A DNA stretch of 64,000 bases from assembly GCA_964234715.1 (NCBI GenBank), contig OZ174278.1. One strand, 5' to 3'. Shown in pieces: positions 1 through 64,000 of this stretch. This DNA is from Podarcis melisellensis. Taxonomy: Eukaryota. Each line of letters starts with the position of its first letter. Position 1 is the first letter of the stretch. The position numbers and the translations under genes were made by a program. The notes under the pieces were generated by a model, which saw nothing but the letters and a program-made list of their open reading frames with translations, was not told where the DNA came from and ran no database searches.

Positions 1-1440
1 ACGTGGCTGGGTGAAAGTTCCACATTTGTACTGTGAGAAGCGGACAGCCAGGGAGTCATGCTAGGGCTGGAGGTGGAAGGGAATAGGGAAAATTGACTAA
101 ATTTGCCACGACAGATCGCAAAACAGTGTGAATTTATGAGGGAAAGTATTTTGCTTCTGCACTAGGGTTCTTTGGTGCTGTTGAGGTATTCCTCTTCCAC
201 AATCAGCTGGAAGGGGTATATGAAAGAAGTTTCACTTGAAACTACATAATGCTATAATCCCCATTACAATTCTGCAGTGCCCATTGCTTGTTGTCAGGGC
301 CCACTCTAGCTGGGGTGTCCCCCCTCACTCACAGAGCCAATAGACACCATCTGCCCTACGAGGAGGAAAAAGAGGGCAAAGACAACCTCAGGGCTTGCTC
401 TAGGTGGAGCACCCAGGGCCCAGACACAAAACACCCGTGAGGAGGAAGAAGAGGGTGAGGCACAGAGAACATGAGGTCAAGCAGTCTTCCCACCCCCCAT
501 GCCAACTTTACATACTGTATCATTTGTTGTAGGCCTTTTAAACTGTAAACCACCCTGGGTGCTTGGGCAGAAGGACAATGAGTGAATAAATTAAATAATT
601 TTGCACACAGAAGATAGTTGTTGACAATCTCCAGTAGTAGATGATGCGAAATATTCCTTCCTGAGATCCTGGAGAGCAGCTGACAGAGTAGAAAATATTG
701 GGACAGACAGCAGAAGCTGCCTTCTACTACTTCAGATCATTGGTGTACGTGGCTCAAGTTGCTACTCTGAGATTGGGGTTAGGGTGCAGAGAAAGGAAAA
801 GTTGAAATGTCTGTATTGAAATGACTTCCCAAAAACACAACCAAGGGTTTTGGGGGTCAGGAAAAGGATAGAAAATTTATTTTCAGCCTTGTGATTGAAA
901 GGGCACACAAAAAAGCTGGAAGTGTTTCCAGGAGGCAGTTCCTCTCATGCTGGTTTGATCAATGATTTCTACTGGGTGTAGAGAGAAAGAGAAATTGCCT
1001 TCTTAACTATCAGGTGCGTTCTTCATGCAGCACCTTCTCCTGCAGTCGTCTCTTGCAATGTATTTGCGCTCTGCTTATTGCACAACAATGTATATTATTA
1101 ATTAATTAAATCTGTATACTGCCTTTCATCTGTAGATCGCAGGGCGGTTCCCAACATAAAAGTTGTGCATTAGTTGTGGTCAACCTCTGACTGCAGGACT
1201 GCAAACAGCCTGGGGATTGCTTCCAGTGTACAGTAAATTCAGGCCATTTTCCACACATGGTTTACAGAATGCACAAAGTGAAGCAGGTGGCAAGGGACTT
1301 GATGGATGGAGTTGGTAGAGGAACTCTGAAAACCACCACCATATTTAGCTTTTAATCAAATTACAATTGTTGGAAAGTAACAAATTAGGTATATCATAAT
1401 AAGTAGTTAATATGCAGCTATCTGCCTCATAACACAGTTA

Positions 1441-1548
<108 letters not shown>

Positions 1549-1579
1549 TTATCACAGAGATTCAAAATTATGTTGTTTA

Positions 1580-1750
<171 letters not shown>

Positions 1751-4700
1751 CTATCCACAAATGTCAAATTTATAAGCTAAACCACTATTTTAACCAACCA
1801 TTTCCTTCTTTCAATTTATTAAACAAACTAATTTTGCTTCAATATTAAGATCATATTTCAAATTGCATGCTTAAGAATTTGAGATCATGCACTATGCACG
1901 TTACAAAAAATTAGTGCTTCTGGAAAATTCTGGGATTCCTGAAAGTGAGCAATAAAGTTTGTAGACCGATGAATACAAATAGGAGAACATCTACTTACAC
2001 AGACAATAAAGATTTAGATTTTATTAAAACTATGGAAATGCATTAAATTGTTTGGTTTTATTGTTTTACTTACTCTTCCATATACATTTATCAGATTATC
2101 AGATTAATTGTAAGTAGAGTTCTTTTCACACAGAAGTGCTAATTTTATATTAACATGCTCTCTAAATTTCAGACAGTGTGTAAAGATCTGATGACAGAGG
2201 ATTACTTCACGGCACACTATAAAGCCACCACCATAATTCAAGCATTTAATAAAATATGACTCTAGTAAAGGTTCTCAATTTTCCTTATGTTTACTGCAAT
2301 GCGATCTCAAAGCACTGTCAATTGCTATGATACAGCAAATCATATTAACAACCCTGTCCTTACTTGTGGCCAATAATGACAGGTTTCTGGTGTTTTAATA
2401 ATTTCTGTAGAAAACAATTGTCTGTTGAAGGATTTAGGCCAATTGTAAGGATATATTTGAATAACTAAATTATGATGATGCTAATAGTGAAGAAGCCATT
2501 CTATTAAACATTGTCTATTCTATGATTTTGAAAAAAAAAGAGGACCTAACAGTATGCATGGCTTAATTTTAATCAATTTATTAGAGTACCGTTTTAAATT
2601 TAGATTCAGAACCAGAACATCCAAACATTTTTTCAGTCATATGTCCCCGAAAAGCTGGAAATATGTATTTCCAGGACAGGACAGTCAGTGGGCGGATCCG
2701 GACTAACTGCAGGTGTAATTCTGTCCATAGTACTCTCCTGCTAGAGGAAATTATTTTTGTCATTTGTCAGTTTTCCCATTCTCTGCCTTCCTCCCAACAA
2801 GCTGCTCTGCAGGACCAGGGAAGCCTCGGAAGAGCATGAGGAGGGGCAGGGAGGGTTGCAGAGGGAGTGGGGAAATGAATGACAATTCCCCCCTCCCCTT
2901 CTTCCAAGGGAAATCTCCGCTGGATCTCAGCCCATTTTGGCCAGCTGAGGGTCCCCTCTCATTTGTGGAAGGCCACGTTTGGACCAAATCTATCTCCAGA
3001 TACAGAAATATTATGTCAAGAATGTCAGGAAGCTTTCAGGGTGTTTTTTTTAAAATAAACCCCACACACCATATAGCTGCTACGGTGGCAGAGGTGTCCC
3101 TTGAGATCAAAAGGTGGGGCATAAACACTTGATGAATTAAAAGCCAATATCTACTTCAGCAAGCGAAACATTTTAGTTTCAAAAACATTTCCAGGCAAAT
3201 TCCAGGTATTTTTTGATAGGGTATTAATATTTACATCTTTAACATTTATTCAGAGCTATCCTTAAACATATCTCAAGAACTTATATTGCCATGTACCAAG
3301 AATGTGTGTCAGTTATATCCTCAGGTTATTAAAATCAAAGAGCTTGTTCTACAATATCCCACCTAAGTCAGTAACTAGGAATATTAAGTCCTAAAAAATT
3401 TTCCCTTCTGAAAAACTTCACTCCAGCTCCCCAAAATAATATATCATGCTAATAAGAACAAAAATGGTCACCCGGTAGTATTTTTCAGGCCCTTGCTATA
3501 TTTGCTAAGAGTAGAACCACCCTTAGTAAAAACAGAACACAGTTCCTTAACTACAAAACAAACAGAATAAAACATTCTGGTAAATAATCACGACCACTAA
3601 TAATTTCAGGGTTTCCAACAGAAATGAAGAAATGACTTTTTAAACACGAATTTAGGAGTACATGGACACATTTACAGACTGAACTTTTAAACACTTCTAC
3701 ACTTCTAGCTAATAAAGCAAAGGAGTTATTGAAAGGAAACCGTAAGAAGCAAATAAAGAGGCATTGTCACTTGACAGGTTACTTACATGCACAGAGGCCA
3801 TTGGGATTAAGACAGCATGAAAAATGTACAGGGGTCATTGAAATATGGCTCATAATATATTAGTAAAATAAAAGTATATGCACAAAATAAACTTCACCAT
3901 GCAATAGTCTAAACACAAGGCAAATAAATCACGTTAAATGATAAGCATGTTTTATAAAAACTTGGCTCTGTCCTGTAAGTTGCTGCCATTGGCATTACCA
4001 GATGAATAATTGGATATGCCTATGGTCTGGTATTTAAAGAAAAGAAACCCACAACACTTGGCCTTTATAAATTCAGGGTTGTATCCAATGCTTCTGTGTG
4101 CAATTGGAAATCCACTCACAGAGCACTAGATTCCACTCTTACTTTATAATTTTAAAATAAAACTTAGAAGTAATAACCTGCACTTCAAATTAGCTGTAGA
4201 TATTGATGGGCAAGAATGAGACTCATGGCCAGAATTTCTAAAATAACTAGGATAAAAAGGAATTCAGAGATAGCAGAAATAGGAGAGAAGGTAGGAAATA
4301 CTGCCTATACACTATAAATACAGGGTTGAATTCCATGGTGTCCTTCCATTCAGGGAACAGTTTGATCTAGAGGACTATTTCCTCCCCATTTTTTGTAGGA
4401 TAGAATGCCCTTTCCCCCTGAATGCTTAAATCCACTTCACAGACTTATAAGGATAATTCCCTCTTCTCTTCTTGCCAGTGGAGCTCTCTACTATATCAAA
4501 GATGCTTCTGCAAAAGGAATGATTCCTTCCAATTGTGGAAATGCACCATTGGATACCACTCAAAGGGAGGAGAAAAATAACCGGTTTGAATTTTGGAACT
4601 GATTTTAAAGAGCTTTCCTTTCCTTGTGAAGTATGTGTCTAGCCATCTGGTTTGTTTGGAGGACACCATTTATAAGTTGCATTTTTAAAAAATTAAAAAA

Positions 4701-7325
4701 CACATTACTAACAAGGCAGCAACATGCCTCCCCATCAGTATTGAGAATGAGATGTTGCACATGTGCAAAGGTTGAGTAATTGAAAGGAAAAGGTGGAACA
4801 ATGGGGCGTGAAAGAATTAAGGAAGGAAGGGTTCAGAGGTGGTTTTAGCAACTGGTCTGTACACTACAGATTCCATAGCATTTTTTAAAACCCAAATATA
4901 TTAAAAACATACAGATTGAGGGGTCCTGACAATCTCTATGGTAGCAGCAAAGCACAAAGAACTCTGGATTTATTTTGGTGGATTCATGTCACCCAGAAAG
5001 TTTCTGCTATCGGCCAACAGTTTCAAATTATCTTTGATAAGAGACTGTAGTAGGGACAGGACCACTCATTCAGCCAAAGCACAAGAAACAGGCAAGAAGA
5101 TAATGACACACAAATCAGGTATCCAAGTCATGTGACTCCATTTTTGCCTATGCACTTACTTGTTATTGCCTCAGATTTAAAATACATGTACAACTACCTA
5201 CAATTTATTGTGACTCATCATCATAATAAATACTAGACTCCTCCTAGATTCCATAAATTATGAATGGACCAATCCCCACCAAACCTAGAATATTAGGAGA
5301 ACTGGGGGCATGAAGTACGGTAGTTCAAATGAAGTACTGTTAAATCCCATTCATTTCAGAGGGTGAGTTAAGCACATGCTTAAATCTCTCTGCTGAAATC
5401 AATCGCACTTAACACCGTTTACCTCAGATAGATTGGGCCTTTCCAATTTGAAACATTTACTGTTTGAATTTTATTCCTGTTACCTTAAACACATTTGAGT
5501 TTTTCATAAGACTCTATGCAAGGAAATGCACCCCACCGGCAATATGAAGAAATTTCCAAATTGCCTGCCCATACTTTGACAAATTCCACATTTTAATGAG
5601 CATGCTTTGGAATATGGTGATTTCTGCATTAGATGGTTCAAATTAAAATGCACTAATCCTAAGATCATTTAGAAGGAAGTCACACTGAATTCACTGCCTC
5701 TGATTGTATTGTAATAGTTTTTTCACAAAACAGATTCATCTAGGTAATGGTCCATTTTGAAGTACATTATTGTGCTTTATATTGGTAACTAACACAGCAG
5801 AATAGTACTGTATTGTGTGAGAAAATCCACTTCAGGAAAACATTCACAGTAGATTTCAATCTATCATTCAGGTGACACGAGTTTGCAGGCCATGGGGGAA
5901 CTGCTTGTGGTCTCATATGAAGATTTAATGTTATACACAGGAGCTAATCACCACACAATGGAATATGTATGCAGACTATATTTTCACACTTTGACTATTG
6001 CTGTTAATCTTCAACTTGTTTTTGTAAAAAACTTAAATATTTTTAAAACAAACAAACAAACAAACAAACAAACAAACAGGCACAGTCCTAATTTTAGGAG
6101 CTTGGAGCAAAACATATAGAATAGAAATATGATAATAAATAAATATGAAAGGAACTTTTGTCTTTAATATACAAGCAACCCTTATGAATATTTGCATTGT
6201 CCTTTTCTATTTGTCAGTGTAGCTATGTGTAGCTTGACTATAAAAAATATCCGTTCTGTTGCACCAATGGATGCCCACTCACAATACATTGTATCTAATG
6301 CTTAGATACTATTTCCAACTCTGCATAAGACACTGAAGGACAAAGTGGGAGGAGTCCATGTTAGCATGAAAAGCAAGGGGGGAGGATTTACAGGAATTTT
6401 CACTGCTGCAATCATATAATATATTTTAGAGAATGGCCCCCAAATGTAGAGTCTGGGGGGTGTGTGTCTCAAAATGTGTGCACAGTTCTGGTGAAATATT
6501 TCCAAATTTGGTGAGAACTTGGAAATGTCACATTCAAGATATCGAAACTCCTCAGTCATGTTCATTGCTGCTCTCCTCCCCTGCCCCACAACAGCAACTG
6601 TACCTAGGTTGTCCCAAATTTCCCACCCTTTCTTCTATAGCCCTTTCCCAAACTCCTTAAAAACAAAAATCCCTTCCTTCAACTATAGCAAAGGAATGAA
6701 AAATGTACAACAAATTGTATACAGTATTTAAGCAAGTTCCAGAATTTGGAAGTGCCCTATAACGCTTAATTGTCTGAGTGTCAGAGTACCACAATACATT
6801 TTCATCACAAATACAGTGCCCACAGTCACTTTAGACCGAAATGTCTTAACACAAAAACTTAAAATATAACCCCCCAAACGCAAACATACAGTAGATGAAA
6901 ATATGCATAATTTTCAGTTGCATTGTAATGAAATCCATGATGTACCCAGTCTCTCTCTTTTTGCTAATTCACTTTGCTAATTTCACCTCAGATGTGAGAA
7001 GCATCAAATGTAATAAATTACACTAACTCTCAAAAGATATGCATAATGTTAAACTTATTAAAACTGTTTTATTTCTTGAGAGCACTGTATTTTCTTGGAA
7101 GTTCAACTGCATATGCAAATTCTGTACAGCTGCAAAAACATTCTTGTACAACATCTCAGATTACCTAACACTGTCTCCAAGATGCAGATCTTGCCCCAGA
7201 TGCATCAGCACATTTTCCATATTCAACTTATGCTAACCATTGCTTTTCCCATATATTGTTTATTCACCAGTATCTGTTTAGCGCTTATGCTTTCTTACGC
7301 TTCAATGTCTGGATTTTTTAAGTTA

Positions 7326-7592
<267 letters not shown>

Positions 7593-8624
7593 CTAAATGA
7601 AGCAATGTTAATATTTATCTTTAACATAATCTCCCCCACCATTTATTTTTTTGGCAGGACAGATTAAAATTCATTTCCCAGCTTTCACATTGGAATTTTT
7701 GATGACCCTTTTCAAAGCACCAATTCCTTGTTTACCGCACCAGCAGCCACCATGGAGTCAAATGAGTTATTGCTGCTTTAAAAGATAGCTGCAGCTGCTG
7801 AGAGGAGCTAAGGCAGGGGCGAAGCAGCACTTTGACAGCTGAGGCTCTTTTCATCTGTCACAGCACAGGGCATGGCAGAAGGTACTCCAGTTTCTCAAAG
7901 CCTCTCATCCTGCCATGGCTACCGACTGTCATGACTGATGACAGGAGGGAGCTCCTGGGGCAACTCTCATGAACACAATCCTCCAATAGCAGGGTGATCT
8001 GTAAACCAAACTTAAATTACATGACCTTCATAGTCTAAACACGAAGGAAGGCCTTGATTTCATTCGCATTGCCAAAAGCAGGATGGACTGCTGCTTAATC
8101 CATAGTGGTCCAGTTTGTTCCACCTGGTCATTTAGTGCAACATCAGCCACAATTTGGGTACAGAGTACATCTCTGATCTCTACAGTGGTAGCCTTCCTTT
8201 TAGTAGATAACCAGTACAGACTATATCCACATATAGGATAAGGCTGAGACTGAGATTTTATCTTAGAGACTTCCTAATTACAGACCTGGTCTTCAGGTTT
8301 GCTATTATCAAGCCTTTAGCAGGAACTTCATGGCTGCTATGACAATCATTTGGCCATGCTGATATGTTACAAACCCAGATAATGGCCTAAGATTATATGA
8401 TGCATTTCTGCTACTGAAGTCTAACAAGTATCTTAATAAAAATTTATAAAAAAAAAAAATGAAGTCTAACAAGTATGATATTGGAAGCTGCCTTGGTGGG
8501 GTGCTGACTAAGAACCATATATAAGTTGCCCTGAGCTCCTCAGAGGAAGACTAGGGTGTAAGTTTAATTAATTAATTAGAAACCACACACAGAAGGCAGG
8601 ATATACTCTTGATTAAGTGTTCTG

Positions 8625-8709
8625 TAGCAGGAGGCAGTGGAAGACAGAAGTGCCTGGCGTGCTCTGCTCCATGGGGTCATGAAGAGTTGGACATGACTAA
8701 ACAACAACA
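8625..8709 (+). mobile_element. Bov-B/RTE LINE 3' end
   Basis: GCCTGGCGTGCTCTGCTCCATGGGGTCATGAAGAGTTGGACATGACTAAACAACAAC matches the Bov-B 3' tail. Confidence 0.8.
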
Positions 8710-10173
8710 GCGTCCTAGATTTAGGTAGCCAGGGTATGAGGGTATCGTTGTAATACATTTTGTCATGAATTGACCATAACCTTATGTAGGCCTGAGTAGT
8801 CTCAGTTCATGCTCTTTGCAGTACGTCTCCAGAAGCTGATGGATCCTTTGGCGTACAGAATTATTTGGAAGATTTATCCATTGACACTAAAGGTCACTCT
8901 GGTGACAGAATGATTGATATATGAAATCAAAAGTTGAGTATGGCTACAATGCTGTGGCAGCTAGGCATTCTCTTCTCACACTTTTGTAAGGTGCTACTCC
9001 TTGGTAACTAAATTGCTAAGAAACTTATAGCAGCAGGAAAAGCAACTGAGGGCAAGCAGTGTCAGATTCAGGCCAAATCAAACTAAGCACAACACAAATA
9101 TCATTTGAAGGTCATGCCATGGGAGTGAAACAAATGCCATGCCATCTGGTGAAGCTCTTCTGCGTAGGCAAGGGGTTGTTGCCCTTTCTGGTTGGTCACT
9201 TATGTGAACTAACTGCAGTTTGTTATGGACTTGCTTTGCAAGGCATTTGCAGAAAAACAACATTGTCTTCAATCTGATCTGGACACTGCTACTACATGAT
9301 AGTATCCAAACAGAGGCACTGAAAGTATCCTCTTATTTGTCCGATGCCAACATGGTGTATGGGAAAACGTTAGCAACCATTTACACTAAAAGGAAGAGCA
9401 GGTTGTTGAATGGGATTACCAATACATTTTTAAATTAGAGAAAGCTGCTGCTGCCTCAGATGACAGCAATAATAAAAGCCCTCTGAAGGCTAGTGTATAA
9501 GCAGATAATTTATACAGCTACTATCTAGTGTCTAATCTCACTATTATTTTAAAGATGGTGGGGAAAAATGGTTGCTGAATCACACAACTCTCCCCAATCA
9601 ATTTGTTTGGTTTAGTAGACCTGGCAGTCTAGCCAAGGAAGGGCAAATGCAACACCATTTTCAACCATAAATTTCTCATGGATTGTCCACAGCACTTGTT
9701 CAAAATATCAATGAAAAAACGTCATGGCAGCACTCATCTGCGTCTTCACTGAATTGTTGATAGAAATGATTATGGAAGGCATATTTTGGTTTGTGGGGCG
9801 TCATATCCAATGGAATGGGTGTTCACCTTGTTATGAGACATGGTAAACACCCATTCCGTTGGAAACGACGCTCCACTTCCAAAACTACACTTCAGGTAAG
9901 ACCAATTTTTCTTTTCTTTGTCACAAAGAGGCTGCCTGAATAAGTTCCACAGGGACTGATCTTATCACTGCAGTGTTACCACCACTTACCTCTCCCAGGA
10001 CTAGTCTCAGGATATATGTGCATGTTCTTGCTATAACAGTGTATGTGTGTTTTGAGCACTAGACTGAATGACCAATTTAATTGACTAAATCAAACACCTT
10101 TTTTTGCCAGAAAAAAGGGAACAAATGTTTCAAATCGTATGCACATTTTGACAGACCAATTTATTTTAAATTA

Positions 10174-10404
<231 letters not shown>

Positions 10405-11349
10405 CTATAAAACAGGAGTTTGTGAAAACAATGCGATGTTAATATGGTTAGAACTGACAGGTGAAATGTTACTCTATAATCTAACTATCAATGTTTGCAT
10501 CCAGGCTTGGGAAGATACCAGTATTAGACATAAGAATGACGGCTGAAAACAAAACAGAAAAAGCTGGAAAGAACTGTGGTGATGATTTTGATGAAGCCTT
10601 TAATTGGAGTGCTTTAACATTCCATTGAAACTTTGAAATTCTACTTCACCTCTTTGTCTGTTTGCATTAAAATATTGTTACTAGTTACTCAAAATATGAA
10701 ATAGAAATATGTATAACTTAATGGACAATACCTTAACTAACAAAAACTTTAATTCAGAAGATGAAAAATAATAATGCACACAGTGCATCTTTACTATGTG
10801 CTGAACACAAGCTATATTACTAGGGGCATATCTATAGGCAGCTTCCTGTGTTCTAAATCTTTCATTTTTATGTATGTTAAGATTCCATTTGACCCAGACC
10901 CTGGAGGAAGAGGACTGGGACCCCACGGCAGATCCCACCCCAACTGAAGACCTCAAGCAACTGACAGAAAGCCAGTCTATAAAGCCCTGTTTCAACGATT
11001 CCTTGTCTGGGCTCCCCAAAAACTTCCTCAACATCATCTCAAGTCCTGTCTTAATCCTCAGTTCTCCCTCATGCACCTCCAGCCTTCAGGAGTCATGACA
11101 GCTGTAGACAAGAAGGACAGAATCATAGAAGGAATGCCTAATTTTGCTGTCAGATGGAAAGAGGTCTACTGAGCGAAGGAAAAGATCTAGCCCTTAGATT
11201 CAACATGTATTGTATTAAATATATATACTAATTTAAAATCTGGAATTTTTGGTTGTATTTTCCCAAATCTTGGGATTATTTTTTTTAATAAAGATGCTAC
11301 TATTTTTGAAATTGATGAGTTACTTTGAAATAATTTGTTGTTCAAGTGA

Positions 11350-12700
11350 TGTTTTGGAATGAATTGCAAGCAGACAATACAGGATGCAAAGAATTTTTTT
11401 GAGAAGCGTATCACTAAAAACATTAAGAGCAACCATTTAAGGAAAAAAGACATTAGAAGTAGGACACCTGCTACACAGGCAGTTGGACCTTTGGAAGACA
11501 GGAAAGTTAAAGAAGTATTAACAGGAAGAAAAGGAAATCGTGAAGAAGCTGAATGAATTCTTTCCATCTGTTTTCACTGTGGAAGATGTAGGACAGATCC
11601 CTGTAGCTGAACTAACTTTCTCAGAAAGGGAATTTGAGGAACTGTGCCAAACAGTGATGATAAGAGATGGAATTCTGGGTCTTATTGACAAATTAAGTTA
11701 AAGGTAAAGGGTCACGACTTGACCATTAGGTCCAGTCGTGACCGACTCTGGGGTTGCGGCGCTCATCTCGCTTTATTGGCCGAGGGAGCCGGCGTACAGC
11801 TTCCGGGTCATGTGGCCAGCATGACTAAGCCGCTTCTGGCGAACCAGAGCAGTGCACGGAAACACCATTTACCTTCCCGCTGGAACGGTACCTATTTATC
11901 TACTTGCACTTTGACGTGCTTTCAAACTGCTAGGTTGGCAGGAGCAGGGACCGAGCAACGGGAGCTCACCCCGTCGTGGGAATTCGAACTGCCAACCTTC
12001 TGATCGGCAAGTCCTAGGCTCTGTGGTTTAACCCACAGAGCCACCCGTGTCCCTTATTGACAAATTAAAAACAGACAAATCCCTGGATTCAGGTGATATC
12101 CATTTTAGGAGTTCCTAAGAACTCAAACATGAAATAGCTGATCTAACAAAAATCTGTTAACACCTCCAAGATCAGCCTCTGTACTTGAGGACTGGAAAGG
12201 ACCAATATTGCATCTGCAAGGGTACCTTCTGTCTAACTTAAAAGTTATTTGAGAGTGTCAGTAATCATACGGAAGGACTTATCTAGGCTATACTGCATAC
12301 TTCGACTTTAAAAAAACTTTTTGATGGAATTTGTCATCAACGGAATCTGAGTACTTTTAGCAGTCAGTCATGGGATGAGAGGACAGGTCTTTTAATGGAT
12401 CGGTACCTGGCTGAACAGTAACAAGTCAAGAAGGAAGACGAAAGTAGAAAAAAGGACAGTTCTCACAATGACAGGATGTGAGGTCCCCAATATTGGGACC
12501 AGTGCTTGTTTTAACTTTGTCATGATGTAGAGTTACAGGTGAGTAACGAAGTGGCCAAGTTCGTCCAGGGTGGTAAGAACAAATGGTGAGGCGCTCCAAA
12601 CAGATATCTATTCAAACTGGGTGAATGAGCATTAAAATGGGAAATGAAACTGAGGGTAAGCAAATGTAAACTGAAGCACATTCAGACAAAAAAAATATGA
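11350..12700 (+). mobile_element. Decayed CR1 LINE ORF2 fragment, interrupted by a Sauria SINE (ends approximate)
   Basis: Frameshifted remnants IRSRTPATQAVGPLED, KLNEFFPSVFT, LIDKLKTDKSPG and VLEDWK, typical of CR1 ORF2. Confidence 0.8.
11697..12053 (-). mobile_element. Sauria SINE, full length
   Basis: tRNA-like head GGGACACGGGTGGCTCTGTGGGTTAAACC, ACCTTT-type tail, 15-bp TSD TTATTGACAAATTAA (11682-11696 and 12054-12068). Confidence 0.92.
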
Positions 12701-12739
12701 CGACACACAATTGCTTCTTTGTAATATCTGAATCAGGGT

Positions 12740-13481
12740 CTAGATTGGTGTTTGAATGCCGTGAGTGGGCTGCATGAGGACACATAAACAGAGCTCAAAT
12801 CCTATGTCTATTCCTCGACTGAGATAGCTTGGCCACTGTGGGTATGGTCCTGGTACCCAGAAGACTGGACTACTACAGGGTGCTCTATGTGGGGCTGCCC
12901 TTGAGCTTAGTCTGGAATCTGCAGCTGTTGCAGAATATAGATGCTAGGTTGCTGACTGGGACACCCTGTTTACACCACATAAACCTCTGCCACGGTACTG
13001 CACTGACTACCAATATGCTATTGGGATCAGTTCAAGGTTTTGCTTTCACCATGTAAAGTCCTAAACAACTTGCCTCACCCCATATATCTCTGCCTTGGAA
13101 CTACACTCTTCAGATAGAGCACTGCTAAAAGTATCACATACCCCAGAGGTGTGATTAGTATGCAGTAGAAACTAGGCTTTTAGTGTTGCAGCTCCAGCCC
13201 TTTGGAATCAGTTACCATTTGAAATCAGACAAACACCTAGCTGTTTTTATATTTAACTAAAGAGAGTTTTGTTTTAAAAGGCTTTTCATGAAATGTGACC
13301 CAGCCATTTTGTGCAATAATAACTGTAACTACAGAACTGGTTTTATTGTCCTTTGTTCATGGTGTTTGTAATACTTATTATTATTTTATTGTATAACACT
13401 TCAGTAATTTTTTGTTGTGAAGCAGTTTATAAACCTGCAAGCAAGCAAGCAAGCAAATAAATAAATAAATAAATAAATAAA
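12740..13481 (+). mobile_element. L2-like LINE 3' fragment with (AATA)n tail
   Basis: RLDYYRVLYVGLPL...LQLLQNIDARLLTG resembles the L2 ORF2 RLDYCN...LQxVQNAAARL block. Confidence 0.75.
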
Positions 13482-14016
13482 TTCTAAAGGTATTGCCAAA
13501 TATTATCAGGATACCTGAGTAATAATCATAAATAAAAAATTCCAGCTTGTAAGAACTGTCCCTTAATCATCCCCTCCTCAGCATAATGAAACTTAAGAAA
13601 ATCTAGTATTTATTAAGACCAAAATACTCAAGAATGCACAACTACCACACATGAAAAACTGTTATGTATAGTAAATGCCTAAATATTATTTTCAGGGCAG
13701 CAAACGACAACCATGAAGATGCAATGAAAACGAAACATTAGAAGAATGATGGCATCAACACATCACATGGTCCTGAATCTAGCTACTATTAGAAATTATA
13801 ATAAAAGTTGTAATAAAAAAAATATACAACTACATTTCAGGTCACAGGAAAATGGAACTATGATGAATCAGCTAGGTGAGTAAAACACAAAATGGGAAAC
13901 GTTTTTAGAGTTAAAGTCAGCACATCATGGAATACCACATTTGAGATGGTAAGGAGCGATTGCTACAAACTAAAGGTGCTAAATTAGGAAAGCTTCCACG
14001 TAGAATAGCTATTCAC

Positions 14017-14052
14017 CTGTCGTCCTTTTGGTTGTGTTGTTGATGGCAAGTC
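14017..14052 (-). CDS. CASK: CASK exon 20, alternative (DLPSTTQPKGRQ)
   Basis: 36 nt, CAG/GTGAAT, phase 0-0. Confidence 0.94.
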
Positions 14053-15326
14053 CTGCAGAACAAAGCCAACCCAGGAAAAGAAAACTTCATTTTACTTTGA
14101 AAGCAGTCAACAGTATCAAAGCAAATAGTTAATTTGCAAGTATTAACAACAAATTTATTTTCAGAAATAACAATTTAATAGGAAAAAATGTCAAATCCAG
14201 GCTGTTTAGCAGCAAGCTGAAGAAAGCAGGTAAAAATTAAGCAGACAGAAAATGTGCTTTCAATAAGAATTCATCATCTTCAACACAAAAGCACCTGTAA
14301 GCAAAGGAGGACCCCTCTTTTAGTCTTAACATTCTAATTATATTCCTATTGGGACAATTATATAAATAAATTGTTTTTACAATTTGAAAGCTACTGTGTA
14401 TCCAGCCGTTACGTCTAAATAGATTTCTAATTCATATAAATCTTAGTGTTTATACATAAACCAAATTATTCCTGTAGCTAATTACAATGGCAGTATTTTA
14501 AACAACATATAGAACAGTCTATATTGACGTTAATTGAAAGTTCGCAGAAACAGATACCATTTCTCATCTTATAGTACATGTGTTAACAGCACAATTATCT
14601 AAGTGTTTCTCAAGGAAGATCTGTCTACAGGTGCTTTCTAGTGTTTTACCATATATGTTCAGAGAAAAACAAATGATAAAAAATAGCGGTGTCTGCCATT
14701 ATGTTTAACAGTACCTTTTTTTCCTGAACATATGACTAAAAAGAAAGTACTTTGTGTTAAAGATGTGATGTTAATAGCTTGGGATTATAAATGCAGTTTA
14801 AAGCCAGTTCCTTTTGCTTTTCATATCCAGGCAAGGCTCATATTTCACAAAAATATGTGCACATACCACAACAGCAGAGGACACACCAATTCCTTAACTG
14901 AGATAGCGGAAACCAATACTGCAATCTACAGAGCTTTAAAAATAAAAAATGTCCAGGTCTAAAAAAACCAAAACCCTCCAAATACCTGCTGTGCAAATAT
15001 TTTGCTTCAAAAGACCACTTCAAAAGTTGAGAATAGAAATTAGCCTTTTTGTTTAGTTTTGAGCAAGTCAGGATGAGGGTAATGATAAGCATATTTCAGG
15101 GATGAGTGAATTTTTACATTACTGTTGAATGTAACTCATTAAAGGGATTTTAATGAGAAGATTATGTTGTCGCGTAAACCCTTGAATGAGAGCAAATGGG
15201 GAATTAGACTTCTAAGTATTCTTGATTTTATCAGCAGAACACAATTTTCTACTGAACATGTAATCATAACAGGAATGGTAGATGAGCACCAACAAGATCT
15301 GAATACTCTCTGTCTAGAAGTCTTAC

Positions 15327-15395
15327 CGAAACAGAATTGTTAATGCTGCTATGGCCATTAGCTGGGGACTGTCTGGATGTAGAGGGGGAATCTCT
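15327..15395 (-). CDS. CASK: CASK exon 19, alternative ([23 protein letters not shown])
   Basis: 69 nt, CAG/GTAAGA, phase 0-0. Confidence 0.94.
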
Positions 15396-15859
15396 CTGAA
15401 ATAAGACACAAGGTTCATTATCACACAACACTACTGCAGAACACAGATATATTCATGTCAACAGTTATATCCACAGGCTTATGACCAATTATTTTGCCTT
15501 TTCTTTCCCGGTCTGCTTTCCACATCACACAAAGCCAAACCACAGCTTTGTGCAAACTCTGGAAGAGAGGCAAGTGGCCGCTTTGCTTCTCCCAGGTGGT
15601 CCTGATGCAATATTGTACTAAGCCATAGTTTGGCTCTGCGTATTGTTTAAACTTAGTTGTAGTTTAGCTCTCTCTAGACTAATGTTAAGCTTTATCCAAG
15701 GTTTTGTCCCATGGTTTACAGTTTGAGGTTTGTCTGGGAGAGTGAAACCATGCATCCAGATTCAGATGACACACTGAATCAAGCTATGGCTCAGCTCAGC
15801 AAAACAACAGGGGAGGAGCAAAATGATTACCCACTCCTCTTCTGAAGTTCATGCTAAAC

Positions 15860-15995
15860 CAGTGATGGCCAAACTTGGCCCTCCAGCTGTTTTGGGACTA
15901 CAACTCCCATCATCCCTAGCTAGCAGGACCAGAGGTCATGGATGATGGGAATTGTAGTCCCCAAACAGCTGGAGGGCCAAGTTTGGCCGTCACTG
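15860..15995. mobile_element. 136-bp palindromic hAT MITE
   Basis: Long inverted arms with CTACAACTCCCATCATCC core; 8-bp TSD TGCTAAAC. Confidence 0.88.
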
Positions 15996-16369
15996 TGCTA
16001 AACCATGGATTGGCTTAGCATTATGTGGAAACCAGGAATCTCAAGTGTTTTCATATTTTTTAAATACACAATCTAAATTAATGTCTATTTTTTATAACTT
16101 TAAATGTAAGTGGGACATACTATAGATACACACACGTTTGTGTGTGTGTGTGTGTGTGTAACTTGGAATGGCCTCTCTTTCATATTATTTTGAAATCTTG
16201 GGACACAACTGAATAGAAAACTTGCTATTATCTTTCAGGTGTATATGGGGAGGCCTTCCTCCTATAATAATCTGTAAATTCTGTTGGGCTTTTCATAGTC
16301 TGCAGTTCATCTGGAGGGCAACATGAAGAAACATGGCTTGCTTAAAAACAAATGGAATAGTATGATATT

Positions 16370-16372
<3 letters not shown>

Positions 16373-16412
<40 letters not shown>

Positions 16413-16448
16413 TGCCACCAATCTGGCTGGGTTTCCCCAACCACTCTT
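16373..16448 (-). repeat. (AAT)n tract forming the tail of a short retroposon 3' end; sibling at about 42076-42142 on +
   Basis: Both copies share AGAGTGG(C/T)TGGGGAAACCCAGCCAG followed by (ATT)n. Confidence 0.7.
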
Positions 16449-16796
16449 TAGAAGACATATCTTTATACTCCTGATGGGGCATATAATACATGACAAAGTT
16501 GTCAAAAAAGAAAACTCAACTTCTTTTCAATACTTCTGTAGTAAAACAACTAACTTACATTATAGAAAAAAGGACTGAGGCAAAAGTACAGGACTCTGAT
16601 ATTTTAGGTTGAGAATATTCAGTTGGGTTTAATAATTTCCCCAACAATAAGTAAAATATGTCTAACACCATATTAGATTGCAACAGGTCAATAGCTTCTT
16701 GTGTTACAAAACAACAGAGGGCATGAATGGCTTCCTCCTACATTTCGGCTTACACAGTTCTGCCTGGATCTGAGAATATTAATGCATGCATATGTA

Positions 16797-16876
16797 TGTT
16801 TTGGGACTACAATTCCCACCATCCCTAGCTAACAGAACCAGAGGTCAGGGATGATGGGAATTTTAGTCCCAAAACA
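16797..16876. mobile_element. Central fragment of the same hAT MITE family
   Basis: TGTTTTGGGACTAC...TAGTCCCAAAACA. Confidence 0.75.
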
Positions 16877-17135
16877 CACACACATACACACACAACAGGG
16901 GCAGCTGCATATTTTCCTCAAAAGAGCTCAACCATCTATTGATATGAGAAGGAGTAGTTTCAGTCAAGAAGCGCTATCAATGAGGAGATCTAGCAGTCTT
17001 TATTGTTGTGGGTCCCATATTTCGTATTCTTTGCCTAGGGAAGTCTGCCTAATCACCAATAATTTGCCTTCTAGGAAATATTGTAAGATCATCCTTTAAG
17101 GAAAAATGTTCGGACTCTATGATTTTCAAAATAAA

Positions 17136-17249
17136 GTTGTATCCAATGCTAGTCCTGCTCAGAGTAGACCCACTGAAGATGAACATGATTACTCTGGGTC
17201 ATTAATTTCAACAGGGCTACTCTGAGTAGACTAGTATTGGATATAACCC
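17136..17249. mobile_element. Palindromic MITE-like repeat (GTTGTATCCAA...TTGGATATAAC)
   Basis: Inverted arms containing CTCAGAGTAG / CTACTCTGAG; same family as 58511. Confidence 0.65.
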
Positions 17250-18196
17250 ATGATTTTAATAGCCTTTTAAACATATACTCGCAGGTCTTGCTTATCGAGC
17301 ACAATATTTTCTGTGAAAATCGTTCGTCAGGCGAGTGTTCACATAATGAGTTCATGATTTCCATTATGTCTGATAGAAATACTTCTAATCTGAGATTTTC
17401 CCAATTTCTCCCCCACCCTTTTCAATTTTTTCTGCAGCCAATCAGCAAAAGAGAGACAAAGGGAAAAACTGATTTGTCTGATCCCTCCTACTGATTCATC
17501 TGATCTTGCACCCTCAATCCCTTCATAGTTTCTGCCTAAACATAGCTGCTACCAACCAGCAAAGCAGAAGCAAGCAAGCAAATAAGGAAGTGGGCAAACT
17601 CTGGATGTTCGGATATGTGAATCTGTGGTGTGTATAGTGAGGTTTGGGCACAATTCTTTACTTGTGGATTGGTGAATTTTTGCATAGCAAGTGGGTCGAT
17701 AGTGGGATTTGCGCATATAATTTCTCTCCTTGGCCATACTTTTTTCATATCTAACTCTCAGCTTGTATTTTCAGACAAGTGAGGATCTTCAACAAAATAC
17801 TACATTGTTCCTTCGCATTCTAAAACTAATCCTCCAGCTCAGAATTCCAGGCAGCCTGAAACAGGAGCCTTGCAGCACTATTTTGGATTTGCTGTGGAAG
17901 TTGACATGGAAAAAAAGAGTGTGCTGTTATTTATTTATTTCCATCTTCCTGAAACCTTAACCTTCTGTGCCATACTGTGCTGAAGAGCTCAAGTCTGGGG
18001 CTGGGATGCCAACACTGATTTTGAGTGATCTGCTGCTATATATCGCAATATCGGGTGCCTACTGTTACTCTAGCTGGATTATCCTTTCCCCCATCACAAA
18101 ACAATACCATTTATCACCAAGGAAAAAGAGAGGGAGACAGACAATTTCAAGTGCCTGCCTTTGAACTACTAGCTCTTCCCTTCCTATTAGGCCATA

Positions 18197-18493
18197 CAGT
18201 GGTGCCTCGCAAGACAAAATTAATCCGTTCCGCGATTCTCTTTGTCTTGCGGTTTTCTCGTCTTGCGAAGCACAGCTATTAGCGGCTTAGCGGCTATTAA
18301 CGGCTTAGCGGCTATTAACGGCTTAGTGGCTTTAAGAAAAAGGAAACAAACTCGCAAGAACTCGCAAGACGTTTCATCTTGCGAAGCAACCCCATAAGGA
18401 AATTCGTCTAGCGAAGCGATGAAAAAACCGAAAAACCCTTTCGTCTTGCGCGTTTTTCGTTTTGCGAGGCATTCGTCTTGCGGGGCACCACTG
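18197..18493. mobile_element. Tc1/mariner (Tigger-like) MITE
   Basis: TIRs CAGTGGTGCCTCGCAAGAC / GTCTTGCGGGGCACCACTG; TA TSD; internal ~18-bp tandem repeat x3. Confidence 0.88.
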
Positions 18494-18752
18494 TAAACGT
18501 ATGGGTTTTTTGGGGGCGGGGTATCCATGATGACATGTAAAACATGTTGTGAAGTTCAGTTAAGAGTAGGATGTTCAGAAGGGGTTCAGTTAAGAGTAGG
18601 ATGTAAATCTATTAAATAATGATCAGGACTAAGCGGAGAGTTTTCTGGAGAGTAGGAAAGGTGTGAGGAGGCACCCATTTGCCTTTTTTTACCTTCTTAA
18701 TGCCTGAAGCATCCCCATATACTAGGGATGGTGAAACAGTGAGCCTCTAGAT

Positions 18753-18886
18753 GGGCCTTTCTCAACCTTGGGTCCCCAGATGTTGTTGGACTTCAACTCC
18801 CATCATTCCTAGTTAGCAGAACCAGTGGTCAGGGATGATGGGAGTTGTAGCCCCACGTCTGGGGACCCAATGGTTGAGAAAGACTG
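18753..18886. mobile_element. Palindromic hAT MITE
   Basis: Same core; 8-bp TSD CTCTAGAT. Confidence 0.85.
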
Positions 18887-21800
18887 CTCTAGATGATGCT
18901 GGAATATTAGCCTTGACCACTGTACATTCTCCTGTAGCCAACCATACAATTTGTTTATAATGTTCCATTGATTTGTTATGCTTTATGCCTTTGTATCTCA
19001 GTTGTCTTACCAAAGGCCAACTCAAAATTTGAACTCAGTTTAAAAAGCAAGGTGTTCCTAACATAGCTACAGTTCTGAACACCTGAAATTACAAAGCAAC
19101 TTGCAGAACCCAATGGAGGAAACATGGATTTGACTTCTGCACAATTCCCAATGTTCTGCTATAAATAATGAAATCAAATTTCCATTTATCCATGGAATTT
19201 TCACTTCATGCCATGTTTTCATATGCATTGCTATTCTCTGGCTAAATTTCCTTCCTCTGTATATATTGTCTCATTTTCAGATAATTACTTTTGCTACTTG
19301 TAGAAGAAGGAACACATGGACCTTTTAGGAACAAGCCTCTCAAGCAATGCCTCATGAACTAAAAGGTGTGTTCTACCTTTCAGTATTAAGGGGGAATGTC
19401 ACTTAATGGATGAGGAGCCTGAGGTTAGAAATTTTACCCTATCTCAAAGTTAAGGGATGCAATATAATACTGGTTTGTAGGGCATGCTCAAACCATAGTT
19501 TGTTAATTCAAATGCGATGGCAAATTAAGGTTGACCTCAAACCAGAAGGGAAGTAGTGAATCACTATGTTCACATAATGCCAACCCATGGTTTGCCATTA
19601 GGCCTGAACCATTCTAGAGAAAGATACTCTAAGCAACATATTTTTGGGGATGAAATTTCAACACCACGTTTGAATTCTATTAGCCTATCTTACAGCAACT
19701 AGGAGGAGAATATTTGTTAGTTCTGTTCCATGTTGAGTTTTGCTCAAGAGCTAGAGGCACAAAGTGTCAGAGATTGCATTACAGTATAAGAAACTGGGCA
19801 TAACTAAAATACCAGCTGTAGCATAAAAAATTCTAGTAGATCATAATAAGCTTGTGCAAAGTCCTACAAAAAAACTTGTACACATGGAGAAACTCCTCAG
19901 GACTTGGGATTTATTTTCTTACACAATGGTTTCCTGCTAAGTCAGAAACAGCCCTTCCATGCATGGAAGACGCTTTCCATCGACTGATGGCATACCTATG
20001 GTTCCAGCTCAAAGCCTATATTTCAGGTTTTCACAAATTTTCAGGTGTTTTTTTTAAAATGCAAAGCTTCTTGAAAGAACTCAAACATGCATTTCAAGAA
20101 CGTGTGTTTTGAAATTTTGAAAATTGAGCTTTTTATAGATGCTAGAAGTTGAGTTTTTTAATGAAAAATCAAAGTGAGGATAGACTACTAAAAAGAATGG
20201 CTAGTAAAAAGCAAAATGAAAAGAAACACAATAACAGATCTAATTTTACTTCTATGGATCAAAAACCTCCAATTGTATTGTTTTAATGTAAATGAATGCA
20301 AAGTTATCTTCTCTTTTTAATTTTATTTTGTAGGAGCAGGAGAGCTTTGACCAAGGCAGCATCTAAAAAAAGAATTCTTAAAATTCAAAGTGATTATCAA
20401 AGTCTAAAATACATCCTGAGAGTTCTAGAAAAATAATAACTTGTTTTCAGTGCCTGACTACAGATATGTGCTCAATCATTTGTAGAATGCATTTAGAGAA
20501 ATAAGATTCTACGGTATTACAAACTATCCTTTAAAAATCATCTTATGCTGAGGGTTAGTATTAGAGGTTGAAGCTATTTCACCGCCTCCTGAATTAAAGC
20601 CATCTTGGTATAGTCTATAACCATGTTAAGTGTTTTGAAGGGCAACATCCCCTCAACATTGTCATGCTTTGTATAACTGAGTAGGATTTATGTGTGGGAA
20701 AATGTGGGTTCCCCACTAGCATATTCATTGCTTCTTTGATTGTTGTGAGGACTGCAGTATGGAAGGGTCATGGCCACCTATTCAGTACAGTTTGTAATGT
20801 GACTTGTGATGCCAACACAGGGTTGTTGTTTTTTTTTAAAAAATAATCCAGGCCATTTTGTAAGTATTACTTATCCTTCTAAAACAAAAGGTTTGGAGAC
20901 TGTGCACTGAATCAACTGCACGACTCCTGAACAGGAGTGTATAACTTGTCAAGGTTTTAAAATGGAGAAACAGTAGCATGGCAAGCCTCCAATGCAAGGT
21001 GGGCCTCTCATTACCTTTTTACATGAGTGTGAAATGTTGTGCTATTGACACAAACAAGTAATCTACATGGATGTTGAATAATGGCTTATATGCGCTTCTG
21101 GCAACTACTGAAATAAATACAATTTACTTCAAAATTAAATAATTGCCATTTTAGAATGGAAGATGATAATTTTGCGTATCTGTATATTGGCAATCTATAA
21201 TATGCTACAAAAATCCACATAGGAACAACTGATACATTGAGCATGCAGTATTTTAAAGTATGACATCACTTACATAGTATTTCTCCCAGTTTGTTTGCTA
21301 AGTAGGAAAAACATCCTTCCTTAAAATGAATTTAATCAAAACAAATCTATCAAAGCATATTTTATACAGGTACAAAACCCCAAACAAGCAATTAGAAACA
21401 TTTTGCATGGGAGAAAAGAGAGTGGAAGGCTCTTTGGTTTAAGAAGTTACATGTACTTCCTGGAAAAAAGTGTTTTAAATAGTTTTACACTTAGGCATTG
21501 CAGAATTAAAGATTATGAAACTAGAAAAAAAAATAAAGAGGTAACCCAACAATAATTTAAACAGAATTATATTTAAATATTTTCTGAAAGCTGTTTGGCT
21601 CACAATGTGCCACTAATTTATCTCCTTGCTAGTTTGCCTGATATCAGGATATTCCTAAACTTTAATTTTTTTTTAAAATGTGCAGTTCAAAATCCATGAA
21701 CCACTTCCCACTTTTTGGAAGTATTGCAAACTGTGTTATATTCCTAATTATAGTTTTCTTTTAATATTTTTGAAGAGACATCATTTTCTTTGGCTAGATA

Positions 21801-21943
21801 ATCCCCCCCAAATTTCATTCTATCCATGCCTCATTACAATTATGAATTGCAAAAAGAATCCAAGTTACCATAAGCCACTGTGAATTTCTACTTCTTACAA
21901 CTAACAGTGATTATATGGAACTTTGGGCTCAGGATATAAAGTA

Positions 21944-22184
21944 CAGTGGTACCTCGAGTTACAAATGCCTCAGGTTACAAACGCTTCAGGTTACAAACTC
22001 CGCTAACCTGGAAGAGTTACCTTGAGTTGAGAACTTTGCCCCAGGATGAGAATGGAAATTGTGTGCCGGCGGCACAGCGGCAGCAAGAGGCCCCATTAGT
22101 GAAAGCATGCCTCTAGTTAAGAACAGTTTCAGGTTAAGAATGGACCTCTGGAACAAATTAAATTCGTAACTAGAGGTACCACAT
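21944..22184. mobile_element. Tc1/mariner (Tigger-like) MITE
   Basis: TA|CAGTGGTACCTC ... GAGGTACCAC; same family as the 44646 copy in opposite orientation. Confidence 0.85.
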
Positions 22185-23434
22185 GAAATTATTATCTGCG
22201 ATTTTGAAAAGGGCTGGCTTTTCTCATAACTGCAATCTTCTCCTTTCTTCTCTTTCTTCTTCTCTCTCTCTTACAAGGCATTTGATCTGCCATACTACTG
22301 CCAGGTAGATAACTCTAACCCCCCCCCCCCGCCCCAATCAGCATTTTCAACAGGAACAGACTTTGTAAATCTACCCTATGTATGTTAGAACATTTACTTG
22401 TCTCATGAAATAAGTTATCCCATGAAATAAAATTGGTATAGCGTTGCTTACTCCTGACAAAGCCAAACATCTACTTAATTTCTATCATAAGTGAGAAGTT
22501 TCATGACTGTACTTCTCACTAGGTACTAGATACAGAAATTTGTCCTAATGTATTAAATAAAAATAATTATTTTCCCATTTTTTTCTGATATCAGTGATTC
22601 TTCAGCCATCTGGTGCTTTTGCTTTCCTCTGGCTAAATTGGTAGATTAAACGGATATCATAAATGAAATATACATCCCAATGACGAATTCATTTTCAACA
22701 TTCTTTTCCTATTTATCTATATAACTTTTATCTCTTTATTGAGTATCTTGCCCTTTGGTCACATGGTTATCCTTTTTATAATAAACAAACAGGAATTTCC
22801 CCCATTAATTGATAATCATAATCCTGCTAAGCACTTACAATTTACTGATCTTTTTGCTAATTTATTTGTGATGTTTAATATTTTCACTAGATGCAATATA
22901 TTGGGCTGTTGGCTTGATCGGTTTGCTTCTACTAGAACATCTACATACGAAATGTTTCCCTTTTTCTATTTAAAAGCTTGTCTTTAATTCTCACATTTTA
23001 AAAAACCCTGCTGCTACAGTGTGTTTCCTTTTAGTATCATCCTTCTGTCTCTGTCAGTGATTTGCTATAGTAGTTTAAACATTTTAACTCCTTGAGAAAC
23101 AACAGACCATGCATTCTGAATTTATTTTGCCTTTACAGTCCTCCTGAACATACCATCTTATTCACTGCACTAAAAAACTTACTTAAGCCTGCTTTTTACC
23201 ACCCAATGTCCCAATTATGCCTAAAATAAAGCAGGAAATAGCACAAGTCCTTTTCCATATTATAGGCTGTTAGGGAGCAATTAATGAGCTGATGTAATGA
23301 TATGAGAGAAGGACGACACAGTAGGTAGGTAGCGCTACTCCTCTGTTCCGTTATCTTTGTTGTAAAATTGGTGTGCGTGATCTAACAGCACAGGCAGAAA
23401 CAATTTCCCAGAAAGCAATAACATTCAGCCATCA

Positions 23435-23656
<222 letters not shown>

Positions 23657-24576
23657 TCAGCAGTTGTTTCAGAAATTCATGTTCAGAAATAAAATAGAAA
23701 ATATGGCAATCATGTGGCTGTATTTCAAACCAGATGCACCTGTACTGTTCACTAGTACTCATTAGAGGTCTTCAGAAATCAGCAAGACATCACAAACATT
23801 TTGAACCTGCAAGCTGCTTCTCTCTTGGTGATTTCAACCTTTTCTCCTTGTCATTTCCTGGCTTACTTTAGCAACAAAGACATGCGACTTTTTTTCAATT
23901 TACATGTTAAATTCAAAGAAAATAATTTTGATATGGCATAAAATTTGTTATACTGAAGATGGAAAAATAGAGAGTGGCGTTGAGTACTGAAACACTAACA
24001 TTAAAAACTCTAACCTAAATTGACCATTATTATAAGGTGAAACCTGCAGCTTGCTGCAGATTTTATAATTATTATTTATTTACATAGCATGCAAAGGCTT
24101 GTCATAATCCATTATTTCTTTAAAAACAACAATGAGGCTAAATTCAAAGAATGGGATTATTTTATGAACAACAAATGCGGGCATACAAGCAGAAGATAAC
24201 AACAAGGATAATCAAATCTTACAGATGAAAGCTGCTTAATAGAATGCTTTGAAAATAACTTCCTTCCTGTGCTTAGTACTACTATTTAGATTGAGTTAAG
24301 TATTTTATATAAAAATGCATCTCCAGCCCTGAATAGAATGTGTAGATTAAACTTACACAACAAAAGACTGAACAACTTCTACAACAGCGATCACTGAAGA
24401 CACAATATTTTTCATTACTGTTTTCATGAACGAAAGATCAGTGTCACTGAACATTTTCAACTTCTGCTCCTTACCCTAACACACACACAAGTTATTTGTA
24501 CAAACTTAAAAAGACAGGATCAGAATGGTCAGTCTAACTGTTGGGAGCATTTCTTTTCAATGGAAGAGAAAAAGAA

Positions 24577-24628
24577 GTTGGACTCGATGGCCCTTGTGGT
24601 CTCTTCCAACTCTAAGATTCTAAGATTA
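24577..24628 (+). mobile_element. CR1 extreme 3' end
   Basis: GTTGGACTCGATGGCCCTTGTGGTCTCTTCCAACTCTAAGATTCTAAGATT; 8-nt terminal repeat typical of CR1. Confidence 0.75.
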
Positions 24629-24731
24629 TTTTTTAAGACAAATGTTCTAATTTTGCCATTATGAGTAGCCCTAAATCATGCTGTATTTGTGTGTGTGTAG
24701 TACAAGTCAACCCAACTGAAACACTTAGTTA

Positions 24732-25042
24732 GGGCTTATTCAGGCTTACCTTTCCTCTGCTATTTCAAGTCAGAGCTGCAATTAAAAGCTCTGTGTCCGA
24801 GCCCCACCACCCCTTTTTGCTTTGGAGCTTTCCCCGTGAAAATCCATTCTTTAAAGCTCAACTGGAGCAAACAGCAATCCGTGGTAAACCTCAACTGATG
24901 TTTGCTTCAATTCAGCTTTAAAGAACAGTTTTTTGTGCAGGAGGCTTGGGGCACAGACACCCTCCCATGTTCAGACACGGAGCATTAAAATGTGGACCGG
25001 CGTCTGGAAAGGGCAGGGCAAAAGGTAACTGTGGATAAGCCC
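24732..25042. mobile_element. PIF/Harbinger-like MITE
   Basis: TIRs GGGCTTATTCAGGCTTACCTTT / AAAGGTAACTGTGGATAAGCCC; TTA/TCA flanks; internal palindrome. Confidence 0.65.
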
Positions 25043-25239
25043 TCAGGGACAGTAAATATCTCGTCCCACTTTAGTTGGTAAGAAAATCAGAAGAAGCAAG
25101 GGGAAAGGACAACAAATGCTTTGAGGCCTGAGGTTAAGCTTGCAAAGAATTATCTCTTGAAAAAACAGTGATAGGTGATGGGGAAGCAAAGCTCACAGCA
25201 CTGGACTCCATTAGTTTAAGAAGCAAATTTGAGTTTTTA

Positions 25240-25416
<177 letters not shown>

Positions 25417-25945
25417 TCAAATCCCAAAGAAAGAAGGATTGGCAGTAAAAGGAGCCATACCTGAAGTAATATTAAACTACATCAACATATTAAATATTAA
25501 CATAAAAAATACTCTACTTTCATTTCTCTTATTCAACACACACTATATATATATCAGTGGGTTTTCATACTCTCATGCTTTTAATGCACATCTTTTTCTT
25601 TATTAAATGTACAGATTGCTTTTTGCTCCAAGACCTTAAAGTGGTTTCTAACAATCATAAAATGATACGATCATTAAAACTTAATACAATTTAAAATCAG
25701 ATCCATACTAAGCAGTAAATGCAAGGATGGCAGAAGAGAGAGAACATAACACACAGCAGAAACAAAATAAAATGCTGTAGGAAGCCCACCATGCACAAGC
25801 CACCGGAGATGGGCCCTTGGCTGCAGTCCAGTTAGCTCATGTCTTAATGAGGCCTTACTCATGACTCTGGTTCACAAAATATAGTATGAAATCAATCTTT
25901 GCATTATATGTTGTTTCTTGAAGCATTTCTATGCTTCAGGTATAG

Positions 25946-26125
25946 CAGGCACATCCAACAGGTAGATCATGATCTACCGGTACATCACTGGATGTCTGTG
26001 GTAGATTAGTAGCTCCCCTCAAAAAAGCTCAGCAGCTTTGATCTGAACCCCTCAAAAGGGGGCAGATCACTGCCAGACTTTAACTCCGTGAGTAGATCGT
26101 AGTACCTTGGGAGTCGGCCACCCCG
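25946..26125. mobile_element. hAT-type MITE with internal GTAGATC repeats
   Basis: Flanked by (A/G)GGTATAG direct repeats; imperfect TIRs. Confidence 0.65.
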
Positions 26126-26270
26126 GGGTATAGCAACAGGACTTGCTGAAGCAGAGAGGTATGGGACCATAGCCACTGAACAATTCCTAGCACCAGGTAC
26201 TCTTGCGTCACTTGGACTCAATGCCTCTAAGCTCTGCATGTTTGCAGGGTACCACATGAAAGTTGTGCTA

Positions 26271-26372
<102 letters not shown>

Positions 26373-28365
26373 CTAGTAAAAAGAAACAATCAATTCAGAA
26401 AATAGGGAACAAGTATCTTCAGAAACTAAATTTGTTCATATGAGTATTCTTCACAAATGTGTAGTAGAAATAATGTCTGACCCAGCATGTTTGAAATTGC
26501 AGAGTCTGTTTATGGCAACCCTTAGATCACTGGATAAAATTCTGTTTTTAATTATAATTGTTTTTAGAATATTTTTAACTGAAATTGCATTTAGAAGGTG
26601 TTTTTTTTTTTACTGTAACTGTTTTTGTTTTAGAATGCTTAAAAAAAAGACATAACGAAAGTTTGGATGTGTTTGCAGCCCTGGGCTGCTTCAAGAGGAG
26701 AGGGAGAATGAATGAATGAATGGGGTCACTGAAATGATTTTATTGAAATGTACTGTTTTTGGTTTTATGTTATGCCTTCTTTGCTCTGAACCTTTTACAA
26801 CTTACTTAGTGACTTTTTATAGTAAGCAACTAATACAGAATATAATAATAAACCTACCACTTTCTACTCTGTTTGTGCAAATTGCATAAACGTTGTAGTA
26901 TTTTCCTTTCAGATACTGCACTCACAGAAATTACCAGGAAGTCACAGATCGGATGTGCTGGGAAACCAGGGATATGCCAGCTCAAACATTATTTCCTGTA
27001 TGCAGGCAGAATCCTCTGGGTCACTTGGGCTGTTATGTGATAGTTTTTAAATATCTGAACCAGCTGAAAAAATGGCCAATTCTATGAACGGATTCGTGGA
27101 AGCTAAAGGCTTCCATCTACAATATTAGCAAATAGTTGTTCTTTAGAAGGTCTATCATGCAAACTCTCCAAGAAAATATTCTGTTTTATCTGTTTATGTC
27201 AGCTAACATTCTAAATCAAGGCTTATCACAGGAAAACTCTACTGCAGGTACACCAAGAAAGGTCGTAATTCTTCTCTTGAGAGAATATCCTCTATCAGAT
27301 ATTTGAAGTTCACTTGGAGGATACTTTTGTAAGCTAGAAATCAGATATATAAACTGAGGTAACCTTTATGAGAGTATCTATGACTTTATTCTTCTGCAAA
27401 ATCCCAAGTTGTTGTTGGAATAGCCATTATCATTTTTTATTGCAATTTAAGGATTTTACTTTCTTTTCAGCATAACAATGTTGCTTAGGTTGCCAGCAAT
27501 TCAGTTCTATTTCCCCTCGCCTATATTAGCCAGAATTCCATGACAGATGAGCATGCTCAGTGTTCATCGGTTCCTTCTGCAGTTATTCCTGCCCACATGG
27601 GCTTCCCCGCCTAGTTTTGCTTTTTTTGTATTTCTGCAGAAGTTCTTAAGAGTTCTACCAACTTGGATTCTTCCTCTGTGTAGATATTGTTTCAGTGATA
27701 CATGGACTGGTGCTCAGCCATCTGTGTTAGCTATTAGGATGCGCAGGTGGGTCCTCACAACAGAATGGTATGTGTCTGTTTCGAGGGAACCTTCAAAATT
27801 CCCCCTTTTTAGGCAGAACAAGCAGGCTTCAGCTAGCAAGAGCGTGAATGGTCGAGTACTTTTATATCTATGTGTTTCTGCCTTATTTTCCAGCCATTCC
27901 ATCCGATCCCCACTCCCATCCAGTTTTCACCCCTGTCCCCCACAAAGAGCTAGCATTCCATGGGCAGTGAGTCCTCATTGGTCTACTTTTGGGGATTCTT
28001 CCCATGAAATTCTTTTATATGGCTGTTGCCTTTTGGCTAGATAAGCAACAACACTCGGAAAACTGACTTGGAATGAGAATATACTATGATATAGTTGGGC
28101 TAAGCAGCTGCAGCAGCAACACAGTTAACTACAAATTGAAGTCTGTTTCTAAAGTTAGGAAAATGCAATATGTAATGCTACAACTTATTAAGAATCCCCA
28201 ATAAAACATTTTAAATGATTAGCTATCAAATGCCATTCTAAAGATAGAAATTAAAAATGGTTTATAACTAAGTTTTATATGATCCAGTCATTAGTCACAA
28301 TTTACCATCTGGTAATGAATGGATGCAAGTCAGATATCTTTATATGGGAGCAGCTGTCTATTTAC

Positions 28366-28554
28366 CATTGGTTCATCTGTGTTTTTCTGGAACTGAACCA
28401 ATCGCACTCTTGTTACATTCTCCATGTCCATGTCTCCATTGGCGCTCTCTGGAGAATCTCCATTTAAATATGGAGATGTGGGAGGTGGTGTAACTCGTAA
28501 TGCTTCATCACTGTAAACTTCATGTGCCACAACATCATGAGTTTGAAGCAAGGC
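28366..28554 (-). CDS. CASK: CASK exon 15 ([14 protein letters not shown]...[11 protein letters not shown])
   Basis: 189 nt, CAG/GTAAAT. Confidence 0.97.
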
Positions 28555-28698
28555 CTGTAAGAAAATAACAGTTAGGATGTTCCACAATTTCTTGTGCTTA
28601 CTCTACATGTATGAGGATTGAACATATTCTACATACATAATGATGGTGTCTTAGAATCATACTGTATCTTTTTTTGTCAGATTTCAAAACCCAAGCAA

Positions 28699-28939
28699 CA
28701 GTGGTACCTTGGTTTACGAACTTAATCCGTTCCAGAAGTCCGTTCTTAAACCAAACCGTTCTTAAACCAGGGCATGCTTTCCCATAGCAGCGGGGGACTC
28801 AATTTACACTCAACAGGAAGTGGAACATGCTCCGCTTCCAAGGCAAAGTTCACAAACTAAGACACCTACTTCTGGGTTTGCAGCGTTCTTAATCCAAGTT
28901 GTTCATAAACTAAGCTGTTCTTAAACCAAGGTACCACTG
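28699..28939. mobile_element. Tc1/mariner (Tigger-like) MITE
   Basis: CAGTGGTACCTTGGTTTA / TAAACCAAGGTACCACTG|TA. Confidence 0.85.
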
Positions 28940-29895
28940 TATTTACATTATTGTGTGATGTGTGCGTACTTCATTGACACACATGCACACCTCTTAACTT
29001 TCCTTTAAAAAAAATTGTGGTTTATTGGAAACAAGAGTATTGTACTCTATGGGAATGGTGAGATAATGTTTGCTCCTAATAGCACCCTTAATTCAGTGAA
29101 AACAAAAACTAAAGAGTGGGTAGATTGATGTTTTTGAGGGAACTGCAATTATTTTAATTAAAAGAGGAGTTCCAAGCGATAGCAGCAATACTCATCCACG
29201 TGAAGAAAGTATGGCCAATGGCCTCCTTTCCCAGGTCCTTTTTTTTTGGGGGGGGGAGTGGGTAGATTTTGTCACATTGCCCACTGCAGACCTAGCTAGC
29301 TTATTCCCGAACATAATAAATTAGCTCCACATTTCCTGTCTTGACTTGGCCATGCCACAGTCCAGCTATGGCTGATCACAGTGTCAAGGCTTTGAGTTAC
29401 AGGGTTCCTCTTAGCCTATAGATGGCTAAGATAGATATCAGACAGGCAGGACAGAAATAAGTTAAATAAATACATTTAAATAATAATATGTTGCTAATTA
29501 GTTATCACAAATTTTATACTATGATAGTTGATTCATCTCAACAGATTTGCTTTTAAAATTATTTTACCTTAGTTAACTAACATCTCAATCCTATACATGT
29601 TTCTGCTCATAAGTACCACTGAATTCAGTGGTATTCCCAATGCAGAATTGCAGCCTTAGATAAAATAATTGTTTCTAGACTTTTCTGTTGTCACTATAAC
29701 TAGAAGATGACAAATGCCATAGGCAAGCATGATTACTGTCAACTAAACTGTTAGTAGTGTTAAACCAAATGGTTGATTGAGCATACATCTGTGCGCTTAG
29801 CTAGATTTTTGTTTTAATGCTCACAGGAATTTCCCCCTGATGCAGAGGTTTCAACGACAAATGTTAAGAATGGCCGCTGCAACATTTTACTGTTA

Positions 29896-30045
<150 letters not shown>

Positions 30046-30644
30046 TCAGCAGACATGCTAATTAAATGAATTGAACTTTTAAACAAATTAATTCCCGTCC
30101 CCCGATCAGCCGTAACCCCATCATATGAATGTTAACTCTATAGAAGGTCTAAAAGAAATGAATTACTTAATTAAAATATCTTACTTTTCTTTTGACAGAT
30201 GAAATAATGAGTGTTCAATGAAACCTCTCAATTCAAATTAAACAAATTTAAATTATTTAATTCCAAAGCAAAAATGCTAATTATGAATAGCATTGTATTT
30301 ATTTGTTACATTTATCTCCCACTCATTCCCTCCAAGGAACCTGGATGAGTCTACATGAGATTCATAAATAGTCTCAGATCTGCATAACTAACTAGCTATG
30401 TGTACCCCACACTTTAGCAGAAAAAGCTCCTTAAGAAGGCCCACAGTGTCCTGGGACAAATGCTAATATGCCAGTGTCAGGACACACAGATTTGTGCAGA
30501 AGTGGTAGGAAGAGCAATGTGTTTGCTTTACCCATGAAGGGACTTTCCTAATTGGGAGAGGGCTTCACTCTGTAAGTGGATTTTGATGATTGTTGGGTGT
30601 GGATGTATCACTCAGCATGGTATATCCATCATTGGTATGTGTGT

Positions 30645-30650
<6 letters not shown>

Positions 30651-30700
<50 letters not shown>
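30651..30700. repeat. (GA)n microsatellite
   Basis: Read directly. Confidence 0.95.
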
Positions 30701-30703
<3 letters not shown>

Positions 30704-31044
30704 CAATAGAAAAGTGGGAGCAGGTGTGTGAGACACATAAAAGAAGAATAGGTAGATAGGTTGGTTGGTGGAAGAGGTGGGGGTATGTGAGTGAGAGATA
30801 GAAAGGAGAGGGAAAGTATTTAGATAGTTGTGCATTGTGTCTGTAAGAGTGAGAGAAAATGGGGCCAGGTAGATCAGTGCAGTCTAGGTGTATGTGTGAA
30901 AAAGGGGAGAGCTAGATAGGTTGGTGTGCATGTGTGAGAAAGAGAAAAAAATCAGAATAGGTAGATCTGTGTGGTCTACGTCTGTATGAGAGTAAAAGAA
31001 AGAGGGAGATGTATGTTGGCTGGTTAGTTTGTGTGGGGTGTGTG

Positions 31045-31047
<3 letters not shown>

Positions 31048-31081
<34 letters not shown>
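31048..31081. repeat. (GA)n microsatellite
   Basis: Read directly. Confidence 0.95.
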
Positions 31082-31085
<4 letters not shown>

Positions 31086-31351
31086 AGAAAATAAAGGAAG
31101 AGGAGGAGAGGTTCACAGGTATGTGCTCCTTGTTGTTACTAGATAGCAACATCATTCTGTAGGGGGGAAACCAATTGTGTTATTGCCACAGTTGGGATCA
31201 GCAGGATACCACTGACTTCTTCAAGTTCCATTAGGATAATCATACTACGTATATTTGAAGACTCTAACACCACTGTAGTTACTCATGCAAGCTGAACATT
31301 GTGCATGGAGCATGTTACAGCACCATGGGTAACAATTTGACAGTTATTTCA

Positions 31352-31489
<138 letters not shown>

Positions 31490-31719
31490 CTAAAAGGAAA
31501 AACACAAACATCATAACTACATAGTCTACCTTTTGCTAAAACATCTCAAAAAATTCTTTCCAAAACAAACATAACCACACAACACACAAAAATGGTTATA
31601 TCTTGTGGCTATGCTAAAGAATAGGAATGGCCACAAACCTTTTTTGATGGCCAACGTTCCCCAACACTATTTACTGGACACAGTAGTGCTGCATAAAGTG
31701 CCTTTCCTCTGCTGGCTGC

Positions 31720-31878
31720 CACTGAGAGCAGATATGAAAGCCCCGAAACAGTAAGTGGTGCTCTGATCTGCTATGAAGTTTCCCAAGTGCTGGGGATAAC
31801 CCAACATGCAAAAAAACACAGGTTCACACCTCCCTGTTTCCAGAGTGCTCTGACCTGCTCTCAATGGTAGTGGCTAGA
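31720..31878 (-). repeat. Unclassified ~155-bp repeat, copy A
   Basis: Reverse-complement similarity to 37740-37891. Confidence 0.85.
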
Positions 31879-33134
31879 GCTGTCTCCCATCACTCCTGAC
31901 TACTGGTCCTGCTAGCTAGACTGCAAGCCAAAATACACTTATGAAACAGTTACATTGCACTGAACTCTGAGATTTGTTTCCAAATAAATATTAAAACTCA
32001 AGATTTATTTTTTACAAGAACAGAAATCATTGCACAAATATCCCTTACCTTAAAAACCGTGTATGAAATAAAAAGTAACACTAACTTCATAAATTGATTA
32101 TTCATATATTTCCAACTATAGCTATAGAGCTCAGGACAGACAAAGGTGGCAGCACAAACTAGCCTCGGATATACAAAACCCGATACTACTAAGCAGAAAT
32201 TTAACTTGCAAATTGAATGTCATCTCTATTCAGAATCACCCATGTAAGTTGTCCCCGGTAGATGACTAAACTGCTTGATTCCATAAGATAAATTTAATTT
32301 GTGCCCACCAAGGTAGGCAGCAGTGAACTATTAGTGAATTGAGGATTTTGTTGCTGTCATTCCCCCCCTCCCCCGCAGCAGTTGGGCTGTGGGAAATTGG
32401 GCAGAATATCACTTTCATAAGAAAAGTAAAATGGAAATTCCTTGTGCGGGGGTTACAAGTTTCATGAATCAAAACTAATCAATTTGTGCTATATTTTCAT
32501 GACCACCTGTAAGGTACGTATATAAATTAAGAAGATAAAAGTACTGGTGCTCCACAGAGTACTTGCATTAAAGTCCTACTGAAGGCAATGCAATTTTCAC
32601 AGTTTGCTTTTCAGAAGGAGCAGTGTTGTACAGATTTACATGGCAGTAATTCTAAAACAGGAACCATAATTGTGATTCATCATTTGACAACTTCCAGACT
32701 AGATTATTGTTATAGACATTTTATGGAGTTTTCTATGAAATTTGTTTGAAAACTATAATTGATCATGAATCCAGTGGCCATGTTTTTAGCTGCATTCAGT
32801 GACAGGTGCCACTGAGCCCAATCCCTGGTAATGCCTTTCTCTCTGGAAGAGCCTACTTCCTAGACAGAGAAGGGAATCCTCGGTGTCTGAGACACTGGAT
32901 GGAAGCAAGTAGGAAAGAACACCAGCTTTCAAGGAGTGCTACTGGCTTCCAATTAAGGTGTATGCACAATTCAAAGTGCTGGCTGTTATGACCATTTATA
33001 GAACCAGCTAAAATATACCAGGCACTGATCACGATTTTGACATGAAACGTTTTAAGGCAATTTGAGGCTAGGGTACCTTAAGCACTTCCTCCTCCAAGCT
33101 ATTTCAAGATCTATAGCAATTTTAATATTCTCTA

Positions 33135-33395
<261 letters not shown>

Positions 33396-35522
33396 TCAAT
33401 GAAACAAGACATAAAGCTGTAACTTTTGCTGAGGAACTGTTATTTGAACATAATGAACATATTTTCATGTATTTATATTCTATAAATTAAAAAAAATGCA
33501 TTAACACAAAACAATTTTCATATAGCATATAAAATTGGCTTCCTCAATCCAACCATGAGTTTGTCAGCACAAAGCATCTAAAGTTGGTTCCACCGCAATC
33601 CAATTATGCTTAAGTCTGTAACATGATCTGTGTATTGGTTTTAAATCAGAAATGCAAGAGCAGCCAACATTTTTCACTGGTTGAGTTCATACATCATGTG
33701 TAATCCACGGTGTAGCATGGTATGTCCGAGTTGAAAGGCATCCAAGCTCCCCTCCCCTCTTCCTTTGAGGCCAGAAGGACAACTTGGGCAGTGTTCTGTT
33801 TCAGTTTCCCCTAATCTCATCTTGCCATTGTCTGTGACTGTGGTTTGTAACAGTCTATGGGCAGTTTAACAATCAGCTTCAGAAAGCACAGTTTGAAATT
33901 GGCTTGTTCTGAAACTGAACAGAATTTGTTGTAAATTATGAACTTTGGTTAAGATGCAAAGATAAGTGCAGTGCTAGCTGGGCCGATGCTAGCTGTAGCC
34001 CCACATGTCTGGAATGTACTAACTAGGTGAGCAAAGGCAAAAATAAAAGTAAAATTGGCTCTTCTGGCACAGCGACCCACTCCCATCCCCCAATCTAAAA
34101 TGTTAAATCCCACCACCACCAAATGGTTTGTGAAAAGCAGTTTGTGAAAGGAATGGTGGACAAGCACATAAGAGGAAAAAGGTCAATTTTGCATAGCAGA
34201 AACTGAGGTATGGTGCTCAAGACCTAAAATAGGTCTTTAAATCCTAGCTACTACCTTTTGCTGACCGAAGCTGTCTTGTTTCCATATTACATGAAATACT
34301 ATGTTTCTCAAACAACATTTCATTCACAAATATCATACCATAAGTACTCCAACATGCTACAATGATTTGTCTTTAGTAAATATTTGATGTGGGCGGGAAA
34401 GTTAATGTATTTCCATATGCATAAACATGGAAATATTTACCTCATACCCCTAGCTTACTGATTTTGTGCAATCTTTAATAATGGTAAGGAAATGCCACTT
34501 CTTAAAAATGAACAAAATTTAAAGGAAACTGATATACATTTTATAGTTAATTACCCCGTTTTAATACCTGAGCTACTTTTTTTAGTCAGATACTAGACCA
34601 CAGTTGTCAGTGCCATATACTTGAACAGTGGAATGCATATGTTAGAGCAACCAAATAGAACTTTCCAGAAGAGTAGCAATTTTAATTCTGATATCCCATT
34701 CTAGGACCCTGAGTTAGAAACTGTGATATCCAGGATACCAAATTCTGCAGCAGATATCAGATTCCATTGTTGCATGGCAAACCTGCAGACGTGCAGAATG
34801 CATACAGCTGGTGACAAAATAAAAATAAAAATTCCCATTGTGGTAATAGTATTGCCTAAACAGATCTGACACTTTAGGGCACTTTACTTAGAGGAGATCC
34901 TGAGATTTAGAACAGGGTATTATCTTCTTAAGTGTCGTGAAACTTGTACTAATATTTAAAATAAAGAGGATTCTACACAGAAAGCAAAGGCATGTTCATT
35001 CACAAGTCAATCAAAAGCAAATGAGGGGAAACTTGTCCATCTCTAGCTGTTGCCTGTCTGAACAGACAAAATACAGAGTTATAGTCTGACTCACCATAAG
35101 GCAGCTTCAATATGTTTCCCTATTCTAACCACAGTTTGAAGGTCAGGCTGTGTGGTGGGTTCATGTTCTCCCAACTCCAGCTTTGCATGCAGCTTCTCCA
35201 TTCTGCTCCATGGGCTGTGATAACCAGCAATTGGTGAGGCATCTGAATCAGGCAAAACTATGGTTAGCACTAACCAGGAGCTGTCTCCAAACTATGATTT
35301 GAGGCCATAATTTGGAAGCAACACTAGTTGATGCTATACATAGTTTGCACACTTTTGGAAAACTACAATTATTGCAAAAAATGAAAAGGGGGGGGGATTG
35401 AATGCAAGAGTGGAGAAGAGAGAACATGTGTATTATAAGTTACTCAATATATTGATTTTCAGTAACTTAAAATTACAGGAGGGGAGAGGGTGAGGCACAG
35501 AGACCTCCCATTTCCCTTAAGG

Positions 35523-35658
35523 CAGGCACAGGCAAATTTGGCTCTCCAGATGTTTTGGAACTACAACTCCCATCATCCTTAGCAAACAGGACCAGTGGTC
35601 AGGGATGATGGGAGTTGTAGTCTCAAAACATCTGGAGGAATGAGTTTGCCCATGCCTA
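35523..35658. mobile_element. 136-bp palindromic hAT MITE
   Basis: Same core; 8-bp TSD CCTTAAGG. Confidence 0.87.
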
Positions 35659-36009
35659 CCTTAAGGCCTTCGTGCGCTTCTTCGTGCTTTGAACTGAGGA
35701 AGAGAAACAGGGCTGCATTGATTAGTTGAGGAAACCTGCCATATGCAGGTTTCGCACCCTTGCTTGGAGAAGAATTGTGTTCTTACTCTTAATACTATAT
35801 CAAGAACAGCTTTCAAAAAAAAATCCAGAAGAAACATTTTTATTATACTTAACTACCAAATAGTGTATACAATTACAGCATGGTTTTATGTTTCTTTTAA
35901 GCACAGGCAATATAAAACTGGGATAAAGGAGAAAATAGCAGATTTAAACATGCAAGCCAAACACAGCAGCAGAATGCAAAGCTTTAGAGGAAAACAAAGG
36001 GATACCTAC

Positions 36010-36027
36010 TTTCTGCAGCTAGAAGTC
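36010..36027 (-). CDS. CASK: CASK exon 11, 18-nt alternative microexon (GLLAAE)
   Basis: TAG|GACTTCTAGCTGCAGAAA|GTAGGT, phase 1-1; matches the known GLLAAE insert. Confidence 0.93.
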
Positions 36028-37602
36028 CTAGCAGGAAAGGCAGCATTTGGACAAACAACAAATAGCATGAAGATTTCAAAATAAGCAATTATAAAAGCTG
36101 CAACCTGGCACACTAGCTTAGCCACACAAAAAAGATGAACACACAAACACCTTTTATTTATTATAGATTATATTTTAATATGTTGGTTAAAATAAGCAAT
36201 ACAAAGTGGGGAAGCAGACCCTGTCATACATTTTCCCTATTCTAAACACCTGACTTTCTGGCAGTTGTATAATTTTTGAAATTAAAACAAGTACAATATT
36301 TTTGCTATCAGTTATGCCATACAGGAGTAAGGAAGAACAAGTATACATGATATATATGCAAAATCTGTGTGCATAATTATATAGCATCATAGCTTTTCAC
36401 ATCTTTAGTAAATTTAATTTACCAGGCAGTTTGATCATAATTTCAAAACATTAACCTGTGATTCAATTGTGAGAAACTTTGGACTTTCTTGTAGCTGGAT
36501 TAGCTAGGAAAATTATTGTAAAAATGATCTTAAAACTGCTCAGACAGGAAAACAAATACATATATGTAAACATTATGGTGAGTAGATGTATTCAACATCA
36601 GGCAGAAGAAGAAAACAAGTGTGATGCAAAGAACAGGTTGTTTACCTATAATGCCAGTTCTCTGAGTAGTCATCTGTGCAGATACACATATGGATTTTGC
36701 ACAGAGTCTCATTTGGGAACATTCTCAACCTAAGCTAGAATTTGGCAGGCACTCCATCCTCAATGCACCCACCCTCCCACTCAGTTCAAATTTTCAATGG
36801 TCACAACGCATATATAAATTAGCCATGTAGAAAAATAGTAATGCCTGCAGAAGGGAACAGGCTGCGTGCCTGCACAGATGACCATTCAAAGAACAACAGG
36901 TACAAGTCTCTATGCAGTCACACATATTGGTAGAGTAGCAAGCTTACTGGAGGTGGGACAAGGGCTAAGAAAGCAAAAAGCTGAGTAAGGTGTCCGTCCA
37001 GGATCTCACATCCAGCTAGAAGTGATGAACAAGGGCTGCAATGTTGCAGGGGGCCAAATATTTAGTAGTGCAACTCCCTGAAAGAACCCAGTGGAAGCTA
37101 CAATAGCCCATGGGAATAAAGCTGGACCTGTTTCAGAGCAACAAGCTTTGCCAGTCCATAGAGGTGAAGATGGACACTCAGTGAATGAAATGTTGAATTG
37201 AGACTAGTTCACTCAGTTTTGCATACCCACAGCAAATTGACGGTGGCAGATTCTCCCGATGATCTGGTCCTGGACAACTAAAAGGACAAAGCCTAGCAAA
37301 CATCTAAGCTATGCACTGCTTTGTCCTATTCTAGTCCCAGGTTTGGGAAAAATTCTAGAAGAACTATAGGCTCATTAAGATGAAATGGACTTTGGGTAAA
37401 CCTGAGATGTCAGATTTCAGCATGACTCCGTCTCTGTGCAGTGCCTAATATGGCACAAGAAGTCTCAAAGAAAGGCCCACATCTCTTGGTCAGGATGAAT
37501 CCTACTAAGAATACCACCTTTGAAGTGATAGGTTCAAACAGCAACTGCATGAGCTGCACAAGCACCACTGTGAAGCTCCGCTATTGTGTTGAGGTAGCTG
37601 TT

Positions 37603-37738
37603 AAGTGTTTCTCAAACTTGGGTCGCCATTTACTGTTGGACTACAATTCCCATCATCCCTAGCTAGCAAGACCAGTGGTCAGGGATGATGAGAGCTGTAG
37701 TCCAACAACAGCTGGGGACCCAAGTTTGAGAAACACTT
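37603..37738. mobile_element. Palindromic hAT MITE
   Basis: AAGTGTTTCTCAAACTTGGGTC / GACCCAAGTTTGAGAAACACTT termini; same core. Confidence 0.82.
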
Positions 37739-37739
37739 T

Positions 37740-37891
37740 TCTAGCCACTACTACTGAGAGCTGGTCACTCCGGGAACAGGAAGGTGTGCACCCATTTTCC
37801 TGCATGTTGGGCTATGCCCAGCACTTGGGAAACTTCATAGCAGATCAGAGTACTACTTACTGTTTCAGGGCACTCATATCTGCTCTCAGTG
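37740..37891 (+). repeat. Unclassified ~155-bp repeat, copy B
   Basis: Shares CCCAGCACTTGGGAAACTTCATAGCAGATCAGAG and flanks with copy A. Confidence 0.85.
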
Positions 37892-39589
37892 TCTGTGAAG
37901 TAGTAGTAATAGTACATAGGTCCCCATGAGAAACAGCTACATCTCCCTTGTGGAGGAGTGTTGATAACTCCTTACAGGGGCAGAAGATGCCAGAACACAC
38001 AGCAGTGGGCCCAGACACTTATCTTCCCCATCAGTATATCCTACTCCTTCCTTCACATTCACATGGCACACTGTTTACCTGTCACCCGCATCTTTTCTTT
38101 CGTTCTCATTATTTCCTTTCTCTCAAATTTTGCATACTACAGCCTTGCTCTAGCCTTGCTGTCTAACAAATTCCTGCTGAAACACATGTCAACATACTGT
38201 GCATGCAGGGAACTGCTGCTGGCATTAGCCTAGTCAAAAGTTTATACTGCACCTGGGCTTCAGGGCTGAGGCTCACCAGGGATCCCTGGGCTACAGATTG
38301 AAAAATGCTGGCATAAAGTTTTGTGAAATTGACTCTACTTTAAAAAATGTATAGTCTAATTCCAAGTTGGGAGACACTTTTTGGGGTAGCATGGATGGAG
38401 AGGAGTGAGGTCACAGGGAACCAGATTGCACAAAGAGCAGTAATAATTACATGAAAATTAATGTTACAGTGACAATCACAGCTGATCAAATTGAATTTCC
38501 TGACAACATGCAGTCCAGCAGTTTCAAGATGGAGTTAACACCAAAGTTTCTTTGTTTGAGGATGACTGTCTTAAGTGTCTTGGTATGTCAAAATATTCTC
38601 TAGTGTTACAAGTTCTGATGCCAAATTTGTCTCCACTTTTTGTGTTTGACCTGTTCATCCTGCATAGAATACAGAAAGACATTGCTGGCAGATGACTCTG
38701 CAACGTTTTGGCTGACATTATTAGATCCTGTAGATACAAGGTCAAAATTGGCATCTAGATTTGTTGTAATAATGTCAACCACAATGCCACAGTTTCATTT
38801 ATCTGCTTCTTTTCATTCAGGCTACAACACTACTGAATAATGTTACATATATGCACATACATATTTTAGCTCATTAAGAAAGTGTTGTGCTTTAAAGCAG
38901 GAGTGGAAAACTGGATCCAGTCAGAGGGTCTGACTGAAGCCTGGTAAACCTAATTAGACCTGTGGACTTGGGGCTCCCCTTTGCTGCTTCAAAGATTGCA
39001 TACTGCATCATTTTAGGCATAAAGTATACAAGTAAACATTAACATTTGCCTGTTAAGGAAATGGTCCCAGAAAGTTAATTCTCTCTGCCATCTAGTGGCA
39101 AATCAAAGCACTTAAACCTTCAGTGACAAACTCAGTTCGTCATATCCAAAAATAAAACTCAAACTCCTGAGTGATGAGACTTCTGTTAAGACAATCATAT
39201 GTTTTTTTTTAAAAAAAAGAATAGTGAGATTGCCTAGACCATTTCTTTCTGTAACCAACCCCCCCCCATTTTCCTTTCAAGACAGTTTTATTTTTCTTAT
39301 GCTGGTTTAAATAACTCTGTTCTTTTTTTTGTTCAAGCTCAGATGTTGGTTTGGTTATGTGATCTGGTCTACCTGAATAGTCTAGCCAGTTTGCTCACAC
39401 TCTATGGGCTTTAAGGGAGATGTACTTTTGTAAAGGGAAGGGTATTTAGTTGTTTTCTGATTTTTTTATTTTAATTGTTCATTGTAATGTGTGTGTTATA
39501 TTTTTGTAACCTGCCCTGGGATAATTTGAAGAAGCGTGGTCTATAATTATCGGGGTGGGGGGTGCGGGGGTGGGATACATCGCAGAACT

Positions 39590-39955
39590 GGACTCTGGCT
39601 ATCTGTAAGCAAAGTGCTGGTTTGGATCTATACACTCTTAAAAGGTTCAGGACCGCAATACCTCAAGGACTGCCTCTCCCCATATGAACCGACCCAGACC
39701 CTGCAATCATCATCTGAGGCTTTTTTTTGTTTGCCTCCTCCACCAGAGATCTGGAGGGTAGAAACGTGAGAATGGGCCTTTTATGTGGTGGATTTGTGTT
39801 TGTGGAATGCTCTCTCCAAGGAGGCTTGTCAGGTACCTTCATTACATATTTTTAGGAGCCATGCAAAAATGTTTCTCTGTAACCAGGGCTTTAGCTGATT
39901 AAGATTCTGTAGCCTTTTAGAAGTGCTGGTAATCTTCAGATAAAGGGTGGTATAC

Positions 39956-39995
<40 letters not shown>

Positions 39996-39999
39996 TAAA
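39590..39999 (+). mobile_element. L2-like 3' fragment with (TAAG)n tail
   Basis: KVLVWIYTLLKGSGPQYLKDCLSPYEP and TGTGGAATGCTCTC motifs. Confidence 0.7.
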
Positions 40000-42299
40000 T
40001 GTCCATAATAAATAATCTAAAATTACTTCACAGTGTGTCCTACCTCAGGATTACTGTGACTGTTTCTCTTTTTGTTACATTATTTATCTTGAGTATTGCT
40101 TCCTTACTACCTTATCAAACTGACACCTTTTAAAACCAAAATATAATTTTCCTCTGGCATTCTGTTAATCTAACAACAAGCAGAATGACATCCTAAACAT
40201 TTGATGAAGTGCTTAGGCAGGATTGTAATTATAGAATTTTAAAATAATTTTGGTAATTTAGTGTATCAAGCACTAAACACCAAACATGTCTGAGATTATT
40301 TTTTATAATTACAAGCAAAGCAATAAATACAGGTAATCTAAAAATACTTCTTTTTAGCTCCTGGTATCCGAAACCACTACACATGCTGATCAGGGCTGCT
40401 GGGATTTGGGAAGACTGCTTTATACCCTACACGAGTGCTTTTTTTCATTTAAAAATGTTTAGGTGTACTCTCATTTTGACTCAAGAAAATCACCACTTTA
40501 TAGTTCAAACTAGGAAAAATAGATACAGTACATGTGCAAATGTACAAAGATTCACAAAATGTTTAGGAGTGTGTGTACCCCTCTATCCCCCCCAGAAGAA
40601 GCACTGCCCTACACACCATAACTCTTCCTTACCGGAACTGTCACATTCCAGAAAATTCAACTGATATTACCTTGGAAAGAAGAATCCCATTTGAAATTTG
40701 CATTCTGAAAGTTTTGCCAGTAAACAACCTGCATTTCTGCTGATTTCCATAATTTTATAAGAATAAGTATGATATTGAAGATATTGAAGAATTAATATTA
40801 TTGCAGAAACCAGCAGCATTTGTACAGTGCTTTTAAGTGTTCAAACCATTGCTAATCCGTACAACATACTTGTAAAGCAGACTATGTTCCCAAAATAAAT
40901 GTTAAAAGACCAAGGCTGAGAATTAGGGTTTAGTGCACATTGCTCGTAGCTCAAGAGATCATGCTTCTTCACCTTCCCCCTCAGATTTAGAATCATACAG
41001 CACTACTTCAGTTAAATTTAAATATAAAAGCTTAACTGAAGATTCTCAAGTTCCTTACTAATAAGCTTGTATCTCATGCCACATTCATTTTTTAAAAATT
41101 GAATTATTTTATTTCAAGTAATAAGGTACAAATTCCTCTGAAGGATTCTCCAGTGAGAACAGTTAAGTTAGTGTCAAAAAACCATTCAAGCCCCTCCTTC
41201 CTGCCTCTGGAAAAACAAAAACAAAATAATACAGTAGGATGGCATTACACATAGCAATATAGCTTAGTAGAGCTATACAGCATCAGCACATTCCTGCAAC
41301 CTAGTGTGAGAAGGAGGCGTCTTCAGTTTCATAACTCTTCCACCTGACATATTCAAGGCACAAGGATGCATGCGGAGACAAAGTAAACTAACTATGAACC
41401 CTTGCTTTAATACATGCTGATATCTTCAAATGAGGAAGAGAAATCATGCTGATGCTGTACAGAAAATAAGAGGAACCATGCAAGTTTTAGAACAGGAAAT
41501 ATGACAGGGCAGTTATGCAAGTGGGCTACTGCTTCTATTAAGATTGAGGAACCAGTAGAAAGAAAGCCTTCCTGAATCTTTAAAAGATGGCTCTTGAAAA
41601 ACATAGTGCATAATGCAAAAATCTTGAAGTGAAAATGTATATTATGCAAAGTTGTGACTGACTTTCGGTGTACTGTAGTACATTTTAGAGATCAGAGATA
41701 ACAGCTAGCGGGAAATATGTCAATGCATTAATAGTGTTTGTGGGTGGGTAATCAGTAAGTGCTCCCTTTTGGTAACAGAACAACTTATCAAGGTATGGCA
41801 AGATAAATATTAATTTAGTTAACTGAATTAATTTTGTTCAAATTATAAATATTATTTGAGAAAAAGAAAATTCATAGAAACTGGGAATCACTTACAATAT
41901 ACTGAATAGGAAAGAATATTCTGAACAATTTGGAGATGCATTTGTTACATCAATCTCAGGATTATTTTTTCATCACCTTAAAGGCTCCTTTACTCTTCCT
42001 AATTGTTTTTGTTATTTGGTTCTGATTGGGTTACTAGGAGGCCTCTATTTTTCCTTGCCACAACTACTCACCTCAAAGAGTGGCTGGGGAAACCCAGCCA
42101 GGTGGGTGGGGTATAAATAATAAATTATTATTATTATTATTAGTCAGCTAGTAGGTGCAAAGGACTTGGGGACAAAGATAGAGATTTGCCTCAATTCTAC
42201 TGAAGTATGATAGAAGTAACAAAGTTAGAGACTTTTGCTGTTTTTAACTTCTTCACATTTCAGTGTAAATAACTGAAAATACCTCTCACCCAAGCCACT

Positions 42300-43100
42300 A
42301 TTCATTAATTGAAGTACTTGCATACCACTTTTTATCCAGAAAAAGATCACAAAGAGGTTTACAAAAAAATCAATAATACAATATAAACAATAAACTTTAA
42401 AATAAATAACTGAAATAAAAACAGTGGGACATCCTACAATATCAAATTATCATAAAACCTACAGAATCAGACAGCATTAAAATGTAAAGATCCATAGATG
42501 AGAACAGATACCGTACTTTTTGCTCTATAAGACTCACTTTTTCCCTCCTAAAAAGTATGGGGAAATGTGTGTGCATCTTGTGGAGCGAATGCAGGCTGCA
42601 CAGCTATCACAGAAGCCAGAACAGCAAGAGGGATTGCTGCTTTCACTGCGCAGCGATCCCTCTTGCTGCTCTGGCTTCTGAGATTCAGAATATTTTTTTA
42701 ACTAGTTTTCCTCCTCCAAAAACTAGGTGCGTCTTGTGGTCTGGTGCATCTTATAGAGCGAAAAATACAGTAATTGTGTCCACCATAAGCCTGAGCAAGT
42801 TTTAAATGGTGACAGAAGCTCATCAAGGATGTAGCTGTCTGTGCTAATAGGGGGAAAGTGTTTCATAATTGGGGTGCCAGCACTGAGAAGACCCTATCCT
42901 ATGTCCCCACACTGTGAATAACATTAACATGAGGGAGAAAAAGCAGGACCACAGGCACTGTTCTCAAAGCCTCAACAGGTTGGTGCTGGAAGAGGAATTC
43001 TCTCAGATACCCAAATCCCAAGTTGTTCAGAGCTTTATACATTATCAAAAGCACTTTTACTTGAGTTAACTGAACTAATAGGTTGCCAGAGCACTTGCTA
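42300..43100 (-). mobile_element. L2-like 3' fragment split by a MITE
   Basis: KVLLIMYKALNNLGFGYLREFL on the minus strand; ends approximate. Confidence 0.65.
42511..42770. mobile_element. Tc1/mariner-superfamily MITE with CCGTA-type TIRs
   Basis: TA|CCGTACTTTTTGCTCTATAAGA / TCTTATAGAGCGAAAAATACAG|TA; internal hairpin. Confidence 0.83.
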
Positions 43101-43144
43101 GAGGACTTGGGACAGAGATAGATTTCTTGCTCCCAATACAAATT

Positions 43145-43853
43145 GGGAAGCATAGCTCAGTGGCAGAGTATATACTACAACCAACCCCAGGTTTAACCCC
43201 TGGAACAAAGGTTTTCAACCTTTTTGGGTCCATGGCTCCCTTGACCAACTGCATTCTTTCTGTGGCACCCCTGTGGGGCTCAGAAGCCCAGTTATGTCAC
43301 CCCTTGCCTTCAGAGCTGGCAGCCTCTCACTCTTTTTCGAACACGTTCCCTTGTGGAGTGTTCTCTCAAGTCTCCTCTTCTCTCCCCTCTCCTTGGGAGT
43401 CCTCTGGGCAGCCGCAGCTGCCACCCCTGGTCTCTGAGCTGCACCCCATGCCTCAAAGAGAGGTACCTCCTCACACTGTCCCACAGGCCTGGGAAGCACC
43501 CCCTGACCAGCACCAGAGGCACCATTCACATGTGGAGCTTGTAGCCAGGGCTGTTGCAACAAACAGCTGCGCAGGCCTTTGGGAGGGAGAGACATGAGAG
43601 GGCATCAGAGGAAGGGAGGGAAGGAAGGAAAGGGACAGAGGTCAGTGTTGCTCATGGCACCCCGACCATCATTCAAGGCACCCCAGGGTGCCATGGCACA
43701 CTGGTTGAAAACCACTGCCCTGGAATATCCATGGACAGCTGATAAAGATTCCTGTTTGAAACCCTGGAAAGCCATTCCTGGTCAGTATAGGGGATACTGA
43801 GCCAGATGTCCTAATGGTCTGACATAAATTAAGGCTGCTTTTTATGTTCCTAC
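43145..43853 (+). mobile_element. tRNA-derived Squam3-like SINE interrupted by a hAT element
   Basis: A-box TAGCTCAGTGG; body GAAACCCTGGAAAGCC; end AAGGCTGCTTTTTATGTTCCTA. Confidence 0.7.
43206..43717. mobile_element. Non-autonomous hAT DNA transposon
   Basis: TIRs CAAAGGTTTTCAACC / GGTTGAAAACCACTG; 8-bp TSD CCCTGGAA. Confidence 0.85.
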
Positions 43854-44188
43854 TTCCTAGTCTGAGCTGGAGTTTATCTCTAAGGAAGACAAAGCAGGTA
43901 TCTCTTCTGCTGTTTCTAACATTCTTCAAACATGTATTTTTTTTAAGCTGTGGCAGGTAGACTACTGAGTTCAGCTCCTTGGGAATCTTATTACATCAAT
44001 CCTGCTTCACTCTGAACATTTCCTGCTTTGAAGGCCAGGTGGCGATAGTCACCCATGTGGTGGTCTGACACCCAATGAAAATATCTCTTGTGCAAGCGGA
44101 AATTCTGGTTTTAGCAGAAGTGCTCTGTTGGATACCACCCACAATTAGAATACGTCTGACCGAAAGTCACTAGAGTAATATTCTTTTA

Positions 44189-44380
<192 letters not shown>

Positions 44381-44645
44381 TTAAGGCCAATGGGGATTCT
44401 AAATTTAGCACTAGCAAAAATAGTTACTTGCTTGTAACGTGTATTCAAATGGTCACCTATGAATTCAACACACCTTTGCAGAGCGAACTCTGTGGATATT
44501 TTAATAGCCATTCTAGGGTGAATCAGTTGAATCAGAAACTGGTTTAAAGTTTTTTACTACTGTGAAGTGTTTATGACTGAAACAAAGGATTGTGCAATAC
44601 CAGAGTAACCATTAAGCTTTATTCTCTGTAGCACAATTCCAAGTA

Positions 44646-44876
44646 CAGTGGTACCTCAGGTTAAGTACTTAATTCGTTCCGAAGGTAAGGTCCGTTCTTA
44701 ACCTGAAACTGTTCTTAACCTGAAGCACCACTTTAGCTAATGAGGCCTCCTGCAGCTGCTGCGCCGCCGGAGCACGAGTTCTGTTCTCATCCTGAAGCAA
44801 AGTTCTTAACCTGAAGCTTTATTTCTGGGTTAGTGGAGTCTGTAACCTGAAGCGTATGTAACCTGAGGTACCACTA
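44646..44876. mobile_element. Tc1/mariner (Tigger-like) MITE
   Basis: TA|CAGTGGTACCTCAGGTTA / TAACCTGAGGTACCACTA|TA. Confidence 0.87.
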
Positions 44877-45296
44877 TAGCAATATGTTCTTCAGCTGACT
44901 GAAGTCCTGAACTCGGGCACAAGTGGCCTATATAGCCGGGCCCTCTGGCCCTCTGATTGCCTGATTCGAAAACTAGGAGATGGTGGGTTATCCCACCCTC
45001 CTTTGCAACTGGTGGGGGAACTCCCCAGCAGCTGGCCACACAATGGAGAGGCCTTTGGTTCCGTGGCATTGAGGGCCTGCAGCAACAGGCTGCAACTGCT
45101 GCCCACTCAGAGACTGCGTAAATGGCCTATTACTGCTTCACTCTGCTGAAATGCAAGTTAGTGACGTTAGCTTGCAAATACTGCATGTACTTGGGCAATG
45201 TGGATTTCATTGTTCCTAATTCTTTTATTCCAATTTAAATAATTCAAACTATGAGGCTATCCACATTCTTTTCATGAAGATTCCCCCCAACAATCA

Positions 45297-45554
<258 letters not shown>

Positions 45555-45709
45555 CTACAAATAAAATATTGGAAACAATGAATTGATATCATTTAGAACT
45601 GTTTTCAGTAAGAGTAAGCTATTAACTCAAACACATGTTCAAAACAAACAAAAATCCCCTGAAAAATGTATGTTTGTAAGTTTCAATCTGAGCCAGGGCA
45701 GTTCTCAGG

Positions 45710-45711
<2 letters not shown>

Positions 45712-45771
<60 letters not shown>
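45712..45771. repeat. (CT)n microsatellite
   Basis: Read directly. Confidence 0.95.
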
Positions 45772-45774
<3 letters not shown>

Positions 45775-46378
45775 ATTTATCTCTCACAAAGTGTCTTGAG
45801 ATAGCTCATAATCATTTAGAAAAATATTTAATAACAACCATTAGACAAAACACACACACAAAAAACCAAGGAGCCATAAACAGAAAAACACAAGCTCAGA
45901 GTAGCAACTCAGAGGACCCTAAATGCCGCTGAAATAAAATGGTTCTTCACTGCTGCCATAAAGTTAGGAACAAGAATGTGAAATTACAGATAAACAGAAG
46001 AGAATAATTAAGGATCCCTGGGTGCCTTTTGACAGTTTGAGACAAACCTTCTCTGTGGCAAGACCACAATTACAGATTCCCTTATGAAAAAAGGTTAGTC
46101 GCATCCCTGATGGTTTTTAGGCAGGAAGTAAACCCTTTTTATTTTGTGTATTTTTCTACAGTGTTTAGAACATTGGCATTTAAATTTTTTCTATTCTTTT
46201 GGCTTCAAATATTAAATGTGCGCAAATATTTTCATAATGTTTTGTTTAATTATATTATTATTATGCCACCTGAGGGCTTGGTATCAATTCACACGAGTTA
46301 GCAACAGTCTTACCAAGATTTATAAACGTTGACAGATTTGGAGAGCTGCTGTTCTTTTACACCATTTCTACTGCTTAC

Positions 46379-46501
46379 CTTCAGCCAAGGATGGTTGAGT
46401 GCCTCGTAAACAGTTATTCTTTCAGCTGGGTCCAGCATAAGCATACGTCGTACCAAATCTTTGGCACTTTCAGAGATATGGCTCCATTGCCTTGGATTCA
46501 T
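46379..46501 (-). CDS. CASK: CASK exon 8 ([41 protein letters not shown])
   Basis: 123 nt, TAG/GTAAGC. Confidence 0.97.
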
Positions 46502-48217
46502 CTAGGTCAAAAACAGTAAGTTAAGCTAAGGCACATAACAGCATGCTGTAGATTGCTAAAAAGCTGGAAATGTCAATCCAAGTTAAAACATTTGTGCAGA
46601 TTACTGCACAACTACATTTGTAAGAACTGAAACAGTTCACCAAGTAATCTACCAGATCAAGTCAATTGAATTCTCCAATATTTAAAAGTGCTGAACACTT
46701 TGAAACAGTGTAATCGCAAAATACTTCTCTATTTATTTCCGAATAACCGATCTTAGACCTCAGCAGCAAGGGCCTAACTTAACATTATGTACAATGCATA
46801 TAAAGAAACTCTCTCAAGGGCATTAAAAAATAATAATAAAAGACAGTTCAGGTGGTGGTGATTTAGGGTATAAGATATTTAACAAATCACCCACCCACCC
46901 ATGTCACTTTCTCTCCTTCATGAACTCCAACGGTATATTTTATGTATTTGAAACTTCATGCACTGAAAACAGTAACAGCAGTAACAGGATTTGGTATGCA
47001 AAAGTGAGGGGTAGGGAAAAGGTTAAGTATCCCCCCAGAAAAGAAAAGAGCAATTAGGGTTTCATTACTCATATTTGCATGCAATATTTAGCTAGTTTCT
47101 AATAAATAATAATAATGTATGTATGTATGTGTTCAATACAAATAATATGTACATATTACATAATTCAGCTTTTTCCCCAATGGAATCTGTTACCTAAGTT
47201 CAGGTTTCTGATTTCTGTGTGTGCATGTTTGAAGTGTACACATACACCGTCACTGAAATATAACATACACACTCAATACTCCTGCAAACTAAGGACAATT
47301 AACTAAAGATGGTTTAATTCCCTCCAAAGTAAAGAAAATTTCAGCAAGCCACAGATGGAAAACACCCAACTTTGTGCAGCTTTTATTATATTTAAAAATG
47401 GTTCAGAATCACTTCATAGAAAGTGTTTTTGTTGCTCTTCTTTAAAAAGAGCAGAGACTCCCCAGCTGATGAACTATAAACTAAAACCTAGTATTTGGCT
47501 TTGAAAACAGGTACTAGGAGTTTTCAAATGTCAGTTTTGAATGAAACTGTAAACTTGAAACTAGACTTTATTGTTAAACCACTGTGATTTGGAAACTATG
47601 TGGTTTCTAGCTCCTCCATGTTTTCTACAAAAGAAGAACTGAGTAGTAAGGAAACATAGGACAGCTTACCCACAGAATGATTTTAATATGCTTTAATTTA
47701 TGTGATTTAATGCCACCAACTTTATGTAAAAAGTGTTGTCATTGTTACCAAATGATATATGATTGCAACTCCAAAAATACAAGCCAATTAATAAAATCAG
47801 AAAGGAGGTACAGTACTGTAAGAAGGCTCAATACTTGCAATGACCTTTTTAAAAAGTGAACACATTAAGAAGATTTATTTGAGCTCTTTAAAAATTATGG
47901 CACATTAACCTGGCTAACAACAACACTTCCAGTGCCATGGGGAAGGGAAGCACTACTGTAGACTTCAGTGCTTACCAGCAGGATCAGGGGAAATAATGCA
48001 ACAACAAATGACTAGGGATGAAGACTGTACAGGTCAGGGGTCTGCAAACTCACTTGCCGTGCTTTTCGTGGCAAGTATCCATGATGAGTGTGACAGGTCC
48101 TTTCATAGTGAATGCCCATGACAAGTCCCAGCCCCCTTCCTAAACTTGGAGCTGGGAGAGGGGAACTACCCCTCTAGTTGTTCTGTACTTCCGCAGTGCT
48201 CAGAGTACAACTGTTCA

Positions 48218-48556
<339 letters not shown>

Positions 48557-49083
48557 CTATGATCTGAGCAGCTTCTACTTGGCAAAAGACATGGTGGCCT
48601 GTAACAGTTCTACCAGTGCAGTAACAGCCCATGACACAAGAAGCCTGGCTGATCTCAGTGGCATGGGGCCTGGTAAATGCACCCCTTTTGTCTCTCCTCC
48701 TTCTTGCTTTGTCTCCACTGAATGTTACATGACATGAACATAGGTGTCCTGGCTTTAATTGAAGCAGAATAGCAAACTGGCAACTTTTAAGGAGGGGCTT
48801 CAAACGCAGGCCTAGAAGGTTTTTCTCTCTCCCCCCCCCCCATTATACATGATTCATGGCAAGGCTAATAAGTAGCTCAAGGATTGTTTATTTAAAAGGT
48901 GTTAAGACAGTCAAAAGACATTGGGGGTGGGGGTGGGAAGGTGATAATAATAATAAAAAATACTCAGGAAGGGAACATTCTCACCATGAATCCGCTTTCA
49001 TTTTGACTGTCATAAAACCCCCTCCCTCACATACAACTATGAGAAGTGAAAGTGTTTTTAGGTAGTTCGTGCCTGAAATGTTA

Positions 49084-49266
<183 letters not shown>

Positions 49267-50719
49267 TTAATTTAAAAAGACAAAGTTTTGTATAAACAAA
49301 ACATTATGACAACAGAAAATAGGCTTATGTCTTTACAACAATCACAAGCACCATATAAATGGCAAAGTATTCTTGGTGTAGGACTTCAACAGAGTTAGCT
49401 AGGCTTTAGGTATTCACAAAAATACAACACACATTTGGTAATGGTGTTAAGGCTAGAAAGAATGTCAGTTGACATTAATGGATGCATCAGCTGAATAGAG
49501 CCATTGTTTTGGCATGTGATATCGGGGCAGCTGAAAGCGGGAATTTGTTGAGAAAGTAATTTTGTTATTCTGGTAAATTTCTGTTCTACCACCAAGGAGT
49601 GAAGCACCCAAAACCTGTTAGATTTCAATCCAGGGATGGCAAGCCTCCTTCTGATGTCATATGTGAGGTCATGTTTAGGGTAGGGAGACATACATTGAAT
49701 TGGCTACACAACTGAGCACCCTCTGGCAAACTCAATCCTGCAGCCTATCCCTGTAGAAAGCAGGGCTGAAGTTAGCTGATGGGCAGTAAATTCAATCCTA
49801 CTGGATTGTCTGTCTGTCTGAAATCCCTGTAGGGAACTCAATTGCAAAGCTGGTCTTTGTAGATAGCAGCTTGCCACTTTGCTGGCAACTCCCATCATGT
49901 TGCGGTTTGCAAGTGCCTGAGAACCAGGTGGTTGGTGGGTGCTTGGGACATGTTGCACAAGGAACTTTGACAACCCACCCGTCAACTGTCTAGTATCAGG
50001 TGGTTTCTTGCCCACCTGTTAAAGATGGCCTATGGGACCAAGGAATGATAACGATCTGGCCCCTTGAGTCAAAAAGGTTTCCCACTCCTGTTCTAATCCC
50101 TCACAAGAGTTTCACTGAGTTTGTTATTCAACTTAACCGGATTATTCTTCCACTAGTCTGGTTTAGTTTTCTGTGTAGCACAAGCTCAACCAATGCGGAA
50201 TATGTTCACGAGGTTAAGGAAGATTCTGTGTAAATAGTCAGCCTAACCTATGTTTTCCAGAGGTATCTGGCTATTTCATTATTGGCATAAATACGACCGT
50301 TCACAACAAGGGAATGGCTACTTTGTTAGGTTTCCCTACACTGATGGTATGGTGTATTTATAAAAATAGGTTTAGATGACAAATGGGACAGCACATTTAT
50401 GCAATGTAGGGGCCCACTGGTCACAAGAAATGCTGCATGTAAACATATTTCAGGTAACATCTTATCAAATTTTCTTAATGCCAAGAACCTCAAAAAAAGA
50501 GAATAAAGTTAAAACACAGATTTTTATTTTCATTTGTTTGTGGACTTGTGTGTTTTTGTGATCAACATAACACACTCAACCAACAGAAGCGTTAATTTCA
50601 ATACAATAAAAGTCAATTAGCCTATTGCCTATTTTTGTAGAGAAGTCTTTAACTGAACTTTAGGAGCAAAAATAGAAATTTCTGTGTCAACTTGCATACC
50701 ACACTTCTGCTACCTGCAG

Positions 50720-51005
50720 CTAGTGCAAAAGGCATTGGTTCCACTGCTTACTGGGACCTCTTGAAGATACCATCTCATCAGGAGGTCTGTTCCAAACAAT
50801 GTAGAAATCAGGCCTTTAGTGTGGTGGCACCTATTCTTTGGGGCTCCTTCCTATTACATATCAAAGAGGCACTGTCCCTATTATCTGGTGCAAAAACAGA
50901 ATTTACTAAAACAAGCAACACACTTGTTTTGAGCTGCAAAACTCTTGCAAAATTCTATTTGCATGAATTCTTCTGTACCTTCTTTAAAATAAATAAATAA
51001 ATGAA
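50720..51005 (+). mobile_element. L2-like 3' remnant
   Basis: AGGCCTTTAGTGTGGTGGCACC (AFSVVAP.LW) motif followed by (AATA)n. Confidence 0.55.
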
Positions 51006-51012
51006 TGTTTCA

Positions 51013-51176
51013 TTTTGTCAACGTTTGCTAGGTGTAAAACAGTAAGGGGTACTACTGAATCAAACATAGTCAAAATGAGAACTTGTTGTGAAAAGGTACA
51101 CAACAAGTTCTCATTTTGACTATGTTTGATTCAGTAGTACCCCTTACTGTTTTACACCTAGCAAACGTTGACAAAA
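51013..51176. repeat. Perfect inverted repeat: 78-bp arms, 8-nt loop
   Basis: 51013-51090 is the exact reverse complement of 51099-51176. Confidence 0.97.
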
Positions 51177-51999
51177 CCAGTGCATATTTTGTCCATCCAC
51201 TCCTGTCAATCACATCTAACCTATCCGCTGCAAAATTCACCACACACAGACAGTGATCTCATTTATCTCAGCTGCCCGTCCTTAGGTTGCCAAAATAGCA
51301 CGATCATGCACAAAGAGGAGGTATCAGCAGACTTTGGGGAACTACAAGTTTTGCAGAGGCACGAAAAATATTTAGGGGAGGGAAGTTGCATTCTGAGGTG
51401 GACATACCATTATCGATTTGACATTTTATTTAGACATTATAACAACAATCAGAGGAATAGCTTAAATGGAAGATTGAAGTATGAAATTTGACAGCATTAC
51501 TTAGTGCCGGGAAAAGGATTGTAGGCAATATTTCTTTCACCGAAAAAGTAATTGTCTCTCAAAAATCATTAAAACATTGGAAGTAGGTCCAGGAAAACAC
51601 ACTACCCAACCACCCTGTAAAATATCCCTTTCTGCTGCCTTAACTCTGATTTAGCTTTGCCTCATTAGCAAGCTAAAATCATGGTTAGAGCTAACTGGGA
51701 TTTCTTTTTAAATGTGCTTTTGTTTTCAGCTATGGCAGCTCTCTTATTAGGATGTGTTTCTGCGTTCCCCTGTATTTAGTGCTCATATTTTGTCCTCCAC
51801 CATATCCCAATGTGTGTTTATATATACCTGCCATTCCCGCGCTGCATCTTCATGCATCAGAGATTACTATTACACATAAAAGCTCATCACCGTCCCCCAA
51901 TCCTCCTACAGATATCTGGAGGAAAGCACGAAAGACTAAAATAGCTGATGAAGCTGATTCTTACCAGTTTAAAACAACCCTAGTCACAACTTTCTAATA

Positions 52000-52086
52000 A
52001 GACAGACTTCCTTTCCTTCCTTCCTTCCTTAAACACAAGTTCTGAAAGCAGAATTCAGTAGAAAAGACTCCGTCACTAACCCAAAA
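52000..52086 (+). promoter_or_regulatory. Putative GPR34 promoter / 5' non-coding exon (5' boundary approximate)
   Basis: Donor GTGAGT at 52087; ETS/PU.1-like ACTTCCTTTC at 52006; matching acceptor CATTTTATTCCAG ending 53413, 47 nt before the ATG. Confidence 0.45.
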
Positions 52087-53460
52087 GTGAGTATTTCCTT
52101 TTATTATAGTTCAATTTTTCTCATATGTTAAGTGTAGAAAAATAGTTTTATATTTCTAGTGCAACTTTCTTGACAGATGAGAAAGCACTTTTCTCAAGAA
52201 CATATTCTACTTTTCTTTCGCATTTTTTTCGTTCCTTTTAAAAAGGCAGAGAAATGTTAAGACTGCCACCTGGATAACATTCACAAGCAACTTTATCAAA
52301 GTAGTAGCATGTATTTGAAACTAAAGCCAGTTTAGGATTTGCTGCTGAGGAAGTGTGAATATAGCACAACCTCATTCATGGCTATTGAGGAGTAAGCTCC
52401 TCTGAGCTTAATGCTGCTTGCTTCTATTAAGAGAGAGAGAGAGAACATGAACACACACACACACACACACACAGAGAGAGAATAAATATATAAAATGTGA
52501 TAGAAATATATAAAATGTGACACACTAGTAAAATTACAAATCTAAATCTTTGAAGGTTCATGTTTTCATTTTCAACAAGGAAATCATACTCTAAACTACA
52601 AACACAAAGTAGAATTTGATTTCCCATTTTGAATCTACCCTTAAATAATCTGAATCTGTTTTTATGGTGACAAAGTCATTTTGGAATGTCACTTTATTAT
52701 GGGCTCAGGTATCAACATGCAAATATTTATGCAGGAACTCTCAATCAAGTTAATGCATGGGGAAATTCTCATAGCCACAGATCAAGCATATTGCCAGAAA
52801 TCATCTGTCAGCTTCCTAACAAGATCTTTGTTCCATTTCTAACATTTCTTTGCCTAAACCAGGTGTGGCACCCATGGCTCTCCAGATACTGTCGGGCTCC
52901 CATCAGCCTCAGCCACCACAGACAGTGGGGAATTCCAAATAATTATATTTGGTATGTAAACAAGATCTGCTTCTTACATTCCTAAGATACGACTTAGCTA
53001 ATATCAAGGCACATTTTGTATTTTTGATTTTTTTTAAACCACTGTTTGTTTGTTTGTTTTTAATGTGCCAAAGAAGAATTTATGTACTATTTGTTTATCA
53101 CCACTTGTTATCAATGCAATCATCTAAGCACTGGGGATACTGGATGGATATCAGATTTTATAGGAAGCCTACTTTTTGTTCTTTCCTTACTTTAAAAAAT
53201 GAGGAGAAATAAAAGGAGCAAAATGTTTTCATAAACAAAGCAGCTATAATTGCAAACTTGTTCATAAATAGTTTCTGGGCGAAGACCCTATTTTGCTGAT
53301 TTTATGCATGACTAAAATAAGGCTTATGACAGAAAAGCTTCTGAGTTTGCTTGAAAAGTTAATCAAGTTAATTCCACACTGTAAATGTTGCACTGTCTTC
53401 CATTTTATTCCAGGCAAAGTGTAAGTGAAGATTTACTAAGAATTTTGACTTCCATACCGT

Positions 53461-54573
53461 ATGCACAAGAAAACCCCAGCGAAGAACATGAATTTTTCAC
53501 TTGCTGAAAATGAAACTGGAAAAAACTCCACAGAAATGCCTGTTACTTACTGTGATACGGAAGAGAAATCACTGTCTTTAACTCTACTATTTTCATATTC
53601 GGTCATTTTTGTAATTGGATTGGTTGGCAATATTACTGCCCTGTATGTTTTTCTGGGCATTCCTTGCAAGAAGAACTCTATCCATGTTTATTTGCTTAAT
53701 GTTGCCATCGCAGACCTCCTACTGATCTTTTGTCTCCCTTTCCGAATATACTATCACATAGCCCAGAACAAGTGGCTGTTGGGCTTGATTTTTTGCAAGA
53801 TTATAGGAAACTTATTTTATATGAACATGTACATCAGCATCGTACTGCTAGGGCTTATTAGTTGGGACCGTTATGTAAAAATTAACAAATCTATACAACG
53901 CCCTAGAGTGTTAACAGCAAGACGAAGCGTATATTTGTGTTGTACGCTGTGGACAGTTGCAATAATGGGATTTATACTGATGGTTGTTCAGTCTACCAGG
54001 AAGGAAGATAAACATTCATCAAAATGTTTCCATTACAGAGAAAAGCGAAATGCAAAAGTGGAAGCAGGTGTTAATTATATTCTTGTTATAATATTTTGGA
54101 TTGTTTTCATTCTACTGATTCTGTCATATGTTAAAATTGCAAACAATCTTCTGAAAATTTCTAAGAAGAGAACAAGTTTTCCTAATACTAGAACATATGT
54201 TGCCATTGCAAGGAAATCTTTCATAGTACTTATCATTTTCACATTATGCTTTGTTCCTTATCATATATTCAGATTAATTTATATCACTTCACAACTACAA
54301 AAAACCTCTTGTTACTGGCAACAGATCATTCACAAATACAATGAGATTACACTAGTCTTCTCATCATTTAACAGCTGCTTAGATCCAGTTATGTATTTCT
54401 TAATGTCCAGAAGTGTCCGGAAAACTGTACTTCAACTGATTTGTAAGCGACTTCATGTGGATTCAAGTGTGAATGAGAGTACTTCAGAGACAAAACAAGG
54501 ACATTCTTTTCAAGATAATTCAGAAATCCCAAGTCACCATTCTAGAATGCATCTTAATAAGATTAACAATTAA
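53461..54573 (+). CDS. GPR34: G protein-coupled receptor 34 (lysophosphatidylserine receptor, P2Y-like class A GPCR), nested antisense in CASK intron 5
   Basis: Intronless 370-aa ORF with seven hydrophobic segments; [41 protein letters not shown], CFVPYHxxR and [10 protein letters not shown] motifs match GPR34; position matches the known CASK-intron synteny. Confidence 0.96.
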
Positions 54574-55097
54574 CATATATTTCTGTTCAGAAGTAACTTC
54601 CATTTGAGTTCAGTGAGTGAATAGGATTGCAGCTTAAAGGTAACAAATCCTGTCAACACAGATAACATTTTTGCATGTTCTTAGTTTTAGTTACTCTCAT
54701 GCAGAACTTCCTTAAGAATTCGCTTTGGTAGCCACATATAATTTTGTAATAGCTAAGACTTTTAAATTTATGATTAAGATTTCTGAGATGAAAAAGTAGT
54801 AATAGCTGTGGATGCAGTAGACTTTGAAAGGGTGTGCGTGTATGGTGTATTAGAAACAAGAAAGTAATCTCCCCACAAGACTCTTGTGTATGTAATGATG
54901 TTTGCTAGCATTAATTCTCAATAACATTTTATAACTGTACTGCATACTATAGACTTACATTAATTAAAAACTATTTGTGTCAATGGATTCCAAACTATTG
55001 TATCTATATACCGTACACATGCAGACAAGTATCTCAAATATTACAAAACAAGTTTAGTGTGCTCACTCACTTCTTTTCATTTTAACATAAAACATAA

Positions 55098-55103
55098 AAT
55101 AAA
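55098..55103 (+). terminator. Candidate GPR34 poly(A) signal AATAAA (ATTAAA at 54963 is an alternative)
   Basis: Hexamer about 520 nt after the stop codon, in AT-rich context. Confidence 0.3.
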
Positions 55104-57342
55104 AATTACCTTATAAAGCAGGAAGAAAAAAATGATAAGAATCTAGCAGAGTAAATATGCTTAGAATTACATTGCACATGTAACTAAGGGCTATGAAAGT
55201 CAGAAAATGTACAATGAATTGTTAACCATGAATCCTTAACAATGAAATTGAAAGAAAGCGGGTAAAAATACTATATTGCACTTTCCCGATTATGGCTACT
55301 AACCTGTTGCCGACCCTACTGAATTAGAAATGATTGGAAAGCACTCTGTATTGCCAAGTATGGGTGCCAAGCAGGCGATGGCTGAGGATCCTTTCACAGC
55401 CATGTTTTAAAGGGGCAGTGGCATGTGCAGGTTGCCATGCAAGAATGAAAAGCCTGCATGTGCTGAAACTCCAGCACTGTCAGACTTTGCATTTTGATCA
55501 CCTTAAAGAAGAAATATTCTCTAACGAAATATGCAGACATCCCACACTTAATATTTGTCTTCTAGCTGGTTATTCCTACATTACACATACCTCACATATA
55601 GTAGAACCCTAAAACACATCTCAGTGTTTTGATAATATTAAGATAAAATGAGAAAAATGGTAGTGCCTTTTGAGTGGGTTTGGGCATTCTAAGCCCCTGT
55701 AAGTGGTTAAAATCTCATTGTGGTGTTCCTGAATATAAAAGGGTCAGATACTGTATCTGGTTCCTCTGATCTCAACTGAATAACACTATCAGCAGCTGAC
55801 TGCTTGCTTCTGCATTGGTTTTGTAAGCAGCAGTCTAAGTTAGCAACCAAAAATTTATGAGCCACAATAATTTAAACGGTTGTTGCATGTATTATGGATG
55901 TTTTTATTGGTCTGCTTGTAACATGCACTGCAAAGTTCACTTCCTAGCAGGCTTCTATACAGTATAATATGTCTAGAGGATGGCCGTAAATAGGTGAAAT
56001 GGTGGCTCCAACATCACAACTTGTGTTGGGGTCTTAGCCCATAACTGGATCCATTGCTGGCAAAATTATACAATGAAGAACCCTTGCCATGTCACCATGG
56101 AGGTACAGCACTGGGCAGCCACAGTTTTTCTGTCAAAAAGGACTAAGTGAACTTGAGACAAAGCTGTTATCCAGGAAGGTGGGTAGAAGATGTTTCATGT
56201 TGCAGAGGTTAAGCAAAATAGGTTTGCCTAGCCCAAGCCTGCCATAATTCAGAAGTTGCTTTATCTGTAGCAGTCAGAGACACTGTTTAGTCTTTGGGCC
56301 TATAGGCCTCAAAGTTCCAGTTCTAAATAACAACCTTCCTGCAGGAAGTAAGTAAGTACGTGTTCTTATACTATACTATACCATGCCTTTGCTAATGTTA
56401 TTTATTTCTTTGGCTTCAAAGTAAGAACCAAAGCTAAAGAAATACCTACTATTTTACTTATTACATTGCCTCTAAAAAGTTTTAAATTAGTGCTGAGTAT
56501 CTCTCTGGTAAATACCCAATGTATCGATGCAATTAATTAAAAGTGCTCAATCAAAATGCAGCCATAGAAACTCTCACTCTACTAAATGTAACAACAGAAC
56601 AGACCTTTACTCTCAATTTCTGTTCAGTATATCAATACTAATACTGCTATTCAATTTGCAAACACATATACAAATACGGGGTGGGGGGAGATAAATATAA
56701 TTTACAATTAAATCTTACTGTGGAAAACACCGAAGAATTTTTTTTACAGATTACAGAAACCATTAACAGGCAGCACCATACAATATTTTCATTTTTATTT
56801 GATGTGTAGCAAAACACTACTAAATAAAGAAGATTTTCATCAGATACTTTCCAATGCGGTTCAAGAAAAACAAGCTCAAAACTCCCTTCAATGCAAGGAG
56901 TTAGTTGAAGAGTTCTTTGAATTCTGGCCACAGATTTAATCAAGCTATTTTGACTCACATGTTGTTAACCTAACTTGTATCACACAGCAACTATTTTTGT
57001 TTAGTGGTTAGAAGCACCCTGTGACTTTTGTACCTTCCTCAACACATTAAAAAAAGTTTGTTGTGTTTAGTATTGTAGAAAACATGGAAAGAGAACATAA
57101 CATTTATTCTAAAGAAGATTGCAGAATACATGCAGATAAGAATTATTGCTTAATTTTCCATCTCCAAAATCCTACCCAGACATTTAAAAGTCTAGCTATT
57201 ACAAAATCATATAAGTGGTTACCAAAGTCAAATCTTAAGGAAGATCTACACGACACAAACTAAAACTAAACTAACAAATACCAGTTAATAGTGACCAAAT
57301 CCAATTCCTAAGCATCATAAAAGCTTCTGTACATTATTTTTT

Positions 57343-57692
57343 GGGATGCGGGTGGCGCTGTGGGTTAAACCACAGAGCCTAGGGCTTGCTGATCAGAATG
57401 TCAGTGGTTCGAATCCCCATGATGGGGTGAGCTCCCATTGCTCAGTCCCTGCTGTTGCCCTCCTAGTAGTTTGAAAGCAGTCAAAGTGCAAGTAGATAAA
57501 TAGGTACCACTCCAGCGGGAAGGTAAACGGTGTTTCCGTGCGCTGCTCTGGTTCACCAGAAGCGGCTTAGTCATGCTGGCCACATGACCCAGAAGCTGTA
57601 CGCCGGCTCCTTCGGCCAATAAAGGGAGATGAGCGCCGCAACACCAGAGTCGGTCATGACTGGACCTAATGGTCAGAGGTCCCTTTACCTTT
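57343..57692 (+). mobile_element. Sauria SINE, full length
   Basis: Same family as the 11697 copy in opposite orientation; TSD about ACATTATTTTT. Confidence 0.92.
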
Positions 57693-58510
57693 ACATTATT
57701 TTTATTATGTATTACATTATTATACAGTATAATGGTATTGCAATTGTTTTCAATATGTTTTATTGTTTTATCACTTGTTGTTTGCCACCCTGGGCCCTTT
57801 TAAGAGGACGGGTGGGATAAAAAATTAACAAATAAAATATAATCCATCATCATCTGAACCTTTCATGATTTTTAAAAATTTTCTAGTTGATAGCTTTAAT
57901 AATTTTTAAACAGTATTACTGTTCAAAAACTCAAAATATGCACATTGACAAAATGTGTTATATAAATGTTATAAATACATAAATAAAAGTTATGTAGTGA
58001 ATCAGCATGTGGTTTTCTGTTTTAGTGCAGCAACTCCAGGAATTGAAAGGACACTACAGGCATGGATTCATCACATTTTCATTATGTCCCAATTAAAGCT
58101 GACTCGCTAGAGTTCTGTGTTTAATGCCTTATAACTGTGAAACAAGACTCGGTTTCTTTGATAAGGCCTTACTCTATGTCTTAACACAGCTGAAGATCAA
58201 ATGTATTCAAAGGAATCAAACAGTGACACCTAACTTATGGCATTAGGGAACACAAGCAAGCAGAGATCTGTAATTTCCACATTCCACATATTCACAATAG
58301 CTGAAGGTTTGCTGTTAAGATTTATAAACTATTGTAAAGAAAAAGAAAAAGCTTCACAATAAATAACCGTTTTTTTGTTTTAAAAAATAGCTGCCACCTT
58401 TGTATGATACAAATTCATCTTCTTTAATCTTTCCATGTACCTACAATCATGATAGGGCTTTACAATCAGTCTAGACTCTATATTAATAACTGTCAATATG
58501 AGCAGAATAT

Positions 58511-58743
58511 AGGGTGGTATCCAACACTAGTCCTACTCAGAGTAAATCCACTGAAGTCAATGGATAGGACTAAGGTTCAATGCGTTGAATTCAATGAAGT
58601 CCTACTTAGAGATGACCCACAGAAATTAATAACATGTAGTCATATCCATCAACTTCAATGGAACTATGATTAGAACTAGCACTGCATACTACCTACTGAT
58701 ATCAATGGGTCTACTCCGAGTAGGACTTAGTTGAATACCACCC
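58511..58743. mobile_element. Palindromic MITE-like repeat, apparently with a nested copy
   Basis: GGGTGGTATCCAAC..AGTCCTACTCAGAGTA / TACTCCGAGTAGGACT..GTTGAATACCACCC. Confidence 0.65.
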
Positions 58744-59411
58744 ATAGCATTTATTTGAGATTAACCAACATGGAAGACAAGGGTATGATTTTGTGTGAAT
58801 CAAGAGATGAATTCTATTAAAGTTTGACTACTTACTTTTTTGAAAGAGCATATGACATGTACTTTACATTAAAAGAGGGTAGAGTAAACCAAAGAATAAC
58901 AAGCTAAAGCAATTATCCTTCGATTATTGTCCAAGATTATACTTCTAAGGCTTTCTGGCCTCACAACCTGTATTTTCTCACCTCCTACAGTAGGTTAATG
59001 AACAGTTTACTGAATTTCCCCCATCCTTATATCATACCCCTAAATCAAAATAACCAGAAAGTAATTCTATACCCCTTTATTATTGTGTAGATTATCACAT
59101 TTTTGTCTGGATAAAGAGCAAGACCAAGTTGTTGAACAGATAAGGTTTATTAAGAGGCATAGCTTGTACAATCAGCTCTCTCCTTTCAGTCTTAGAGCTG
59201 ATGTGTCCCCTTCCCTAGCAAAGTGACTACATAAACAACTATCTCTTAACAGCACTTCACTGCTGCTATATACACATTAGTCAAAAAGTTCCCCTTCTCC
59301 GTGAGCAAAACTCTTAAGAGAGAATCCCCCAGAATCTTTCTTCATACACTGCTAGTGGAGTTTAGAGATGTTTGAGCAGGGATTAGACATGTGAAAGTGT
59401 GGCTTCTAAAT

Positions 59412-59534
59412 CAGGTGTGGAGAACCACTGGCCCTCCAGAAATTGCTGAACCACAACCTCCAGCATTTCTGTTTGCTGGGTCTGATGGAAATTTTAGTTT
59501 AGCTTTCTGGTGTGCTAAAAGTTCCTCACACCTG
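59412..59534. mobile_element. Degenerate hAT MITE
   Basis: CAGGTGTGGAGAAC / GTTCCTCACACCTG termini. Confidence 0.6.
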
Positions 59535-59849
59535 CTTTAAATGTACCAAATACTCAGCAAAGAATGAGATTTCCGTAAACCTTTTATTAGCATCTATTAG
59601 TCATTAAATAAAGTTTGTACAGTCTACAGAGCAATTCAACCTCAAGTACTATCACGCTTACTGCAAAAATATTGAAAACAAAGCGAAAAGGAAACTATAG
59701 TTTGTACCTGTAATACTTTAATAGGAACATCATCACTGGCACCAGAGATGGTAGAAAGGCAGTTCAGAAATATCATTAGAAAGATAAAACAAATAATGAA
59801 TAATATTTAGGGACCAATCCACTCAAATGTGGGCACAGCACCCACACAT

Positions 59850-60306
59850 GGGCCCAGGTTGCATGTGATGCTAAACCATGGTTTAGCACTACATGCATGT
59901 GCTGGATGGAGCTTTGAGCAAACCTTCAGGCTCACATGCCCCCCTCCCCCCACGCACACCTGCCCTCTCCTGAATGGCCAGGAACTTGGGTAGCATTTAG
60001 TTTCACTATCCACTATTCCTAGCTCTCTGTTGCCAAAGATTTAAAACAAGTGGGCAAGTTAAAAAGCCAGCTTCAAAAAACACGAGTTGTACTGAAACAG
60101 ACTAGTTTGTTTTAAATCATGCTCTCTGGTTCCAATTTAATAAGCCAAGATTTGTGCAAAATTATCTAAACACTGCATAACTCCTTGTCCCAGTCAAGTT
60201 GGAGGAGAAGAGGGAGAAGTGTGAGAACTTGAGGCTTACATGGGTTCGTTCTAGCTCATACATGTGGTATTAAAGCATGGTTTTAGCATTACTTGCAAAC
60301 AAGCCC
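59850..60306. mobile_element. MITE with GCTAAACCATGGTTTAGC subterminal palindromes (related copy at about 15509-16036)
   Basis: Imperfect TIRs GGGCCCAGGTTGCATGTGATGCTAAACCATG / CATGGTTTTAGCATTACTTGCAAACAAGCCC. Confidence 0.6.
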
Positions 60307-60729
60307 ATTGAGTCTCACAGCACTAATAGAGCTCTGTTTTCATCATTCCCTACCACAGTAGTACTGACTTTTGTAGGTGCACGGGAGCACGGCAGAGCCT
60401 TGGAGACCTATGCATACCTTCCACATTTTCACTAAGCCCTCCCTCTTTGTGCCATGCAAGTTACTCAACTGGATCAAGCCCTATGTTTTATGAAACATTA
60501 AAAATACATATCATCAAGGGTCTACAGAGGCCCAACTGCACTCTCCTGTGCATTGAACCTGCACTCAACTGGAACAATAAATAGCAGATGTTATGGAAAC
60601 AAATGCATTTAATACATAGCCTGTGGAACACATGCATTTATTGTAGCCTTATGTTCTAGCTTCTATTTTAAAAAATGTGGCTGTGGAGATAAATACATCA
60701 GCAACGTATTTTAAAGGATCATAAATTCA

Positions 60730-61059
<330 letters not shown>

Positions 61060-61821
61060 TCAAAATATAAATAAAATTATTATAGCTTTACAAATATAGC
61101 ATAGGAATTGTACTCAGGTTGTTTTTGAGACCATTTTAAGGTCCAAGGCTGCAATCTTACATACACTTTACTAGGAATAAGCTCTGTTGGATACAGTAAG
61201 TGTTACATTTGAGTAAATCTAGGATTTCACCATTAGTCCCTAGAAATAGTAGACCACCTCCCTCTCTCAGCCAAATGGATTATCAATTGACAAGGAATTG
61301 GAGAGAAAAAAGGTGTCTTGCCGGGTGTCATCCTGTAACCAACCACAGATATGATTTATAGACTTCTGCTGCTCTCCTAGACTTATGGATTAGTGCACAA
61401 AATATCTAAATCCAGTGGTTCATTTCCTAGTTTCCCTCCATAGCAGCCCTTTCTGCATGCAGTATCTACTATTGGATCAAGCACTATCATATGATGTATG
61501 CAACATGCACATATTAGCTGCATTTGGACTTCACATTATATATGGTTTAATGAGACACCTGCTTCGAGGCTTACACCTTATTTTTAACTATCAAAGCTAA
61601 TAAACTTCTTCTCCATAACACTGTCCAGTTCTTTATTAAAATCAACTCAACTAGTGGTCATCACTACATCTTATGGAAATTAATTCCCTGTTAATTATGC
61701 ACCACATGAGAAAACTTTTCTCTGTCATGAACGTAATATATGTATGAGAATATATATATATGAAAGAGATTAATACTAGGGTTTTAAGGGAGGAATAATA
61801 TTTGTTTATTCTGACTAGATT

Positions 61822-62190
61822 AAAGGTAAAGGTAAAGGTACCCCTGCCCGTACGGGCCAGTCGTGTCCGACTCTGGGGTTGCGTGCTCATCTCGCTCTAG
61901 AGGCCATGAGCCGGCACCATCGAAGACACTTCCGGGTCATGTGGCCAGCGTGACGAAGCTGCAGCTGGCGAGCCAGCACCAGCGCAGCACACGGAAACAC
62001 CGTTTACCTTCCCGCTATAAAGCGGTCCCTATTTATCTACTTGCACTTAAGAGTGCTTTCGAACTGCTGGGTGGGCAGGAGCTGGGATCGAACGGCGGGA
62101 GCTCACCCCGCCGCAGGGATTCGAACCGCCGACCATACGATCGGCAAGTCCTAGGCACTGAGGTTTTACCCACAGTGCCACCAGTGTCCC
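61822..62190 (-). mobile_element. Sauria SINE, different subfamily
   Basis: (ACCTTT)3 tail, same head, extra internal segments; TSD CTGACTAGATT. Confidence 0.9.
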
Positions 62191-63739
62191 TATAGATCTA
62201 GTCCCTGACTAGATTGCCCACAATTTATTTTGCCCCCTCTTAGTTGCCTTTTCGAAACTATGTAAAGCAGTTTTGGACACAGAGCAGTCAAAATTACAGT
62301 GTTCAAATGAGAGTTCATTGCACTGGAAATCTTGAACTGAAGGATGGAATAGAAATGTTTTAAATGAAGAAACTAAATGTTTATCTTTTAGGAATTCCTA
62401 ACATTGAATTTGCCTTTTGTCTGCTCCAATTCTAAAATTTCCAATGAGCACTCTACCAATCACTTCAAAATTGTTTCTTTAGTAAACTGTAAGCTCCTTG
62501 AGGCAGAGAACTGTATTATGTTCTTTTGCAAAGTATCATACACAGTGATGATGCTATGCTGCTGATAATTATCATAGTCTTAATCTTCCAACTCTCCTAG
62601 TTTTGACTGTTGGATTTATCTAGCTTTTAAATGCTAATCTGCTGAAGACTAATTACACTGAATTGTATAAATTTCAATTGATAGTGTATCATTTTCATTT
62701 TTTGGTAAACTACTTTGGGAGGCTGTATGTGTGAAAGGTGGCATATTAATGTTTAATAACATTTCCCCTAGGGACTAGTACTCACCTATGCAATCCCACA
62801 TGTTCATTCTGAAGCAACAATGGTATTTAAATTCATCACTATGTTATTTTCCCCATGCTGCAATTTACTTTGCCCAGTGGATGGCACTCTTCTACTCTGT
62901 ACTAAACTAGCGCCAAAATAAGTGTTACTACATACAGAATGGTGTGAAAAATCTGGATTTTTAAAGATTTGCAGATTAACATATACCATACTTCTGGAAA
63001 ACTACCTTTTATGAAACTACCTTTTATTCAAAACAGAGCTGAAAAAGGAATAGTGAATAAAAGACCCAAAATTTATTCCATGTGTAAGAATACATCCTAG
63101 TTTTCAGTTTGCTTATTATTTACTGAACTTGTACACCTTTCACCCAACAAGGGTTTAAAGACTGTTTAAAGCAAAATAAAAACAAATTAAAAGCAATCCA
63201 GTTAAAGCCAATAACAAAAAACCACACAACATAAAAATCGACAGAACACAGTGGCAATTATGGAACATAAGACAGCAACTGAACTAACAAGTGTCTCAGC
63301 CTGCCTACAGGACTCCAAAAGAGCCAAAATGCACATCTGATGGAAGAACTTTCCTCTATTTGAGGGATCAGGTTGACAGAAAGCTGAACTTTCATTTTGT
63401 TGCTACATCTAAATTGACCCACTTAAACTTAGAGTCCTCATAGAAAAACAAAGCAGCAGCACCATTAACAGCTTCAACTGATCAATGTGGACCCCATCTG
63501 ACTATTTGGGTTGTATGCCCAGAACAATTACTTAGTAGTGCTGCAGCAGCTGGTGGAACCAATTTCAGTGCAACATCCACATTTCCTTTACACAGCATCA
63601 TAAAACAGATATTGCTTGATTCCTGAAATAATTTACATGCAGGTAAGCAATACAAGGTGGAATAACTCTTCAAAGCAAACTTTGGTGGTATGCATTTTCC
63701 CATTTTCAGGGAAGAACTTACATTCATATCAGCCTGCAC

Positions 63740-64000
63740 ACACTTTAAGACTGACAGTGGAGGCTCATTGCATGTGCCTGCCTCCAACATGGGCAGGACC
63801 TTATCTGTAGTGGTCCCATGTCTCTGGAATGCATTACCAACTACACTTCAGCACCCACCATTCCCTCAGGTACTTGGGAAAGCATAAAAAACCCAACTTG
63901 CTTTTGTTGGATTTTTCTTGAGTTGCTTTTATTCTCCTGTTTACAATCTTGTTGAATGCTTTATTTTGCATTTTAGTATTTGGACTGGAAGTTCACCGTC
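63740..64000 (+). mobile_element. L2-like 3' remnant
   Basis: RTLSVVVPCLWNALP motif. Confidence 0.55.

What the first reader, a model, noticed from the sequence alone, without database searches (positions are those of the whole stretch)
51013..51176. Perfect 164-bp palindrome (78-bp arms, 8-nt loop) just upstream of the nested GPR34 gene
Seen: the two arms are exact reverse complements, with no TSD and no resemblance to the MITE families in the window, whose arms are all imperfect. It directly follows the (AATA)n tail of an L2-like remnant and lies about 0.9 kb before the putative GPR34 first-exon donor. Known: long near-spacerless palindromes extrude cruciforms, are unstable, and give long dsRNA (ADAR/Dicer substrate) when transcribed; this one lies within the CASK pre-mRNA. 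Inference: a very recent fold-back or template-switch duplication, possibly polymorphic, that could affect GPR34 regulation or produce hairpin RNA.
Basis: partly seen in the sequence, partly recalled or inferred. Interest (0 to 1): 0.7.

Follow-up and report, generated by a model that had tools for sequence, protein, structure and literature searches.

The report
Young inverted duplication forming perfect palindrome
A 78-base stretch of unique intron DNA upstream of the lizard GPR34 gene was recently copied backwards next to itself, giving a flawless 164-base hairpin-forming palindrome that another lizard of the same species and two related species lack. It is a clean, unusually long example of a known copying error, with no shown function.

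Summary
Arms 51013-51090 and 51099-51176 are exact reverse complements, separated by 8 nt. The next longest perfect short-spacer inverted repeat in the 64 kb has 10-nt arms.

It is not an assembly artefact. Contigs from the source sample's own run end exactly 30 nt inside each arm, which is the break expected for a k=31 graph at a true hairpin.

It is not a MITE or a Penelope-like palindrome:
- The arm is single-copy in four lizard genomes.
- There is no target-site duplication.
- There is no hammerhead ribozyme.

An independent conspecific, a sister species and a more distant species each have one unbroken contig across the site. Each holds only the right arm, preceded by 77-81 other letters. 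So the left arm plus loop is a derived inverted copy, polymorphic within the species or private to the reference lineage.

The best mechanism is a short-range replication template switch. The proposed effects on GPR34 and on dsRNA are untested.

This is a known kind of event, at the long end of its size range, and of modest interest.

The parts
51099..51176 (+). Right arm: the ancestral, single-copy 78-nt sequence that served as template
   Evidence: In runs X5 (conspecific), X4 and X8 (other species) it lies on one contig, contiguous with the right flank. It shows no differences in X5 and X8; one difference in X4's piece is not located. Depth equals that single contig (tables 2, 3, 8).
51013..51090 (+). 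Left arm: the derived exact reverse-complement copy of 51099-51176
   Evidence: 100% complementary. Absent from the spanning contigs of X5, X4 and X8. Joined to the left flank in the source run X2 (record 1 covers 50500-51042 with no differences).
51091..51098 (+). 8-nt spacer AAAAGGTA, the loop of the hairpin; not the ancestral sequence next to the right arm
   Evidence: Alignments of the X5, X4 and X8 contigs all start exactly at 51099 (table 8). Bin depths in X2 fit a loop unitig spanning 51061-51128 (table 2; note).
50978..51012 (+). Low-complexity left border including (AAAT)5 at 50987-51006, where the new copy was joined
   Evidence: Tandem Repeats Finder. Read laying treats 50978-51015 as a repeat. 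The letters between the aligned pieces number 77, 77 and 81 in the other genomes, a difference of one 4-nt unit.
51170..51193 (+). Native short inverted repeat GACAAAA / TTTTGTC (10-nt gap) at the outer border of the copied segment. The 8-mer ATTTTGTC also stands at the left junction 51012-51019. This is possible microhomology and chance is not excluded.
   Evidence: k-mer script.
53461..54573 (+). Intact GPR34 coding ORF (370 aa), the nearest gene; context only
   Evidence: the ORF listing; phmmer against PDB, E = 7.5e-140 to human GPR34.

Best explanation
The palindrome is a real and evolutionarily young structural variant. A unique 78-bp piece of intron DNA (now the right arm) was copied in reverse-complement orientation immediately to its left. 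The copy replaced roughly 40 bp of ancestral sequence and left an 8-nt spacer. The most likely mechanism is a short-range template switch during DNA synthesis. The nascent strand left its template at about 51012, copied the opposite or nascent strand backwards from 51176 to 51099 and perhaps 8 letters further, and then returned to the original template at 51099. That would make the loop an inverted copy of the ancestral neighbouring letters. What is shown: the structure, its presence in the source sample's reads, its single-copy status, and its absence from a conspecific and two relatives. What is inferred: the mechanism, the switch points and the zygosity. It probably has no function. Any consequences would be those of a 78-bp perfect hairpin: cruciform or hairpin formation at replication, and a long intronic dsRNA stem on either strand.
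For: The inverted repeat is exact and has sharp borders. In source run X2 the contigs end at 51042 and start at 51147, exactly k-1 = 30 nt into each arm, and four contigs match at 99% or more. That is the pattern expected for a true hairpin in a k=31 graph. In X5 (same species, other sample and study), X4 and X8, one contig aligns to 50500-50977 and then to 51099-51700, with 77, 77 and 81 letters between against 121 in the window. An unbroken k=31 contig could not cross a 78-nt perfect inverted repeat, so the left arm is truly absent there (table 8). The right arm is identical in X5 and X8: all 7 differences of each piece are listed, and all lie outside 51099-51176 (table 3). Nothing else in the four genomes matches the arm at 80% or more, whereas the repeat at 50746-50868 piles up more than 100-fold (table 2). 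Template-switch mutations of this form are documented in humans, with 2->3 fragments up to 90 bp in complex sequence and up to 318 bp overall. They are known to create perfect hairpins in one step and to invert spacers (PMC8604942 abstract).
Against: The 77-81 ancestral letters were never seen, so the switch points, the origin of the 8-nt loop and any microhomology are not established. No microhomology is visible at the outer junction in the derived sequence. The depths of the arm and loop unitigs in X2 (88.6 and 65) fit neither a simple homozygote nor a simple heterozygote. X1-X3 come from the same sample as the assembly, so support for the presence of the palindrome is not independent of that individual. 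The 'same species' status of X5 rests on a coded label.
Confidence: 0.7

Rival explanations
1. Double-strand-break repair rather than replication. A break in the ancestral ~40 bp left of the arm was resected, the 3' tail folded back or invaded the sister strand and was extended for 78 nt, and the end was then rejoined by end joining. The 8-nt loop would be filler, or the product of a later rearrangement at the centre.
For: The event is a net replacement (about 40 bp lost, 86 bp gained). The loop is not the ancestral neighbour of the arm, and no microhomology is seen at the outer junction. Fold-back priming at breaks is a documented route to inverted duplications (PMC10622511).
Against: Fold-back priming at a break normally gives hairpin-capped ends and very large palindromic duplications, not a 78-bp copy that returns to the original template. 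A single switch-and-return with spacer inversion explains all letters without filler.
Confidence: 0.18
2. The palindrome is ancestral, and the other three genomes share a rearranged, one-armed allele. The hairpin would have been lost in them, not gained in the reference.
For: Long palindromes are prone to deletion. Perfect identity of 78-nt arms alone does not prove extreme youth.
Against: The one-armed state occurs in a conspecific, a sister species and a species about 1.7% diverged. That would require loss in all three, or deep lineage sorting, with the reference alone keeping the palindrome. Those genomes also carry about 40 other letters in place of the arm, which is not a simple arm deletion.
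Confidence: 0.05
3. Artefact of sequencing or assembly of the reference individual: a chimeric or fold-back read, or a polishing error.
For: All runs that hold the palindrome (X1-X3) come from the assembly's own sample. The arm and loop depths are odd.
Against: Both flank/arm junctions lie in long contigs at full depth with no differences, a separate loop unitig exists, and no ancestral-type branch breaks the contig at 51012. Read-level chimeras occur at random positions and do not reach consensus.
Confidence: 0.04
4. A young palindromic MITE, foldback transposon or Penelope-like inverted insertion, as noted elsewhere in this genome.
For: The first-stage notes list many perfect Penelope-type palindromes in this genome. 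The window also holds MITE-like hairpins.
Against: Half of the 'element' (the right arm) is ancestral unique sequence present in the relatives. The arm is single-copy in four genomes at 80% likeness or more. There is no target-site duplication. There is no hammerhead or other family hit at gathering score.
Confidence: 0.02

Closest known systems
Short-range template-switch mutations (four-point model; Loytynoja & Goldman 2017, PMC5453318; Loytynoja 2022, doi 10.1101/2021.11.26.470150; Monttinen et al. 2023, PMC10710096)
   Same: A derived segment is the exact reverse complement of adjacent sequence. It replaces a short ancestral stretch, creates a perfect hairpin in one step, segregates within a species and lies in an intron.
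   Different: The copied fragment of 78 nt (or 86 nt with the loop) is at the long end: the longest human case in complex sequence is 90 bp. There is no pre-existing near-palindrome that I could show, and the switch points were not reconstructed.
Quasi-palindrome correction and spacer inversion by inter-strand switching (Ripley model; yeast cases in PMC8604942)
   Same: It would explain a loop that is the inverted copy of the ancestral spacer, and a perfect arm pair.
   Different: The classic model needs an imperfect inverted repeat beforehand. Here the ancestral left partner appears to be absent (about 40 unrelated letters).
Fold-back inverted duplications at double-strand breaks (PMC10622511; review PMC7999016)
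   Same: An inverted duplication joined through a short spacer next to the original.
   Different: Those events give kilobase- to chromosome-scale palindromes from hairpin-capped ends. This one is a 78-bp local copy with both flanks intact.
Palindromic MITEs and Penelope-like inverted dimers of this genome
   Same: A perfect or near-perfect hairpin of 100-300 bp in an intron.
   Different: This one is single-copy, has no target-site duplication, no terminal motifs and no hammerhead, and one arm is ancestral host sequence.
Human palindromic AT-rich repeats (PATRRs) and other fragile palindromes
   Same: A polymorphic, cruciform-capable, nearly spacerless palindrome.
   Different: PATRRs are several hundred bp long and very AT-rich. 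This one is 164 bp with 36% GC in the arm, and no breakage or translocation data exist.

Membership tests
Template-switch mutation product (four-point model) | The derived segment is an exact reverse complement of nearby sequence on the same molecule | tested here: met
   78/78 complementary, 8 nt apart
Template-switch mutation product (four-point model) | The ancestral or outgroup state lacks the inverted copy but has the source (2->3) region | tested here: met
   X5, X4 and X8 contigs hold only 51099-51176, contiguous with the right flank (table 8)
Template-switch mutation product (four-point model) | One switch-and-return event converts the ancestral allele into the derived allele (points 1-4 reconstructable) | tested here: inconclusive
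MITE / foldback DNA transposon | Multiple copies in the genome | tested here: not met
   Depth over the arm equals one contig in X5, X4 and X8 at 80% likeness or more. There is no second copy in the window.
MITE / foldback DNA transposon | Target-site duplication flanking the terminal inverted repeats, and an empty site lacking the whole element | tested here: not met
   Flanks ...GTTTCA and CCAGTG... share no repeat. The 'empty' site still holds one arm.
Penelope-like element palindrome | Hammerhead ribozyme / pseudo-LTR sequence, repeated in the genome | tested here: not met
   Rfam scan at E<=1 finds no hammerhead. The arm is single-copy.
Annotated miRNA / hairpin-RNA gene | Match to a curated family at gathering score | tested here: not met
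   There are only sub-threshold hits to about ten unrelated miRNA models on both strands (best 66 bits against a cut-off of 130). That is generic scoring of a perfect stem.
Annotated miRNA / hairpin-RNA gene | Transcription and processing into small RNAs | not testable with these tools
   No RNA run holds the stretch

The most novel reading that the evidence does not exclude
The palindrome is a stably inherited allele, homozygous in the reference animal. Its 78-bp perfect stem, transcribed within CASK and/or a GPR34 5' transcript, would be processed into small RNAs or heavily A-to-I edited. That would be a newborn hairpin-RNA locus caught while still polymorphic. Together with the unchecked fold-back insertion noted in the neighbouring NYX intron, it could also signal an unusually active template-switch process in this lizard lineage.
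Probability: 0.07. Interest if true: 0.7.

Novelty: new member of a known kind. Interest (0 to 1): 0.35.

Why it matters
This is a clean natural example, in a reptile, of a single mutational event creating a long perfect hairpin from unique sequence, with the before and after states both present in living animals. Such cases support the view that template switching supplies ready-made stems for new RNA hairpins. They also offer a natural test of how long a nearly spacerless palindrome can be and still be inherited in a vertebrate. It changes no general picture: the mechanism and its products are already described in humans, apes, yeast and bacteria.

Tried and rejected
- **Ancestral junction through a called ORF.** I searched the protein collection with the 57-aa minus-strand ORF that runs through the right arm (51073-51243). 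No candidate was found. This is a blank, not evidence.
- **Depth decomposition for zygosity in the source run.** It gives an exact four-unitig fit, but the arm and loop depths (88.6 and 65) match neither zygosity. The tool warns against reading contig depth, so I left this open.
- **Templating of the loop from nearby sequence.** The 8-mer TGTACCTT at 50974-50981 is the reverse complement of 51093-51100. However, 39% of shuffles give such a hit, so I rejected it as evidence.
- **Inversion of the whole 121-nt segment 50978-51098.** Rejected, because the reverse complement of that segment does not continue like the right flank.
- **MITE, Penelope and miRNA membership.** All rejected.
- **Scans of metagenome and prokaryote collections for the arm.** Not run, because those collections do not hold lizard genomes.

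Full report
**Observation**

The window holds, at exactly the stated coordinates, two 78-nt arms (51013-51090 and 51099-51176) that are perfect reverse complements. They are separated by AAAAGGTA.

- Complementarity ends abruptly at both outer borders, and no direct repeat flanks the structure.
- The stretch folds as DNA at -94.7 kcal/mol (z = -26).
- As minus-strand RNA it folds at -146.1 kcal/mol (z = -23).
- In the whole 64 kb the next longest perfect inverted repeat with a spacer of 20 nt or less has 10-nt arms.
- The other long inverted repeats are imperfect (78-95%), and several share one MITE-like arm motif.
- The arm has no other match in the window beyond 13 nt.

**Context**

- The ORF at 53461-54573 (+) is GPR34, with E = 7.5e-140 to the human GPR34 structures. 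The palindrome lies 2.3 kb upstream of its start codon.
- First-stage notes place DDX3X, NYX and the 3' (guanylate-kinase) end of CASK before the window start.
- The peptide that another note claims for a CASK microexon reads on the minus strand.
- This fits the mammalian arrangement, known to me, of GPR34 nested antisense in a CASK intron.
- I did not verify CASK exons myself, so 'inside the CASK pre-mRNA' is inference.
- (AAAT)5 at 50987-51006 ends 6 nt before the left arm.
- A high-copy repeat covers about 50746-50868 and another about 51320-51360 (table 2).

**Is it real?**

The look-up of sequencing runs found three runs of one sample that hold 98% of the words. That sample is most likely the one the assembly came from. 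It also found runs of other samples and species that hold 44-69%. I laid X2 (source sample), X5 (same species label, other sample and study), X4 (species B) and X8 (species E) on 50500-51700 at 80% likeness.

All four runs are Logan contigs built from 31-letter words. In such a graph a perfect hairpin must break the contigs 30 nt inside each arm, because the arm words of the two arms are the same canonical words. That is exactly what X2 shows:

- One contig covers 50500-51042 with no differences.
- Another covers 51147-51700 with no differences.
- Four contigs in all match at 99% or more.
- The bin depths between them are reproduced exactly by an arm unitig and a loop unitig spanning 51061-51128.

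Both flank/arm junctions and the loop are therefore present in the reads of the source animal, and the main contig shows no competing branch at 51012. An assembly or polishing artefact is very unlikely.

The evidence does come from the same individual as the assembly. The arm and loop depths (88.6 and 65, against 88 for the flanks) fit neither simple zygosity, so zygosity stays open. The tool itself says contig depth should not be read.

**Is it a transposon?**

No.

- Over the right arm the depth in X5, X4 and X8 equals one single contig, whereas the neighbouring repeat at 50746-50868 collects more than a hundred times that (table 2).
- There is no target-site duplication.
- This genome has many perfect palindromes that first readers ascribe to Penelope-like elements with hammerhead ribozymes. 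I therefore scanned 50000-52200 against Rfam at E<=1. There is no hammerhead.
- The only hits are sub-threshold matches to about ten unrelated miRNA precursor models on both strands. That is what any perfect stem gives.

**Polarity**

In X5, X4 and X8 a single unbroken contig aligns to 50500-50977 and then to 51099-51700. It has 77, 77 and 81 letters between, against 121 in the window (table 8).

- A 31-word graph cannot run unbroken through a 78-nt perfect inverted repeat. These genomes therefore truly lack the left arm.
- The right arm is there, contiguous with the right flank. It is identical to the window in X5 and X8: all seven differences of each piece are listed, and all lie outside the arm (table 3).
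- The window differs from X5 and X4 by about 0.9% and from X8 by about 1.7% over the laid stretch (my count from table 8).
- The 4-nt difference between 77 and 81 fits one (AAAT) unit. That suggests the low-complexity border is shared and that roughly 40 ancestral letters were replaced by the 86-nt 'left arm plus loop'.

A conspecific, a sister species and a more distant species all share the one-armed state. The palindrome is therefore derived on the reference animal's lineage, and is polymorphic within the species label or private to a population.

**Mechanism**

An exact reverse-complement copy placed next to its source, replacing a short ancestral stretch, is the signature of a short-range template-switch mutation.

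- These events are described by the four-point model.
- They are known to create perfect hairpins in one step.
- They segregate in human populations, with copied fragments up to 90 bp in complex sequence and 318 bp overall.

This event, at 78-86 nt, is at the long end but within range.

All three foreign contigs start to align exactly at 51099, so the 8 loop letters are not simply the ancestral neighbours of the arm. The most economical model is that the polymerase copied the other strand from 51176 back through 51099 and eight letters beyond, then returned at 51099. The loop would then be the inverted copy of the ancestral eight letters, a known outcome of inter-strand switching. This predicts TACCTTTT before the right arm in the ancestral allele. 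I could not test it:

- A search for a called ORF product crossing the junction was blank.

A native 7-bp inverted repeat (GACAAAA 51170-76 / TTTTGTC 51187-93) sits at the outer border of the copied segment. ATTTTGTC occurs both at the left junction and in the right flank. This may be microhomology, but short AT-rich matches are common here. A similar 8-mer match for the loop has a 39% chance expectation.

Break repair with fold-back synthesis remains a rival, with a confidence of about 0.2.

**What it does**

Nothing is shown. From established knowledge, longer arms, higher arm identity and shorter spacers make a palindrome more likely to form hairpins or cruciforms, to stall replication and to break. 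Transcribed in either direction, this one gives a 78-bp perfect RNA duplex, which is in principle a substrate for ADAR or Dicer. No RNA run holds the stretch. The most likely status is a neutral young variant.

**Verdict**

- The functional suggestions are untested.
- The event belongs to a known class, so novelty is 'new member of a known kind' and interest is modest.
- The scan had noted this same stretch once more (s1-515028), but no follow-up existed.

Noticed in passing
window 15860-15995, 16793-16880, 18785-18856, 37603-37738: Four imperfect hairpins (83-95%) share the arm motif GGGACTACAAYTCCCATCATCC. They look like one MITE-like family in the CASK intron.
   Followed up: no
window 50746-50868 and 51320-51360: These are high-copy repeats. 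Hundreds of contigs in all four lizard runs match at 80-90%, with depth 30-100 times the flank (table 2).
   Followed up: partly
window 51202/51203: Species E (X8) carries 16 extra letters (CTGTGACAATACTCCT) that resemble the following 16 nt of the window. This suggests a small tandem duplication in X8 or a deletion in the window lineage. X4 lacks 19 nt somewhere in 51099-51301 (tables 4 and 8).
   Followed up: no
window 50992-51196, run X2: The depths of the collapsed arm unitig (88.6) and the loop unitig (65.0) fit neither a homozygous (about 177 / 88) nor a heterozygous (132 / 44) palindrome. Either the tool halves a contig that fits two places, or coverage is distorted at the hairpin.
   Followed up: partly
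about 23.6 kb before the window start (note s1-505146): Another first-stage note describes a complex templated insertion with fold-back in the NYX intron nearby. If real, that would make two template-switch-type events within about 75 kb.
   Followed up: no
window 9782-9887 and 42606-42684: Two further short-spacer hairpins (50-nt arms at 78%; 35-nt arms at 91%) do not carry the MITE motif above.
   Followed up: no
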